Source: an uncultured Pseudomonadota bacterium (lineage in GTDB: Bacteria > Pseudomonadota > Alphaproteobacteria > Rs-D84). Taken from it: a stretch of 64,000 nt of DNA. Shown one piece after another: positions 1-64,000 of the stretch. Both the position numbers and the translations under genes were made by a program. The stretch covers positions 225,157 through 289,156 of the forward strand of contig CADCGT010000002.1 of assembly GCA_902801125.1 (NCBI GenBank). Direction: 5' to 3'. Below the pieces are notes generated by a model. The model worked only from the letters and a program-made list of their open reading frames with translations, was not told the DNA's origin and searched no databases. Every line of letters starts with the position of its first letter. Positions within the stretch are counted from its first letter, which is position 1.

Positions 1-1393
1 CTTTCCCAACGACAATTTCACCCGACACGCCGGCGTTTTCTGCGATCTGGGCACAGGGCGCAACAATCGCGCGGCGAACAATGTCGATTCCGACATTTTG
101 GTCTGTGTTTTCACCTTTGACATGGGCCAATGCAGAAACCGCACGAACCAATGCGACACCACCACCGGCAACAATGCCTTCGGCGACCGCGGCACGGGTT
201 GCCGCCAACGCGTCATCGACACGGTCTTTCTTTTCTTTAACCTCTACTTCGGTCATACCACCGACATGGATAACCGCCACCCCGCCGACCAGTTTGGCCA
301 ACCGTTCCGACAATTTTTCACGGTCATAGTCACTGGTTGCGTCTTTAATCTGTTTACGAATTTCATCGGCACGCGCGGAAATTGTACCCTTGTCCCCCGC
401 CCCACCGACAATAAGTGTGGACGATTTATCAACGACAATGCGCTTTGCCGAACCCAACACCGCCGGTGTAATGTTATCGAATGTCATACCCATATCGTCG
501 GAAATAACGGTTGCCCCGGTGACAATTGCGATATCTGCCAACATAGCCTTGCGACGGTCGCCGAATCCCGGTGCCTTGACCGCACAGACCTTTAATCCAC
601 CGCGCAGGCGGTTCAAAACCAATGTTGCCAATGCTTCGGATTCGACATCTTCGGCGATAATCAATAACGGCCGCCCCTGTTGTGCGATTGGTTCCAAAAT
701 TGGCAATAACGCCTGCAGGCCTGTGATTTTCTTTTCAGAAACCAACACCGCGGCATTATCCAATTCCGCCAACATTTTTTCGCTGTTGCTAACAAAATAC
801 GGCGACATGAAACCCTGGTCGAATTGCATACCTTCGACAACATCGATTTCGGTTTCCAAACCCTTGGCTTCTTCGACGGTAATAACACCTTCTTGACCGA
901 CACGTTCCATCGCGTCGGCGATTTTTTTACCAATGTCCGCGTCGCCATTTGCCGAAATTGTTGCGACCTGGGCAATTTCGGAAGCATTTTTCACCGGACG
1001 CGCATGCGATTCAATATCGGCAACAACCGCCCCCGTCGCCAGGTCTATACCGCGTTTGATATCCATCGGATTCATTCCCGCGGCAATAACGCGACGACCT
1101 TCGCGGACAATTTTTTGCGCAAGTACCGTTGCGGTTGTGGTTCCGTCGCCCGCATCATCACCGGCCTTTTTGGCAACCTCTTGAATCATACGGGCGCCGA
1201 TATTTTCCGCTGGGTCTTTCAAAGACACCGCCTTGGCAACCGTGACACCGTCCTTGGTTGCGACCGGTGCGCCATACGATTTATCGATTACAACCGTGCG
1301 ACCCTTGGGGCCCATAGTAATTTTCACCGCGTTTGCCAATTTATCAACACCCGCGGCCAATTTATCTGTATCAAAAACAATATCTTTCGCCAT
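1..1393 (-). CDS. groEL: Chaperonin GroEL, 3' part cut off by the window edge
   Basis: Minus-strand ATG at 1393 follows an AAGGA RBS. The translation [54 protein letters not shown]...[12 protein letters not shown] is canonical GroEL. The frame stays open to position 1, so with no stop in the window it is absent from the supplied ORF track. Confidence 0.95.
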
Positions 1394-1407
1394 AATTCAT
1401 CCTTTTA

Positions 1408-1692
1408 TTATAAAATTCCCAAAATATCAGATTCTTTAACCAATACATAATCCGCACCATCGATTTTAACATCATTTGCCGACGCCGCCCATTTCGCAAA
1501 CAGAACCGTATCGCCCGCCTTGACGGTCATTGGGACGCGCGCCCCACCTTCGAACGCACCGTCGCCGACCGCAACAACGCGACCACGCGACGGTTTTTCC
1601 CGCGCGGTATCGGGAATAATAATTCCGCCGGCGGTTTTGTTTTCTTCTTCGATTCTTTGGATTAAAACATAGTTATTTAATGGTTTAAACAT
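1408..1692 (-). CDS. groES: Co-chaperonin GroES
   Basis: [45 protein letters not shown] is a Cpn10 signature. I chose the internal ATG at 1692 (AAGGAG RBS 5 nt upstream) over the ORF-track start at 1722. groEL lies 14 nt downstream. Confidence 0.95.
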
Positions 1693-1736
1693 AATAACTC
1701 CTTTAATATATATACATACCACTATTCCGTTGCAAG

Positions 1737-1766
1737 AAATATAGTATCAAAAATGGCGATTTCAAG
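1737..1766 (-). promoter_or_regulatory. Candidate RpoH (sigma-32)-type heat-shock promoter of groESL
   Basis: The minus strand reads CTTGAA-N16-CTATATTT about 45 nt upstream of the groES ATG. clpB has almost the same CTTGAA-N15-CTATATAT upstream. Confidence 0.45.
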
Positions 1767-1831
1767 TGCCGCGCTTGCACCGGGCATAAAAATATGATAT
1801 AATACCCGCGATATATATAGGGGGAAACCAA

Positions 1832-2830
1832 ATGGAATATTCATATCCAGAAATTCGTGATGTTTTTACGATTTGTGCCGAGGCTGTTGCCCCGGATCCA
1901 AGGACCAATCGTGGGTATATTCGTCCGCGCAGTGATGGTATGGGTAAGATTTTGCAGAATATTTTATCTATGAATGGTGTTGAATTTGAACTTAAACCGG
2001 GTGGTTTGTCGATTGTAAGCGGTGCCAATGTTCAGGAAATTTTTTTCGATTTAGGACAAAATGAGGCGATAGACGCGACGGTAAATGAAATATCGGAAGA
2101 CTTGGATTTGCCAATGCGGGTAAATCGGTTGTTTCGGCGTGCCGCAAATTATAATCCAAATGCGCGCGCGGAACACGCAAATCAAGAAGAACAAAAACAA
2201 AATGCTTTGGCGCAATTAAAAAATATCATTGAAAAGATTGAATTTGATATACGTTCAAGTGACGGCGGAAAATATAATTACTTTTATTTCCCGACCGATA
2301 AATTGACCACCGCCGAGGCCGCATTCAACACATTGGGTATATTTACCCAACGTCACACAACCCACCTTGATGGCCGTGTGGCAACGGTTTTGCGTCGTCC
2401 GGCCACAATGCTTTCGGGGAATGAATTGACGGTCATACATGAATTAAACGAAGCAATTCGTGCGCGCCGTGCGGAACAAAACCGCGATGCATTCGACCGC
2501 GGAACCGCAGATGTTTACAGCAAGGCCGGAATAGACGAATTAAAAAAACTTATCAAATTCATTGACAACGTGTATTATACAAATGACCCACATCATTATT
2601 ATTACTATTTATATTTCAGCGATGTTGACCGGGCGTTTGACATAATGTCCGAATTTGGGGTGTGGGATATAGAAAAATATTACAGCAAATCCCAAAAGGC
2701 ACGTGTCTTGCGACTTGATAAAAACAAGGTGTCACCTGTCGCACAAAAAATCATTACTGAATTACAGCGCGAAATTGCAACCCGCGGAATAAATTATTCA
2801 AACAATATGGGTGGGCGATTCAAGGTATAA
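1832..2830 (+). CDS. Hypothetical protein with two internally repeated modules
   Basis: 332-aa ORF with a GGGGG-type RBS and no family I recognise. Segment LKNIIEKIEFD...YNYFYFPTDKLTTAEAAFNTLGIF resembles LKKLIKFIDNV...YYYLYFSDVDRAFDIMSEFGVW. Confidence 0.6.
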   Translation: MEYSYPEIRDVFTICAEAVAPDPRTNRGYIRPRSDGMGKILQNILSMNGVEFELKPGGLSIVSGANVQEIFFDLGQNEAIDATVNEISEDLDLPMRVNRLFRRAANYNPNARAEHANQEEQKQNALAQLKNIIEKIEFDIRSSDGGKYNYFYFPTDKLTTAEAAFNTLGIFTQRHTTHLDGRVATVLRRPATMLSGNELTVIHELNEAIRARRAEQNRDAFDRGTADVYSKAGIDELKKLIKFIDNVYYTNDPHHYYYYLYFSDVDRAFDIMSEFGVWDIEKYYSKSQKARVLRLDKNKVSPVAQKIITELQREIATRGINYSNNMGGRFKV

Positions 2831-2855
2831 AATTTATTTTGTTTTACAAAATTTT

Positions 2856-2881
2856 AATCGCGCACCCATTGTGCGCGATTA
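2856..2881. terminator. Hairpin between convergent genes (possible bidirectional terminator)
   Basis: TAATCGCGCAC-loop-GTGCGCGATTA perfect stem flanked by A/T runs. Confidence 0.5.
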
Positions 2882-2889
2882 AAAATTTT

Positions 2890-2974
2890 TGGTGGCCCTG
2901 GTCGGACTTGAACCGACACTCCTTGCGGAACTTGATTTTGAGTCAAGCGCGTCTACCAATTCCACCACAGGGCC
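2890..2974 (-). tRNA. tRNA-Leu (anticodon CAA)
   Basis: The reverse complement GGCCCTGTGGTGGAATTGGTAGACGCGCTTGACTCAAAATCAAGT...GGTTCAAGTCCGACCAGGGCCACCA folds as a cloverleaf with a long variable arm. The anticodon loop is CTCAAAA. Confidence 0.9.
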
Positions 2975-2989
2975 ATGTCGCACAAGAAA

Positions 2990-3358
2990 TTATTTAGATT
3001 TCTTGGCTTCAACCTTCTTTACCAAACGGGCACTGCGATTCGCCTTGTGCGTTGGTTTCTTGGCCGGTTTTTCGGCATGACCATTCTTTTTTTCAATGGC
3101 CTTTTTGATTGCCGCCATTTCCGGCGTCAAACGCGATACAGGCTTTGCCATAACATAGGCGTCCAAACCGCCATGTTTGGTCAATGTCCGCAACCCCGCC
3201 GCCGACAGGCGCAACGAAAAATCGCGTGCCAAAATATCACTGTGAAACTTTAATACATGCAGATTCGGCAAAAACGTACGTTTTGTATGACGTTCCGAAT
3301 GGGAAACATTCATTCCGACTTCTGTCTTTTTTCCTGTTACTTTACATACACGTGGCAT
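2990..3358 (-). CDS. rpmB: 50S ribosomal protein L28 with a Lys-rich C-terminal tail
   Basis: MPRVCKVTGKKTEVGMNVSHSERHTKRTFLPNLH matches the L28 N-terminus. Start moved to the internal ATG at 3358. Confidence 0.9.
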   Translation of the reverse strand: MPRVCKVTGKKTEVGMNVSHSERHTKRTFLPNLHVLKFHSDILARDFSLRLSAAGLRTLTKHGGLDAYVMAKPVSRLTPEMAAIKKAIEKKNGHAEKPAKKPTHKANRSARLVKKVEAKKSK

Positions 3359-3467
3359 ATTAAATCCTTTAATCACTGCGGCATAATTTATAACAAAAAT
3401 ATGAAAAAGTCAAGTATTGTTTTACTTTTTTCGCATATTTGTTTGGTGGGGCATTTGTTCCCATATC

Positions 3468-3496
3468 CTTGAATTTCAAAAATGCGCACTATATAT
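3468..3496 (+). promoter_or_regulatory. Candidate RpoH (sigma-32)-type promoter of clpB
   Basis: CTTGAA (3468-3473), a 15-nt spacer, then CTATATAT (3489-3496), about 30 nt upstream of the clpB ATG. Same motif as upstream of groES. Confidence 0.45.
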
Positions 3497-3525
3497 ATGC
3501 TTGATAAAAAACCAAGGGGGTTATT

Positions 3526-5583
3526 ATGAATCCAGAAGAAATGCAAGAAACGCCAGAGCAAGCCATTGCAAAATACACAACAGATTTTACAAAACTGGCA
3601 TCTGAGGGGAAACTGGACCCGGTTATTGGACGCGACGAAGAAATCCGCCGCACCATCCAGGTTTTATCGCGTCGAACCAAGAATAATCCGGTACTTATTG
3701 GGAACCCGGGGGTTGGCAAAACGGCAATCGTCGAAGGATTGGCGGAACGCATTATTTCGCGCGACATTCCGGAAAACCTGCAAAATAAAAAATTATTGTC
3801 GCTGGATTTGGGGGCGATGATGGCGGGCGCAATGTTTCGCGGTCAATTCGAATCCCGATTCAAGGCGATATTAAAGGCCGTCAAAGACGCAAATGGCGAA
3901 ATCATCCTGTTTATTGATGAATTACACACTTTGGTCGGTGCCGGCAAAGGCGAAGGCAGTATGGATGCCGGAAATCTTATTAAACCGATGTTGGCGCGTG
4001 GGGAATTGCACTGTTTGGGCGCAACGACACTTGACGAATATCGGCAATATATTGAAAAAGACCCGGCGTTGGCGCGACGTTTTCAACCGGTCTATGTTGA
4101 TGAACCGACGGTCGAAGACACAATTTCAATTCTGCGCGGATTAAAAGAAAAATACGAAGGTCATCATGGCGTGCGTATATCCGACGCGGCATTGGTTGCG
4201 GCGGTGCGATTGTCGAATCGTTATATCACCGACCGTTTTTTACCGGACAAGGCAATTGACCTTATGGACGAAGCCGCCGCCCGCGTTCGTATCGAAGTCG
4301 CATCCAAACCCGATGCCTTGGACGAAGTGGACCGGCATTTAATGCAATTAAAAATCGAACAACAGGCATTAAAGAAAGAAAAAGACGAAGATTCAAAAAA
4401 ACGCCTTGTTGATTTGGAAAAATTGATTGCAGAAACGGAAAAGAAATCCAACGAAATGACCGCGGCGTGGCGCGCAGAACAGGAAAAGATGCGCGGCCTG
4501 TCCGATGCGATGGCGGCACTGGACGCCGCCAAGGCCGAGGTTGCATCCGCCATGCGTGCCGGCGATTATGAAAAGGCGTCTGCTTTACAATATGGCAAGA
4601 TTCCAGAATTGGAAGAAAAAATTAAAAAAATGAATTCCGAATCACGCGAATATAAAACTGTATTGCCCGAACATATCGCGGCGGTGGTCAGCAAATGGAC
4701 CGGTGTCCCGGCCGATAAATTGACCGCGACCGAACAATCCAAATTGTTAAACATCGAAGACGAATTGCGTCGGCGTGTTGTCGGCCAAGATGCGGCTTTA
4801 TCGGTTGTTGCGCGTGCGATTCGTCGTTCGCGGGCGGGCCTTGCCGACCCACGCAGACCGTCGGGCAGTTTTATGTTCCTTGGGCCCACCGGTGTCGGCA
4901 AGACCGAGGTTGCAAAGGCATTGGCGGAATACCTGTTTAACGATGATACGGCAATGACGCGTATTGATATGAGTGAATATATGGAACCACATTCGGTTGC
5001 GCGCCTTATTGGTGCGCCCCCGGGGTATGTTGGGTATGATGCGGGTGGTGTCCTTACCGAATCGGTGCGCCGTCGTCCATATCAAGTGTTGCTTTTTGAT
5101 GAAATTGAAAAAGCACACCCCGATGTGTTCAATGTTTTCCTGCAAATATTGGATGATGGGCGCCTTACCGATGGCCAAGGTCACATTGTGAACTTTACCA
5201 ACACCATAATAATAATGACAAGTAATTTGCCAGACATGGCCGCGGTCAAGAAACATTTCCGTCCGGAATTTATAAACCGTATAGATGAAATTGTGTTCTT
5301 TAACCAATTGGGTCGTGATGTGATGGCGGGAATTGTGAACATTCAATTACGAAACCTGCGTACGCGATTGGCGGCGCGCCGTATAGAATTGAATGTGACC
5401 GATTCGGCAATAAAATGGTTGGGCGAAAACGGGTATGACCCGGCGTTTGGGGCCCGACCGTTGAAACGTCTTATTACATCGGCGGTGGAAGATAAAATTG
5501 CCGACCTGATTTTATCTGGCGATGTCACCGAAGGCGGCACCGTCTATGTCGACACCCACGGAAAAGAATTGGTTGTGAAATAG
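3526..5583 (+). CDS. clpB: ClpB disaggregase lacking the N-terminal domain
   Basis: [61 protein letters not shown] aligns with E. coli ClpB from about residue 150. Two AAA+ modules and a coiled-coil middle domain are present. AAGGGGG RBS. Confidence 0.93.
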
Positions 5584-5650
5584 TGATTAGTGGTTAGTCC
5601 GTCCCGGCACCGTTTGGTGCCGCGGCCGCGACGGGTGTTAGTGGTTAGTG
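5581..5650 (+). repeat. GTTAGTG-type composite repeat (direct repeats flanking a GC-rich hairpin)
   Basis: TAGTGATTAGTGGTTAGT-CCGTCCCGGCACCGTTTGGTGCCGCGGCCGCGACGGGT-GTTAGTGGTTAGTG. It is the reverse complement of the element at 21394-21481. Its first TAG is the clpB stop codon. Confidence 0.85.
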
Positions 5651-5656
5651 AATGGC

Positions 5657-5681
5657 GAACCCCGCGGAATCCGCGGGGTTC
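5657..5681 (+). terminator. GC hairpin (terminator or insulator) preceding inverton copy 1
   Basis: GAACCCCGCGG-AAT-CCGCGGGGTTC. Equivalent hairpins precede the other two inverton copies. Confidence 0.6.
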
Positions 5682-5691
5682 ACGCGTAAAA

Positions 5692-5810
5692 AAACCAAGG
5701 TTTAAAATCAACACTTTTTTTGAAAAAATCAAAATTTTGTTTTTGCGTAAAAACAATGTGTTATAAATTTCGGTTTTTCCGCCGGGGGCGTATAGAAAAA
5801 ACCTTGGTTT
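5692..5810. promoter_or_regulatory. Invertible-promoter-like element, copy 1 (orientation A relative to the downstream gene)
   Basis: AAACCAAGGTTT (5692-5703) and AAACCTTGGTTT (5799-5810) are perfect 12-bp inverted repeats around a 95-bp interior. That interior is homologous to those at 19576-19670 and 36890-36984. Confidence 0.7.
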
Positions 5811-5859
5811 ATTGTACACTATATTGTGTATAAAAAACGAAGGAACGAGGGGAAAATCC

Positions 5860-6341
5860 ATGAAAAAAATCTGTTTAATATTTGGTGGAATTTTGGCGAT
5901 TGCGGGCAACGCGTATGCCGTCACATCCACGGTGACCAGTAAAGATTATGTAGATACCCGGTATCTGGCACAAATGCATCTACACCGGGTACAACCGTCG
6001 TCACATATACAAATACCGCCGGCACAATTGGCGAAAGGGGAATTTGTAATGACCCCGATGAAGATGATTGTAATTTTGGGGATTTGGTGACCACATCGGC
6101 ATTGCATAATGCAACCAATAACCTGCCGACAACAATTACTACAAACAAAACCTGTGTCGGGTGGTTAGACGGGCAACCAAACACGGATGAAAATTGCATA
6201 CTGTGGCAATTGGTCGAACAAGATGTTTATGGCCGATGCACCAAAAATTCGGACTGTAATTGCAGTAATAGCCCCGACACACCATATGGTCACTGCAACG
6301 ACGGCGCATGCCGTTGCATGGCTTTTGCGCCCAGCAGATAA
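5860..6341 (+). pseudogene. Frameshifted member of the secreted TSKxYVD family with a Cys-rich C-terminal mini-domain
   Basis: MKKICLIFGGILAIAGNAYAVTSTVTSKDYVDTR (frame of 5860) continues in the frame of ORF 6084-6341 as SGTNASTPGTTVVTYTNTAGTIGERGI...LPTTITTNKTCVGW...ILWQL...NSDC. Both halves are collinear with the intact paralogue at 36327-36839. Confidence 0.65.
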
Positions 6342-6389
6342 AACACTAACCACTTGCACCGACAATAACACTATCCTATACTTTCCAAT

Positions 6390-7052
6390 ATGAAATTGGA
6401 ATCGGTTGGAATTTTAATCGCAATGCGCCCGTTTGACGAACGAAACGCCATCGCGCGGATTTTTTCGCGCGATTATGGTGTAATAACCGGAATGATGCGT
6501 GGTGCCGTCGTCGCCAAATCGGGCCGTCCATTGATTGGTCAAATCGGAAATGCGTCTTGGAATGCCCGCCTGGATTCTGCATTGGGCGTGTTTCATTGGG
6601 AAAGCGAAAAAAACCTTGCGGCGCCGATTATGTTGCACGCGGATTTATTACCATTTATGAACGCGGCATTTGATTTAATTATTACTATGTTGCCCGAACG
6701 CGAATCGTACAGTGCGCTTTACGAAGAAACGGTTAAATTACTAACCGGCCTGCCCGTGGCAACCGCACCGGCGGACGAATATTTGAATTGGGAAATAAAC
6801 CTGTTACGCGAATTGGGCTATGCGTTGGATTTATCGCACTGTTCGGGGTGTGGCCGGGCGGACACCCTAAATTACCTTTCGCCGAAAACGGGTCGCGCGG
6901 TATGTGACGCGTGCGCCGCGCCATACATAGACAAATTATATAAATTACCGGTGACATTAAATACGACTATGCGATTTTTGGAAAACATCTGTGCGACACT
7001 TGGCACGAACGTGCCACAATTTCGCAATATGCTAAACAGAATAAAAATTTAA
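6390..7052 (+). CDS. recO: DNA repair protein RecO
   Basis: The N-terminal OB-fold region and the C-terminal CSGCG...VCDAC zinc motif are typical of RecO. The LNWEINLLRELGYALDLSHC segment also fits. Confidence 0.85.
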   Translation: MKLESVGILIAMRPFDERNAIARIFSRDYGVITGMMRGAVVAKSGRPLIGQIGNASWNARLDSALGVFHWESEKNLAAPIMLHADLLPFMNAAFDLIITMLPERESYSALYEETVKLLTGLPVATAPADEYLNWEINLLRELGYALDLSHCSGCGRADTLNYLSPKTGRAVCDACAAPYIDKLYKLPVTLNTTMRFLENICATLGTNVPQFRNMLNRIKI

Positions 7053-7129
7053 GAATTTATTTCATTTATTTGTTGCACATTGCAAAAAAAATTTCTATGA
7101 TAAACCCGTTCAACAAAAGGAGAAAAAAC

Positions 7130-7954
7130 ATGTTTTGGACAATCATCGTACTGATTGTTGGAATTGCGCTGTTTTTGTTTGGCGGCATGTTCGTTAAACA
7201 GGATGGCAAAAAACCAACGACAACATCAATCATCTGCAAGAAAACAATCAAATTGATTGCCGTCTTTTTGATTGCGGGTTGTGTATGCCGCCTGTATACA
7301 CCAATCTATCTTACGCATACAAATCCAATGATTCTGCAAGAAATGGTCACCGCAATGCAGGAACAACAGAACGCCGAAAAGAACAAGGCGATTCGTTCCT
7401 ATGTTCGTTCCAACATGGGCGAAATGATTGCAGATGCACCAATCTGGGGTGCCGAAGATGCGAAACACACAATATTCTTGTGGTCTGATTACTCATGCCC
7501 ATATTGCCGTCGTGTTCATGGCGAATTGGCGCGTGTTATGGCCGAACGCGACGATGTCCGCGTTGTGTTGAAAAACTTCTCTATCCATGGCGAATTGTCT
7601 GATGCTCCGGCCAAGGCGGTTATCGCGGCAAAATTACAGGGCAACGACAAAGCCGCCGCATTGGACAGAAAGTTGATGGAAAAAGAATATTATACCCAGG
7701 AAGATATGAAAGACCGTTCCAAATTGGGTGAAAAGATTCAGAAAAACGTTATGGCACTTGCGGCCGAAGTTGGCCTGGACACCGCACAATTGGAACGCGA
7801 TATGCGTGGTCCGGTTGTCGCACGTGAATTAAAGAACGTTCGTGATTTGGCGCAACAATTCGAAATCAGTGGTACACCATACCTGATTATCGGCGAACGC
7901 GCGTTCCCGGGCGCAATCCCATACGATCAAATTATTGAAGCGTTGGATAAATAA
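7130..7954 (+). CDS. Membrane-anchored DsbA-family thiol:disulfide oxidoreductase
   Basis: N-terminal TM helix, CPYC active site (WSDYSCPYCRRVH) and C-terminal ISGTPYLIIG motif. Start at ATG 7130 after an AAGGAG RBS. Confidence 0.85.
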   Translation: MFWTIIVLIVGIALFLFGGMFVKQDGKKPTTTSIICKKTIKLIAVFLIAGCVCRLYTPIYLTHTNPMILQEMVTAMQEQQNAEKNKAIRSYVRSNMGEMIADAPIWGAEDAKHTIFLWSDYSCPYCRRVHGELARVMAERDDVRVVLKNFSIHGELSDAPAKAVIAAKLQGNDKAAALDRKLMEKEYYTQEDMKDRSKLGEKIQKNVMALAAEVGLDTAQLERDMRGPVVARELKNVRDLAQQFEISGTPYLIIGERAFPGAIPYDQIIEALDK

Positions 7955-7978
7955 TCAAAGAATCATTGCTTGTAAAGA

Positions 7979-8006
7979 ATCCCCACCAAATGGTGGGGAT
8001 TTTTTA
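7979..8006 (+). terminator. Rho-independent terminator after the dsbA-like gene
   Basis: ATCCCCACC-AAA-TGGTGGGGAT followed by TTTTT. Confidence 0.8.
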
Positions 8007-8014
8007 AAACAATA

Positions 8015-8043
8015 TTGACTTTTTTGCCATTTTTTGGTATAAT
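8015..8043 (+). promoter_or_regulatory. Near-consensus sigma-70 promoter
   Basis: TTGACT (8015-8020), a 17-nt spacer ending in TGG, then TATAAT (8038-8043). Confidence 0.65.
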
Positions 8044-8049
8044 TCAAAC

Positions 8050-8112
8050 CACTGGCGACGGCATATTTATGTCGCCGTTTTGTTTTGCCCGCGCATCCGC
8101 GTGGGCTTTTTT
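8050..8112 (+). ncRNA. Candidate small RNA or terminator-containing leader
   Basis: Directly downstream of the promoter lie two stem-loops. The first is GGCGAC...GTCGCC plus a T-run at 8053-8086. The second is an 8-bp GC stem GCCCGCGC-ATCC-GCGTGGGC followed by T6 at 8087-8112. Both precede the ATG at 8143. Confidence 0.35.
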
Positions 8113-8142
8113 ATTTAATATATTAAATCAAAAGGAAAAATT

Positions 8143-8970
8143 ATGGAATACTATGAAACATTGGTTGGGGACGGCGAATCCACAACCTTTTATTTTACTT
8201 TCCCGTTTTTTGGCGTGAACGACATTCATGTCAAAATTGACGGCGTCGAACAATCAACCAACACATATACAATGACGCCCAATCCAACCCCAAATGACGC
8301 AGACACCGAATACACCGGCGGGACTGTCGAATTTTTAACTGCACCGGCGAATGGTGACCGCATTACAATTTATCGTGAAATAGAATTGGTTCGCCACATA
8401 GATTATCAACCAACCGAAAAACCACTGTCCCACCAAATGAACCAAGACGCAAATCAATTAATGGGCGCGTTGCGTGAATTGAACATAAAATTAAAAAACA
8501 TACTGAATTTGGCAACAATTCCTACCTTGGCGGATTTACTGGCGGAATTGACGGAAATACGCGATACTCTACCCGACTTTTTGACCGCCGATGATTTAAC
8601 AGACATTAATACCGCCATCGCCACATTACCGAACAAGGCCGACATAGATATGGATAACCTAAGTTCAACCGGTAAATCCACCATCACAAATCTTGGTATG
8701 CCCGATTATTCAAATGGAACCCAATTGTCAATAAGTGCAGGCCAGTCGATTCAAATTGAACAGGATTGCTGTCTTTACCTGTACGCCAGTAATAATGGTG
8801 GTATACAAATCAGACAGACAAACGCCAACGGTATAATATTGGCTCAATTAACCCAAAATTCATCTATTGAAACATCGTGTATGATTTACGTCCCGGCCGG
8901 AATAACGATTTACATAAAAACAAAAACCGGAAATTCTGGTATCACGCAGTACCCACTGCGCGGGCAATAA
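8143..8970 (+). CDS. Phage tail-fibre-like protein (T7-type tail-fibre N-terminal domain), not within a prophage
   Basis: YETLVGDGESTTFYFTFPFFGVNDIHVKIDGVEQ...GGTVEFLTAPANGDRITIYREIELVRHIDYQP...LNQDANQLMGALRELN follows the conserved tail-fibre N-terminal pattern. Confidence 0.65.
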   Translation: MEYYETLVGDGESTTFYFTFPFFGVNDIHVKIDGVEQSTNTYTMTPNPTPNDADTEYTGGTVEFLTAPANGDRITIYREIELVRHIDYQPTEKPLSHQMNQDANQLMGALRELNIKLKNILNLATIPTLADLLAELTEIRDTLPDFLTADDLTDINTAIATLPNKADIDMDNLSSTGKSTITNLGMPDYSNGTQLSISAGQSIQIEQDCCLYLYASNNGGIQIRQTNANGIILAQLTQNSSIETSCMIYVPAGITIYIKTKTGNSGITQYPLRGQ

Positions 8971-8972
8971 TA

Positions 8973-8999
8973 AAACCCGTTCATTTATTGAACGGGTTT
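8973..8999. terminator. Bidirectional hairpin terminator between convergent genes
   Basis: AAACCCGTTCA-TTTAT-TGAACGGGTTT. It overlaps the stop of the minus-strand gene. Confidence 0.7.
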
Positions 9000-10019
9000 A
9001 TCACATACAAACTTTTTTGGTTGGCCAAACAATATTCGCATTAATTTATTTTTGGGTTTTGCATCTATGGATTCAACCAAAAATTGCTTAAAGTTTCTGT
9101 TCATATTTGGATATGTTCCAAAACCCAATCTTTTCGCAGAATCGATATCTTGGGCAAACAAATTATCCCACCAATCCAAATACAATTTATGGTCCCGCCT
9201 GTACTTTTCTTCTTGGTCGGCGGTCATAACCGGTTCTGACAACATTTTGCAGTATAAATCATCATTTGAATCCAATTGTTTTATTTTTTCCAATACCTCA
9301 TCCAAACTCATTTCGTTTGCATTTATAAAACGTTTTGGATTGAATGAATCCGCAACCGATGGATCACCCCAATAAATTGGAATAGTATATGCCTGCAGGG
9401 CGGTCAATAACTTTTCACTGGTATAACCGCGATAGGTCGCGTTTTCCGATGCGATTGTAAATTTGTAATTTCTTTTTACCCGTTCATCCACAAATTTTTC
9501 GGCCAATTCAACATTCCGCAGATGTGTTCCCAACGCATCAACCGGTTTATATTGCGAAATCGCATAAAACAATCTGTCCCGCATTGGATGCGCATTTGGG
9601 TTTGTATAAATAAAATTACAAAACTTGGTTTTATGTTTCAATTCGTCACGTGCATCCGGGCATTTTATCCAAAAATCCGGTGTAAGGCGTTTATGGAAAA
9701 AATCTATCGTTGGCATACGAATAATTCTGTCATAACATTTTAAATCCCGGTCAAAAGCAATCGCATAATCAAACCAGTTCAAATCGGGTGCCATGGCTTC
9801 GCCACCATAGAAAATATTAATTGTTCGATTATTTGCCAATTTCAAAAATTGCCGATACAAATTCACATCTTTATAAATCCATTCGCTTACCACAAGATAA
9901 TCCGGATTGGTATCATCCCAAATTAAATTATATTTGTCCCGCGGAATCAGCAGATGTTCATACAAAAACCTGATATCATTATATAAAGGATGCAAAAAAT
10001 AAATCCTTATACCTTTCAT
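8985..10019 (-). CDS. GT10-family alpha-1,3-fucosyltransferase
   Basis: KFCNFIYTNPNAHPMRDRLF...YKFTIASENATYRGYTSEKLLTALQAYTIPIYWGDPSVADSFNPKRFINA closely parallels the Helicobacter FucT catalytic motifs. Confidence 0.85.
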   Translation of the reverse strand: MKGIRIYFLHPLYNDIRFLYEHLLIPRDKYNLIWDDTNPDYLVVSEWIYKDVNLYRQFLKLANNRTINIFYGGEAMAPDLNWFDYAIAFDRDLKCYDRIIRMPTIDFFHKRLTPDFWIKCPDARDELKHKTKFCNFIYTNPNAHPMRDRLFYAISQYKPVDALGTHLRNVELAEKFVDERVKRNYKFTIASENATYRGYTSEKLLTALQAYTIPIYWGDPSVADSFNPKRFINANEMSLDEVLEKIKQLDSNDDLYCKMLSEPVMTADQEEKYRRDHKLYLDWWDNLFAQDIDSAKRLGFGTYPNMNRNFKQFLVESIDAKPKNKLMRILFGQPKKFVCDKPVQ

Positions 10020-10022
10020 TTA

Positions 10023-10988
10023 TTACTCCTTTGGTAATTTCAACAAATCCCCCAACCTTCTGTCCCATTCTTGGGGTTCGAATTTTTTCATCCCATTAAA
10101 GTGATAGAATGTTATTTCACCAAAATATAACTTATTATCCAAAATATAAAAGTCAACCCGACAATGCGGAAAGCCTTTTGACAAAATGGCAGATATATCA
10201 AGCATTTCTTGAAATTGTTTTGGTTTTTTGATGGCCTTGTTTGAATTTTCATAATATTGCTTAAAAGGCAATTGTTTAAAGTCCAAATCATAAAAATTAA
10301 ATCTTAAATCCTTGTTCCTGTCTATGGCAACAAACAAGAAATTCGGTTCACCATCATTACAAAATATTTTGTAATCCAATAAATTCCCATCCATTTGTTC
10401 AATATATTCTTCTGCAATAATTTTAGGTTTAATATCTTTATAACACCATTCAAAAGACATAAAGTAATGATTGGATTCCGGACGCATCCATTTTGCCAAT
10501 TGGCGACGCGTTTCACGTATATTTAATTTGGATTTATCTTTTACAATAATATTTTGTCCACTGCCCCAATTGACCTTTAAAACAAATTTATCGGGCAATT
10601 TATCAAAATCTATATCATTGGGATTGTCCCATACCCCAATACACGGAATCAAATATTGTTCACCAATCTTTTCTTTGATATATTCGCGCACTGCGACCTT
10701 GTCCGCGCATTTTGTCATTAACGGATTACGATAATATAACTTTAACCATTGCAATTTTTCATTGAATGTTTTTGGGGCATCCAAATTCGGCACATAACCA
10801 ACCTGAGATTTAAATTGTTCTTCTATACAATATCGGATTTCATCCGGGGTCAATCCATTAAAACGTCTTGCGTATATTTGTTCATACTTAGAAAGCTCTC
10901 GTTTTCTTCTGTAACTGAAAATTTTTATATTAAAAAAATAAATATGTCGCCGACCGTTTGGAAAACGTTCTTTTTTAAAAATCTTCAT
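10023..10988 (-). CDS. TupA-like ATP-grasp protein (polysaccharide-locus enzyme)
   Basis: FNEKLQWLKLYYRNPLMTKCADKVAVREYIKEKIGEQYLIP...FVLKVNWGSGQNIIV...DYKIFCNDGEP...RVDFYILDNKLYFGEITF. I prefer the start at MKIFKKE (10988), which overlaps the upstream stop by 14 nt. Confidence 0.8.
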   Translation of the reverse strand: MKIFKKERFPNGRRHIYFFNIKIFSYRRKRELSKYEQIYARRFNGLTPDEIRYCIEEQFKSQVGYVPNLDAPKTFNEKLQWLKLYYRNPLMTKCADKVAVREYIKEKIGEQYLIPCIGVWDNPNDIDFDKLPDKFVLKVNWGSGQNIIVKDKSKLNIRETRRQLAKWMRPESNHYFMSFEWCYKDIKPKIIAEEYIEQMDGNLLDYKIFCNDGEPNFLFVAIDRNKDLRFNFYDLDFKQLPFKQYYENSNKAIKKPKQFQEMLDISAILSKGFPHCRVDFYILDNKLYFGEITFYHFNGMKKFEPQEWDRRLGDLLKLPKE

Positions 10989-11931
10989 TATTCTTTCTCC
11001 AATTAACAAATTTTTGAATACCCCGATCAAACGTCGTCTTTGGTGAATATTTCAACAATCGATGTGCCTTGGACCAATCGCACACCGTTTTATCCACATC
11101 ACCCGGTTGCATAGGTTTTTGTTCTATTATCGCATTCCGCCCTAATGCGTGTTCAATTGTTCGAATCATTCGAATTAATGTAATCGGTTCACCACCACCA
11201 AGGTTTATTATCTCAAACCCAGTTTTATCATAATCAACTGCGGCACAAATCCCGTCGATTATGTCGTCTATGTATGTGTAATCACGTTTTGTCGTTCCAT
11301 CACCATACATTTGAATCGGTTTGCCCGCTGCTATCCTTTGGACAAATTTATGAATTGCCAAATCCGGACGCTGACGTGGACCATAAACCGTAAAGAATCG
11401 CAATGCCACGATATTTATCCCATACAAATGATGCCATGTATAGCACAATTGTTCGCACGCGGACTTTGTTGCCGCATACGGAGAAATGGGTTCTGTCACT
11501 TTCAAATCTTCGCTGAATTCGGTTGCGGAACAATTACCATAAACCGATGAAGAAGACGCAAACACCAATTTTTTCACGCCACATTCGCGCATACATTCAA
11601 GTATATTTACCGTGCCAATTATGTTTGTCTTCACATAATTCATCGGTTTTTCCAAACTTGGCCGAACCCCGGCACGCGCGGCAAGATGGATAACTGCATC
11701 AAATTTATGTTCTGTAAAAATTTTGGCAATTTCGTTTTTATTCTCAATATCAACACGATACAAAACATAATGTGGATTTGGTAAATTTGACCGAACATTT
11801 TTTTCTTTGATATTCACATCATAATAATCGTTAAAATTATCAACGACCACAACATCGTGACCATTATTCAACAATCTATCTACCAAATTAGAACCAATAA
11901 AACCCGCACCACCCGTTACCAAATATTTCAT
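10975..11931 (-). CDS. NAD-dependent sugar-nucleotide epimerase/dehydratase (SDR family)
   Basis: MKYLVTGGAGFIGSNLVDRL Rossmann motif and YAATKSACE catalytic YxxxK. The start at 11931 abuts the stop of the upstream gene. Confidence 0.88.
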   Translation of the reverse strand: MKYLVTGGAGFIGSNLVDRLLNNGHDVVVVDNFNDYYDVNIKEKNVRSNLPNPHYVLYRVDIENKNEIAKIFTEHKFDAVIHLAARAGVRPSLEKPMNYVKTNIIGTVNILECMRECGVKKLVFASSSSVYGNCSATEFSEDLKVTEPISPYAATKSACEQLCYTWHHLYGINIVALRFFTVYGPRQRPDLAIHKFVQRIAAGKPIQMYGDGTTKRDYTYIDDIIDGICAAVDYDKTGFEIINLGGGEPITLIRMIRTIEHALGRNAIIEQKPMQPGDVDKTVCDWSKAHRLLKYSPKTTFDRGIQKFVNWRKNNEDF

Positions 11932-11932
11932 T

Positions 11933-13669
11933 TTATACCTCGCTTGCAAAAATTTTTTTACCTGTGGCGCGTTCTTTATTGTGTCCGCGGAATTCAAAAT
12001 TTACCGTATCAATTCTGTAATTAATATCAGACAAATACGGAACATGTAATTTATTTTTCCATAAAACGTAAAACAAACCCAATTGATCCCGTTTAGAATA
12101 TTTTTGCAAAACGTCCCACCAATCTTCCATTATTTTTATACATTTTTTATCATGATGTCTGCGCCAAATAACATTATTTTCACCCAACCCATAATGCGCC
12201 GGAAATTTTTCTTTCTTAAGGAATGCTTTATATCGGTTCAAATTTTCGGGTGTATCCAATTCATAATGCGCAACCGCATCAATTTCTTCATAAATACAAT
12301 CCCGTTTATAATGTTTCGGCACAGACAAAACGGCATTATCAGGGATTTTATTTATATCATCAAATAGCTTTGCCGTTTTAACATTGATATTCGCATCAAT
12401 ATAAACACTGGTTTGGTAATCTGGAAACAAAACATGCGGATAAAATTTATGCCAACGATTTATTTCGGCAAAAGTGCCATTATTAAAAACCAATGGCCTG
12501 ACCGTCCAAACCCCAACTTTTTTCTTTTTTACATATTTCATATTATCCGTGAACAAAACATAGTCATAGTTTTTGTTTACACAATTTGGTTGAATAAGGT
12601 TATCATAATCGCCCGTGATACAGGTATATATAACCCCACTATTTTTACCTTTTGTTTCTTTTGGAATAACAATATTCGGACACAAACGGGGTTTTTTATA
12701 CCAACTTAAAATTTTTATTCCAAAGAAATATATATGTTGCCGCCCAAATGGTTTGCCATCACGCGAAAACATGGTATATCTGCGTTCGTGTTTCAAATAT
12801 TCGTTATATTTATCTATTATTGACTGAACCGATTTTACATGCCCGGGATCAGTTAAAACATCATGCCACTTGTTATTAAATTTAACACTATTTTTAGCAC
12901 ACAAATCGCGTGTTTGCATCATTTTATCGCCATAACTTATTGTTTCAAAATGCAGAATACGCGATTGAAACACATTGACAACCCGTAACCCTAATTTTCG
13001 AATTTTGAAACACAAATCTGTGTCTTCATAATAGGCCGGATTAAATATTGGATCAAAACCACCTACACGATTCCATAATTTCTTTTCCAATACCAGACAA
13101 CAACCACTTTTATAATCAAAATCTACATTTAATTTTTTTAATCGAGAACGATATTTACAATCACGTCCTATACGCACAACCACATTATCACCCGATATCA
13201 CACCACCTAATTCACTTACCGTGCCGTTTGGCGCAATAAGTGTTCCGCCCGCCGCACCAATACTTTTATCTTTTTCCAAAGTTCGAATTATTGGGGCCAG
13301 CCAATTTTTATAAAACAACATATCATTATTTAAAAAGGCAATATATTTACCGCGCGCATATTTTACTGCATTTGTACAATTTTTTCCAAACCCAGAATTG
13401 GTTTCGGTGCGCGCATGTTTTATACCACCTATCTTTTTTGATATATCTATGGTTTCATCTGTTGAACAATCGTCTGCAATAATAACCTCGTACGAAACGC
13501 CTGTGGTATGTTTTAATATAGAATACAAACATTCACGTGTCATTTGATATTTGTTATACACAGGTATAATCAACGACACAGTCGGTTTTTCGACATACGG
13601 AAAATCAAAAGTATCTGGGGCGTCATAATTTCCATATGTACTTAATAATAATTTTCTAAAACTATCCAT
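11933..13669 (-). CDS. Bifunctional glycosyltransferase: N-terminal GT2 fused to a C-terminal DUF616-like domain
   Basis: The N-terminal half has VSLIIPVYNKYQMTRECLYSIL...IIADDCSTDET...FLNNDM (GT2). The C-terminal half has VIYTCITGDYDNLIQP...YVLFTDN...NRWHKFYPHVLF (DUF616/TOD1-like). Confidence 0.75.
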   Translation of the reverse strand: MDSFRKLLLSTYGNYDAPDTFDFPYVEKPTVSLIIPVYNKYQMTRECLYSILKHTTGVSYEVIIADDCSTDETIDISKKIGGIKHARTETNSGFGKNCTNAVKYARGKYIAFLNNDMLFYKNWLAPIIRTLEKDKSIGAAGGTLIAPNGTVSELGGVISGDNVVVRIGRDCKYRSRLKKLNVDFDYKSGCCLVLEKKLWNRVGGFDPIFNPAYYEDTDLCFKIRKLGLRVVNVFQSRILHFETISYGDKMMQTRDLCAKNSVKFNNKWHDVLTDPGHVKSVQSIIDKYNEYLKHERRYTMFSRDGKPFGRQHIYFFGIKILSWYKKPRLCPNIVIPKETKGKNSGVIYTCITGDYDNLIQPNCVNKNYDYVLFTDNMKYVKKKKVGVWTVRPLVFNNGTFAEINRWHKFYPHVLFPDYQTSVYIDANINVKTAKLFDDINKIPDNAVLSVPKHYKRDCIYEEIDAVAHYELDTPENLNRYKAFLKKEKFPAHYGLGENNVIWRRHHDKKCIKIMEDWWDVLQKYSKRDQLGLFYVLWKNKLHVPYLSDINYRIDTVNFEFRGHNKERATGKKIFASEV

Positions 13670-13767
13670 TTTTACCCTTTTCTAAAAATCGCACCACATA
13701 CGAACAAAATCCTATCACCGTCATAACAATACCACCTTGTACAGAACAAATTCAATCAAAAACCGTA

Positions 13768-15027
13768 TTATTGTGCCTGGTTTAAAATCGTTTTAATTAT
13801 TAAATCTGCGGTCTTGTCCCAAGAAAATTGTTTTGCACGTTTCAACCCTCGCAACCGCATATCTTCACGCATTTTAGGATTATTATAGTAATTCTCGTAT
13901 GCCGCGATGTGTTGCTCATCACTGTCCCAATCTATCATTATTCCAGCATCACCTACAACTTCTGGCAAAGAAGAATTATTAGAAGTTATAACCGGACAAC
14001 CACACTTCATCGCCTCCAACGGTGGCAGACCAAAACCTTCATACTGGGAAGTATAAACGAACCATTCGGCGCCACTGTAAAGTGCGGCCAAATCTTCATC
14101 ATCAATATATCCCGCCCGAATAATCTTGTCTTTATATTTACCCAAATCATCAATTTCAGATTCCAATTTGCCAATAAATTCATCCCAGTGTGCCCCACCA
14201 AGAACAAAAACCATATCATCAATTTTATTTTTTTTGATAAATTCTATAAACGTTTTTACAGCCCTTATAAGATTTTTACGCGGTTCCAATGTGCACAACG
14301 AAAAAACGTACTTTTTACCATTTGGAATGTTATATTTCGCACGCGCATCCGCAATTTTTCTTGCGTCAGACACATGATAAAAATTATCGTTTGCCGCCAA
14401 TGGTGTCACAGTAATATCATCTGGGTTCATCTTTAACAACCGTACAAAATCATTCTTGGTTGCATCCGAGTTAGCAAAATATTTACAATTTGGTTTCGTC
14501 TTTATGTAATTGACCAAGATATCAAACCAATAATGCGAATTCGAACGCGCGGTTTTATAATAGTCTGTAAACAACACAGGTATCATATCATGCAAGAGAA
14601 TATATTTTCTCTTGGCTTTGATTTTATTTGTAAAAATATAGATAGGTGAAAACGCAACGTCAAAATTCGGTAATGTTATGCAACGCCCAATTAAACCAAT
14701 AGGTTTGCGCACAAATACATTTAACATTAATTTCAACAGATTAAGTTTATAAGCTCGCAATATTTTATCCAATTTTGCCATTCTAGATAAAAATACTGTA
14801 TAATGATTGGAATAATAAATTGGCAACTTGCCAAAATTTTGTTTCACAAAATTTGTAAATTCGTCACCGGCACAGGTGCTATACAAAGATATATCGAATT
14901 GTTCAGATTTTACCAAACTTTTCAAAATATTATATGTAGCAAAATAAATTCCAGATCGCCCGCGTCCATTAGAAAGATTACTTGCAATAACAGACGCATC
15001 AAAAATTAATGCCTTTTTCTTTTTCAT
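13768..15027 (-). CDS. GT4-family (group 1) glycosyltransferase
   Basis: EPRKNL...[58 protein letters not shown] is the classic EX7E region. Confidence 0.88.
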
Positions 15028-15038
15028 TTTGCTTTGTC

Positions 15039-16067
15039 CTATTTCTCAAATTCACTTTTATTTGGAAACTTTGTTTCAAAAAATTCCTTGTTGTGCTTGA
15101 AATTTGCATCCGCATTACACCAACTGTCATTTATACACATAATTTTTGACCGGCATTTTAATGCCCCTGATTCAAACGCATCGGTGCAATAAAATGCAGA
15201 ATCACGCACAGATTTATAATGAATCAAATTATATAAAAAATCCAATATGATATTATGCCCAATATGTCGCGAATGCGCCCGAATTATTTTTGAACGCCCC
15301 ATGACAACATCATACAAATTAAATACCAAACGATGCACATCGGTTTCATCGCGAAAACGATTATATCGCGTGGCATTTATAATTGGATTTAATACCGGAT
15401 TTGCCAAACATTCCGCCATAGAAGATTTTATGTACGGGTCCATACCGTGCGACGCCTTGTAATTATAAAGACGAACACCAAACGCACGTTCTATCGCCAC
15501 CGCCGCATTTATCAAATGCAGTAAATAAACACTGTTTTTATCACGCGCAATATGACCATTTTTACGATATATAGCACAGAATTTTGCGCGACCTGACGCA
15601 TCAAAGAAATAATCCGGCGATGTTGGCGCGTTAAAAAACATATCATCATTTGCCAATATAAAATGTTCGGCCAGCCCCGGTATGTTCGCCAAAGACGCCT
15701 CAATCGCACACGAATTAAATATCGGTGACGCGTCGGCCGGCAATATAGATTCTTGGGGAACGATGGTCACACGCGGATTTTTTGTATCAAGCCAATTTGG
15801 AACTTGACCAAAGCCGGTCACAATATAGATATGATTTATCCACGGAGCATTTTTTTCGACCGAACGCAAAGAATATTTTAATTCATCATTATCGCGATAT
15901 ATTTGGTCTTTGCTATCATCGACATATTTGCTGTCGTCTTTGCCCGCCGCACGCAGGTATTTCGCCTTGGTCTTTCTAAAATCCGGGCTACTGCCATCTA
16001 TCCAAAGATAGACTAAATCTATGGGAAATGGGATTTTTTTATTTAAAAGGTCTCTTTTCCTGGTCAT
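15039..16067 (-). CDS. Stealth-family (CR1-CR4) sugar-1-phosphate transferase
   Basis: IDLVYLWIDGSSPDF (CR1), ELKYSLRSVEKNAPWINHIYIVTGFGQVPNWL (CR2) and FNSCAIEASLANIPGLAEHFILANDDMFF (CR3). Start set at MTRKRD (16067). Confidence 0.85.
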   Translation of the reverse strand: MTRKRDLLNKKIPFPIDLVYLWIDGSSPDFRKTKAKYLRAAGKDDSKYVDDSKDQIYRDNDELKYSLRSVEKNAPWINHIYIVTGFGQVPNWLDTKNPRVTIVPQESILPADASPIFNSCAIEASLANIPGLAEHFILANDDMFFNAPTSPDYFFDASGRAKFCAIYRKNGHIARDKNSVYLLHLINAAVAIERAFGVRLYNYKASHGMDPYIKSSMAECLANPVLNPIINATRYNRFRDETDVHRLVFNLYDVVMGRSKIIRAHSRHIGHNIILDFLYNLIHYKSVRDSAFYCTDAFESGALKCRSKIMCINDSWCNADANFKHNKEFFETKFPNKSEFEK

Positions 16068-16120
16068 GTAAAAGATTTTGGCATAAAAGACACATAAAGT
16101 CAAACAACTACTAATTTTTT

Positions 16121-16153
16121 TTATAAAAAAAATACCCCGGTCAAGCCGGGGTA
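16121..16153 (-). terminator. Rho-independent terminator after rplI
   Basis: The minus strand reads TACCCCGG-CTTGA-CCGGGGTA followed by a T-run. It separates the ribosomal operon from the glycan island. Confidence 0.75.
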
Positions 16154-16178
16154 AAACCATAAAAATATTTCGCAAAAA

Positions 16179-16769
16179 TTATTCCGCGACTTCTGCGACG
16201 GCTTCTTCGGCCTTGTCGGCTGACTCTGCGACCGGGGTCTGTTCTGCGACCGGTGCTTCTTCTTCAACCTTTTTGGTTCCGAATGTCAAAACTTTACCGG
16301 CAACCAAGGCTTCGATTTCATCGTTTGTGCGCGCAACATAAACCTTAATCGGCACGATAACATCCGGGTGCAGTGCGATTTTTGTATCGAATGCACCAAC
16401 CGATTTAATCGGCGCGCCCAACATAACCTGGGCCGATGCAACATCAACATTTGCAATTTCTTTCAATGTGCGTGCGATATCGCGACTTGACACAGAACCA
16501 TACAATTGACCTGTATCACCGGCCTGGCGAATCATATACATTTTTGCATTTTTGACCGCATCAACTTTGGCCTCGGCGGCTTTACGTGCATTTTCATGAC
16601 GCGCCTGTAATTCGGCCTTTTGCGCCTCGAACAGGGCGACATTTTCGCGCGACCAACGCAAAGCCTTGTTGTTTGGCAACAAGAAATTACGCGCATAACC
16701 TGTTTTTACTTCAACCGTGTCGCCAATATTGCCCAAACGTGTGATTTTTTCTGTTAAAATAACTTTCAT
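16179..16769 (-). CDS. rplI: 50S ribosomal protein L9 with an acidic C-terminal extension
   Basis: MKVILTEKITRLGNIGDTVEVKTGYARNFLLPNNKA. Confidence 0.93.
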   Translation of the reverse strand: MKVILTEKITRLGNIGDTVEVKTGYARNFLLPNNKALRWSRENVALFEAQKAELQARHENARKAAEAKVDAVKNAKMYMIRQAGDTGQLYGSVSSRDIARTLKEIANVDVASAQVMLGAPIKSVGAFDTKIALHPDVIVPIKVYVARTNDEIEALVAGKVLTFGTKKVEEEAPVAEQTPVAESADKAEEAVAEVAE

Positions 16770-16821
16770 TTTATCTGTCCTTATGTTGTTGTAAGTTAGG
16801 GATAAATCCCAAATATTTTTA

Positions 16822-17049
16822 TTAACCGATGTTGTTCCGCACGAACGGCAACAGACCCAAATGACGTGCGCGTTTGATTGCGCGGGTCAATTGACGTTGG
16901 TCTTTTTGGGAAACGCCGCTAATACGACTTGGCACAATTTTACCGCGTTCGGTAATATAGTGACTCAACATTTTAACATCTTTGTAGTCAATAACCTTGC
17001 CCTTTAACGGGTTAGATTTTTTACGATAAATTGCTGCACGAACTGCCAT
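16822..17049 (-). CDS. rpsR: 30S ribosomal protein S18
   Basis: [49 protein letters not shown]. Confidence 0.93.
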
Positions 17050-17387
17050 TATTCTGCCTCCTCGGTATTCTTTTTCATCATGATAGACGGCGTGTCCGCC
17101 AATTTTTCGACACGCACATTCAGATAACGAATAACATCTTCGTCAATGCGGCAACGACGTTCCAATTCTGCAACGGCGACGCCCGGCAATTCGATGTTCA
17201 TCATCACATAGTGTGCCTTGCGATTTTTACGAATGATATAGGCAAGATTTTTCAATCCCCAAAATTCTGTGGATTTCACATCACCACCCAGTTCTTTGAT
17301 AATACCTGCGTATTTTTCCGCTTTTTCTTTAACCTGCGGTTCGGTCAAATCCTGGCGAAACACCAGAACACTTTCATAGTAAGCCAT
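17049..17387 (-). CDS. rpsF: 30S ribosomal protein S6
   Basis: [21 protein letters not shown]...[22 protein letters not shown]. Its stop overlaps the rpsR start (TAATG). Confidence 0.93.
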
Positions 17388-17569
17388 TTTATTTCCTTTG
17401 GTTTATATCAGCCGTCACCACCATTAGCAACAGCAGGAACAGACGCAATTATTACAATTTTTTCCAAAAATGCAAGAACTTTGTAAATTTTCTTACCTAT
17501 TATAAATAATCCCTGTTGACACGGGGTTTGAAATTTTTCTATGATTGTGGTGTAACGAGAGAAAATACC

Positions 17570-18343
17570 ATGAATAATTTTCACAGAAACCTTAACAGAA
17601 TGGCGTTTTTCACGGCTTTTGTGCTGTGCATAATCATACTTTTTTATCGAACATTTTTCGAGATTTCAATTGCGAACATATATTTGAATGGCGTCATTAT
17701 CGGCACCACATTGTTCGGCATAATCCTTTGTTTTATCAAGGTTTTTCAATTATTACCCGAACATCGGTGGTTGAACGCATATACGCGTGGCGCACGCGGG
17801 GCGAAAATGCCACCGCGCATTCTGCGGGCGGTGGCGGTCATGTTGCGCACACGGCCGGGCAAATTGACGGGGGACGGACTGCGTGGGATGTTGGACACAA
17901 TATTGGTCCGCATGGAAGACGACCGCGAATCGGTACGATATGTGACAAACACATTGGTGTTTTTGGGATTACTTGGGACATTTTGGGGACTGATTTTAAC
18001 GGTTGGCGGTTTTGCAGAACTGATTGGTAACCTGAATTTCAATGACGAATCGGTTTTGGAAACGATGCAGGCGGGCCTGACGCGACCGCTGGGCGGCATG
18101 GCGACCGCGTTTACAAGTTCGTTGCTCGGCCTGGGGGGCAGTTTGATTGTCGGATTCCTTGCCCTGCAATTACAGTTGGCCCAGGGCGCAATTTTTCATA
18201 AATTGGAAGAATTCTTGGCAACACGCACAAATGTCACATATAACGACAATGGTGCATTGAACAAGATTGAATCGACATTGGACAAAATCGGCAACACGGT
18301 TCGCAACATTGACCGTCACGTCGCCCCAGAACAAGTGATATAA
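17570..18343 (+). CDS. MotA/TolQ/ExbB-family proton-channel protein
   Basis: N-terminal TM helices plus the C-terminal channel core LVFLGLLGTFWGLILTVGGF...GGMATAFTSSLLGLGGSLIVG. Start set at MNNFHRN (17570). Confidence 0.75.
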   Translation: MNNFHRNLNRMAFFTAFVLCIIILFYRTFFEISIANIYLNGVIIGTTLFGIILCFIKVFQLLPEHRWLNAYTRGARGAKMPPRILRAVAVMLRTRPGKLTGDGLRGMLDTILVRMEDDRESVRYVTNTLVFLGLLGTFWGLILTVGGFAELIGNLNFNDESVLETMQAGLTRPLGGMATAFTSSLLGLGGSLIVGFLALQLQLAQGAIFHKLEEFLATRTNVTYNDNGALNKIESTLDKIGNTVRNIDRHVAPEQVI

Positions 18344-18368
18344 TAACAGGAAAACAAAGAGAGAGAAA

Positions 18369-25126: not shown

Positions 25127-27318
25127 AAATCTGCCCCCCGACATCCACCATCAACACCACTAACATCAATATCTTCACAAGATTCTATTTCTTGGCAAAA
25201 ATCTGTCTTACCACCAGACATCGCCCCCCCAACGCCGCCAATTAATGCACCGCCGGCCGCACCAATTAATGCCCCCCATCCACCAGCCAACACACCGGCC
25301 GATGCACCCGTCGACGCCAAACCCGCTCCATATTTTAATGCAGATTGCAACTTACTTTCGCCGCCGGTTTCGCAAACGCGTTGCATACGACACACATGAC
25401 AATTACACAACGAAGGTTCGAATGTCACACTCTTTATGTATGAATAATTTTTATTTTCGTCGGTTGCCGACGGTTTCTTTTCAACCGCATAGGTAGATAA
25501 ACACCAATCACGCGAAGTCCCTACCGCACTGGCACGTTTTAACTGTGTAAGCTTTGATTCCAATTCAGCCAGATAGCGATTTTCTGCGCCGATTTCTGCG
25601 ATTCCCCTAACTATCCCGAACATGCTGTCCTTCAAACTGCGCCGGCCGGCGGGTTGTTGCGCACTCCGACATGCGGCAATTGTACGTTCGTTATCAAATT
25701 GTTTCAAGAATTCCGTAACCGCAGCTTTACTTTCGGCACGAACCTTAGCCTTTAACTCGCCTTCATCGGCCGGAACTTTAGTCAAACTTGCAACAATATC
25801 ACTTCCGGGCAGACAATTCATATCTGTACCACATACGCGACCCAAAGCCTCGGCAAAGTAATTTTCACAACCATTAACCATCTGGTAATCCATCTGTAAT
25901 AAAACCGAACTTACAATCACATCAAAATACTTTTCGCCACGGCACGAAGTAAACATACCCTGGGGACACATTGCGACAATCTCTGATGTCTTTTTACCCA
26001 AACATTCCGGCGCGGTAAAGTTCGTTCCACATTTATCACGCAGACATTTATCAACATCGTTTTGACAGAAATGCGTGCGCAATTCGGCAAGCAATGCTTG
26101 AAAATCAGCCTTTATTCCCGGAATCTTGGCTTCACATTCGTCAATAATCGGACAAATGCCTGCCGCCATGTTTATATTACTCAAACATCCAGAACTTAAC
26201 CCAGTTGCTTTTTCATCAGAATTTATAGTCACAGAGCACCCCTCTTCCAAACAGGCACGAACTTTTGTCCGACACGTAAGGCGCATATTTTCGTCGGCAT
26301 ATTTTGCTGCCTCGGCCAAAATCATTTTTGATTCCGCGGTCCAATCTTCCAAAACAAAAGATTTTACCGCCATACATTGATCCAAAACATTTTCACACGC
26401 ATTCGCACGACGATTCAACAACGCCGCATCCAAACAATTTTCAAAGTTCACACCACAACCACCCTTGTCAGAAATGCACGCGCGATACGCCAACAAACAT
26501 TCCCCGCGATTGTATTTATTCGTGGTCGACAACATATCCAGTGTTGCCGAACGCACGGCGGCCTGGGCGGTGCGCTTGTTTGATTCTGCATCACGTTTTT
26601 GTTCCGCCAAATATCCATCAAACGCCTTACAGTCTTTGACAATTTCGCGTTGATACAATCTTTCTTCCATTTCTGCGCGTTTTGCATCGCATTGCCCCAG
26701 GATATATTTGCAACTTTCCGCAGCCATATCATACAGGTTGTCGCCAATATCTTCGTCCGCAGCCAGGCTTTCCGCCGAACCACCACCATTTATCCACGCA
26801 ACCAAATCGATACCCGATGTGCGCGATGCGCGTTTTGCAGTTTCACTTTCACCAAATTTTACAAATTTTGCGCGCGCGCCCAACTTTTCACGTTCCACGC
26901 CTTCGGTATAGAGCAATTCTGCATCAGATTGAATTTTTTGAATTTCTTGGATTAAACTTTTCGATTGTTTAATATTGTTTGAACAAGAACAGCGTCCGCC
27001 TTCGGATTCATCCAACATACAGAAATCATCCATACATTCGCGATATGCCGCGCGACATTCGTCGGGGCCGATTACGGCGGCAACTATTTTTTCCGCCTCG
27101 GCCGTGGGTTCGGGTTCCGCCACCGCCGGTGTTTCAACCTTTGGCGCGGCCGCGGGCGCGACGGTCGTTGTCTTTTTCACGCCGGTCGCCTTTTGCACGG
27201 GCGTCATCGTTGACATAGACGCACGAATCCCCACGCGCGAAGCCCCATCACGCGTTGCGGCAAACGCAACCACCGGCAACACCGCCATTATCACAAATGC
27301 AAATGATTTGATTTTCAT
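25123..27318 (-). CDS. Large secreted cysteine-rich protein, family member 2, with a C-terminal glycine zipper
   Basis: Signal peptide MKIKSFAFVIMAVLPVVAFA (an alternative ATG lies at 27327). Contains ECRAAYRECMDDFCMLDESEGGRCSCSN and is collinear with member 1 (for example NKYNRGECLLAYRAC and CENVLDQCMAVK). C-terminal GGWGALIGAAGGALIGGVGGAMSGG. Confidence 0.85.
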   Translation of the reverse strand: MKIKSFAFVIMAVLPVVAFAATRDGASRVGIRASMSTMTPVQKATGVKKTTTVAPAAAPKVETPAVAEPEPTAEAEKIVAAVIGPDECRAAYRECMDDFCMLDESEGGRCSCSNNIKQSKSLIQEIQKIQSDAELLYTEGVEREKLGARAKFVKFGESETAKRASRTSGIDLVAWINGGGSAESLAADEDIGDNLYDMAAESCKYILGQCDAKRAEMEERLYQREIVKDCKAFDGYLAEQKRDAESNKRTAQAAVRSATLDMLSTTNKYNRGECLLAYRACISDKGGCGVNFENCLDAALLNRRANACENVLDQCMAVKSFVLEDWTAESKMILAEAAKYADENMRLTCRTKVRACLEEGCSVTINSDEKATGLSSGCLSNINMAAGICPIIDECEAKIPGIKADFQALLAELRTHFCQNDVDKCLRDKCGTNFTAPECLGKKTSEIVAMCPQGMFTSCRGEKYFDVIVSSVLLQMDYQMVNGCENYFAEALGRVCGTDMNCLPGSDIVASLTKVPADEGELKAKVRAESKAAVTEFLKQFDNERTIAACRSAQQPAGRRSLKDSMFGIVRGIAEIGAENRYLAELESKLTQLKRASAVGTSRDWCLSTYAVEKKPSATDENKNYSYIKSVTFEPSLCNCHVCRMQRVCETGGESKLQSALKYGAGLASTGASAGVLAGGWGALIGAAGGALIGGVGGAMSGGKTDFCQEIESCEDIDVSGVDGGCRGADL

Positions 27319-27383
27319 ATTTTCCATCCTACATCTTTCATACAATTTTATCAGATAACCACACCGGTCGCAACAAAAAATTC

Positions 27384-27412
27384 TTGATTTTTTTGCGCAT
27401 TCAACATATTAT
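27384..27412 (+). promoter_or_regulatory. Sigma-70-type promoter of infA
   Basis: TTGATT, a 17-nt spacer, then TATTAT, about 30 nt upstream of the infA ATG. Confidence 0.55.
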
Positions 27413-27440
27413 TTATGAAAATTAAACCCAAGGGGTAAAT

Positions 27441-27689
27441 ATGGCAAAAGATGATGTTGTTGTTTTCACTGGAACGGTCACCGATAAATTACCAAACACT
27501 ATGTTCCGCGTGAAATTGGATAATGACCATGAAATTTTGGCGACGGTATGTGGCAAAATGCGCAAGGCGCGCATCTGGGTCAATGTTGGCGAACGCGTCC
27601 GCGTTGAAATGACACCGTACGATTTGGCCAAGGGTCGCATTACATTTGTTGAACGCAAACACGCACCCGAAAACCACCCGGCACAATAA
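27441..27689 (+). CDS. infA: Translation initiation factor IF-1
   Basis: [69 protein letters not shown]. Confidence 0.95.
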
Positions 27690-27720
27690 ATGTTTTACAA
27701 ATAAAGTTTATAAAAAAATA

Positions 27721-27750
27721 AAAATGCACTTGCGGTGCATTTTTATTTTT
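27721..27750 (+). terminator. Rho-independent terminator after infA
   Basis: AAAATGCAC-TTGCG-GTGCATTTT followed by ATTTTTT. Confidence 0.75.
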
Positions 27751-27773
27751 TGCTAACCTGGTCTTTGAAAGAG

Positions 27774-30056
27774 ATGAAAGGAATAACTGTCTTTATTATT
27801 ACAATCGCACTGTCGTTTGGTGCGTCGTCGGCCGCGGTTCGCGGAACCGATTCTTTATCACGCGCAAATACCGGTGGAACAAATACCGCAATCACATCAC
27901 GCGACGCCACATCACAATCACGCGTGGCAACGCGCACAAACGCCCCCCGCACAAATCCGGTCGTTTCCCGACGAACAAGAAACGCAACAAACACACGCAC
28001 CGCAATCGGAAACGGTCGGCGCATAACCATCGCACCCGTCGCCTCGGACACAACAACGGCACGCACCGCCCGCCCATCGCGCGTTGCCACAACGAAAACG
28101 GCGCGCGCCACGACAACACAAATTGCAACAAACACTTTCAACACCCAACAAAACGAATGCCAAGACGCGTATTTTGCGTGTATGGACCAATTCTGTGCAT
28201 TGGCCAACGACAAATATCGCCGGTGCATATGCTCAAACCGGCTTGAAACGATTCGCGCGCGCGAACGCGTATTGAATCAAACATCCGAACAATTACAGGA
28301 TTTCAAAGACCTGAACATCAATGTTATTCCCAAAACCCCGGCCGAGGTTAAATCCATGCTTTCGGCAAGTGAAGGCGAATTAAAATTATCCAAAACCAAA
28401 GACGATTCGGCGGCATCGAAAAAATTGACCGCAATAAGTGATGTTTTGGCGGGCACCCGTATGAATGCGTTGTCCACGGCGGGGCAATTAGACATTGGCG
28501 GCGATATAAAACAGATATGGAATACAACCGATTTAATTGCGGGCGCAAGTATCGCAAACCTTACGGGGGAATCTTTGTATAACGCCGTTCATTCGCAATG
28601 CGCCGAATTGGTTGCCGACCGTTGCCCATCACGCACGACATTAAACATGGTTGTGTCCGCGTATGGAATGTATATTGAAAACGATTGCACAATTATACTT
28701 GGGAACCTTGATAAAATGGCAACCAATGCGAACACGGCAATACGCCAAACAAATCGGGAAATGACAACGGCGCGCCTTGAAAATTATGACGCGCACAATT
28801 CCGCCGAAATAAATGAATGCATCGCCGGGGTGCGCGAAAACCTGACTGCGGATACGGCATGTGGCAAAAACTATGTTCATTGCCTTGACCTAACGGGCCT
28901 TTATTTAAATCGTGTGACGGGGGCGCCGATATATTCTGCAAATTTTTATAAAATAAATGATTCTGTATCATTGGCGGGCGATGTTTTAACCAATCACACA
29001 AATGCAAAACTGGTTGCCGAATTGAACAACAAGAAAAAATTTGCAGAACGCACATTGGAAACCTGTCGCGACATCGCCGATTCGGTTTGGGACGAATTCC
29101 TGCGCCAGGCAATAACCGAAATATACCAAGGTGTACAGTCAAAAATCCGCACGGTCAAAAATGAATGTATGGATGTTGTGAATACATGCTATGACGAAAA
29201 AACGAAACAATTGCGCGATTACAGTAATATTGAAGAACAAATGTTATTGGGTGACCGATTGATTTTGTCCGAAGAAATGTGCACCGAAAAACTTACCACG
29301 TGCAGTAATCTTTACGGCGGCGGCCCGACCGGCATGGAATTATTGGTCACCGAAATGCGCAATATCACAAACCAGAAAATTGCACAAAATTGCCTTGCAA
29401 CGATAAAAGATTATGCCAAGAAACTTTGCCGCGTATCCGGCAACGACACTTTGCACGATTATCCGTACGGTTGTCGCATCTATACCCCGGGGACCAGTAT
29501 GTATGCCCAAAACCCAGATTGCAACTATGTCACCAGCCCAGATACCAGTGGATATACACAAGCAATAAGTGATGACGACCCTATATTAAGCATACTCGGA
29601 CTGACAAACCCAAGCGAACAGTTACAACATTATACATGTTGGGCCAATCGCATATATAGAGATTGTAATGAGGGCTATTTCCTTGACAACGATAAATGCT
29701 ATCGCTGTCCCGATGGTTGGACATGTCCAGCGGGTTCTACGGCCCCCCGCCCCGGTGCGGGTTCGTGTGCCCCCGATTATATCGGCAGTCTTTATCAAAA
29801 AATGGTCACGTATGCATTACAGTATTGCACGCGCCCCGGCACAACGGTTATTCCAACCGATGTACTGGCGGATGTGAACACGGTTATGGATTCTATCAAG
29901 ACAGATATGTCAACGGTTTTATCCAAAGATTGCGAACAAATGGGTGGTAAATGGTCAACAACATATGACGAAAACACCGCCCAGGAAAATAAATTTATAG
30001 ATTTCTATAATGAAACAAATGCAGATTTAGGATGGGGGCTGTGCCGTGAACCATAA
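27774..30056 (+). CDS. Large secreted cysteine-rich protein, family member 3
   Basis: Signal peptide MKGITVFIITIALSFGASSA, then an Arg/Thr/Ala-rich low-complexity region, then ECQDAYFACMDQFCALANDKYRRCICSN. The C-terminus carries CxxC-type repeats (KCYRCPDGWTCPAGS). I prefer the start at 27774 because the GTG at 27735 lies inside the infA terminator hairpin. Confidence 0.85.
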   Translation: MKGITVFIITIALSFGASSAAVRGTDSLSRANTGGTNTAITSRDATSQSRVATRTNAPRTNPVVSRRTRNATNTRTAIGNGRRITIAPVASDTTTARTARPSRVATTKTARATTTQIATNTFNTQQNECQDAYFACMDQFCALANDKYRRCICSNRLETIRARERVLNQTSEQLQDFKDLNINVIPKTPAEVKSMLSASEGELKLSKTKDDSAASKKLTAISDVLAGTRMNALSTAGQLDIGGDIKQIWNTTDLIAGASIANLTGESLYNAVHSQCAELVADRCPSRTTLNMVVSAYGMYIENDCTIILGNLDKMATNANTAIRQTNREMTTARLENYDAHNSAEINECIAGVRENLTADTACGKNYVHCLDLTGLYLNRVTGAPIYSANFYKINDSVSLAGDVLTNHTNAKLVAELNNKKKFAERTLETCRDIADSVWDEFLRQAITEIYQGVQSKIRTVKNECMDVVNTCYDEKTKQLRDYSNIEEQMLLGDRLILSEEMCTEKLTTCSNLYGGGPTGMELLVTEMRNITNQKIAQNCLATIKDYAKKLCRVSGNDTLHDYPYGCRIYTPGTSMYAQNPDCNYVTSPDTSGYTQAISDDDPILSILGLTNPSEQLQHYTCWANRIYRDCNEGYFLDNDKCYRCPDGWTCPAGSTAPRPGAGSCAPDYIGSLYQKMVTYALQYCTRPGTTVIPTDVLADVNTVMDSIKTDMSTVLSKDCEQMGGKWSTTYDENTAQENKFIDFYNETNADLGWGLCREP

Positions 30057-30059
30057 ACC

Positions 30060-30088
30060 TTGCACGCGGCATAAAAAAATGGTATAAT
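30060..30088 (+). promoter_or_regulatory. Near-consensus sigma-70 promoter
   Basis: TTGCAC, a 17-nt spacer ending in TGG, then TATAAT. Confidence 0.55.
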
Positions 30089-30112
30089 TACGCGAAATAC
30101 ATGGGGTCAGAG

Positions 30113-30814
30113 ATGAAGTTAAAAATATTTTCAATCTTAACATTATGCATGCTGTTGAACGGCGCGTTTGCCGCGGTTGATTGGTGGAATCACGACACAA
30201 TTTGTACAATTGATGAAACACGTTGTTATAACGCATCTATGCCCGGCCTGGACACCACTTGGGAAAACGGATGGGATGTGTCGGGCGGATGTCGCGGGAA
30301 AAAATACATATGTGGCAACGCATTGACAACACCACAAAACGCCGCGGTTGCAATGGAACGCGCGATAATCAATGCCGGCACCGGTATAAATCCAGATTTT
30401 GATACAACCGTGTATCTGAACGGGGAAAATTGCTATGGCGCACGCAAATCCAAGAACGGCGGCGCAATGGTTTCATTAAATGGGGACTTTGTCCGCGTAT
30501 GGTGCAATGGCGTGTTGTCCAACCCAACCGAAGAATTACAATACGGCGAAATCACATCTGGGGCGCAACCGACATGTTCCGCATTGGCCGCGGACAATTA
30601 TGCGGCAATTTTGAATGGAAAATGCTATGGCAAATATTATGACCCGAACAATTATGCAATTGAATGCAACGGCGACACACCTATGCTGGTTCTGTTAAAC
30701 GGTGCGAATTACAATCCATCTGGACGTGGGCTGGGGCAATCCGACGCGAACGCATTGTTTGGTTCAATGGTCGCAACATCGGCGGGGCAACGCGGCGTGC
30801 ATTTCAATAAATAA
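30113..30814 (+). CDS. Secreted Cys-containing hypothetical protein
   Basis: Signal peptide MKLKIFSILTLCMLLNGAFA (an alternative ATG lies at 30101) and multiple Cys residues. No family I recognise. Confidence 0.7.
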   Translation: MKLKIFSILTLCMLLNGAFAAVDWWNHDTICTIDETRCYNASMPGLDTTWENGWDVSGGCRGKKYICGNALTTPQNAAVAMERAIINAGTGINPDFDTTVYLNGENCYGARKSKNGGAMVSLNGDFVRVWCNGVLSNPTEELQYGEITSGAQPTCSALAADNYAAILNGKCYGKYYDPNNYAIECNGDTPMLVLLNGANYNPSGRGLGQSDANALFGSMVATSAGQRGVHFNK

Positions 30815-30825
30815 GCACCAAAATT

Positions 30826-31479
30826 TTACCGCGATTTTATCGGACCAGTAAAAAATTCACCATGAATTGCGCAAAATTTTGGGCGTTCTTTTAACATATA
30901 TGGAATTTCATTATTATTTGCATAAAAATTTCCATATATTTCCTTTGGCACCCCGGCAAAAGATATCAATGCGTTTCCGCTTACATTATAATCACCCTTG
31001 ATAATAACAGAGCACATATCGGGCAAATGGCGCAGGCCCGCATAAGACAAATCCATATTTCCACTAAACACAAAACCGTGTGGTAAATCGTATACATCAT
31101 AGTATTTACCATTCTGGCGAATAACGCCCGTACATGCCATATCATACGCAATATCAAATTGTTTTTTAACAATAAAGGTGACAACCTGGGGCATATAATT
31201 TGCCGGCCGACCCGCATACAGACCACGACACCACTGAACCGCATCATTTTGAACATTCAATAAAACATGTGGCGCACCATCATGCGAACGAATTGAATAA
31301 AAGTTTACATTAGCATTATTTTCAATTGCACACACATCATCCGCATTTAATCGAATATGCAATTTATTTGATTCATTCAACACGGCGTCCACGGTGGATA
31401 AATACACCGCATACATTGAATGCGGCAAATCCATAATACGATGACGACCAACGCCCAAACCGTTATAATTTTGCGTCAT
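30826..31479 (-). CDS. Hypothetical protein
   Basis: ORF with no recognisable motif. Start tentatively placed at MTQNYNG. Confidence 0.55.
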   Translation of the reverse strand: MTQNYNGLGVGRHRIMDLPHSMYAVYLSTVDAVLNESNKLHIRLNADDVCAIENNANVNFYSIRSHDGAPHVLLNVQNDAVQWCRGLYAGRPANYMPQVVTFIVKKQFDIAYDMACTGVIRQNGKYYDVYDLPHGFVFSGNMDLSYAGLRHLPDMCSVIIKGDYNVSGNALISFAGVPKEIYGNFYANNNEIPYMLKERPKFCAIHGEFFTGPIKSR

Positions 31480-31564
31480 AAAAACCTCTTTTTTAGCACA
31501 ATACAAAAATTTGTCCAAAAATCAAGTAAAAAAATAATTTTATTAAATTTGCCGCGCCAACAAA

Positions 31565-31596
31565 AACGGGCGCGGAAATCGCACCCGTTTTTTTTT
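31565..31596. terminator. Hairpin terminator downstream of the ppiD-like gene (A-run and T-run on either side)
   Basis: AACGGGCGC-loop-GCACCCGTT followed by T9 on the plus strand. The minus strand also has a T-run after the stem. Confidence 0.65.
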
Positions 31597-31626
31597 ACTA
31601 ACCACTTACACTAACCACTTACACTA
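31597..31626 (-). repeat. GTTAGTG-type repeat, variant unit (GTAAGTGGTTAGT)
   Basis: The plus strand reads ACTAACCACTTACACTAACCACTTACACTA. The terminal CTA is the complement of the TAG stop of the ppiD-like gene. Confidence 0.85.
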
Positions 31627-33033
31627 TTTTACAAACCGGTTATATGTTTTTTCATTTATCTTGACCGGATATTCGCGTTCAAGGTATGAATTATAGTCTG
31701 CATTTATATGTTCGCCCGACATTTTGGCAACATCGGCCACCATCGCATCCATTTTCTTGTCATCCGCGGCCGGCAATTTTTCCGCGACAACGTGCATCAC
31801 ATAAAACGCATCGGTATCATCAACAATCGTATTTTGCCCTATTTCGTTTCTAAACGCGCGTGCTAACACGGCGGGCGCGGCACCATCTGTGCGCGATACC
31901 GTCAAGGATTTTGCATTCGCCAATTTGCCGGTTTTATTCAAATCGACCAACAATTCGTTCGCACGAACATAGGCCAATTTCCGACGTTCGGCGCGTGTCC
32001 ATTCGGATTCTAAATCTTTTTTAACCGAATCGAATTCTGCGTTATGTTCCGGGGTGATTTTATCTATACGAACAATGGCGAACCCGTCACGCGTTTCAAT
32101 CATTTCACTTTCCACACCTGCGTCCATATCGAACACGCGCGCAATCATCGCGGTATCAAAGAATTTATCGTCCGGCAATTTCCCCGCGGTCACATTTTCA
32201 TATTTGTGGAATTTGGCATTATGTGCCTTGGCCGCCGCCGCCAAAGTTTCCCCGCCGATAATATCATCTTCCATTTTCTGGGCAATCTTGATATTTTTTT
32301 CATATTCGTCGGGTTTATCCATTTCGGTCGGCAATATCACATAAGAAACATCGCGTGTTTCCGGAATTTTATGCGGATTTTGTTTATAGAATTCACGCAA
32401 ATCCGCCTCTGTTGGCGATTTTACATCAAATTCAGAAAACTTTACCGTCGCCAAATCAACCGTCCGCGACGCACCGCGTGCATTGTATGCCGCGCGAACT
32501 GCGAATCGCGGTGTTTTGATTTTCGCACTGATTGGCGCATTCACCATTTCGGTCAATGTCCGCATACGAATATCATTTGCAACATCCGATTCGGTAAGGC
32601 CCGAATTACGCAGCACGACATCAAACGCCGCCGGCGAAAATTTCCCATTTTCTTGGAATTGCGGAATTTCACGAATTTCATCTGCGATTTTATGGTCCGA
32701 CACCACATAGCCCAAATCTTCGGCATGGCGTTGAACGCGTTTCATATTTGCAATCTTTTTAATCACGCCGTTTTGAAAATTCGCCATCGCGGCCGGGTCG
32801 GTATATAAATTTCGTTGTTCTGTCCGCGACAGTGCCGCCAATTCATTAGACTTCATATTACTGAACGCCTGGACCGACACTTTATCGCCCCCAACGCGCA
32901 TAAGCGTTGTATCCGCCGATGTCAAACCGAACACCCATTCGGCCACGCCCCAACCGACGAAAGAAAAGATTAAAATCCCCATTAAAATTTTTGCCACAGG
33001 TTTATCTGCCGCATTGCGTAAATATTCTAGCAT
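31624..33033 (-). CDS. ppiD: PpiD-like periplasmic chaperone (SurA N-terminal-type domain, membrane anchored)
   Basis: MLEYLRNAADKPVAKILMGILIFSFVGWGVAEWVF matches the PpiD N-terminal anchor. Start at 33033 after an AAGGGGA RBS. Confidence 0.7.
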   Translation of the reverse strand: MLEYLRNAADKPVAKILMGILIFSFVGWGVAEWVFGLTSADTTLMRVGGDKVSVQAFSNMKSNELAALSRTEQRNLYTDPAAMANFQNGVIKKIANMKRVQRHAEDLGYVVSDHKIADEIREIPQFQENGKFSPAAFDVVLRNSGLTESDVANDIRMRTLTEMVNAPISAKIKTPRFAVRAAYNARGASRTVDLATVKFSEFDVKSPTEADLREFYKQNPHKIPETRDVSYVILPTEMDKPDEYEKNIKIAQKMEDDIIGGETLAAAAKAHNAKFHKYENVTAGKLPDDKFFDTAMIARVFDMDAGVESEMIETRDGFAIVRIDKITPEHNAEFDSVKKDLESEWTRAERRKLAYVRANELLVDLNKTGKLANAKSLTVSRTDGAAPAVLARAFRNEIGQNTIVDDTDAFYVMHVVAEKLPAADDKKMDAMVADVAKMSGEHINADYNSYLEREYPVKINEKTYNRFVK

Positions 33034-33099
33034 TTTGTCCCCTTTTGCGATAACATAGCAAAACATTTCGTAAAAATGCAATCAAAAAAAGGAAAAAAG

Positions 33100-33804
33100 A
33101 TGAAATTTGTTATTGGTAATTGGAAAATGAATGGAACGCGGGCAATTCTGCGCGAAATGATTGAACGGGCGGCGAATATCCAGACCGAAAATCGCGTGGC
33201 ACTGTGCGTGCCGTTCACGATGCTTGGCGAAAAATCGGACATTATCGCCATGGGCGCCCAGGATATAAGCACCCACGACCGTGGCGCATATACCGGGGAA
33301 ATATCGGGTGCAATGCTGGCCGAGGCAGGCGCAAAATATGTAATTGTCGGGCACAGCGAACGCCGCATGTATCACGACGAAACCAACGACATCGTCCGTG
33401 CCAAGGCCGCACGCGCGTTGGAAAGCGGCCTTACCCCGATTATATGTGTTGGCGAAACGGCGGACGAACGGCGCGCAGGCAAAACACTTGAAATCATAAC
33501 ATCGGGCGTTCGCGAATCGGTTCCCGAAAATGTATCTGGGGACATTATTATCGCATACGAACCAAGATGGGCCATTGGGGCGGGCATAACACCAACCGCG
33601 GACGATATTGCCACCGCGCACCGGGTTATTGCCGAAACATTGTCATATATGCACCTTATTGGGACGCCAATATTGTATGGCGCAAGTGTAAATTCTAAAA
33701 ATGTTGCCGACATTGTCGCGATTGAAAATGTAGACGGCGTTTTGGTTGGGGGTGCATCCTTGAAACCGGACGAATTTATACCTATAATAGAAAATGCAAA
33801 ATAA
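33100..33804 (+). CDS. tpiA: Triosephosphate isomerase
   Basis: MKFVIGNWKMNGT, YVIVGHSERR and IIAYEPRWAIGAG catalytic motifs. Confidence 0.95.
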   Translation: MKFVIGNWKMNGTRAILREMIERAANIQTENRVALCVPFTMLGEKSDIIAMGAQDISTHDRGAYTGEISGAMLAEAGAKYVIVGHSERRMYHDETNDIVRAKAARALESGLTPIICVGETADERRAGKTLEIITSGVRESVPENVSGDIIIAYEPRWAIGAGITPTADDIATAHRVIAETLSYMHLIGTPILYGASVNSKNVADIVAIENVDGVLVGGASLKPDEFIPIIENAK

Positions 33805-34354
33805 CAAAACAAAGATGAACGATATGGATGAAAAAAATACAGATATAGAACAAGTATCAATAAACGACGCCGAACCGGGCGCGACGGGTGCGAACGATAA
33901 TGCACCCGCCCCATCGGCGGATGACGCACGCATTGCGGAATTGGAAAAATCCCTTGCGGAAATGAATGACAAATACCTGCGCGTGGCGGCGGAATTGGAA
34001 AACACCCGTCGCCGTGCGGCAATTGATACGGAATCGCGTGCACGCATGCGCGCAATGTCGGTTGCAGAAAAAATCTTGCCGGTGTCCGATGCGGTTGACG
34101 CGGCACTAAAACATGCGCCCGATGACGCGGGCATCAAATCTATGGCGGCGGCATTAAAATCGGCATTCGATTCCATCGGAATTACGCGTATGAAAACGGT
34201 CGGCGAACCATTGGACCCGGCAAAACACAACGCGATCCAGGTCGCGCCCGCCCCGGAAAATGTCGCCCCGAACACGATAATCGATGAATTCCAGGCGGGA
34301 TATATGATGGGCGATTCGGTTCTGCGCACGGCGATGGTGGTGGTTGCCAAATAA
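33794..34354 (+). CDS. grpE: Nucleotide exchange factor GrpE
   Basis: KYLRVAAELENTRRRA...FDSIGITRMKTVGEPLDPAKHNAI...GYMMGDSVLRTAMVVVA. The start is uncertain (33794, 33815 or 33824). Confidence 0.9.
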   Translation: MQNNKTKMNDMDEKNTDIEQVSINDAEPGATGANDNAPAPSADDARIAELEKSLAEMNDKYLRVAAELENTRRRAAIDTESRARMRAMSVAEKILPVSDAVDAALKHAPDDAGIKSMAAALKSAFDSIGITRMKTVGEPLDPAKHNAIQVAPAPENVAPNTIIDEFQAGYMMGDSVLRTAMVVVAK

Positions 34355-34420
34355 TTGCCTGATACATTTGCGAATACGGTTTTTTGTGGTATAATTAAAA
34401 GAAAAATATAAGGATGAATT

Positions 34421-35005
34421 ATGTCTTTGATACCTGTTGTAATAGAAGAATCACCACGTGGTGAACGTTCGTTTGATATTTATTCACGTCTGTTGCGTGA
34501 CAGAATTATTATGGTGACCGGCGAAATTGAAACCGGCATGGCGAACACCATCGTGGCACAGTTATTATTGTTGGAATCAGAAAATCCGAATGCCGATATA
34601 TCTATGTACATAAATTCACCAGGCGGTGATGTTTCGGCTGGGGAAGCAATCATTGACACGATGAATTATATCAAGGCCCCTGTATCAACCATTGGTATGG
34701 GATTAGTTGCATCAATGGCTTCTGTAATTTTGGCGGCGGGTGCAAAGGGTAAACGTTTTTGTCTGCAAAACACCCAGATTATGATTCATCAGCCTATGGC
34801 GGGAACCCAAGGTCAAGTGACAGATATGGAAATTCATGTCGCGAAATTTAAACAGACAAAACAATTGTTGATTAAGCAAATGGCAGGGTTCACCGGACGC
34901 AAGGAAAAAGAATTGTTTGATGCGATGGAACGTGATAACTGGATGGATTCTGAATCTGCCAAAAAATTCGGATTGATTGACGACATATTGGTTCGTAAAA
35001 AATAA
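34421..35005 (+). CDS. clpP: ATP-dependent Clp protease proteolytic subunit
   Basis: [22 protein letters not shown]...[12 protein letters not shown]...[14 protein letters not shown]...IMIHQP. Confidence 0.95.
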
Positions 35006-35023
35006 TTTTATGGGGTGCGTAAT

Positions 35024-36280
35024 ATGACAGACGAAACAAAAACACCAGAAAAACAAAACCAGTTTTGCAGTTTCTGTGGCAAGGCCGTATATGAAGTAAA
35101 AAAATTGGTAAGCGGCCGCAATGTATGTATTTGCGACGAATGTATCGCGCTGTGCAACGACATCATGGCGGACGACATGCGAACCGCGGTCACGCGTGAC
35201 GCCGAAAAATTGCCCACCCCGCACCAGATTTATGATTTCCTTAATGAATACATCATTGGCCAAGATGTCGCAAAACGCACATTGGCGGTTGCGGTCTATA
35301 ACCATTATAAACGGCACAATGTGACATTGAATTCAAATGTAGAAATTCAAAAATCTAATGTGTTGCTGATTGGCCCAACGGGAACGGGCAAGACTTTGTT
35401 TGCACAAACGCTGGCGCGAATTTTGGATGTTCCGTTTGCGATTGCGGACGCCACCACTTTGACCGAGGCCGGATATGTCGGCGACGATGTCGAAAGTGTC
35501 CTGACCCAATTATTACACAATGCGAATTTTGATGTAGAACGCGCGCAACGCGGAATTATCTATATCGATGAAATCGACAAAATTGCACGCAAATCGGAAA
35601 ACCCGTCTTTGACACGCGATGTTTCCGGCGAAGGTGTTCAACAGGCATTATTAAAACTGGTCGAAGGCACCATTGCAAATGTTTCGGCCGGTGGCGCGGG
35701 TCGCAAACACCCGGGCGAGGCCACCGTCCGCCTTGACACATCCAAGATATTATTTATCTGTGGTGGCGCGTTTGACGGCCTGAATCGTATTATTGCGAAC
35801 CGCAAATGCGAACGCGCCGGAATTGGCTTTGGTGCCGATGTCGCATCAAAAACCGAACGCGACGCACAAAACCACATGGCGGATGTCCAGCCCCAAGATT
35901 TGGTAAAGTTTGGAATTATTCCAGAACTGATTGGACGTTTGCCGGTCGTCACGACATTGACCGAATTGGACGAAGACGCATTGGTAAAAATACTAACCGA
36001 ACCCAAGAACGCAATTGTTCGTCAATATGTTGCGATGCTGGCCATGGACGATGTAAAATTGACCGTGACCGAAGACGGCCTGCGTGAAATTGCGAAATTG
36101 GCATTGGCACGCAAAACGGGCGCACGCGGTCTGCGCAGTATTTTGGAAAATATATTATTGGAACCAATGTTCAATGCCCCGGACAAGTCGGATTTATCGG
36201 AAATTGTTATTGATAAAGATGTCGTTTTGGGTAAAAAACCACCGGTTGAAATACTTAAAACCGCCAAGAAAGCCGCATAA
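35024..36280 (+). CDS. clpX: ATP-dependent Clp protease ATP-binding subunit ClpX
   Basis: Zinc-binding CSFCGK...CICDEC, Walker [13 protein letters not shown] and [10 protein letters not shown]. Confidence 0.95.
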
Positions 36281-36298
36281 TTTTTATTATTTTAAAAA

Positions 36299-36320
36299 GC
36301 CCGCAAAACATTTTGCGGGC
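36299..36320. terminator. Bidirectional hairpin terminator between convergent genes
   Basis: GCCCGCAAAA-CA-TTTTGCGGGC flanked by A and T runs. Confidence 0.75.
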
Positions 36321-36326
36321 AAATTT

Positions 36327-36839
36327 TTACATGCAACTGTCATAACAGACACAACTGTTGTTTCGGCACGTCCCGCCACATCCCATACCACGGGCAGAAC
36401 AAATACTGCCACAATCTGAATTCGTACTGCAGAAACCGCCGTCGCCATAAACGGTTTTATCGGTTAAATTCCACAGGATGCACTCGCCATTTACTTCTTG
36501 ATAACATGTTTTATATGTGACCGTTGTTGTCGGCAGCATCTGAGGAATAGCAGAGGAAAAATCACTAAGTTGCCCGACGGTAAGTAGTTTATTTGCATCG
36601 GTTTGCAGATTAACCGTTTGACCCGGTTCCAAAATTGCGCGTTCACTGAATTGCGCCTGGCCATTTTGCGTGCCGTTATATGTGACGACATTTCCGGTTG
36701 TGCCGGCGGTGATTTTATCTTGTTTCAACGCATCATGATTATCAACATATGTTTTTGATGTGACGGTTGTGTCCGCAAAGACCGAATTTATCGCGATAAC
36801 CGAGGCAATCGCACCAAGTAAGAATGATTTTTTTATCAT
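36327..36839 (-). CDS. Secreted TSKxYVD-family protein with a Cys-rich C-terminal mini-domain
   Basis: Signal peptide MIKKSFLLGAIASVIAINSVFA, then TTVTSKTYVDNHDALKQDKITAG. The C-terminal CSTNSDCGSICSARGMGCGGTCRNNSCVCYDSCM is very Cys-dense. Confidence 0.8.
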   Translation of the reverse strand: MIKKSFLLGAIASVIAINSVFADTTVTSKTYVDNHDALKQDKITAGTTGNVVTYNGTQNGQAQFSERAILEPGQTVNLQTDANKLLTVGQLSDFSSAIPQMLPTTTVTYKTCYQEVNGECILWNLTDKTVYGDGGFCSTNSDCGSICSARGMGCGGTCRNNSCVCYDSCM

Positions 36840-36877
36840 ATTTTTCCCCTATATTCCTATGTAAAAAAGTGTACAAT

Positions 36878-36996
36878 AAACCAAGGTTTTTTTACGCCTG
36901 AATTTTCAAAAAACCGAAAATTGCTAACACTTTGTTTTTACACAATAAAAAATTTTTGATTTTTTGAAAAAAAGTGTTGATTTTAAACCTTGGTTT
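36878..36996. promoter_or_regulatory. Invertible-promoter-like element, copy 3 (orientation A relative to its minus-strand gene)
   Basis: The 12-bp inverted repeats sit at 36878-36889 and 36985-36996. The plus-strand interior is nearly identical to the copy 2 plus strand, yet the associated gene lies on the opposite side. Confidence 0.75.
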
Positions 36997-37015
36997 TTTT
37001 ACGCCTTGGCGCACG

Positions 37016-37044
37016 AAAAAAACCCGCGGAAATCCGCGGGTTTT
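37016..37044 (-). terminator. GC hairpin terminator preceding inverton copy 3 (follows the autotransporter gene)
   Basis: AAAAAAACCCGCGG-AAAT-CCGCGGGTTTT. Confidence 0.75.
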
Positions 37045-37061
37045 ATCAAACAAATTTCGCA

Positions 37062-40000
37062 CTAGAATTCATATCTAATTCTTGCCCGTCCGGTTTGCGA
37101 TGTGAATCCTTCGCGGATTTCGATTTCATAGTTCACCGACAAATCCAATCCACCGGCGCGGATTCCCAAACCGCCACCAAATTCCGCCCCCAGGCGCGAC
37201 AACCGCGTCCCATCAAGCGCGTATGAATCTACACCCGGCAACAATATCGTCGCAACTTGTTCATCGGACATAAAGTCATATTTCACCGCATAGCGCAATT
37301 CTGGTTTCAACATCAATCCGCGATTCAGTTTAAACCCATATGTCCAACGCGTTTCCAAAACCGCGGTCATATAGTCACTGTCTTGCAGTTTGTTTTTGAT
37401 ACCCAAAGAATTCTTGTATTCATCGGCACTGATATGCATATAGCGCACACCAACCGCCGGCGTGATTCCGCCCGCGAAATCATAACCGGTCATAACCTGG
37501 CCACCATATGAACGCACATCATAATTCGCGTCTATATTCGTTCCCAACGCAACGGCACGTTCAGAATAATCGGACATCGTATAATTTGCCATCGCATTCA
37601 CGAACCAATCGGTCGGTTTATATTGGCCATATGCGAATATGGTCGAACTGTCAACTTCGGTATCACGCGCGGTTCCCGTTATATCGGAATGTGCATAAGA
37701 ATAACCGGCACCCAACGTCAACACGCGGTTCATTGTCATATCCACACCACCGGCAACCCCACGGGTATATCCACGGAACGCATCGTTTTGTTTAGATTTG
37801 TTATAAATACCCTGGGCCCAGACACCACCGGCGGTAATATCAACATCACCACCACCACGACCCAAGGTCAACGCCGTCAAACGACCCGCCGCAAGGTTTG
37901 CAACCGTGTTCTGGACATGCATCGCGACACTTTGGACAACGGATTCTGTTTCTGGGTGAATTGCCGCGTGCGCCTGTTCAACCGCCGCCGCCGTATCCGC
38001 ATCGCCAGACGCCAATTTATCCTGAATCGCATTTGCCAAATCGTTCAATTCATCCGACGAAGAATTGACAAGGTTTGCAACCGTCGTCGCGGCCGCGGCA
38101 CTTATGCCATTTTCCGCCGCAATATCTTCGGTTGACTTCATTGTCGCGGTAATCGTGTCAAAACCTTCGTTCCATTCGTAATCAAAAACGCCAGATGATA
38201 CAGCAACATTTGCATTATCAAACACCGCGCCTTGGAAAACATTATATTCGCCCGCCGCACGCAGGTCAAAATTCAAAGTTCCCGTGCCATCAAACGAATC
38301 GGAAATATCAAAGAACGCGAATTCACTAGGATTGTTTAATGTCGCATTCAATGTTCCATCCAATGTCATTGTCGCCTGGGTAATGGATGCGGTTCCCAAA
38401 TTAAGTGTTGCACCACTTGCAACATCCAATGTCCCGTTTCCCGTCACACCGCCATCCATTGTGGTCGTGGATCCATCGACAAATGTAATCCGGCCACGAT
38501 TATAAATATCGTTTGCCGAACCGTTTGCGGTATTACCCTGAAACACATTCGTTCCTGAAAATGTTATATTGCCAGCGTAATTGGCAATGGCACCACCATT
38601 TGATTCCGCACTGTTGTTTGTAAATGCTGCACTTGTTAAATCAACATCGCCCAGGTTGAACATTGCCCCCCCTTCATCCACAGCAATATTAGAATCAAAT
38701 GTCGAGGCACCATCAATTGTCAATGTTTCTTCGTTAAATACCGCGCCACCATATACGGCCGTATTACCACTGAACGACGCGCCCTGTTCAAAAACGATGC
38801 TGTTTTGGTTATTAATTGCACCACCCTGGGTTCCCTTATCCGCACTGCTTAATGCACTATTATTTGTAAAGGTTGCCAATTTTTTGAACACGATTTCGGC
38901 GCCATATGAATTTGCAATTGCGCCACCATATGCGCCGTTACCAGAATTCAAATCGGTTGCAACATTGGAATCAAATGTGACCGCATCATTAAACGTCAAT
39001 GTGCCACTGTTATAAATTGCGCCACCTTCGACATTATAACCGGTTGCGGTATTACCACGGAATAATGTATCACCATTGACAGTCATTATACCTTGATTCC
39101 ACACAGCGCCGCCCAAGGTTGAATTATATCCATCAGAATCGTCTGTATCGGCGAATGCCTTGTTATAATAAAAATTCACATTATTTAACGTAACCAAACC
39201 GTCAACAAGTGAACTTTCATTTGCAATTGCGCCCCCCTGTAATGCCGAATTACCCTTGGTATTATCATTTACATCACCAAATGTAGTATTCGATATGACC
39301 ATTGTCACGGATGGCACATCCAAATAATCGTCATCCCCAGAATTAAATATTGCACCACCTTGGGATTCCCAGGTAATGTTTGTCGTCTTGTTGCCGGTGA
39401 ACACCGCACCATCAATTGTTGCGGTACCATAGTTGTAAATTGCGCCACCACGGGCACTCGCCACATTGGAATCAAACAGCCCACCATTAACGGTCAAATC
39501 ACCAATAGATTCGATTTCCCCATCATAGTTTAAACTAACATAATTATAAATGGCACCGCCATTTTCCGACGCCGTATTATTCTTAAATTCGTTATTGTTT
39601 ACCGTTAACACACTCTCGTTATAGATGGCACCACCATTTGATTCCGCAGCATTATTATTAAAATGCGAATTTTCCACCCACAACTTGGCGTTATTACCAA
39701 CCGAATCTGTCCAACCTTCAACAAAAATCGCCCCACCCAGATTTGCATCATTATTATTAAAGTAAGAATCATTTATATAAGCATAGCCTGCTTTTGCATC
39801 ACTATCATAGACAGAATTAAAAAATGCACCGCCACGCGTTCCTGCACTGTTGTATTCAAATGTGGAACTTAAAATATCCACCTTGGCCCCCTCAGAACTG
39901 TTTGTTCCACGGCCACTGTAATTCGTATCCAACCAATAATTAATTGGTCGGGTCGCCACCGCGCCACCGATTGTTCCGGAACTGTTGTGGCTAAAAATAC

Positions 40001-40481
40001 TTTCCGATATAACTGTCTGACTTTCGGAACCAAGAAATAATGCGCCGGCACCATCACCTAAATTGGCATAATTTGCGGTTGCCCGGTTATTCGAAAATGT
40101 GGAATTTGATACGGAACTGCCCGGGGAAAATATCGCAACCGCACCAAAATCACCGGCCGAATTATCTGTAAAACTGGAATTATCTATGGTCACCGAATAA
40201 GTTCCACCATTTTTATAGGCCGTTAAACTGTTATCATATAAAACGGCGGCGGCACCGGAACTATTACCGGAAAACTCACTGTTTTTAATAACCAATTTAT
40301 TATATGACAAAATAACGCCACCTGTACTGCTGTTTTCAATATTTGTTGCAGAAACACCATCCAAAACAGTATCTTCATTCAAAACCTGCCTTTCGGTTAT
40401 TTCTTCTGCCAACGCGGGCAACACCAATAATGCCGGCAACACAGATATACCAAACAAAATATTATGAAATGTTTTTTGCAT
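37062..40481 (-). CDS. Autotransporter with polymorphic-membrane-protein (Pmp-type GGAI/FxxN) repeats
   Basis: Signal peptide MQKTFHNILFGISVLPALLVLPALA. Contains many GGAIYN/GGAIFN/GGAIAN plus FxxN repeats. The C-terminal beta-barrel domain ends in RARIRYEF. Confidence 0.88.
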   Translation of the reverse strand: MQKTFHNILFGISVLPALLVLPALAEEITERQVLNEDTVLDGVSATNIENSSTGGVILSYNKLVIKNSEFSGNSSGAAAVLYDNSLTAYKNGGTYSVTIDNSSFTDNSAGDFGAVAIFSPGSSVSNSTFSNNRATANYANLGDGAGALFLGSESQTVISESIFSHNSSGTIGGAVATRPINYWLDTNYSGRGTNSSEGAKVDILSSTFEYNSAGTRGGAFFNSVYDSDAKAGYAYINDSYFNNNDANLGGAIFVEGWTDSVGNNAKLWVENSHFNNNAAESNGGAIYNESVLTVNNNEFKNNTASENGGAIYNYVSLNYDGEIESIGDLTVNGGLFDSNVASARGGAIYNYGTATIDGAVFTGNKTTNITWESQGGAIFNSGDDDYLDVPSVTMVISNTTFGDVNDNTKGNSALQGGAIANESSLVDGLVTLNNVNFYYNKAFADTDDSDGYNSTLGGAVWNQGIMTVNGDTLFRGNTATGYNVEGGAIYNSGTLTFNDAVTFDSNVATDLNSGNGAYGGAIANSYGAEIVFKKLATFTNNSALSSADKGTQGGAINNQNSIVFEQGASFSGNTAVYGGAVFNEETLTIDGASTFDSNIAVDEGGAMFNLGDVDLTSAAFTNNSAESNGGAIANYAGNITFSGTNVFQGNTANGSANDIYNRGRITFVDGSTTTMDGGVTGNGTLDVASGATLNLGTASITQATMTLDGTLNATLNNPSEFAFFDISDSFDGTGTLNFDLRAAGEYNVFQGAVFDNANVAVSSGVFDYEWNEGFDTITATMKSTEDIAAENGISAAAATTVANLVNSSSDELNDLANAIQDKLASGDADTAAAVEQAHAAIHPETESVVQSVAMHVQNTVANLAAGRLTALTLGRGGGDVDITAGGVWAQGIYNKSKQNDAFRGYTRGVAGGVDMTMNRVLTLGAGYSYAHSDITGTARDTEVDSSTIFAYGQYKPTDWFVNAMANYTMSDYSERAVALGTNIDANYDVRSYGGQVMTGYDFAGGITPAVGVRYMHISADEYKNSLGIKNKLQDSDYMTAVLETRWTYGFKLNRGLMLKPELRYAVKYDFMSDEQVATILLPGVDSYALDGTRLSRLGAEFGGGLGIRAGGLDLSVNYEIEIREGFTSQTGRARIRYEF

Positions 40482-40724
40482 ATAAAACTCCTTCCTTTGA
40501 TGGCTTTATTGTGCCACCATTTATAACCAAATACAACAACAAATTTTAAATATTTTCAATGTTGATTTTATACCCAGCCGCGACACAAAAATCATTCAAC
40601 CCACGGAATAAATGTTTCAGTATATTTTTCCAAGACAAAATAAAAACATCTGTAAAACATACCCCGGGCACCACCCGGGGTATTACCATAAAAAGTCCCC
40701 CCGGCAGGCAAGTTTTGAAACTAT

Positions 40725-40836
40725 TGTTGTGCAGCCTGTGCAATTCGCGAGCTGAATTACAGGAACTATTGTCCTTTGGTCTTGAAATCAAGCAAACAAA
40801 AGATAAGTTGTGTCTACAGAATCTGTATCATAAAAT
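40725..40836 (-). repeat. Terminal partial copy of the cassette-junction module
   Basis: Contains CTGTGCAATTCGCGAGC (40736-40752), which is identical to 42249-42265. Confidence 0.6.
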
Positions 40837-41397
40837 TTAAAATTTTATAAACGGTATAATCTCTGGCAATTCCGGCAAAACAAAATGTCCATATCCTGGA
40901 AAAACATGTACACGCATTGACGGAATGTTTGATATTATTTTATCATGACTTTTACCCATTTCTGATATATCATTATCAGAAACCAACAAATCAATTCCAT
41001 CGATTGTTTGGTTTGCGATATTATGCATATCAAAATCTTTATAAAACCCAAAAGGGTTCGCCCCGCCAGTATCTATCCACGGAGCAACCAACAAAATTTG
41101 CTTTACTTTCAATTCTGGGTGTGATGCCATATATTTTAATATAAATCCAGCCCCAGCCGAATGCCCTATTAAAATTGTATCGGAATTTATTTTTTGAGAA
41201 TTCATTATGTCTTCCCATTCAGAATATTTCATCATGAAAGTGTGTGCATGGGGAAATCGTGGAATCTGCATAACAATATCATGTTCTTGTTCCAGAACAA
41301 ATTGCAACCATTCTTTCCATCCTTTAGTTGGGCTGTAAGTATTTTTATTCCAATCTAAATCTGGTGGTAAAACCCCATGACAAAAAACAGCATTCAT
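40837..41397 (-). CDS. YdeN-like serine hydrolase (alpha/beta fold)
   Basis: MNAVFCHG...TILIGHSAGAGFILKY (GxSxG)...LLVAPW...GYGHF. Start at 41397 after an AAAGGAAAA RBS. Confidence 0.75.
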   Translation of the reverse strand: MNAVFCHGVLPPDLDWNKNTYSPTKGWKEWLQFVLEQEHDIVMQIPRFPHAHTFMMKYSEWEDIMNSQKINSDTILIGHSAGAGFILKYMASHPELKVKQILLVAPWIDTGGANPFGFYKDFDMHNIANQTIDGIDLLVSDNDISEMGKSHDKIISNIPSMRVHVFPGYGHFVLPELPEIIPFIKF

Positions 41398-41525
41398 TGT
41401 ATTTTCCTTTGGTTTACTTGGCACATTATATTGACATTTCAATAAAACGCAATAAAACATCCAAAAGGAGTCATAAAAATATGACAGATAAATATGATAT
41501 TGCAAAGAAAATTTTTATTAAAATG

Positions 41526-42071
41526 TTATCTTTCTTTTACATAAATCAAAGAATCACATTTACCAACACATTTTGCCCATGAAGCCATTGGTAATACTTT
41601 TTCTAATTTATACTTATTACGTTTTGCTAGATTTTCTGAATGTGTATTTCCGTTGTCTATATCCAATGTAATTTTGCCAAAACCAAATTTGAATAATTCT
41701 GTTTCTAATGCTTGCAGTGCCTCACTCATAAATCCGTTGCCATTTGCAGATTTTATCAACCAATATCCTATTTCGCACCCTTTATCTTGAATATTAAAAA
41801 AGCGAATTCGACCAATAATATTATCGTTATGGTAAATATAAAAACACATACCTTGATTGTTTTCAATTTGATTAGCGCGTTTTGTCAAATATGCCACCAC
41901 ATCATCAATGGTTTTTAATTCACCAAAATGCCCCTGCCATTCCATAAAATAATCACGATTTTGTTCAATAATCTTCAAAAGTTTTGCTGCGTTTTCTTTG
42001 GTCGGCAAAATCACACGCAACACCAATCGTGGTGTTTTGATTGTTTGCGGAAAAATTGATAAATCTTTCAT
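41526..42071 (-). CDS. GNAT-family N-acetyltransferase (RimJ/RimL-like)
   Basis: TPRLVLRVILP...IGRIRFFNIQDKGCEIGYWLIKSANGNGFMSEALQAL. Confidence 0.8.
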   Translation of the reverse strand: MKDLSIFPQTIKTPRLVLRVILPTKENAAKLLKIIEQNRDYFMEWQGHFGELKTIDDVVAYLTKRANQIENNQGMCFYIYHNDNIIGRIRFFNIQDKGCEIGYWLIKSANGNGFMSEALQALETELFKFGFGKITLDIDNGNTHSENLAKRNKYKLEKVLPMASWAKCVGKCDSLIYVKER

Positions 42072-42335
42072 AAAATTAATCCTTTTCAGAAATTATAACA
42101 TAAAAAGTTCGAAAGTGGTAATTTTTTGACATTTTCTAAAACCTAACTTTCGAACTCGACCATCACTGACAAAAAAGCTTGGATTTCCTTGAAAAAACCG
42201 TTCGATTTACTTCAAAAATCAAACGCTTGCACATCTTGGTTGCGTACCCTGTGCAATTCGCGAGCCGAGTTGTTAGAGGTAGGACGAGAGATTGATAATA
42301 AGAAAGAAAAGCTATTTATGTCTTGATTGTGTTAG
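42072..42335 (-). repeat. Cassette-junction module, copy C (tRNA-end-like core, 17-mer, inverted-repeat promoter)
   Basis: ATCTTGGTTG (42233-42242), CTGTGCAATTCGCGAGC (42249-42265) and the inverted repeat AGTTCGAAAGT / ACTTTCGAACT (42106-42116 / 42146-42156). A TATAAT reads toward gene 41526-42071. Confidence 0.75.
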
Positions 42336-43445
42336 TTTGTTGGCACCATGTTGATTTGTATATTTTAACAAAGCAACCTTAAGAGCGTCTTGACCATCTT
42401 TACACTCTATATCTGGTTTATAGCCATTCAATTCAAAATTATTAACAAACATTTCACGATATACACACCCGACATTAAATGTCATATTACTATGTGGCAA
42501 CAAGATATACGCATAATTATATCCGTATACTTCACCACCACATGTGTTTGTACCGATAAATTTTATATTTGGATAATTAAGCATCTGTGTACAGACCACT
42601 TCCCCGGCAGACATTACTTTACCATTTATTAACATGTATATTTGACCATTAAATCCTGCTTTTTTAGCATCAAATTCTGGTAAAGCGTTTTTGCTAGCAT
42701 CTTTAAAAATCACAGGATCTTCGTTTGATTCTATGTTAAATTTATTTCCATTAAAATGTTCATATAATTTTTTTACTGCATTTGCATCTGGATTATTACG
42801 TATAAAAACTCTGCGTGCTGCAGGGTAATGATATCCCAGGATATATGATGTTAATTTTATCGTTGGCCTATCACTGCCACCATCGTTATCTCGTAAATCA
42901 ATAATCAGAGTTTTTGCTTTTGGTAACATTGTTTGCCACTGTTGTTCAAATTCTTCTTTTTCTTCCGGAGTCCAATTAAACAATGTTCGAATACCGATTA
43001 TACCAATGTCATTTTTTAATTTGACAATAAACTTTTTATCACCCGCAATGTTGGAACCGACATTTGGGCGCAATTTACGCAACCTTGTTCGTACACCCTT
43101 ATCATGCCCGATCATACGAAGGCTTATATGGTTATCTGGTATGATTTCAATGGCTGGTTTTAATTTTTCCAATAATTCTAACAATGTCATATCGTGTGCA
43201 TTTTTGTGAATTTCTATCAGTATTTGCAAAATGTTGCGTTTCAGTATTTTATCATGAAAAGGCCACCCACTATATACGTTTATAAGCACACGAGCAAACA
43301 CAGATACTTCGTGTCGTACCTGTTGTGCGGTCAGTTTTGTATTTGGTGATTTTGCCTTTGTATCACCAGCCGCCACCAAATCGGTAGTTTTGGAATCTTG
43401 TAATAAAAAGTCTTCCATTTCCTTAATTGACGGTATTTTGACCAT
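42312..43445 (-). CDS. Peptidase S41-family (C-terminal processing peptidase-like) protein
   Basis: LIIDLRDNDGGS...INGKVMSAGEVV matches the S41 catalytic-region pattern. Confidence 0.65.
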   Translation of the reverse strand: MVKIPSIKEMEDFLLQDSKTTDLVAAGDTKAKSPNTKLTAQQVRHEVSVFARVLINVYSGWPFHDKILKRNILQILIEIHKNAHDMTLLELLEKLKPAIEIIPDNHISLRMIGHDKGVRTRLRKLRPNVGSNIAGDKKFIVKLKNDIGIIGIRTLFNWTPEEKEEFEQQWQTMLPKAKTLIIDLRDNDGGSDRPTIKLTSYILGYHYPAARRVFIRNNPDANAVKKLYEHFNGNKFNIESNEDPVIFKDASKNALPEFDAKKAGFNGQIYMLINGKVMSAGEVVCTQMLNYPNIKFIGTNTCGGEVYGYNYAYILLPHSNMTFNVGCVYREMFVNNFELNGYKPDIECKDGQDALKVALLKYTNQHGANKLTQSRHK

Positions 43446-43685
43446 AAATAATCCTTTTTACGAATTATATCATAAAAAGTTCAAAAGTGGCGAAAATTTT
43501 CCGATTTTTTAAATTTAACTTTCGAACTTTTTGTAGGTATTGCGAATCTAACAAAAAACCGCCCTTACGGACGGTTTTGTAAATCTTGGTTGTGCTATCT
43601 GTGCAATTCGCGAACTGATATAATCAAAATCGGGCGAGAGATTGATGAAGTGAAAGATAAACTATTTCTGTTTTGATTGTGTTTT
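43446..43685 (-). repeat. Cassette-junction module, copy B
   Basis: ATCTTGGTTG (43583-43592), CTGTGCAATTCGCGAAC (43599-43615), the hairpin AAAACCGCCCTTACGGACGGTTTT and the inverted repeat AAAGTTCAAAAGT / ACTTTCGAACTTT (43476-43488 / 43518-43530). Confidence 0.75.
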
Positions 43686-44297
43686 TAATAGCCATTCTGG
43701 TGGTTCTGGTAAACTGAAATTTTTTCCATCCCATTGCAATTTTATATATTCTGCATTTGGCATACTACTAAAATTAAACTTAGTAAAACGCCGAACGAAA
43801 ACACTAATTACGCCCGCATGTGTTGCAATTCCGACTGTATTAGCATCCGTATTTTTAGCAATATTCGTTATTGTGTCACAGACACGCTGAACGAACATAT
43901 TATCGCTTTCACCATTTTCCGGCGCATAATCACCATTAAATAAAAGAGCCGCAGGCATATCTATCTTTTCTTTGGTCAAATCAACAAATGTATCTGCGGG
44001 CGCATCGGTAAGGTTCATTATCTTGCCACACAGTACCCCAAGATTCCTTTCGCGTAACCCCGGGTCTGTTATAATTTTCACCTTTCTGTCACCCAAAACA
44101 ATTTTTGCAGTATCCAAAGCTCTGGATAATGTTGAACTATATATACAATCAAATTGTACATTTGATAAATTTTTGGCCAAAGCCTGCGCTTGTGCAATTC
44201 CATTATTGTTTAGTGGTATATCCAAGAAACTTTGAACTCTCTTTTCTACATTGTAATCAGTCTGACCATGTCTAAATATATAGAAATCCTGTTTCAT
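43662..44297 (-). CDS. Histidine phosphatase family protein (phosphoglycerate-mutase-like)
   Basis: FYIFRHGQTDYN (RHG motif)...SSTLSRALDTAKIV...GIATHAGV. ATG at 44297 after an AAGGTGG RBS. Confidence 0.8.
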   Translation of the reverse strand: MKQDFYIFRHGQTDYNVEKRVQSFLDIPLNNNGIAQAQALAKNLSNVQFDCIYSSTLSRALDTAKIVLGDRKVKIITDPGLRERNLGVLCGKIMNLTDAPADTFVDLTKEKIDMPAALLFNGDYAPENGESDNMFVQRVCDTITNIAKNTDANTVGIATHAGVISVFVRRFTKFNFSSMPNAEYIKLQWDGKNFSLPEPPEWLLKTQSKQK

Positions 44298-44428
44298 ATA
44301 AACCACCTTTGATATAAACAGTTCGAAAACGCCAAAAATTTGATATCTTTCAGACTTAAACTTTCGAACTCAGTGAAACACTCGCTCTTCTAACACAAAC
44401 CCGCTTTTATCGGCGGGTTTGTCTATCT
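44298..44428 (-). repeat. Cassette-junction module, copy A (adjacent to the intact tRNA-Gln)
   Basis: The hairpin AAACCCGCTTTTATCGGCGGGTTT sits directly next to the tRNA 3' end. The inverted repeat AGTTCGAAAAC / AACTTTCGAACT is at 44320-44330 / 44359-44370. Confidence 0.7.
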
Positions 44429-44502
44429 TGGTTGGGGCAGCTGGATTCGAACCAACACTAACGGAGTCAGAGTCCGGTGTTCTACCATTAAACTATGCCC
44501 CA
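44429..44502 (-). tRNA. tRNA-Gln (anticodon CTG)
   Basis: The reverse complement is TGGGGCATAGTTTAATGGTAGAACACCGGACTCTGACTCCGTTAGTGTTGGTTCGAATCCAGCTGCCCCAACCA. Cloverleaf with anticodon loop CTCTGAC. Confidence 0.88.
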
Positions 44503-44642
44503 GGCGACACGGATTATATACCGCACTTTGTCAATTTGCAAATAAAAAATAAAGCACCCCACCCACCGGCGCATTCGTTCCTATGGTTTTGCACCATACA
44601 AAAAAATATAATTTTTATAACCATAAACCAAAAGGATTCAAA

Positions 44643-45725
44643 ATGAGAAAATGCACCGTATCAATTATTGCGCTGTGCGTCACCACCGTCACAATCAACA
44701 CCGCGAACGCATGCACCGGAATCACACTGACCGCGGGGGACAAATCTTTCATCACGGCACGCACCGTGGATTGGTCTGGTTCAGAAATGAACAACATTTA
44801 TGTTATATCCCCACGCGGCCACACAGAACAATCGCTTTTGCCCGACGGCACACAAAACGGTATGCGATTTACCGCAAAATACGGCTTTGTCGGCCTTGGC
44901 ATGCAACGTCCAGAATTCGTCGTTGACGGCACGAACGAGGCCGGATTAAATGTTGGCCTGTTCTATTTTCCAGACTTTGGCAAATATCAACCGTACGATG
45001 CCAAATACCGCGATAAAACACTGGCCGATTTCCAGGTTGTATCGTGGATACTGTCGCAATTTTCAACAATCGACGAAGTAAAATCCGCAATCGACACCGT
45101 GCGCGTCGTCAACATAGACCCGACCGCATCAACCGTCCATTGGCGCATCGCCGAACCGAACGGGCGCGTGGCGGTTTTAGAAATTATCGACGGCGTACCG
45201 ACATTCTATGAAAATCCGGTTGGTGTTATCGCGAACGCACCGAATTTTGATTGGCATATGACAAATCTGGATAATTACGTGAACCTGTATCCTGGGCGCG
45301 CAATGCCAACGCCATTCGGTTCAATCAAATTGCGGTCTTTAAGTAATGGAACGGGCCTGCGCGGTTTGCCGGGTGATTTTTCATCGCCATCGCGCTTTGT
45401 CCGTGCGGCATTTTTAAAGACATATTCCATACCGCAACCAACCGCGCGCGCGGCCATTATGCAATCTTTTCATATATTGAACAATTTTGACGTCCCGTTT
45501 GGCGCATCGTATAATCTTGGCAAGGCGACATTCGATATGCCGTCCGCCACCCAATGGACGATTGCAACCGATACGGCCAATCACATTATTTACTATCACA
45601 CAATGTATAACCGCACAATTCGCAGGATTGATATGAACGCAATAGACTTTGAAACAGTGGCATTCCAATCGCACCCGTTGGATACAACCGAAAGCGAAAC
45701 CATAATCGACGCGCCGGTGAATTGA
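44643..45725 (+). CDS. Choloylglycine hydrolase family protein (bile-salt hydrolase or penicillin V acylase-like Ntn hydrolase)
   Basis: A signal peptide is followed by the nucleophile Cys in ANACTGITLTAGD...ARTVDWSG. Start at MRKCTV (44643). Confidence 0.8.
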   Translation: MRKCTVSIIALCVTTVTINTANACTGITLTAGDKSFITARTVDWSGSEMNNIYVISPRGHTEQSLLPDGTQNGMRFTAKYGFVGLGMQRPEFVVDGTNEAGLNVGLFYFPDFGKYQPYDAKYRDKTLADFQVVSWILSQFSTIDEVKSAIDTVRVVNIDPTASTVHWRIAEPNGRVAVLEIIDGVPTFYENPVGVIANAPNFDWHMTNLDNYVNLYPGRAMPTPFGSIKLRSLSNGTGLRGLPGDFSSPSRFVRAAFLKTYSIPQPTARAAIMQSFHILNNFDVPFGASYNLGKATFDMPSATQWTIATDTANHIIYYHTMYNRTIRRIDMNAIDFETVAFQSHPLDTTESETIIDAPVN

Positions 45726-45747
45726 TAAAAATATTTTTGTTTATTAT

Positions 45748-45828
45748 CCACTACCCACTAACACCCGTCGCGGCACGCCGCGCCACGGTCGTGACGGACT
45801 AACCACTAACACTAACCACTAACACTAA
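45748..45828 (-). repeat. GTTAGTG-type composite repeat with a variant central hairpin
   Basis: CCACTACCCACTAAC-ACCCGTCGCGGCACGCCGCGCCACGGTCGTGACGG-ACTAACCACTAACACTAACCACTAACACTAA. Confidence 0.85.
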
Positions 45829-45887
45829 ATCTATTGCCTTTTGAAAAAATGGGTCTATAATCACCCCGTTCAATCAAAGGAGATGTT

Positions 45888-47126
45888 ATGAAAATAAAAC
45901 CATTTCGTGGCGTTCGCCCACCCAAAGAATTGGCGGCCGAGGTTGCATCGCGTCCATACGACGTTTTGAATTCGGTCGAAGCCAAGGCCGAGGCCGGCGA
46001 AAAATCATTATTGCACATTATTAAACCAGAAATCGATTTTGACCCAATTGCCGACGAACACAGCCAGGCGGTCTATGACAAAGCCGTGGAAAACTTCAAA
46101 CTGTGGCAAGACCGCGGTTGGTTACGCACCGATGACAAAGAAATGTATTACATCTATGCCCAAACAATGGACGGCCGCACACAATACGGACTTGTTGCCG
46201 CGGCAAATGTAGATGACTATATGTCCGGCAAAATCAAGAAACACGAATTGACACGCAAAGACAAAGAAGACGACCGTATGATTCACGTCCGCATCCAAAA
46301 CGCGAACATCGAACCGGTGTTCTTTGCATATCCCGATGTCGCAGAGATGAACAAAATTGTCGCGGACTTTGTTGCGAACAATGCACCCGAATATGACTTT
46401 ACGGCCGCGGATGGTTTTGGTCATAAATTCTGGGTTATTCGCGATGACGCAATCAATGCGCGCATTACCGAAATTTTCCGTGATATTCCGGCAATGTATG
46501 TGGCGGACGGTCACCACCGCACGGCGGCGGCGGCACGCGTTGGCGCGGAAAAGCGCGCGCAAAACCCGAACCACACCGGCAACGAAGAATACAATTACTT
46601 CTTGGCCGTGATTTTTCCAGAATCCCAATTAAAGGTTATTGACTATAACCGCGTTGTCAAAGATTTGAACGGATTGACACCGGAACAATTCTTGGCGGAA
46701 CTTTCAAAATCTTTTGAAGTTGTCGACATGGGAACCGAAATCTATAAACCGAACAAATTGCACAACTTTGGAATGTACATGGGCGGCAAATGGTATTCGT
46801 TGACCGCGCGGCCCGGAACATACAACGACAACGACCCGATTGGCGTTTTGGATGTGACGGTTTTGTCGAATTTAGTGTTTGATAAAATATTGAACCTTGG
46901 CGACCTGCGCACAAGCAAGCGCATCGACTTTGTCGGCGGCATCCGCGGCCTTGGCGAATTGCAGAAACGCGTTGACAGTGGTGAAATGGCGGTGGCGTTT
47001 GCGCTGTACCCCGTGACGATGCGTCAAATTATTGACATTGCGGACACCGGCAACATTATGCCACCGAAAACGACATGGTTTGAACCAAAACTGCGCAGTG
47101 GTTTGGTTATTCACAAATTGTCATAA
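45888..47126 (+). CDS. DUF1015-family protein
   Basis: MKIKPFRGVRPPKELAAEVASRPYDVLNSVEA...LLHIIKPE...YVADGHHRTAAA. Confidence 0.8.
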   Translation: MKIKPFRGVRPPKELAAEVASRPYDVLNSVEAKAEAGEKSLLHIIKPEIDFDPIADEHSQAVYDKAVENFKLWQDRGWLRTDDKEMYYIYAQTMDGRTQYGLVAAANVDDYMSGKIKKHELTRKDKEDDRMIHVRIQNANIEPVFFAYPDVAEMNKIVADFVANNAPEYDFTAADGFGHKFWVIRDDAINARITEIFRDIPAMYVADGHHRTAAAARVGAEKRAQNPNHTGNEEYNYFLAVIFPESQLKVIDYNRVVKDLNGLTPEQFLAELSKSFEVVDMGTEIYKPNKLHNFGMYMGGKWYSLTARPGTYNDNDPIGVLDVTVLSNLVFDKILNLGDLRTSKRIDFVGGIRGLGELQKRVDSGEMAVAFALYPVTMRQIIDIADTGNIMPPKTTWFEPKLRSGLVIHKLS

Positions 47127-47147
47127 ATTCGATATAAACAAAAAAAT

Positions 47148-47173
47148 AAATGGGTGCAATTTCGCACCCATTT
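47148..47173. terminator. Bidirectional hairpin terminator
   Basis: AAATGGGTGC-loop-GCACCCATTT flanked by A and T runs between convergent genes. Confidence 0.75.
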
Positions 47174-49405
47174 TTATGGGTTTATAGCCACCTCGTCCAA
47201 TCGTCCGGCATGATACACATTTTCGCCCCAATTCAGGTTGAATGTATCAACCCCCATTTCCAGTGGCACAAAGCATTGCGTTCCGCCACTTTGCACCACC
47301 AAAGCCGGTGTTGTCACGCGTTCAGATAAAATCGGATATGCGTTTTCATTTTCACCATTTTTGGTTTTAAATTCCGTTGCAAAATCACAATCGGTTGTGC
47401 AAACCGTATCACCATTACCATCGGTATAATAATGTTCGTTCGGTTTTAATCCCGGCGCACAGACGGCAACCATACGATCGCCTTCGGCTGTTGTGCCAAT
47501 ATATTCTATACCCCACGCCGTTGTCACACTGTGGTCGCCACACGGACATGTCGTATCCATTTGTGTATTTCGGAATGTAAGTTTAAATATATCCGTCGAA
47601 TTTCCCGTGACACCCGCAAACAGTTGCGGATCGACATACCCGGTTAAACCACTTTCTGGTAACCCCCGACCCCCGACCGCGCCACAACGCCCCATATTAA
47701 ATGTTGAACGAAACATTTCCTTGGCCGTGCCCGAAACACCGGCAAATAAATTCGACGGTATCGGTGATTCTATACCACACATACCCTGGAATGTAGTTTT
47801 AAACATACTTGGCGCCGCACCGGTAATACCCGAAAACAAACCCGCCGGAATTGTTCCGCTTATCGATTGACACGCAGCGAACGTCGCATTAAACAAATAT
47901 GCGGCATTACCGGTTATACCACTAAATAAACCCGCCGGAATTATTCCGGTTAAATTTTCACAGCCACCAAATGTGCCCCCAAATGCATTAACCGCACCAC
48001 GGGTGTATGTGGTATCACCAGTAATAGTGTAAGAAGTTATATCGTCATTTGCACTGCCCGAAATGGTTGCGAACAAATTTTCCGGAATTGAACCCGTCAG
48101 GCCCGAACAATTTGCAAACGTCTGATGAAACAAACCCGCACGTGGTATACCCGTCACACCACTGAATAACCCCGCGGGAATAGAACCGGTCAGTCCCGAA
48201 CATCCACTAAAGGTTTCTTGAAACATCGACATTCCGGTTGCAGCATTATTCAAATCACCAAACAAATCCGCCGGAATCGAACCCGTAAGGCCACTGCACC
48301 CATGAAACGTTTCTATAAACATATGGGCATTATATTGGTCATTTAAACCTGTCGCAGCCGTCGAATTCCCCGTTACCCCATCAAACAAATCCGATGGAAT
48401 CGAACCGATTAAATTTGTACATTCACTGAATGTAGCAATAAAATGCGGCTGTTTTCTGGCATCTGGTAAACTGGGGTAAATTGCACCCAACGACCCCGAT
48501 ATGCCCGCAACTTTTTCCGGCGTACCGGTGTACAATGAATAAGAAGTATCAACAACCGAGAGTCTACACCCGCGAATACCAAAACTGACCGCACCCATGT
48601 AATACGTGTGTGATAGATATGTATAATCCGTTGCCAAACCACCAAATCGTATGGTATGCACCCCCGCGGTCGCATACGTGTGTTCTATTGTGCCAACATA
48701 ATTTATCGTTTGTTGTGTACCATCACCCCAATCAACGTAAAACAAACCTTCGGCACCCTGCCAATATTTGAATGTGTCGCCTGCCGACATATTTGTTGTG
48801 GTAATCGTGAATTTTGGGTCAAATTCAACCCATTGGGCCGTCAATGTTTTATCGCCCGTATATGTCCATTTGAATGTCCCCGATTTAACATCACTGGTTC
48901 CCGACACCAACCAACCAGACAACACATAACCCGGTTTTTCACACAGGTTCTTCATTATCATAACCGGCGAAAAATTCGCGTTATATGTCGCGGTCGCATT
49001 TGCCGGCGCGGTTCCCGAACCATCGCCACAATCGTATGTCACGGTGTATTCATCCGCCACGCACGATTGACCGTCCAATGCCGCGCCATACCCATTATTA
49101 CACGTCCATGATGCATAAAATGTTTTATCACCCGTTGCATCCGCGCCAATTGTCATTGGATTTGCGCAATCGGTCAATTCGGCATCTGTGCACCAACCGA
49201 CAAATGTGCTGCCCACTCTGGTTGGTGTCCCCAATGTTATTGCCGTCCCACCGGTATATGTTGCGGGCATTCCCGATGTTGCCGCCGTTCCACCATTAAG
49301 TTCGTATGTTATATTAAAATCATCGGCCCGTGCCGCAAATGGCATAAACGCACATGCAACCAACACACCAAACAATCCGTGTAAAAACGATACCCCCGAC
49401 ATCAC
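47174..49405 (-). CDS. Surface protein with Listeria-Bacteroides-type repeats and BspA-like leucine-rich repeats
   Basis: Signal peptide, then FNITYELNGGTAATSGMPATYTGG...GSTFVGWCTD and YTVTYDCGDGSGTAP...GYVLSGWLV. These are followed by reiterated F..CSGLTGSIPA.LF.G units. Confidence 0.8.
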   Translation of the reverse strand: MMSGVSFLHGLFGVLVACAFMPFAARADDFNITYELNGGTAATSGMPATYTGGTAITLGTPTRVGSTFVGWCTDAELTDCANPMTIGADATGDKTFYASWTCNNGYGAALDGQSCVADEYTVTYDCGDGSGTAPANATATYNANFSPVMIMKNLCEKPGYVLSGWLVSGTSDVKSGTFKWTYTGDKTLTAQWVEFDPKFTITTTNMSAGDTFKYWQGAEGLFYVDWGDGTQQTINYVGTIEHTYATAGVHTIRFGGLATDYTYLSHTYYMGAVSFGIRGCRLSVVDTSYSLYTGTPEKVAGISGSLGAIYPSLPDARKQPHFIATFSECTNLIGSIPSDLFDGVTGNSTAATGLNDQYNAHMFIETFHGCSGLTGSIPADLFGDLNNAATGMSMFQETFSGCSGLTGSIPAGLFSGVTGIPRAGLFHQTFANCSGLTGSIPENLFATISGSANDDITSYTITGDTTYTRGAVNAFGGTFGGCENLTGIIPAGLFSGITGNAAYLFNATFAACQSISGTIPAGLFSGITGAAPSMFKTTFQGMCGIESPIPSNLFAGVSGTAKEMFRSTFNMGRCGAVGGRGLPESGLTGYVDPQLFAGVTGNSTDIFKLTFRNTQMDTTCPCGDHSVTTAWGIEYIGTTAEGDRMVAVCAPGLKPNEHYYTDGNGDTVCTTDCDFATEFKTKNGENENAYPILSERVTTPALVVQSGGTQCFVPLEMGVDTFNLNWGENVYHAGRLDEVAINP

Positions 49406-49462
49406 AAATCCCCCTATCGATTTATCAAGGCATTATAACACATTTTAAACACCAAACAAAGC

Positions 49463-49493
49463 AAAATCGGGCAAGAACATGCCCGATTTTTTT
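49463..49493. terminator. Hairpin terminator
   Basis: AAAATCGGGCA-AGAACA-TGCCCGATTTTTTT. Confidence 0.7.
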
Positions 49494-49516
49494 ACAATAT
49501 ATTTTTAACCCCCGGT

Positions 49517-50011
49517 TTAATATTGACGATACTTTATTTCATGAAATTTACGCAATAACGCAGAACTTTCCGCCGACATTTCAATATTCCGTTCTTTCAA
49601 TATTGTCTGAAAATTATCTACATCTTGATTCACACGCATAACATCGCGCATAAATTCTTGACCCCGATTCGGCACACGAAACGCAACCGATGCACCATCC
49701 GTTCCACGACACGGACGCAAAAATACGCCATTTGCACGAAAAATGCGGACCATATCATACATATGATGAACATTTGTGTCCATCGGTATAACATAGTAAT
49801 ATTTGCGACCCCACGATGTCACAACATCTTTGACCGTGTGCGCACGAAACGCCGCACGCAAGACATCGGCGGCCTGGGGGTTCCATTTTGGAAACAGACC
49901 CGTTTTGGATAACAAATATTTGGCATAAATCATATCCGGTCCCTTTTTCACACCGGGGGCAAATGATATACCCAACAAAATATAAGTCAAGTCTTTAAAT
50001 GCCAATCGCAT
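49517..50011 (-). CDS. Hypothetical protein, overlaps the stop of the upstream giant gene
   Basis: 164-aa ORF with no recognisable motif. Alternative start at MIYAKYL (49933). Confidence 0.5.
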   Translation of the reverse strand: MRLAFKDLTYILLGISFAPGVKKGPDMIYAKYLLSKTGLFPKWNPQAADVLRAAFRAHTVKDVVTSWGRKYYYVIPMDTNVHHMYDMVRIFRANGVFLRPCRGTDGASVAFRVPNRGQEFMRDVMRVNQDVDNFQTILKERNIEMSAESSALLRKFHEIKYRQY

Positions 50012-53000
50012 GCGACAGTTTTAGCATAAAAATCGATTCGTTTCCATATTCGCGAACATTATTTGGATTCACACGATAAATAAATCCAATCGCGCCATCT
50101 GTGAACGGACCAAAACTGTGCCGATACGACGCATTAAATCGCAATTCGCGCGAACGCGGTACCATATCAATCCTGTGCACCCCGGTACCAGAAATTGCCA
50201 AATCATACCGCCCATCGGCATCTTCGACTATATCATAATTCGCACAGGCATAATCAATACCACCGTGCGTCACCGCCAAAGGCATTGATGCCCCAAATGT
50301 GAAATTACCAATATCGATTCCGGCCGCAAACGCGTTTGATGTAAAATCGCCCATATGCATCACTGCGTCGTTTTCCATACCCGGCCGGGTCCACGCAAAT
50401 GTTGCACGTGCACGCAATTTAACATTTTTAAACGGCGCCACAAACGCATCAACATCAATATAATTCGTGTTCGCGTTACCAATCGCCATCAATCCCGAAC
50501 CGTATGCACCCAAAACCGTATTGTCTTCATGCATCGCACCAACAGTGGTATTTAACCCAAAACGATTATTGCCCCACCCCACATTGGATTGCGCGCCTGA
50601 AACCACGCCAAGGCGCATCGGCGCATATTCAGACGAAATCGTCGGGTCGTTTTCCACCAAACCTTCGTCGGTAATAATCCCGGAAAACGCGCGCGCGCCA
50701 AACGTCCAATTATTGTAATTATACGCCGTCCCGGCCACAACCGCATTCGACGCCAAAGACAAAATCGGATTCGCCATACCCGTAAAGCGCGATTCTCCAT
50801 CGGTCAAATAATGCTGGTAATCGCCTGACATTTTCCAATTACCATCCGCGTATTCAAACCGCATATTGTCCAACCCGTCCATATTATCGTTATACGCGCG
50901 CGCCGAACGCGTCAAACCAAACGCAAACTTTCCAACCCGAACCATATTGTTTTCGGGTGCGCGCGTCCGCAAATCACCCAATACATCACCCATATACAAC
51001 CCATGCCGACCACCATCATCAAACGTAAAAGAATTTTTCCATACACGCGGCAAACGCATAGTCCCATCGGCACTTTCCAACATATCAAACGCCGCGACAT
51101 CAACCGCACCCCGCCCCAGGTTCAGCGCACCCGACGCACGAAAACCGGTATTTATCGCCGCCCGCCAATACGCATTTCCCGACGCAGACACTATATTTGT
51201 TCCATCAAAGAAATACAAATTCGTTCCCGGTGTTGTCGCCCGTTCAAGGTTTATCACCCCATAACCAAAAACCTCTTTGAACACGCTTAAATAATCCTCG
51301 CCATTGTCTATGCGCCATTGGTACGCATCCGGCATTTCATACATTCCCGTCAAATGCGATATCAATGTATCCTTGGTCAAACGCGTTCCCGACGTCAACC
51401 GATTAAGAAACGGTCCATCCGCCGTTAAGGCCAACAGAGTAAAAATCTGTTGCGGGGTCATATAGTAAAACGCCGAACGCAACACGCCCGCCGCCCCGGC
51501 CGCCGCCGCCGCCGCCATTTCATCGGTCACGCCAACCGCCGCAAAGCACCACGGGTCAATACCATCCCCGCCCATACCGGCCGCACCACAAACGCGGGAT
51601 TTATAATATGTCGCATCTGTTCCACTTCCGGTTTGCCATTGGGATAATTGAAATTTATTTGCATTTCCATCCGCGTTTGCCGCAATTGCCGTTGTCCCCG
51701 CGGTTGACGCACCAACGCCCACCACCGACATAAACAAATGTCCAAGGTTTTGATAAACCAACGGCGCAGAATTTTCAAATGTCGCAACCAACGGCGCGGT
51801 AGAATACGCCGCATCTGTCTTTGACGCACCGGTTGAAAACACGGTCAACGGCGAATACCGCGACCCCAGGTTCGTAAAGAACGCGGTTGCATTAGAAGTT
51901 GTCGGACTGGTTGTATTTTCCAAACCATATGTTTCACCAATCAAATTCAAAAACGCACCCTGTCTTTGCGACGAAAATGCGGCCCCGCCCGCTTCAAGAA
52001 CATCGTCAACGGTTCCCGCCCCAACACTGTGCAACGGTTCAATCACATCAAGATTCGCAATTACATCAACCCGTGAACGCCCACCGGCCAAATCACCGGC
52101 ATAGGCCAATGCCCCTGCATCCACCATCGCAGTATAATTATAATAATCCGTCGCGCCACCATTTGAATCAATCCCGCCACCAGTTCGATATATCGTCATT
52201 TGGCCGTTTGGCATAAAACCGACAAAGTCACCATTTGGGTTCGTCGCCATATTTCCACCAACAATCTTGGCCAATATATTATCCATCTCGGTCGCATTGG
52301 TGTTATGTATTGCGGTCCCGGCCCCGGATAAATCGAACGCGGTCACCTCTGTGACACTATCATCCGAAACATTTGAATTGTCATTTCCAAGTGTGATTGT
52401 ATTGTTATAATACTTGCTTGAAATCATAGTATTACTTGCATTATTCAACGAAGACGGACCGGAATTACTGGTCCAGATTAAAAATTTTTCCTGTAAAGAT
52501 GTATTATCGGCGGCATTTATACCATTCGCCGTCACCAATGCCACATTCACCGGCCGACCGCCTTCAACCGGGTCCGACCCCAAATTATACTGACTTGTCG
52601 AAAGTGGCGCATTTGTTTCCATATTTCGCAATGTCCGCATCCCCAGATAACCACGTGCCAACGGCGAATATCCCCGCATAAGCAGCAAATAATTCATATT
52701 CCCATAATTTGATGCACTGGAATCCGTACTGCCGTTCATCAATTGAAAGTTTTGATAGTTCGGTGTGTTTTCAACCTGGGCACCGTCGGCACCGGTAATG
52801 TATTGATTGTAAAAAACCGCCAACGCATCATTATATCCCGAACTTTCGGCCGTTGCACTTGGCATTGCCGGCCCATACGGCAGGCCGGATGTGAACACCG
52901 CGGTTCCCGAATCTGTGGATGAACCACCACCCGACGAACCACCACCACCGGAACCCGAACTGCCACCCGAAGAATTATTGTCATTATCGGGATCGAACAC

Positions 53001-53411
53001 ATCGGTCAACAAAAACAGACCACCTATGACAACGGCGGCACCCGCCGCCGCCAATGTCAAACCCTGGGCGGTGGATAGTCCACCGAACAAGCCCCCCGTT
53101 CGACCAGGCGAATTTTTTGTTTTATAGTCTTTAATTTGACGGTCACACTTTGACGCATCTGCACCGTACATTTGTAAAATCTGGGCCGCGCGCAAATCGT
53201 TATTCATCAACGCGGTGCACACCAACGACAGACCCGTATTATCAACATAGTTTATATTCGCACCATTGTTCACCAAAATTTGAACCTGTTGAATATCGGC
53301 ATTTTTGGCGGCGGCCAACAATTGTGCCGCAACGGTAAATTCACTTGGCGCCGCAAACGATGCAAACGGGGCGAAAACAAGTGCAAAAACCAAGAATCTT
53401 ATGAATTTCAT
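49995..53411 (-). CDS. Giant exported protein: ankyrin repeats, hydrophobic segment, Gly/Ser linker, large unknown region, possible C-terminal beta-barrel
   Basis: Signal peptide MKFIRFLVFALVFAPFASFA. ANK-like LLAAAKNADIQQVQILVNNGANINYVDNTGLSLVCTALMNNDLRAAQILQMYGADA, then SSGGSSGSGGGGSSGGGSS. The C-terminal roughly 250 aa shows an alternating-hydrophobic strand pattern. Confidence 0.7.
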   Translation of the reverse strand: MKFIRFLVFALVFAPFASFAAPSEFTVAAQLLAAAKNADIQQVQILVNNGANINYVDNTGLSLVCTALMNNDLRAAQILQMYGADASKCDRQIKDYKTKNSPGRTGGLFGGLSTAQGLTLAAAGAAVVIGGLFLLTDVFDPDNDNNSSGGSSGSGGGGSSGGGSSTDSGTAVFTSGLPYGPAMPSATAESSGYNDALAVFYNQYITGADGAQVENTPNYQNFQLMNGSTDSSASNYGNMNYLLLMRGYSPLARGYLGMRTLRNMETNAPLSTSQYNLGSDPVEGGRPVNVALVTANGINAADNTSLQEKFLIWTSNSGPSSLNNASNTMISSKYYNNTITLGNDNSNVSDDSVTEVTAFDLSGAGTAIHNTNATEMDNILAKIVGGNMATNPNGDFVGFMPNGQMTIYRTGGGIDSNGGATDYYNYTAMVDAGALAYAGDLAGGRSRVDVIANLDVIEPLHSVGAGTVDDVLEAGGAAFSSQRQGAFLNLIGETYGLENTTSPTTSNATAFFTNLGSRYSPLTVFSTGASKTDAAYSTAPLVATFENSAPLVYQNLGHLFMSVVGVGASTAGTTAIAANADGNANKFQLSQWQTGSGTDATYYKSRVCGAAGMGGDGIDPWCFAAVGVTDEMAAAAAAGAAGVLRSAFYYMTPQQIFTLLALTADGPFLNRLTSGTRLTKDTLISHLTGMYEMPDAYQWRIDNGEDYLSVFKEVFGYGVINLERATTPGTNLYFFDGTNIVSASGNAYWRAAINTGFRASGALNLGRGAVDVAAFDMLESADGTMRLPRVWKNSFTFDDGGRHGLYMGDVLGDLRTRAPENNMVRVGKFAFGLTRSARAYNDNMDGLDNMRFEYADGNWKMSGDYQHYLTDGESRFTGMANPILSLASNAVVAGTAYNYNNWTFGARAFSGIITDEGLVENDPTISSEYAPMRLGVVSGAQSNVGWGNNRFGLNTTVGAMHEDNTVLGAYGSGLMAIGNANTNYIDVDAFVAPFKNVKLRARATFAWTRPGMENDAVMHMGDFTSNAFAAGIDIGNFTFGASMPLAVTHGGIDYACANYDIVEDADGRYDLAISGTGVHRIDMVPRSRELRFNASYRHSFGPFTDGAIGFIYRVNPNNVREYGNESIFMLKLSHAIGI

Positions 53412-53478
53412 TCGTCCTCTCTCTATGTCCCGCATATTCTAACACAGATTTTTATTGTGTGTCTAGCAAAAAAATAAA

Positions 53479-53500
53479 CGGGATGAAAAAAATCATCCCG
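53479..53500 (-). terminator. Hairpin terminator after the lipoprotein gene
   Basis: CGGGATGA-AAAAAA-TCATCCCG with a T-run on the minus strand. Confidence 0.7.
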
Positions 53501-53523
53501 CATATTTTTATTTACCCAACAAA

Positions 53524-53988
53524 TTACCGGCTAATGGTCTTGACATAAACCCAGTTCGATGAAGATTGTTCGGTTTTATGACCATCAGAAACCGTCACTG
53601 TCCCCCTAAAATTACCTGTGATACGAATACCGCCTTCGCAATCACACGGTTCCGGTTTCGGTTCTGGCTTTGGTTCCGGTTTCGGTGTCACGGGTTTCAC
53701 AACCGGTTTTACCGGACGAACACCACTGTTTTGATTACCACTGCTGCGATTTGCAGAATTGTTATTATTCCCATGAATCATTGTTGCATCATTATTATCA
53801 CCATGGATAATAATCGCATCACCCTGCACTTCGACCGCCGGGGTTTCTGTTTTATCTTTGCCGCCACACGGATTGCAATCCGGGCAATAATAATTATTAG
53901 TATTATATTTGCACGACGCAAGGCCCGCCAAGGCCATAAGACCCGCCAACTTTAAACTGTTTATTAAATTTCTTTTGTTCATCTTCAA
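53524..53988 (-). CDS. Lipoprotein with a PKPEP repeat
   Basis: Lipobox LAGLASC after the signal peptide, the repeat KPVTPKPEPKPEPKPEP and an AAGGAG RBS. Confidence 0.8.
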   Translation of the reverse strand: MKMNKRNLINSLKLAGLMALAGLASCKYNTNNYYCPDCNPCGGKDKTETPAVEVQGDAIIIHGDNNDATMIHGNNNNSANRSSGNQNSGVRPVKPVVKPVTPKPEPKPEPKPEPCDCEGGIRITGNFRGTVTVSDGHKTEQSSSNWVYVKTISR

Positions 53989-54079
53989 CTCCTTTTGTTG
54001 TTGATTTCTGACCTTATTATAGACAAAATTTTTACATTGTCAATGGCAAAAATAAAATTTTTTTCAAAAAAAATATATT

Positions 54080-54108
54080 TTGCAACAAAAGCGTTTTTTT
54101 GGTATAAT
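54080..54108 (+). promoter_or_regulatory. Near-consensus extended -10 sigma-70 promoter
   Basis: TTGCAA (54080-54085), a 17-nt spacer ending in TGG, then TATAAT (54103-54108), 22 nt upstream of the ATG at 54130. Confidence 0.65.
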
Positions 54109-54129
54109 GTTCCACAGATTCAAGAGAGA

Positions 54130-54993
54130 ATGAAAACACTAAACCTTATTTTTGTGGGGATTTTGGGCTGTGGCGTTGCGTTCGGCGCAAACGCGGCACC
54201 GGCGAAATGTTCCAAAACGAACCTTACGCGGTGCCTTGATTCCGCGTGTGCGATAAACGGGGGCGTCAACCCGTCCGCCCGGTGCCAGTATTGCGGCACA
54301 TCATCCGCCGGCACCCCACCTTCCACCAAGGGATTAAAAAATGTCACGGCGGGTGCGTCAACGAAATACGCACTTTCGGCCAAAGAATTATCGGTTGCCC
54401 CATCGGACCCCGGCCGGCGTTATATATGGGCAACAACCGAATGTATTAAAAAATTACCGGGTTGCACCCCCGACGACGCGTCAACGGTATATGATAAATT
54501 GATTGAACAATCATGTCGCGCCGCCGGCATCAGTATCCAGGTATCAAACACGATTCAAAATTTAAACTCTGGCCCAAGTAAAACAAAATGCACAGAATCC
54601 ATGACGGCGTGCATGACCCAAAAATGCGGTGCATCATTTGCCGATTGTCAATCCGATTCGGATTTTGACCGTTTCTTGGCCGAATGTGCAACCGACGCAA
54701 CCGGTTGTGACACATACACGGCGGAATTTCGTAAAGAATTTTCGGACGATCGCGAACGTGCATACGCAACCCGCGAAGGTTCGCTTGACGCACTTGTCGC
54801 ACAATATAAAACCACACGCGAAAACAAAATAACAATGGCGCGCACGGCGTGCAACCGCGGCACCGCATCGGAAACATGCGTCAATACGGTCTGTGCGAAA
54901 AACATGCCCGGCAAATGCAAGGAATCGATTGAAAAATCTATGGCGACCCAGTTATGTAAATTCTATGACACGGCTTGCACGGTGTTAAAGTAA
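54130..54993 (+). CDS. Secreted cysteine-rich protein, family member 4 (short form)
   Basis: Signal peptide MKTLNLIFVGILGCGVAFGANA. Contains CLDSAC and CTESMTACMTQKCGASFADC modules. Confidence 0.8.
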   Translation: MKTLNLIFVGILGCGVAFGANAAPAKCSKTNLTRCLDSACAINGGVNPSARCQYCGTSSAGTPPSTKGLKNVTAGASTKYALSAKELSVAPSDPGRRYIWATTECIKKLPGCTPDDASTVYDKLIEQSCRAAGISIQVSNTIQNLNSGPSKTKCTESMTACMTQKCGASFADCQSDSDFDRFLAECATDATGCDTYTAEFRKEFSDDRERAYATREGSLDALVAQYKTTRENKITMARTACNRGTASETCVNTVCAKNMPGKCKESIEKSMATQLCKFYDTACTVLK

Positions 54994-55000
54994 GGAAGAA

Positions 55001-56932
55001 ATGAACAAGACATTTGAAAATCTTTATCGTTCTTTGTTGGTTGCGATTGCGACGGCGGGCATATTTGTATTTGACGCATCCGCGGCGGTGACGAACCGTC
55101 CAACGGCGGCGAACAACGCGGCGGCAAACCGCGCCCAGAATCGAATGGTTGGGCGCGCCCCAACAATGACGGCGCCCAAGGCAACCGCTACCACACCGGT
55201 CGTCGAACCCGAAATAATTGAAGACGAACCAACCCCCGAACCCGAAATCGATGACCCGATTATCGTTGACAACAAAACATCTGTGTTTGACGATGTTATG
55301 TCGGAAATCGGTACATCGGATACCGATGCGGCGGCCAACGCCCGGTCCGAGGCTATTCGCCGTCAACGCGCATTATTGGACGGTGCATCAAACCAAACAA
55401 CCGGCCCGTCGGTAAGTATTACCGCAAACGCATGCGACGCCGAATTGCGCAAATGTATGATGGAACGCTGCGGCAACGATTTTACAAAATGCGCAAATGA
55501 TTCAAGCGCGATATGGGGACAAAAAATCGAAGGTTGCCGTGCAAAAACAAAATGCACCGCACACGAATTTACGTTGTTGGCCCCGGAAATATTGGCGGAC
55601 CGCGACGCGAATGTTAAAATGCAGCACTATGATTCAGTAATAAATTGTGGCAACCGATACAACGATTGTATATTTACCCAATGCGGCACAACATTGAATA
55701 AATGCCTTGCCAAGAAAGACGGCGACAACGCGATTTCAAAATGCGCATCCATCGCAAACGAATGTAAATCTATGGATAACGGCCTTGCGTCACGCGCGAT
55801 GTCGGTCTTTGGCGATTTGCGCACCATTGCGACCGCCCGTGTCAAGGCGGACGAAGCCCGCCTTTACGAATTGCGTGATTTAATGCGGGCGCAATGCAAC
55901 CGTTTTGGTGCAATGTTTGACGAACGGACATTGGATTGTGTTTACACGGTGAATTTCTTTGCCGGCGAAGATAACACACTTATGGCGTCCAAGAAATTAT
56001 ATTCTGGCGACAGTTTCCAATGCAACGCAAATTGGTTCGGTGTCGATATTACAACATATATCGAAAACGCGCAACGCCTTACGCGGTCGCAAAAATCCGC
56101 ATCGGCGGCGGCATTAGGCGCAGGTTTGGGTACCGCGGCGGGACTTTATACATCCGGCGCAATTACACGCGCACGAGAATCTCAAAAAGCAGAAAAGGCG
56201 GTTAATGAAGCTGCATGTGAAAAAGCCGGTGGCAAATGGAGCGGCCGCAAATGCACCGACACGAACGGCAAAGAAGTAGAGATTAATAAAGACGCGGTGC
56301 AAGACGAAAAAAAAGAATCGACCAAAACCGATGCACAACAACCCGAAATAAATGAAAGTTTGCATTCTGAACAAGAAGTTGAAACAGAAACCGATAAACC
56401 CGATCCAAAAGATATAAAAAATATACTTGCCGACGACCTTGGTCTGCAAAAAATAGCCGAAACGAGCCGTGGCGGCCTTAGTTATTCCGGCGCACAATCT
56501 CAACAAAATGATAAAAAAGTGGTATCAACTTGGTATAACTCTCTTTCTGGAAAACATCAGGGTAAAACTGCATACAAATACAGTTATTGGGGCGCAGAAT
56601 TTGATGACGATACTTCCATAACCGGCATATCCGTGTGCAGCACTAAAAAAGATGTTAAATCTGAGAAAACCTTACTGGCCACAGATGCATTCGGAAAACA
56701 ACTATCTAAAGAATGGACAAACGAACAAACAACATCGGCAAGGGGTGGGTATTGCTATTGTCGAATAATAAAACCACAGTATTCAGATTGGAGATATACA
56801 ACTAAACACCGGGACAGTGAGGACTGCGCCGATAATTGTGCAAATTGGTGTGCATATACATTTAATGAGTATCCTTCTGTACGTCAGACACTGTTCAAAA
56901 CACTAAGCAAAACTGATAAATTTCCTCGTTAG
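55001..56932 (+). CDS. Secreted cysteine-rich protein, family member 5
   Basis: Signal or anchor sequence, an Ala/Asn/Arg/Thr/Pro-rich spacer, then CDAELRKCMMERCGNDFTKC and CGNRYNDCIFTQCGTTLNKC. Also has a Gly-zipper-like GAGLGTAAGLYTSGA. Confidence 0.8.
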   Translation: MNKTFENLYRSLLVAIATAGIFVFDASAAVTNRPTAANNAAANRAQNRMVGRAPTMTAPKATATTPVVEPEIIEDEPTPEPEIDDPIIVDNKTSVFDDVMSEIGTSDTDAAANARSEAIRRQRALLDGASNQTTGPSVSITANACDAELRKCMMERCGNDFTKCANDSSAIWGQKIEGCRAKTKCTAHEFTLLAPEILADRDANVKMQHYDSVINCGNRYNDCIFTQCGTTLNKCLAKKDGDNAISKCASIANECKSMDNGLASRAMSVFGDLRTIATARVKADEARLYELRDLMRAQCNRFGAMFDERTLDCVYTVNFFAGEDNTLMASKKLYSGDSFQCNANWFGVDITTYIENAQRLTRSQKSASAAALGAGLGTAAGLYTSGAITRARESQKAEKAVNEAACEKAGGKWSGRKCTDTNGKEVEINKDAVQDEKKESTKTDAQQPEINESLHSEQEVETETDKPDPKDIKNILADDLGLQKIAETSRGGLSYSGAQSQQNDKKVVSTWYNSLSGKHQGKTAYKYSYWGAEFDDDTSITGISVCSTKKDVKSEKTLLATDAFGKQLSKEWTNEQTTSARGGYCYCRIIKPQYSDWRYTTKHRDSEDCADNCANWCAYTFNEYPSVRQTLFKTLSKTDKFPR

Positions 56933-56998
56933 CATTTGACAAAGTAAAATAAAATCCTATAATTCGCCCCCGGTATAACAAAACAACGGGGTTTTATT

Positions 56999-57871
56999 AT
57001 GTATTTTTATCCACACTTTGCACGGGATAATTATAATCAACGCACGGGGGAATATATTCCCACATGGCAAAAGATTGCGCGCGCACATCGCAATATCAAA
57101 ATTTCCGACACAGAATGCAACATGAACAATTTCGGACAATATTCGCCCGCATACCCAACAACAAACGAAGATTGGCGTTTTGCGATGTCTGAATTGAACC
57201 CGGTCGGCAAATCCGTCCTTACCGTCACGGCAAGTGGCGACCAACCAATCGCATTTGCGATTTCCGGCGCAACCAAAATCGATACTTTTGATACCAGTTA
57301 TTTTGCACGCGTCATAATGGATTTGAAAACATCGGCAATTCAAACCCTGGACCACGGACAATATAACCAATTTGTTCGCGAATTGCGTGACACAAAATCT
57401 GTTCGCGACATTCGTGGCTATGATAAAATCGCAACCGTTTGTCCGAAACAAACAATTGTCGTCGCGCGCCAAATGGCGGGATGCAAAATATTTAACGCCG
57501 GCACCGGCACATGCAGTGAATACATGCCAACCGACCAAGAATACAATATTGCAAAACAAAAAATCACAGGGCCTATGAATTTTATCTGGTCAGATTTACA
57601 AAACCTGTGTCGGGAATTAAACCAAGAATACGACATAATCTATCTGTCCAATATTTTCGAATATTTTACAAGCAAGAAAAAAATCTCATCGGTATTACAC
57701 AGCCTGTATCCGTTTATCAAAAACGGTGGTGAAATCATGCTTTACACATCATGGGTTCAAACCGGAATTTCCGAATCGATTGATGCGGCCGCACGTGCAT
57801 GCGGTTGGGGCGAAACGAAATCGCACAACCGTAAAAACGCGTTTATGTTGACGATGACGCGGACACGATAA
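56999..57871 (+). CDS. Putative SAM-dependent methyltransferase-fold protein (DUF3419-like)
   Basis: SVLTVTASGDQPIAFAISGATKIDTFD and YDIIYLSNIFEY resemble class I methyltransferase motifs I and post-II. The assignment is tentative. Confidence 0.45.
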   Translation: MYFYPHFARDNYNQRTGEYIPTWQKIARAHRNIKISDTECNMNNFGQYSPAYPTTNEDWRFAMSELNPVGKSVLTVTASGDQPIAFAISGATKIDTFDTSYFARVIMDLKTSAIQTLDHGQYNQFVRELRDTKSVRDIRGYDKIATVCPKQTIVVARQMAGCKIFNAGTGTCSEYMPTDQEYNIAKQKITGPMNFIWSDLQNLCRELNQEYDIIYLSNIFEYFTSKKKISSVLHSLYPFIKNGGEIMLYTSWVQTGISESIDAAARACGWGETKSHNRKNAFMLTMTRTR

Positions 57872-57875
57872 AATA

Positions 57876-58928
57876 TCAAGAATTTAATTTTTCAATCAAC
57901 GCATCGCGGTCGGTTATAATTTCTATGCCGGCCGCACGCCATTTTTCGGACACATCTTCAAAGTCCATAATGTTGTATTCGCCCAAATACAGTATCGGCG
58001 TTTTTGCCCCGCCCCGGCCCACTTCAATCAATTGCGCAATCGGCGAAGGCCGTTGCCGACCCGCTGCAAACCAATTTGTATCGTCCGCCACCCAGAAATC
58101 ATCATCATCGTGCACCGCGATTGCAAAGTTGCCCGCAATTATTAAATCATTTTCAACATGTGCGTCTATACCCGCCCCCATAATAAATTCACATAATTCA
58201 TCGGCCGGCGATTTTTCGTTATCCGCACCATCATCTTCATCGGCACCGTCGTCAAAATTTATATCTGAAAAAACCGGCACACCGTAATTTGCCATATCAT
58301 CAGATTCCACAACATCAAAATCATTTGGCACCGGAAACGCCGAATTTGTATCAACAAAGGCATTTGCGCCTTGATCCGCCGACACATCGGCCGCCCCAAC
58401 CATAACCGGAACATTATCCGGCGCAGGCACATCCCCGGGGGCATCCGCCACAACATTCGGCGCGTTCACAACCGATTTTGTTGGCGCACGATTAAAGACC
58501 GACTGTTGACGCGAACCGTAATTTTTTTGTGCGCGCATAAATACTTCACGCATCTCGGCCGGCGCACCCGGACGCGGTTCGGGCAAGACATCCTGTTCGG
58601 TAACCAACGGTGGCGGGGGCGCGGGTGGCGGTGGTGGGGGTGCGGCCTCGAAACATTTTGGTAATGGCACACGCACCGGCACGGCGTTATTTCGAATGGT
58701 AAGTGTTGTTGTCGCAATATACAACGGCACCGCCGCAAGAATCAATAATCCAAACACCAGTCCCGCAAAACCATGCAATTCTACGCGTGCCAGGCGCACC
58801 CAATGCGCATACGAAAACATATCAAAATTGAACAAATAATGCAGAATACACCACATAGCAAACACATAGAATGCCGTCCACGCAATCGCGCGCCAATACT
58901 TTGAAAAAAATTTATTCGTATCTGCCAT
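57876..58928 (-). CDS. Membrane protein with a polyproline segment (hypothetical)
   Basis: Two or three N-terminal TM helices followed by APPPPPPAPPPP. I prefer the ATG at 58928 over the GTG at 58934. Confidence 0.65.
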   Translation of the reverse strand: MADTNKFFSKYWRAIAWTAFYVFAMWCILHYLFNFDMFSYAHWVRLARVELHGFAGLVFGLLILAAVPLYIATTTLTIRNNAVPVRVPLPKCFEAAPPPPPPAPPPPLVTEQDVLPEPRPGAPAEMREVFMRAQKNYGSRQQSVFNRAPTKSVVNAPNVVADAPGDVPAPDNVPVMVGAADVSADQGANAFVDTNSAFPVPNDFDVVESDDMANYGVPVFSDINFDDGADEDDGADNEKSPADELCEFIMGAGIDAHVENDLIIAGNFAIAVHDDDDFWVADDTNWFAAGRQRPSPIAQLIEVGRGGAKTPILYLGEYNIMDFEDVSEKWRAAGIEIITDRDALIEKLNS

Positions 58929-58932
58929 TATC

Positions 58933-58958
58933 ACTAACCACTAACACTAACCACTAAC
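58933..58958 (-). repeat. GTTAGTG-type repeat (two 13-nt units), directly upstream of a start codon
   Basis: The plus strand reads ACTAACCACTAACACTAACCACTAAC. On the gene strand GTTAGTGGTTAGTGTTAGTGGTTAGTGATA precedes the ATG at 58928. Confidence 0.85.
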
Positions 58959-59091
58959 ATATTATAGACACATTTTACATTCTGTCAACCGAACAAAAAT
59001 TTATTTAATAAATTTGTAAAAAAAATTAAAAAAAACTTTTTTATATGCCTTTTATATGATATAATGTCAGAGATAAAAAGGAGGGTTTTTC

Positions 59092-61464
59092 ATGCAGAAA
59101 TTGCTGAAAACATTAGAAAAAGGCATAGTTTGCCTGTCATTGGTCGCAATATCTGGTGCGTGTTTTGGTGATACGTCGCCTGCACGTGGGGCGGCCGCCA
59201 ATCGTGGACGCGGCACGACCGCAACGGCACGTATGCCATCGATTCCGACACTGCCGGTTGGTGCGATTGGCAATCTTAGTATAAGCAATAATAACGGTGT
59301 CACACCAACACCGGGTCCAAATCCAGGGCCGAATCCGGGACCGAACCCAGGGCCAAATCCGGGGCCAAATCCGGGACCGAACCCGGGGCCTGATGAACCG
59401 GATACGCCGGTAAACCCGAATCCGCCCACCCCGGAATGCCCGGACGGTGGCGTTGCGAATTCCGATTATACGGTTGAAAACTGTATGAACGATGTGTTGG
59501 CGTGCGTCAATGGTGGCGCGTTGCCAAACGGTATAAATTCGTTGTTTAACGAAGACCTGCGTAATTCAATCGTGAATGGTATGGGGCTGTGCCTGACCCA
59601 GGTTGAACACTGTGTCACAACGGTTCGCAAGAATTGCCAATATGTGTACGCGTCGTCATCCGATGTTTGGTTGGATTTCAACGCACGCAAGGTTCAACCG
59701 GAATACTATGCGTTCGTGTTGCGCCAAACGGGCCTTACCCCGACCCAGGCGGAAAACACATGTCTGTTGTTGGACCGGAACACATACGGCGCATCGTTTG
59801 ACGCGGTATCTGATTCAAACCGCACAACATCCGAATATGCAAAAAATGTTGGCGCGTATAACAGCCAAATGAACAATTCATTGTCCAAGGCAAATCCGAT
59901 GGGTGTAGAGGTCAACAAAACCGGCATCGACGGAAATCGCGGATACTATGCGCGTTGGGATGCCGAAAATGCACAATGCCTGTTGCGTGTCGCGGCGTAT
60001 AACAAAGATACCCTTATCACCAACAGTTGGCTGTTCGGCGCGGTTGGCGACGACCGCACGGCCGAAGTGTGGCAAAACGCCGGTTCAACATTTACATGCA
60101 ACAAAGAATTATTTGATTTTTCGTTAATGCCAACAACAAAGACGGTTGCGGCGACGGCGATACCGGGCGGAACATTGCTTGGTGCCGGAATCGGCGCAAT
60201 GGCCGGACACGGTGACCGCGATTTTGATTGCAGTAACGAAAGCATGCGCAAAGATTTGTTAAAGCAATTGCAAGAAAATCAAAAAATTGGCAACTTGAAC
60301 CAATTTATTGAAACCGATTTATCCAGTGCAAGTAAATCTATGTCCCAGGCGCAATGTAATGAAATTGTGAACCTGTACGACATGTGGCAAATGGGTAAAG
60401 AAGCCATCAAGACATGCGAAGCAAAAACAGAAATTGTCATCAAAGTTAATGCGGACTTTAATCTGCAAAGCCTGCAAAGTCAGTGCAAAGATAATTTATG
60501 CATGACCGATGCACAATTTCAAGAACTTGTTGCCAGCATGAACGGAGAAATGCAACAATTCCTGAACAGCCAATCTGCATTGGTCAAAGATGCATTGGAA
60601 TACTGCACGTTCCGCGAATTGAATACATCACGTCAATATGGCACCGATGTATATTGCAAGGGAACCGGCGAAGGATGCGTATCCAAGGAAGTATTCCAAA
60701 ACGAATTGGATAGTTTGGGACGCATATTCAATTCCATCGAAATGTTAAAGGGGCAAAAATCAAATCGCCTTAAAACGACATTGATTGGTGCGGGTACCGG
60801 CGCGGCGGTCGGCGGAACCGCAACCGCAATCACGGCATTTGTCGAACGCAACAACATCAATTGCCGCGTGGCGGACGGCCTGGCCCGGGTGTCGTTTGGG
60901 AAATCTTATACGATTGACCGTTTGCGCGACTTCTATGTGAAATGGGCATTGAATTTGCCGAACACATTGGCACCGACGGCGGTTGTCACGAATTGCGACA
61001 ATTGGCAATTGACATGCGCCCTGTTCACAGACCCGAAAGAATGCGAAGCAGCCCAGTTTAACTATCGTTCGGGCAACCTGTCCAGCACGACATTGGTCCA
61101 AAATGCGTGCCGCACATCCGGCAGTGCATGTATCGCGAACCTGTCGGTGGCACAATCTTATGGTGCGTGCCTGGTCAACCCGGACACACCGGACGAAGAA
61201 TATCCGTCTGTGAAAAATTGCAGCGAATGGCAACGCGCATGCCGCAATATCACAACCCAGAACGAATGTAATTCAGCGAAGTTGATTTACACACCGCGTT
61301 CTGTGCGCGTATCGATCGCATGTGCATACGATACAACAAATCACATATGCGGATACAATTTGAACAAATTAAAGAAATATATCAACGTTGCAACATGCCC
61401 AGTTGGTCCGGTTCCAATTGACCCGCATCCGGCATCTGCAAATGAAAATGTTGATATAAAATAA
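59092..61464 (+). CDS. Secreted cysteine-rich protein, family member 6, with a PGPN repeat
   Basis: AAGGAGG RBS and signal peptide. A (PGPN)x6 tract is followed by CMNDVLAC and CLTQVEHC modules. Gly-zipper-like GAGIGAMAG and GAGTGAAVGG segments are also present. Confidence 0.85.
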   Translation: MQKLLKTLEKGIVCLSLVAISGACFGDTSPARGAAANRGRGTTATARMPSIPTLPVGAIGNLSISNNNGVTPTPGPNPGPNPGPNPGPNPGPNPGPNPGPDEPDTPVNPNPPTPECPDGGVANSDYTVENCMNDVLACVNGGALPNGINSLFNEDLRNSIVNGMGLCLTQVEHCVTTVRKNCQYVYASSSDVWLDFNARKVQPEYYAFVLRQTGLTPTQAENTCLLLDRNTYGASFDAVSDSNRTTSEYAKNVGAYNSQMNNSLSKANPMGVEVNKTGIDGNRGYYARWDAENAQCLLRVAAYNKDTLITNSWLFGAVGDDRTAEVWQNAGSTFTCNKELFDFSLMPTTKTVAATAIPGGTLLGAGIGAMAGHGDRDFDCSNESMRKDLLKQLQENQKIGNLNQFIETDLSSASKSMSQAQCNEIVNLYDMWQMGKEAIKTCEAKTEIVIKVNADFNLQSLQSQCKDNLCMTDAQFQELVASMNGEMQQFLNSQSALVKDALEYCTFRELNTSRQYGTDVYCKGTGEGCVSKEVFQNELDSLGRIFNSIEMLKGQKSNRLKTTLIGAGTGAAVGGTATAITAFVERNNINCRVADGLARVSFGKSYTIDRLRDFYVKWALNLPNTLAPTAVVTNCDNWQLTCALFTDPKECEAAQFNYRSGNLSSTTLVQNACRTSGSACIANLSVAQSYGACLVNPDTPDEEYPSVKNCSEWQRACRNITTQNECNSAKLIYTPRSVRVSIACAYDTTNHICGYNLNKLKKYINVATCPVGPVPIDPHPASANENVDIK
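59311..59391 (+). repeat. 12-nt in-frame tandem repeat encoding (PGPN)6-PGP
   Basis: CCGGGTCCAAAT CCAGGGCCGAAT CCGGGACCGAAC CCAGGGCCAAAT CCGGGGCCAAAT CCGGGACCGAAC CCGGGGCCT. The units differ only at synonymous positions. Confidence 0.9.
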
Positions 61465-61494
61465 ACCAAGTTTGGCTTGTGTGTCCCTAAAAAG

Positions 61495-61522
61495 AAACCG
61501 TCCGTTTTCGGACGGTTTTTTA
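61495..61522. terminator. Bidirectional rho-independent terminator
   Basis: AAACCGTCCG-TTTT-CGGACGGTTTTTT between convergent genes. Confidence 0.8.
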
Positions 61523-62692
61523 TTACTGGATTTTCAACACCGCAATTCCGGGCAATTCGCGACCTTCGATAAATTCCAAAAACGCGCCCCCACCCGTTGA
61601 AACATATGTTATATCATCCATCACGCCGCACGCATCCAACGCCGCCACCGTATCGCCACCGCCGACAATACTTTTCAATTTTCCGGCACGCGTGTTTTCG
61701 GCAATCGCCCGCGCAATCGCAAAGGAACCGAACGACCATGTCGGCATCCATTCCGCCATACCAACCGTGCCGTTCCAAATAACCGTTGCGGCACGCCCGA
61801 TTTCATCAATATCGCGCGCGGCGGTTTTCGGCCCACCATCAATAATAACATCACCCGGCAAAATATTGTCCAGGTCTTTATCGGTGCGCGGTGCGTTCGG
61901 TTCAAATACCGGCCCAACACCTTTATCCAACGGCACCAGCAATCGACAATTATTTTCCGCGGCATATTTCATAATGTCGCGCGCGTTGTCCGCCATATCT
62001 GGTTCGTACAGCGAATTTCCAACGGGCGCACCAAGCGCAAAATTAAATGTTGTTCCCAATGCCCCACCAACAATCAAAACATCAGACAATCGCGCCAGCG
62101 CACGCAACACGCCAATTTTTGTTGAGACCTTGGACCCGGCGACAATAGACAAGACCGGGTGTGTCGGTTTTTCCATAACATTGGTTAAATTTTCAATTTC
62201 ACTTTGTAATAACAACCCTGCATACGACGGCAAAAATTTAGTCACGCCAACGGTACTTGCATGCGCACGGTGCGAAACGGCGAACGCATCATTTACAAAC
62301 AAATCGAATCCATCCGCCAACATGCGCGCAAATTCGGCATCATTCGCCTCTTCCCCGGCATAGAACCGCACATTTTCCAACAACACCACATCACCGTCAC
62401 GCATATTCGCCATAAAAGATTTATCCAAACAATCTTCAATCAACGGCAATTTCATATATTCCGCCACAGTGCGCAAACTATATTTCATATCGCGCGTTCC
62501 CTTTGGCCGGCCAAGGTGGGAACAAATCGCGACCCGCGCACCCGCGTTGCGCAAGAATTCGATTGTGGGCTGACTCCGCTCTATACGAAATCCTTCGGTA
62601 ATTTTACCATCAACAATTTGCACATTAAAATCATCGCGCAGCAACACATATTTTCCGCGCAAATCAATCCCATCCAACGTCCTAAGTTTCAT
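61523..62692 (-). CDS. pgk: Phosphoglycerate kinase
   Basis: DLRGKYVLLRDDFNV...RIERSQPTIEFL...AICSHLGRPKG...STGGGAFLEF. Confidence 0.95.
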   Translation of the reverse strand: MKLRTLDGIDLRGKYVLLRDDFNVQIVDGKITEGFRIERSQPTIEFLRNAGARVAICSHLGRPKGTRDMKYSLRTVAEYMKLPLIEDCLDKSFMANMRDGDVVLLENVRFYAGEEANDAEFARMLADGFDLFVNDAFAVSHRAHASTVGVTKFLPSYAGLLLQSEIENLTNVMEKPTHPVLSIVAGSKVSTKIGVLRALARLSDVLIVGGALGTTFNFALGAPVGNSLYEPDMADNARDIMKYAAENNCRLLVPLDKGVGPVFEPNAPRTDKDLDNILPGDVIIDGGPKTAARDIDEIGRAATVIWNGTVGMAEWMPTWSFGSFAIARAIAENTRAGKLKSIVGGGDTVAALDACGVMDDITYVSTGGGAFLEFIEGRELPGIAVLKIQ

Positions 62693-62768
62693 TTATTTTC
62701 CCCTTTCCTTTTATTACTATCTCCTTTGTTTTTTGGCACAAAAATTGTACCAAAAAAAACACAAAAAG

Positions 62769-63389
62769 TCAAGAATTTTCGCGGGTTTCAATGGTTTTTT
62801 TGACCGGTCCAAACGTCCGCCGATGATGTTCCGTCACGCCATATTTTTCAATTGCCGATAAATGTTCCGCGGTGGGGTATCCGGCATTTTTATTCCAACC
62901 ATATTCGGGAAACCGGACCGACAGGTCTTGCATAATTTTATCACGCGTTTCTTTGGCGATAATGGATGCCGCCGCGATAGAAAGCGACTTCGCATCGCCC
63001 TTTATAACCGCCCTGCCACGCACAGCCGCCGGCACACGATTTCCGTCAATTAAACACAATTCCGGCGTTTGCCCAAGGTTTGCGACCGCGCGTTCCATCG
63101 CACGCATAGACGCCCAAAGTATATTTAATTCGTCAATTTCCGCCGGGCTGCATTGGCCGGTCGCCCATATTGTATTTTTTGTTATCCAATCATACGCGGT
63201 CGCCCGCTGCGCCGCCGACATTTTTTTTGAATCACGTATCACCACCGGAATTTCAATATCGCGATTTGGGAAAATCACCGCCGCCGCAACAACCGGCCCA
63301 CAGAGTGGACCGCGTCCGGCCTCGTCGCATCCCGCAATAAAGTTTGCGCCAATTTCGTTTTCAATGGAAAAATCTGCAACCGTTATCAT
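62769..63389 (-). CDS. rnhB: Ribonuclease HII
   Basis: IAGCDEAGRGPLCGPVVAAAVIF...GDAKSLSIAAASIIAKETRD. Confidence 0.93.
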   Translation of the reverse strand: MITVADFSIENEIGANFIAGCDEAGRGPLCGPVVAAAVIFPNRDIEIPVVIRDSKKMSAAQRATAYDWITKNTIWATGQCSPAEIDELNILWASMRAMERAVANLGQTPELCLIDGNRVPAAVRGRAVIKGDAKSLSIAAASIIAKETRDKIMQDLSVRFPEYGWNKNAGYPTAEHLSAIEKYGVTEHHRRTFGPVKKTIETRENS

Positions 63390-63398
63390 ATCGCCCCA

Positions 63399-64000
63399 TT
63401 AAATAGAATACGGTATTTCTTCGGCGCGCACATATTCATCTTCACTGGTGTAAAGTGGCCACTGGGAATCCGCCAAGACTTTCAATGTTGTCAAAGGCTG
63501 GTTCAAGCGCGCACGATACAGCCACAAATTCGCCATCACGCGTTTGATATAACCACGCGTTTCATACGCCGGAAAACTCTCGATATAAAGCAACGGGTCA
63601 TCCGTCGTAAAAGATTTTTCAAACTTTACCACCGAACCCATACCGGCATTATACGCCGCCAACATTTTTATGATGTTATTGTTGATATTCTGGTGCATCA
63701 GCAAATCTATGATATACTGTTGCCCCAAGAACATATTGTGTTCCGGGTTCGACATATCGATATCCGACATTTTAACCTTGTTCGCGCGTGCGACCAATTT
63801 CGCGGTTCCCGGCATAATCTGCATAACACCGTTTGCACCCGCACCCGATTTTGCGGCCGTGCGAAAACCACTTTCCTGTTTAATAATCGCCAATAATAAC
63901 GCACGGTCTATGGACCACCCGCCCATCGGTTCCCAATCGGGTAATGGATATTGCGCAGAATAAATAACATCATCATCAATTTCCAAAATACCGCGGTCGC
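63399..64000 (-). CDS. Lytic transglycosylase (SLT domain), 5' end probably beyond the window
   Basis: LLAIIKQESGFRTAAKSGAGANGVMQIMPGTA...AAYNAG. The frame remains open to the window edge upstream of the listed ATG at 63986. Confidence 0.85.
   Translation of the reverse strand, partial: DRGILEIDDDVIYSAQYPLPDWEPMGGWSIDRALLLAIIKQESGFRTAAKSGAGANGVMQIMPGTAKLVARANKVKMSDIDMSNPEHNMFLGQQYIIDLLMHQNINNNIIKMLAAYNAGMGSVVKFEKSFTTDDPLLYIESFPAYETRGYIKRVMANLWLYRARLNQPLTTLKVLADSQWPLYTSEDEYVRAEEIPYSI

Follow-up and report, generated by a model that had tools for sequence, protein, structure and literature searches.

A probable invertible promoter element upstream of a secreted-protein gene in an uncultured alphaproteobacterium

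The stretch of DNA analysed here, which we call the window (64,000 nucleotides, 44% G+C), comes from an uncultured alphaproteobacterium and contains three intergenic regions that share one short cassette. The third of these, at positions 36878-36996, raises a simple question: is its interior a segment that flips between fixed flanks, and if so, what would the flip control? A first-pass annotation, made from the letters alone, had pointed out that the plus-strand interior of this copy is almost the same as that of the second copy even though the adjoining gene lies on the opposite side, and had proposed an internal inversion; the sequences that it quoted are all found where it had placed them. 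On the basis of the comparisons described below, we consider it likely that 36878-36996 is an invertible promoter element, in which a serine invertase would carry out the inversion, the promoter would be split, and the targets would be secreted proteins.

The three cassettes of the window

The cassettes are located at 5692-5810, 19564-19682 and 36878-36996 (copies 1, 2 and 3), and each consists of 95 bp between two 12-bp cores, AAACCAAGGTTT and AAACCTTGGTTT. Within the window, AAACCAAGGTTT or its complement occurs seven times when up to one mismatch is allowed, against 0.75 expected, and the six exact occurrences form three pairs (5692/5799, 19564/19671 and 36878/36985), the members of which are 95 bp apart. 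A 29-nt block of the interior, TTGATTTTTTGAAAAAAAGTGTTGATTTT, has three occurrences, with 0 expected, of which that in copy 1 is on the minus strand and those in copies 2 and 3 are on the plus strand. Each cassette comes after the hairpin terminator of an upstream gene, encoding a ClpB-type ATPase, an OmpA-family protein and an autotransporter, respectively, and is followed within 38-49 nt of the core by the ATG of the downstream gene. All three downstream genes encode secreted proteins with a signal peptide, and they are the only genes in the window with an SKxYVD motif.

The anatomy of these cassettes can be read directly from the DNA. At copy 3, the controlled gene (36327-36839, minus strand) encodes, by translation, a secreted protein of 170 aa that has a signal peptide, carries TSKTYVD as its version of the family motif, and is rich in Cys at the C-terminus. 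The 119-bp cassette lies upstream of this gene and has the form expected of an inverton, with 12-bp inverted repeats 95 bp apart, the nearer of which is 38 nt from the gene. These 38 nt constitute the fixed gene-proximal flank (36840-36877, minus strand), which carries a Shine-Dalgarno sequence (AGGGG, 36846-36850) and a candidate -10 hexamer (TACACT, 36868-36873), and which is too short to hold a whole promoter. The gene-proximal recombination core (36878-36889) reads AAACC-AA-GGTTT on the plus strand, and its presumed crossover dinucleotide is 36883-36884. The invertible interior that follows (36890-36984, 95 bp, 78% A+T) is present in what we term state 1, with its variable B half on the gene side. 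The conserved A half (36948-36984, plus strand) consists of an A/T-tract block that resembles an UP element and a -35 hexamer, TTGATT at 36977-36982 on the plus strand, which is located 2 bp from the core and is directed away from the gene.

Beyond the interior, the distal core (36985-36996) reads AAACC-TT-GGTTT on the plus strand, with 36990-36991 as the central dinucleotide, and is followed by the fixed distal flank (36997-37018, plus strand), which contains a -10-like TACGCC at 37000-37005 that lacks the final T. The hairpin that had been noticed in this distal region is indeed present at 37019-37044, with 12-nt arms that are 100% complementary and a T run following it on the minus strand. 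It lies 17 nt past the stop codon of the upstream neighbour, an autotransporter gene with Chlamydia PMP repeats (37062-40481, minus strand; Pfam PF03797 and PF02415), which lies outside the switch. The hairpin is the terminator of that gene and would insulate the copy-3 switch against read-through. A search of Rfam returned nothing at threshold, and the sub-threshold matches were driven by the terminator.

The other two copies are built in the same way. In copy 2 (19564-19682, plus strand, state 2), which precedes the gene at 19721-20659, the -35 hexamer TTGATT (19663-19668) is followed by an 18-nt spacer with the core inside it and by a -10 hexamer TACACT (19687-19692), which stands 28 nt 5' of the ATG at 19721. 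In copy 1 (5692-5810, plus strand, state 1), the -35 hexamer is on the minus strand (5706-5711) and the fixed -10 hexamer TACACT is at 5815-5820; the gene that follows (5860-6341) carries a 28-nt deletion in the present assembly.

As to the function of the target proteins, sequence searches of Pfam, PHROGs, NCBIfam and the PDB gave no significant match, and the copy-3 gene (36327-36839) has no match in Pfam, PHROGs or NCBIfam. The only part of the copy-3 protein that is predicted with fair confidence, residues 130-170, forms a beta-alpha-beta-beta unit, which Foldseek matches almost exclusively to K-channel toxins of scorpions and defensins of plants. In the copy-2 protein, the C-terminal domain of approximately 190 aa is a repeat that is widespread and unannotated.

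Both orientations at identical loci

The plus-strand interiors and the 30-nt flanks of the copies were aligned separately, both directly and after reverse complementation. The interiors of copies 2 (19576-19670) and 3 (36890-36984) are identical at 86 of 95 positions (90.5%) when compared directly on the plus strand, as against 62% when one is reverse-complemented, which bears out the near identity that had been described. The flanks of the same two copies show the opposite behaviour. Relative to the gene, that is, as reverse complements, the distal flanks are 83% and the proximal flanks 73% identical; on the same strand, the values are 67% (left against left) and 57% (right against right). 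The proposal that the flanks are conserved relative to the gene therefore holds, and the case that the first-pass annotation itself had named as fatal, in which flanks and interior are inverted together as one reverse-complement duplicate, does not agree with the alignment. In copy 1, whose gene is on the plus strand, the interior has the opposite plus-strand orientation and is 80% identical as the reverse complement. From these orientations, copies 1 and 3 are in state 1 relative to their genes, and copy 2 is in state 2.

The internal flip had been proposed from a comparison of paralogues, and evidence from single loci (L144/L145, L147, L139 and L146) can now be added to it. At the copy-1 locus, contigs L144 and L145 carry an identical ClpB-type protein and show 0 mismatches in 108 nt of distal flank and 973 nt of proximal flank plus gene, while their 95-bp interiors are exact reverse complements of each other. 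Contig L147 is the exact flip of the copy 1 present in the window, and in both contigs that are in state 2 (L145 and L147) an arrangement of the TTGATT-18-TACACT type is present at copy 1. L146 is a fold-back contig: 70 of 70 positions of its right flank agree with the reverse-complemented left flank, and such a path suggests that both junction types existed in one sample. The opposite state is also found for copy 2, in L139, whose OmpA-family gene product is identical and whose intergenic sequence, as read, is the same. This contig runs from the distal core into AAAATCAACAC..., which is the other end of the interior, and ends 22 nt on; the window, L004 and L138 run from the distal core into TTTTACGC... 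at this locus. Three more pairs of contigs are 96-98% identical in the upstream flank and are in opposite states, and two loci from one metagenome (L030 and L083) share an identical 63-nt proximal flank, with interiors that are reverse complements apart from one mismatch.

Both orientations thus occur at identical loci, with unchanged flanks, in the family at large and in copies 1 and 2. For copy 3, the four assemblies that cover the locus (the window, L116, L001/L117 and L141) show one state only, state 1. These observations support switching by inversion, as far as sequence comparison can, and we infer that copy 3 itself still flips. In other assemblies, contigs frequently break off at the cassette or where the conserved 5' end of the gene lies; cassettes of this inverton family fragment metagenome assemblies and yield fold-back contigs.

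A scan of metagenomes for two cores 85-110 nt apart returned 101 loci, of which 78 to 81, depending on the filter, are members of the family, on contigs from rumen metagenomes; in the remainder, the same 12-mers lie within long unrelated palindromes that are not homologous. With these loci and three copies per 64 kb in the window, many dispersed invertible promoters share one repeat consensus, as they do in an Mpi regulon. The interior is 95 bp long in 69, and 94 bp long in 15, of the 108 pattern matches obtained from the loci and the window together. The downstream genes begin with near-identical signal peptides (e.g., MKKFLFILFG...PTSKSYVD) and diverge after them. Several of the assemblies with the same proteins carry STEW19-series labels, which we take to denote cattle-rumen assemblies. 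A scan of the genome collection with a 20-nt core-plus-interior pattern gave only two chance matches, in Clostridia and Alcanivoracaceae, and we found no paper on the present inverton family or its host group.

Exchange of interiors among loci seems to take place. Over 300 nt of proximal sequence at the copy-3 locus, the window is 99.0% identical to L001, but the two interiors are only 81% identical, and the copy-3 interior of the window is 94% identical to interiors at other loci.

Two explanations would dispense with a switch altogether. One is duplication of an entire intergenic region, in some cases with region and gene reverse-complemented together, and with no internal flip. Genes and flanks indeed form a duplicated 5' module of a family, in which the signal peptide and flanks are conserved, but copies 2 and 3 align as reverse complements in their flanks and directly in their interiors, as the first-pass annotation had also argued, and identical loci differ by the exact reverse complement of the interior alone. 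We regard the probability of this explanation as negligible. The other, which we consider highly improbable, is that the cassette is a MITE-like mobile element with terminal inverted repeats that has been inserted in either direction. Many dispersed copies with inverted ends would be expected of such an element, as would the frequent breaks in contigs, and an element that moves could also account for interiors that are closer between different loci (94%) than between orthologous ones (81%). However, conservation relative to the gene extends beyond the inverted repeats and takes in a hexamer conserved in a promoter-like pattern, and target-site duplications were not seen in the flanks that were read by eye. 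In addition, to explain L144 and L145 the element would have to be excised precisely and put back at the very same base pairs, and the genes found next to such elements are those of invertases rather than transposases.

Promoter layout and candidate recombinase

If the interior inverts, what is switched? The family provides an answer that a single locus would not, since the split in the promoter becomes visible only when its members are compared. Across 33 unique interiors, the A half follows the consensus AAAaTTTTGATTTTTTGaAAAAAAGTGTTGAyTTT with at least 90% conservation; it is made up of the A/T-tract block resembling an UP element and then TTGACT or TTGATT two bases before the core. The B half is variable in sequence and constant in length. 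The hexamer at the -35 end is TTGACT in 47 invertons, TTGATT in 19, TTGCAA in 9 and TTGAAT in 5. In a subfamily of 41, the hexamer in the gene-side flank is either TACGCT, at +3 from the core, or TACACT, at +4. Its sixth position is T in 41/41 proximal flanks and in 0/41 distal flanks, where TACGC is followed by C, G or A in 41/41. When all subfamilies are considered, exactly one end is TTGNNN in 76 of 92 unique invertons, 79 of 92 have TAnnnT (at +3 or +4 relative to the core) in one flank and not in the other, and the flank with TAnnnT is on the gene side in 31 of 31 cases. Positions 1, 2 and 6 of the flank hexamers are constant and positions 3-5 vary (TACACT, TACGCT, TATCAT, TATAAT, TATGAT and TACCAT). 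As -10 hexamers, TACGCT and TACACT are mediocre and imperfect; at the recombinase-adjacent loci L133 and L134, the hexamer at the predicted place is a perfect TATAAT.

Considering that only 38-49 nt separate the core from the ATG, the fixed DNA cannot hold a complete promoter, and we therefore read the promoter as split, with the recombination core apparently serving as its spacer. Housekeeping genes in the window have promoters of the type TTGACA/T-16..18-TATAAT 24-51 nt from the start codon, or, for two others, at 99-109 nt. Among the three family genes, only copy 2 matches this pattern (TTGATT-18-TACACT, 28 nt to the ATG), and when copies 1 and 3 are flipped on paper, a promoter arrangement of the copy-2 type results. 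A consensus promoter scan found no promoter at copy 3, and only weak matches inside the interior of copy 2 and across the distal core of copy 1. No -35/-10 pair reading into the copy-3 gene had been found in the earlier inspection either, and the reason is now apparent: the -35 hexamer at 36977-36982 points away from the gene, as would be expected in the OFF state. From this layout, copy 2 should be ON, and copies 3 and 1 are probably OFF. In the family, 63 members are OFF-like versus 10 that are ON-like. In the 94-bp subfamily, some B ends also read TTGCAA, and some members have TTGCAA at both ends, in which case the two states would differ in the UP-like tract only.

These elements can be assembled into a tentative mechanism. 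The 12-bp cores, AAACC-AA-GGTTT and its inverted copy, would be brought together by a small Mpi/Din-type serine recombinase whose gene would lie outside the window. Cleavage would take place at the central dinucleotide, and the 107 bp from one crossover point to the other would be inverted. The inverting segment would carry the UP-like tract, rich in A and T, together with the -35 hexamer, which lies 2 bp away from one of the cores, and the fixed gene-side flank would supply the -10 hexamer (TAnnnT) 3-4 bp past the core, such that the core becomes the 17-18-bp spacer. With the -35 end beside the gene, as in copy 2, TTGATT-18-TACACT would be assembled and the gene would be ON. With the -35 end on the far side, as in copies 1 and 3, it would face a -10-like hexamer without the final T and then the terminator, and the gene would be OFF. 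Each switch would govern one member of the secreted-protein family, and the outcome would be combinatorial phase variation.

A recombinase gene was not detected in the 64-kb window by Pfam scans of approximately 50 ORFs or by phmmer with Hin, FimB and XerD. The invertase gene of a Din system lies inside or next to the invertible segment; related contigs have such genes adjacent to the segment and outside it. Resolvase-domain genes adjoin invertons with the same core in L078, L098, L108, L112, L133 and L134, the intergenic regions of which were read. L078 is a clear member of the family, in which the end of the contig truncates the recombinase gene to 92 aa; a search with this fragment returned only fragments. 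Loci of the L098/L108/L112 type have the gene order YadA-anchor adhesin gene, intergenic region, recombinase and TM2 protein, to which LigA is added in the L108 group, and the sister loci L109-L111 and L113-L115 share this conserved order. In a separate low-G+C lineage, a Hin-like gene is located beside a 94- or 95-bp cassette (L065, L068, L088 and L092). A link between invertase genes and this core is thus observed directly in related genomes.

Among the best 120 of thousands of matches, the recombinases from Alphaproteobacteria share 74-100% identity, and those to which a source gives a name are called "DNA invertase Pin-like" or "recombinase family protein [Alphaproteobacteria bacterium]". 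The ClpP of the window belongs to a cluster at 90% identity in which the members with names are "Alphaproteobacteria bacterium" MAGs; homologues of the recombinase, too, carry names that assign them to MAGs of Alphaproteobacteria. The best NCBIfam model for the L098 protein is NF009949, "master DNA invertase Mpi family", which it matches over its full length with 264.6 bits, 7 bits under the NCBI equivalog cut-off of 272; the nearest solved structure is that of the Gin invertase. A second protein, P0154, from a related contig outside the window, scores 258.3 bits over its full length against the same model and cut-off. Its genomic context (L126) proved uninformative, with a degenerate cassette only, in what appears to be a mobile-element setting. 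We infer that an Mpi-like enzyme is present in the genome of the window and acts on the sites of the window, with the crossover point within the AAACC-AA-GGTTT core. Synapsis of sites just 107 bp apart is physically demanding. Helical phasing of the A-tracts, considered as an aid to looping, gave no signal above shuffled controls, which were themselves biased.

Two further explanations accept the inversion and assign it a different enzyme or a different effect. A tyrosine recombinase of the Xer or Fim type, or rare homologous recombination between the repeats, could in principle flip the segment. A serine recombinase was not found in the window, and XerD-like genes lie 2-4 kb from the invertons of L017 and L085; these were examined as candidates for the enzyme and judged to be probable housekeeping genes, with matches to E. 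coli XerD at approximately 1e-30. The core, moreover, is a perfect dyad around a 2-bp asymmetric centre, identical to the crossover sites of the Din family, whereas the sites of tyrosine recombinases have 6-8-bp spacers, and 12-bp repeats are too short for RecA-dependent exchange. Serine invertase genes adjoin such cores in three gene contexts of one alphaproteobacterial clade, and the Hin-like gene of the low-G+C lineage stands beside such a core as well. We consider it improbable that a serine invertase is not involved.

A more serious possibility, though still an unlikely one, is that the inversion is real and control is exerted in some other way: a complete promoter may lie inside the interior, state 1 may be the ON state, or a bound regulator or antisense transcription may be at work. 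The consensus scan does list TTGAAA-17-CATATT inside the interior of copy 2, the family is mostly in state 1 (63 versus 10), and TTGCAA is found at some B ends. Against this, TTGAAA-17-CATATT falls in the variable, non-conserved B half, and the conserved block ends in a canonical -35 hexamer that lies 17-18 bp from a TAnnnT conserved in the gene-side flank only, a hexamer that is the perfect TATAAT at recombinase-adjacent loci. The excess of one state is also not unusual, as most members of variable surface-protein families are usually silent.

The split promoter flipped by a serine invertase remains our preferred reading. We are evenly divided on a fuller account, in which an Mpi-like master serine invertase of uncultured gut or rumen Alphaproteobacteria would act on hix-type cores that are the spacer of a split sigma-70 promoter. 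The 107-bp segment would carry the -35 hexamer and UP tract, with the -10 hexamer on fixed DNA and no internal enhancer; interiors would be exchanged between loci; and secreted proteins, some with a defensin- or scorpion-toxin-like end, would be expressed combinatorially.

Comparison with known inversion systems

Control of phase-variable promoters by a master invertase is characteristic of Bacteroidota from the gut. If uncultured Alphaproteobacteria of rumen and gut use this strategy too, with a Hin-type core and an Mpi-like enzyme, this would point to convergence or to transfer between gut lineages. By analogy, the function of the present system appears to be closest to the Bacteroides Mpi regulon, and its site chemistry closest to the Din invertases. 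In Bacteroides fragilis, Mpi inverts 13 regions (PMC4747536; PMC10403206). The promoters concerned serve polysaccharide loci and also other structures of the cell surface. Here, too, one small serine recombinase, encoded apart from most of its targets, would flip many scattered short promoter segments, each of which would turn one surface-related locus ON or OFF. The host, however, belongs to the Alphaproteobacteria and not the Bacteroidota, the targets are single secreted-protein genes where those of Mpi are polysaccharide operons, and the segment is only 107 bp between crossover points. The promoter also appears to be split across the recombination site, whereas the Mpi promoter is wholly inside the segment. 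Finally, the repeat core here is AAACCWWGGTTT, unlike the Bacteroides Mpi repeat, ARACGTWCGT.

The Din family (Hin/hix, Gin/gix, Cin/cix and Pin/pix) offers the closest match in the sites themselves, since the core is the central 12 bp of hixL, cixL and pixL. As with Hin, the sites are inverted around a segment that would bear promoter elements, and the enzyme of the related contigs is, like those of the family, a serine recombinase of approximately 190-200 aa with a C-terminal helix-turn-helix. In contrast to the Din family, the outer half-site positions TTC...GAA are absent, the recombinase gene is outside the segment, and there are many targets per genome rather than one. The segments of Gin, Cin and Pin span a few kb. 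The hixL site is TTCTTGAAAACC AA GGTTTTTGATAA, and cixL and pixL also contain AAACC AA GGTTT (PMC3241671 Table 3); strand exchange at sites of the Din family takes place at the central AA (PMC3241671). The Hin segment is approximately 1 kb (PMC2427008), compared to 107 bp here. Hin relies on a 65-bp enhancer bound by Fis, with loops of approximately 100 bp that are aided by HU (PMC3798978), and an enhancer and loops of these sizes cannot fit in a 95-bp interior. The serine invertase apparently synapses sites 107 bp apart in a segment that has no room for the classical enhancer.

A short promoter segment with inverted repeats 5' of an adhesin or surface gene is also a description of E. coli fimS and of catalogued invertons. 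The fimS segment, of 314 bp, includes the entire promoter, and its inversion is carried out by two tyrosine recombinases, FimB and FimE. Invertons catalogued with PhaseFinder and DeepInverton are mostly <300 nt (PMC11602134). The mpl (P35) lipoproteins of Mycoplasma penetrans, encoded by 38 mpl genes (PMC2268961), form a surface multigene family; most of its genes possess a small invertible promoter each and are switched independently of one another, as those of the present family would be. There, the candidate recombinases are tyrosine recombinases (Xer-like), the repeats are unrelated, and the host is a wall-less Mollicute.

Such a strategy would also single out the secreted proteins, which form a large unannotated family, as variable surface molecules or effectors. 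A recombination site that apparently lies in the promoter spacer, so that half a promoter is moved, would be an economical switch, and possibly a compact part for synthetic biology. If the split-promoter, master-invertase reading is true, this would be, to our knowledge, the most compact serine-invertase switch described. Invertons as a class are well catalogued; what sets the present ones apart is the host group, the repeat in comparison with Mpi, the size of the segment and the lack of room for an enhancer in comparison with Din, the target genes, and the promoter that appears to be split.

Possible exchange of inverton interiors between loci

The interior of the third inverton cassette (copy 3, window 36890-36984, within the cassette at 36878-36996) was compared with the corresponding interiors of two metagenome contigs, L001 (2857-2951) and L116 (5970-6064). 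Between the window and L001 the proximal 300 nt, on the gene side of the cassette, are 99.0% identical, whereas the interior is only 81% identical, and its variable B half falls to 74.5%. By comparison, interiors at three unrelated loci (L077, L045, and L010) share 94% identity with the copy-3 interior of the window. Because the interior matches unrelated loci more closely than it matches its counterpart at its own locus, the alignments suggest that inverton interiors evolve as mobile cassettes, either by exchange between loci at the 12-bp cores or by gene conversion.

The cassettes, or the gene beside them at its conserved 5' end, are also points at which assemblies break, as seen from the contig ends of L004, L005, L118-L120, L139, and L142. 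Contig L146 (3380-3568) is folded back on itself: when reverse-complemented, its left flank equals its right flank exactly, at 70 of 70 positions. Such a fold is an artefact of assembly and a sign of mixed orientations. At the copy-3 locus the synteny of L001/L117 (ERZ27280606 k141_1081702) with the window ends just past the hairpin, and a DUF3078 gene, not an autotransporter, precedes the copy-3 gene, cassette, and hairpin. The autotransporter version of this locus (cf. window 37045-40481) is found on L141, a second contig from the same sample. Strains may differ here, or the DNA near the switch may have been rearranged.

The secreted-protein genes beside the cassettes

In the window assembly, the copy-1 gene (5860-6341) is frameshifted by a 28-nt deletion at 5940-5970. 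The sequence gaggttggcaaaaaacaaaacacaattc, which is missing from the copy-1 gene of the window, is found in L005, and the gene is intact in L144 and L145, where it encodes 169 aa. Either the gene is a genuine pseudogene, or the assembly has collapsed within the repeated 5' region.

The copy-2 protein carries a C-terminal domain of ∼190 aa (residues ∼120-306, window 20080-20640) that begins with LPTGYTALEYLESTGTQYIDTG and for which there is no Pfam model. This domain matches 16,508 cluster representatives (E ≤ 0.001), among them giant proteins of up to ∼5,300 aa with as many as 12 separate matching stretches. The copy-3 protein ends in a Cys-rich tail of ∼40 residues (window 36327-36450) with the pattern C..CxxxC..GxC..CxC, which is the sole confident part of its AlphaFold model (pLDDT 65-78) and adopts a beta-alpha-beta-beta topology there. 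Among PDB structures, Foldseek ranks scorpion K-channel toxins and plant defensins highest against this tail, with target TM-scores of 0.72-0.74 and an rmsd of 1.3 Å over 32 residues, but with E >0.5. The pea defensin 1jkz is also touched by the copy-3 protein in phmmer (E = 0.065). The tail could be a bacterial defensin-like domain carried by a secreted protein under phase variation.

Repeats and core-like sites outside the inverton family

In the window the 13-mer GTTAGTGGTTAGT is found 15 times in tandem copies, where 0.04 would be expected, at six intergenic sites (5586-5649, 19477-19515, 21394-21470, 31597-31622, 45750-45823, and 58933-58958). Two of the six lie just upstream of invertons, and the repeats at copies 1 and 2 are located directly 3' of a stop codon, ahead of the terminator. 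The motif is also carried by metagenome relatives and looks like a REP-like family.

The inverton 12-mer pair is also present within long G+C-rich palindromes of the form GGG-core-CCCCTGCGACCCCTTCCTTT...AAAGGAAGGGGTCGCAGGGG-core-CCC (L007, L008, L016, L029, L033, L034, L043, L057, L058, L061, L087, L089, L091, L093, and L094). These palindromes are a repeat family unrelated to the invertons, possibly from giant viruses; one ORF among the neighbours of L034 presumably resembles a viral packaging ATPase. Finally, a lone core-like site with one mismatch, AAACCAAGTTTT, lies inside a fucosyltransferase gene (window 9620-9631), has no partner, and is probably due to chance.

The same cores beside other invertases and target genes

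In one Alphaproteobacterial clade, the recombinase gene is adjoined by invertons with a perfect TATAAT flank (L133 4735-4852 and 5781-5898; L134 727-844). The small genes that these face have no evident signal peptide, and they vary between strains (111 aa vs 147 aa). Secreted proteins are therefore not the only targets of the switch. In a separate low-G+C lineage, a gene for a Hin-like invertase (189 aa, E ∼5e-33 to Hin) directly adjoins a cassette that has the same 12-bp cores around an interior of 94 or 95 bp and lies upstream of a gene for a membrane protein (L065 3232-3349; L068 12105-12223; L088 307-425; L092 10328-10446). The same compact cassette geometry thus occurs with a different invertase clade.

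Follow-up and report, generated by a model that had tools for sequence, protein, structure and literature searches.

How did four small, unrelated minus-strand genes come to stand behind tRNA-Gln, separated by spacers that resemble one another? The window (the whole 64,000-nucleotide stretch of DNA analysed) had been read, from the sequence alone, as carrying four single-gene cassettes between an autotransporter gene and tRNA-Gln. Pfam confirms the four genes (serine hydrolase, GNAT, S41 peptidase and histidine phosphatase), and the predicted A+T-rich character of the array is borne out by a calculated G+C profile of 0.30–0.39 across 40.5–44.5 kb versus 0.43–0.51 in the flanks. The spacers are homologous, as expected for copies of one module. 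The units number three, not four, since the GNAT and serine hydrolase genes have no module between them; the serine hydrolase has its own promoter in 41401–41525 and no module upstream. On the gene-sense (minus) strand, the order is tRNA-Gln(CTG), histidine phosphatase cassette, S41 cassette, GNAT plus serine hydrolase cassette and a decayed end, with a G+C content of 30–36%. A promoter-like TTGCAA-17-TATAAT is located at 44541–44513, ahead of the tRNA.

Every cassette carries a backbone of ~230 nt that is conserved at each junction. The upstream (P) arm consists of an antisense micro-ORF of 25–40 codons followed by the invariant TCGCGAATTGCACAG-N3-GCACAACCA. The downstream (P') arm contains a terminator hairpin at about +10, followed by a pair of inverted GTTCGAAAGT boxes with a spacing of 28 nt; of these, the second overlaps the cargo promoter, within its −35/−10 spacer. 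The units are joined exactly at CAACCA, the six bases that end tRNA-Gln. From the anchor to the distal end, the features are as follows.

44429–44502, minus strand: tRNA-Gln(CTG), the array anchor (ARAGORN; Rfam tRNA, 67.8 bits)
44429–44434, minus strand: first junction core, the tRNA 3' end CAACCA (TGGTTG on the plus strand)
44298–44428, minus strand: P' arm of cassette 1, homologous to the internal arms, with a hairpin and U-run within 44385–44428 (−16.9 kcal/mol, z −6.5)
43662–44297, minus strand: cargo 1, histidine phosphatase (His_Phos_1; Pfam E 7.5e-41)
43590–43676, plus strand: P arm of cassette 1, antisense micro-ORF with a TTG start and 28 codons, LCYLCNSRTDIIKIGREIDEVKDKLFLF; includes CTGTGCAATTCGCGA at 43599–43613
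43587–43592, minus strand: junction core CAACCA of cassettes 1 and 2; homology to L007 breaks just upstream and the L049 and L060 alignments end here
43446–43586, minus strand: P' arm of cassette 2, hairpin within 43540–43582 (−14.7 kcal/mol, z −3.5)
42312–43445, minus strand: cargo 2, S41 peptidase (Pfam E 8.4e-17)
42240–42326, plus strand: P arm of cassette 2, micro-ORF LRTLCNSRAELLEVGREIDNKKEKLFMS, in convergent overlap with the S41 stop codon
42237–42242: junction core CAACCA of cassettes 2 and 3
42072–42236, minus strand: P' arm of cassette 3, with an atypical A+T-rich hairpin at 42199–42225
41526–42071, minus strand: cargo 3a, GNAT acetyltransferase (Pfam E 2.6e-18)
40837–41400, minus strand: cargo 3b, serine hydrolase (Pfam)
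40727–40840, plus strand: P arm of cassette 3, micro-ORF of 37 codons, LCSLCNSRAELQELLSFGLEIKQTKDKLCLQNLYHKI; its core (40724–40729) has decayed to CAACAA
40660–40723, minus strand: distal end of the array, a truncated P' arm (TAGTTTCAAAACTTGCC...) identified by comparison with TAGTTTCAAAACTTGCCC-type arms of other loci, then DNA upstream of the autotransporter gene

This anatomy is shown. A profile search of the window finds three copies of the module only, and the 15-mer CTGTGCAATTCGCGA occurs exactly at 40736, 42249 and 43599 and at no other site in the 64 kb. The partial fourth copy proposed near 40725–40836 is upheld in part: it is a P arm (40724–40840) with the decayed core, followed by ~45 nt of truncated downstream arm, which we infer from comparison with other loci to be the remnant of a lost cassette. 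A hairpin had been described beside two of three tRNA-like copies; a hairpin with a U-run is in fact present beside the tRNA and both internal copies, the third being weak and A+U-rich (−10.8 kcal/mol, z −2.0). Box1 and box2 are located at 44359–44370 and about 44320–44330 in cassette 1 (followed by a ribosome-binding site), at 43517–43528 and 43478–43489 in cassette 2 (promoter TCGCCA-18-TATAAT, 43493–43464) and at 42145–42156 and 42106–42117 in cassette 3 (promoter TTACCA-18-TATAAT, 42121–42092). Among 89 unique arms, box1 lies at +57 in 68 and the box-to-box spacing is 28 nt in 63, with no compensatory covariation between the two boxes. The P' arm of cassette 3 is 92–95% identical to those of L077 and L092 from box1 onward, with a different hairpin segment, and its P-arm variant accompanies the serine hydrolase in L014 and L056 too. 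The micro-ORF displays period-3 conservation and in-frame indels (77 copies), and an invariant block of 15–25 nt is kept even at its synonymous positions. What the boxes and the micro-ORF do is inferred.

The original prediction rested on a 10-mer from the tRNA end, ATCTTGGTTG, which does recur at the internal junctions: its exact matches in the window are at 42233, 43583 and 44425 only. As a common junction sequence it holds in part, since CAACCA alone is common to all junctions in all genomes; the AGAT is a feature of one downstream-arm subtype. Two further corrections apply. The module does not start with the copy of the tRNA 3' end, as the tRNA-like core lies mid-module, between the P and P' arms, and past CAACCA the P arm shows no significant resemblance to the T-arm of the tRNA (z 0.2–2.7). 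A chance match, which had been allowed for, is ruled out by the recurrence of the CAACCA junction in about 80 loci behind tRNA-Gln and by the enrichment of boundaries at CAACCA. Of 51 right-hand boundaries between shared and unshared segments, 35 (69%, with 3.8% expected) lie between −20 and +15 nt from the core, and left-hand boundaries fall at the core in 13 of 54 (background 3.8%). Another 18 of the 54 left-hand breakpoints cluster at +26 to +58, which indicates that the hairpin segment can be exchanged separately.

The precision of the junctions and the restriction to tRNA-Gln are likewise shown. An intact tRNA-Gln heads the arrays, which start directly at it, in the same orientation, in 33 of 53 genome pieces. 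Arrays are found behind tRNA-Gln(CTG) or (TTG) and also where the X element ends in tRNA-like sequence. The identity between cassette and tRNA is short (6–10 nt), whereas X elements carry repeats of 14–22 nt that co-vary with the resident tRNA.

Comparison of strains and species shows that the cassettes move. A strain that is 99.4% identical over 2.2 kb contains an extra 270-residue cassette (L007, L008), with homology breaking inside the module core, and a syntenic relative (autotransporter–array–tRNA–CBAH–DUF1015; L104–L107) has entirely different array genes. MAGs with DUF1015 and CBAH genes only 64–87% identical share cassettes at 92–99% identity; the cassettes of the window are 92–96% identical to copies in species with core genes at 64–87%. 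The tRNA with the histidine phosphatase cassette is 92% identical to L049 (DUF1015, 83%; CBAH, 72%), and the serine hydrolase segment 41527–40726 recurs at 94–96% identity in L014 and L056, with other upstream partners there. A 180-residue cassette (98–99% identical) is joined at one nucleotide to three left contexts: the tRNA-like repeat at the TTG locus (L017), tRNA-Gln(CTG) (L067) and the P arm of another cassette (L099). The sequence common to these contexts is no more than C(A/C)CAACCA (at most 9 nt), not long enough for RecA-dependent exchange. Strain polymorphism and the transfer of whole cassettes between species are thus established and, together with joining at the same nucleotide to different contexts, argue for site-specific insertion rather than homologous exchange. 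The serial site-specific integration originally predicted, at an att site overlapping the tRNA 3' end, is supported; neither the enzyme nor the act of integration has been shown.

The module pattern was detected in 55 stretches, which come without exception from gut or rumen Alphaproteobacteria/Enterousia (50 species-representative MAGs), and in 27 metagenome contigs, all from gut or rumen Alphaproteobacteria; viral contigs, phages and plasmids gave no matches. Cassettes are 0.6–4 kb long with 1–3 cargo genes in either orientation, and 91 cargo ORFs represent 57 families. No mention of a cassette array was found in the Enterousia literature searched.

On balance, we lean towards the interpretation that the cassettes are small non-autonomous integrative elements that insert by site-specific recombination at CAACCA. 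As part of this explanation, and with equally limited assurance, the arrays would constitute a gene-cassette platform specific to the lineage of Candidatus Enterousia and its relatives, gut Alphaproteobacteria with reduced genomes (order Rs-D84). The unit would comprise the P' arm, cargo and P arm, with no enzyme of its own. Conservative site-specific recombination would insert it immediately 3' of CAACCA at the end of tRNA-Gln (CTG or TTG), of the downstream tRNA-like repeat or of a resident cassette. Each insertion would recreate CAACCA at the distal end, so that arrays could grow and cassettes could be lost or exchanged. The recombinase would act in trans from outside the array; we infer that it may be a tyrosine integrase that binds the conserved P-arm block and the GTTCGAAAGT boxes. 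The recombination chemistry, a circular intermediate and the identity of the enzyme are all inferred, and the left-hand breakpoint cluster at +26 to +58 is not predicted by a single crossover point and counts against this model. So do the missing recombinase, the rarity and unrelated arm of the only tRNA-Gln-specific integrase found, the lack of a circular cassette contig and the shortness (6–10 nt) of the match to the tRNA. A bolder reading, which we regard as no more than possible, is an integron-analogous gene-capture system of independent origin with dedicated machinery for CAACCA, the TCGCGAATTGCACAG block and the paired GTTCGAAAGT boxes. This machinery may be a host-encoded enzyme, possibly aided by the cassette-borne micro-protein, and accessory genes may flow chiefly through this system across an entire order of gut Alphaproteobacteria with reduced genomes.

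The reported absence of an integrase, excisionase or transposase was confirmed: none was found by Pfam, motif scan or tblastn in the ~110 arrays, the window or ~10 kb beyond where readable. No circular cassette was found among the contigs (no read data were available). A rare DUF6538-type tyrosine-integrase-like gene is located directly 3' of tRNA-Gln(CTG) and (TTG) in relatives (L108–L112). The divergent island that bears it thereby carries the only tRNA-Gln-specific integrase found (six database relatives; whole genomes were not covered), and has an arm whose sequence shows no relation to those of the cassettes. Its presence at the same site of both isoacceptors indicates that the site is a real att site. 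Additionally, a GIY-YIG gene (a free-standing protein of 81 residues; Pfam E 8.5e-17) and its structured leader (~105 nt) form an insertion precisely behind CAACCA. It is seen at the CTG locus and at the TTG locus across three MAGs (L019, L050 and L074), with 92–94% identity between them.

The strongest rival, although unlikely, is shuffling by homologous recombination, in which the backbone is conserved as an expression module (terminator, promoter/operator and micro-ORF), cassettes pass from strain to strain through RecA-dependent double crossovers within it after DNA uptake, and the link to the tRNA is a relic of one ancient integration. It is favoured by the lack of a recombinase near any array, by breakpoints in the pair of blocks with the highest conservation (at the end of the P arm and just before box1) and by mosaic backbones with independently swapped hairpin segments. 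Against it stand the single-nucleotide joining of the 180-residue cassette to a tRNA, a tRNA-like repeat and another cassette, the arrays at two tRNA-Gln loci and the X element, the use of the same CAACCA point by unrelated insertions (the GIY-YIG unit and the integrase island) and the conservation of the invariant block at synonymous micro-ORF positions. Very unlikely is break-driven capture, in which a site-specific nuclease (e.g. GIY-YIG) breaks tRNA-Gln at its 3' end and, during repair, cassettes are copied from other alleles or DNA is captured. The position of the GIY-YIG gene at both loci fits, as does the precedent of T4 SegB, a GIY-YIG homing endonuclease within, and acting on, a tRNA gene cluster (PMC2330249). 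However, the gene occurs in just three of ~110 loci and not in the window, its product is a catalytic domain only, and homing leaves the CAACCA of each cassette, the 230-nt backbone and the precision at both ends unexplained. A fixed ancestral operon-like block, with spacers alike through a shared regulatory region, is all but excluded: six assemblies of the same species do have the identical four-gene order, but the extra cassette in L007 and L008, the unrelated content at the syntenic site and the transfer of single cassettes between species contradict it.

If site-specific insertion is correct, this would be a second, structurally different, tRNA-anchored cassette system beside integrons, the best-known dedicated cassette-array platform, and modular gene capture would have evolved more than once. 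Its spread across at least 50 species of uncultured gut and rumen bacteria with ~1 Mb genomes raises the question of the flexible gene pool in streamlined host-associated bacteria with few mobile elements. The putative recombination sites (CAACCA, the 15-nt invariant block and two boxes) are defined well enough to serve as bait for the enzyme. The arrays could also mark strain variation in rumen metagenomes, and their conserved micro-ORFs make up a family whose function is unknown.

Several known systems resemble the array in part. For IS200/IS605-type (PATE-like) elements, the position of insertion (3' of CAACCA) and the hairpin located 10 nt in from the left end fit; no conserved right-end hairpin, no guide conserved among arm subtypes and no tnpA/tnpB in any locus were found. 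The GIY-YIG gene that three related MAGs carry at the tRNA-Gln junction brings SegB-type endonucleases to mind, but it is absent from the window and most arrays and does not explain the backbone; a homing-endonuclease gene was rejected accordingly. The pdif modules of Acinetobacter plasmids are Xer-dependent, with small cargo between short recombination sites and a recombinase encoded elsewhere, as is proposed here. The array, in contrast, is chromosomal and tRNA-anchored, and Xer-dependent modules (pdif/IMEX) were rejected because no 11-6-11 dif-like dyad (28-bp XerC-spacer-XerD site) surrounds the core and all junctions are direct.

Integrons, including sedentary chromosomal integrons and CALINs, resemble the array in their tandem small, mostly single-gene cassettes, in a cargo that is diverse and in many cases unknown (with GNATs and methyltransferases), in having at each junction a conserved repeat like a recombination site, and in cassettes that strains gain or lose and that different species have in common; CALINs (attC clusters without an integrase) also lack an adjoining integrase. 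An integron proper was rejected: the array has no intI, attI or Pc, with no recombinase in the window locus or flanks, and its boundary is CAACCA| at a tRNA 3' end rather than G|TTRRRY. GCACAAC fits RYYYAAC at six of seven positions and some arms have GTTAGAW at ~+40, but the boundaries map to CAACCA|. Furthermore, attC is a hairpin of 57–141 nt, whereas the repeat here is a 230-nt two-armed backbone with a micro-ORF and promoter, and integron cassettes are mostly promoterless and in one orientation, whereas these have their own promoters and cargo in either orientation.

Tycheposon islands of Prochlorococcus integrate serially at tRNA genes (bioRxiv 10.1101/2020.12.28.424599), and integrase-less CIMEs accrete in streptococci. 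Such accretion shares with the array a tRNA 3'-end target in a streamlined genome, elements stacked behind the tRNA, partial tRNA repeats at old junctions and some units that lack an integrase and need one in trans. The array differs in that its units are at least tenfold smaller, none of ~110 arrays has an integrase, the tRNA repeat is only 6–10 nt (14–22 nt in the X element) and one conserved backbone is common to all units, as in integron cassettes. Two features of tRNA-targeting tandem elements, an intact tRNA after insertion and a direct repeat of the tRNA 3' end (albeit short) at every junction, are present, as is the integron trait of unrelated cassettes in a variable array that differs from strain to strain.

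The array lies on the minus strand behind tRNA-Gln(CTG) and comprises the following features (window coordinates).

44429–44502, minus strand, tRNA-Gln(CTG)
44297–43662, minus strand, His phosphatase gene, downstream of tRNA-Gln
43445–42312, minus strand, S41 peptidase gene
42071–41526, minus strand, GNAT gene
41400–40837, minus strand, serine hydrolase gene

Comparison within the window sequence shows the inter-gene spacers to be mutually homologous. By exact search, CTGTGCAATTCGCGA and ATCTTGGTTG are each present in three copies here and nowhere else in the 64 kb, and the array copies are the sole matches to the module profile in the window. A hairpin followed by a U-run is found 3′ of tRNA-Gln and 3′ of both internal cores. 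The array had appeared A+T-rich by eye, and the window profile bears this out, with a G+C fraction of 0.30–0.39 in the array and 0.43–0.51 in both flanks. The cassette array is a real feature, and the repeated module noticed behind tRNA-Gln in the original prediction is confirmed with some corrections.

Elsewhere in the window, sub-threshold Rfam matches to Leu_leader (31–34 bits on both strands; gathering score 50 bits) occur at 36898–37093, between the autotransporter gene and a 170-aa ORF; this is likely to be a palindromic terminator region rather than a leader. Window positions 1–23000 are not collinear (offset ∼17 kb) with the 1.0 Mb scaffold_1 of ENA ERZ1104449 (L102), which carries the identical array and has an HpaII-type restriction–modification pair nearby. 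For the 900-aa window protein encoded at 22442–25144, no exact match is recorded.

In gene-sense orientation, each junction consists of a P arm, the core CAACCA and a P′ arm. The P arm (∼90 nt) ends with TCGCGAATTGCACAG, which is invariant, followed by three variable bases and then GCACAACCA, and its antisense strand encodes a micro-ORF of 25–40 codons with the consensus (TTG) C-x-L-C-N-S-R-(A/T)-(E/D)-L-x-E-I-G-(R/Q)-E-I-...-K-x-K-L.... Information content at codon positions 1, 2 and 3 is 1.00, 1.46 and 0.63 bits (permutation p < 5e-5) and indels are in frame; the micro-ORF is under coding-type constraint. It has no Shine–Dalgarno sequence and no match in Pfam. The idea that it is part of a bigger protein, either an HNH-like one (LCxxCNSRK) or the N-terminus of an integrase, was rejected, as a profile search returned only four tiny hypothetical ORFs and Pfam none. 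Derivation of the P arm from the tRNA was likewise rejected, since, outside CAACCA, shuffled sequence aligns to the 3′ half of the tRNA at least as well. The triplet between TTGCACAG and GCACAACCA (window 43593–43598 and equivalents) is hypervariable, reading ATA or GCA in strains that are 99.4% identical and ACA or ATA in 98–99% identical copies of one cassette.

The P′ arm contains, in order, a hairpin at about +10, a TTCTAATA-like stretch, the box GAGTTCGAAAGT and an inverted copy of this box. Among the 89 unique P′ arms, GAGTTCGAAAGT lies at +57 in 68 and the inverted copy follows 28 nt beyond the first in 63, giving the form GTTCGAAAGT-N28-ACTTTCGAAC; the second box occupies the spacer of the cargo promoter, with a TTGACA-like −35 on one side and TATAAT on the other. 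No compensatory covariation between the boxes was detected in the 89 arms, which speaks against an attC-like or RNA hairpin. Because the two do not co-vary, they look like protein-binding sites, which we consider more probable than a stem, although this is inferred from sequence alone.

The P-arm pattern (20 specified bases; about one chance match expected in 596 Gb by our own arithmetic) was matched by 55 stretches in 50 species-representative MAGs, all titled Alphaproteobacteria, Candidatus Enterousia or uncultured proteobacterium and derived from rumen, horse, yak, goat, deer and similar sources. Enterousia belongs to the order Rs-D84 and has genomes of ∼0.75–1.0 Mb (PMC12306168). The pattern was also found in 29 metagenome contigs, two of which (L091 and L096) were rejected: the match there is fortuitous and intragenic, on an unrelated contig whose G+C content is 52%. 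Viral contigs, phages and plasmids gave no match to the module pattern. Of 53 genome pieces, 33 have an array that abuts tRNA-Gln(CTG) or tRNA-Gln(TTG) and shares the orientation of the tRNA; arrays contain from one to at least five modules.

The cargo comprises 91 ORFs in 57 families, including a phosphatase, GNAT, peptidases, SAM methyltransferases, radical SAM/B12 proteins, a symporter, RNase T-like and MYG1-like exonucleases, a P-loop kinase, ABC-transporter-like and MetRS-like proteins (the last two judged by eye) and many unknowns. Cargo occurs in either orientation; reversed cargo brings its own promoter along and leaves the backbone unchanged. No recombinase was found among the cargo, nor is one hidden among the large genes, which encode a radical SAM protein, the symporter, an M16 peptidase and, by eye, the ABC-transporter-like and MetRS-like proteins. 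A 513-aa cargo protein resembling methionyl-tRNA synthetase by eye (L055, 4109–5650 in module-oriented coordinates) may be a spare or resistant aminoacyl-tRNA synthetase carried as a cassette, its identity being judged without a Pfam scan; the L108 island described below likewise contains a class-I synthetase.

Comparison of the locus in related genomes revealed a cassette difference between strains, unrelated content at the syntenic site and units shared between species. Two contigs from different samples (L007 and L008) match the window at 99.4% identity across 2.2 kb and carry an additional 270-aa cassette behind the His phosphatase, with homology ending directly after ...TTGCACAG. In L104 and L105 the order autotransporter–array–tRNA–CBAH–DUF1015 is kept at 73–89% nucleotide identity with unrelated array genes, and L106 and L107 have a seven-gene array at the syntenic site. 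The serine hydrolase unit is 94–96% identical to units in L014 and L056, the His phosphatase unit 92% identical to one in L049 and the GNAT unit 92–95% identical to those in L077 and L092; DUF1015 and CBAH in the MAGs sharing single units with the window are only 64–87% identical. An all-against-all comparison yielded 57 shared segments at ≥88% identity, nearly all corresponding to one cassette. Right boundaries fall within −20 to +15 nt of a CAACCA in 35 of 51 cases (background 3.8%); of 54 left boundaries, 13 are at the core, and a further 18 fall between +16 and +65. A 180-aa cassette, with copies 98–99% identical, is joined at one nucleotide to three left contexts, namely a tRNA-like repeat at the TTG locus (L017), tRNA-Gln(CTG) (L067) and the P arm of another cassette (L099), which have only C(A/C)CAACCA in common. 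Nine shared bases are too few for RecA-dependent exchange, which favors site-specific insertion. The analysis shows the anatomy of the array, its restriction to the target, the precision of the junctions and the movement of cassettes by horizontal transfer.

As a separate observation, DUF1015 and CBAH lie inverted beyond the distal array end in some species (L030, L039, L040, L059 and L079). This layout resembles the result of an inversion of the tRNA–array segment and suggests that arrays participate in genome rearrangements.

The same point behind tRNA-Gln has other occupants, listed here with their coordinates (module-oriented for the X element and GIY-YIG unit).

L022 5514–5687, X element; others in L020, L025, L030, L032, L038, L043, L076, L095, L100 and further pieces
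L050 1134–1486, L019 265–617 and L074 7930–8284, GIY-YIG unit
L108 6986–8581 (minus strand), L112 5007–6614 and L110 2029–3519, tyrosine-integrase-like gene

The X element, a 185–330-nt unit behind tRNA-Gln in many species and absent from the window, ends by repeating 14–22 nt of the 3′ end of its resident tRNA, and this repeat co-varies among CTG, TTG and variant tRNAs. It contains GGTTCGA(A/C)A..AGTA motifs, several hairpins and a terminator stem that includes the AACCA of the tRNA. It is sometimes tandem, and arrays begin at either the tRNA or the X end. Identification as tmRNA or another known RNA was rejected (no ARAGORN or Rfam match); it could represent an unknown RNA gene, or else an att-bearing unit that is empty. 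The GIY-YIG unit is an 81-aa stand-alone nuclease gene whose leader of ∼105 nt is rich in G+C and in hairpins. Three MAGs carry this unit precisely behind CAACCA, and it occurs at both tRNA-Gln loci (92–94% identical between MAGs, right boundary variable). In the integrase islands (L108–L112), a divergent 496–535-aa tyrosine-integrase-like gene lies directly 3′ of tRNA-Gln(CTG) or (TTG). Its assignment rests on a weak Phage_integrase match, a remote relationship to a DUF6538+Phage_integrase protein, and the motifs TGSR, HSFK and NNYTRY; it has a DUF6538-type N-terminus, HxxK in place of HxxR and only six database relatives. It heads an island that also encodes an N6/N4 DNA methylase fused to an HTH domain, a serine recombinase of 199 aa (Resolvase+HTH_7) and a further, small Phage_integrase protein. 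The island arm is unrelated to the cassette arms, and the integrase is rare and absent from the window and the array loci. Occupation of one point by these elements indicates that the tRNA-Gln 3′ end is a genuine attachment site in this clade.

The original reading, serial site-specific integration at the tRNA 3′ end, is supported, while the enzyme, circular form and chemistry are inferred. In the model that we favor with moderate confidence, cassettes would be non-autonomous, their joined ends would create an attP-like site (P arm–CAACCA–P′ arm) and a recombinase supplied in trans would integrate them at the CAACCA of tRNA-Gln, an X element or a resident cassette. Against this model, no enzyme was found for the cassettes, and the second cluster of left-side breakpoints shows that the hairpin segment is separately exchangeable. 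No circular cassettes were found among short contigs. One 1250-nt contig (L080) has a 74-nt exact terminal overlap in repeated X-element sequence on either side of one cassette, and could consist of X copies in tandem or be a circle of X plus cassette, which cannot be distinguished. The tRNA neighbor DUF1015 was rejected as the recombinase, being a core gene (≥90% identical across the clade) that the TTG locus lacks; it has no relative with a solved structure. Homologous shuffling through the conserved backbone is unlikely, given the shortness of the sequence shared by the three contexts of the 180-aa cassette, and capture triggered by a nuclease is less likely still. A fixed block of genes is refuted by the extra cassette in a near-identical strain and the unrelated content at the syntenic site.

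Arrays of this type were not described in the literature searched. The array works like an integron, yet tests for integron membership failed: it has no intI, attI or attC-type boundary, and its cassettes have their own promoters with cargo in both orientations. Serial integration at tRNA genes is a logic shared with tycheposon islands (bioRxiv 10.1101/2020.12.28.424599). CIME accretion also proceeds by serial integration at tRNA genes and fits the array in this respect. Unlike either, every unit of the array is tiny and lacks an integrase, and all units are built on one conserved backbone with a micro-ORF.
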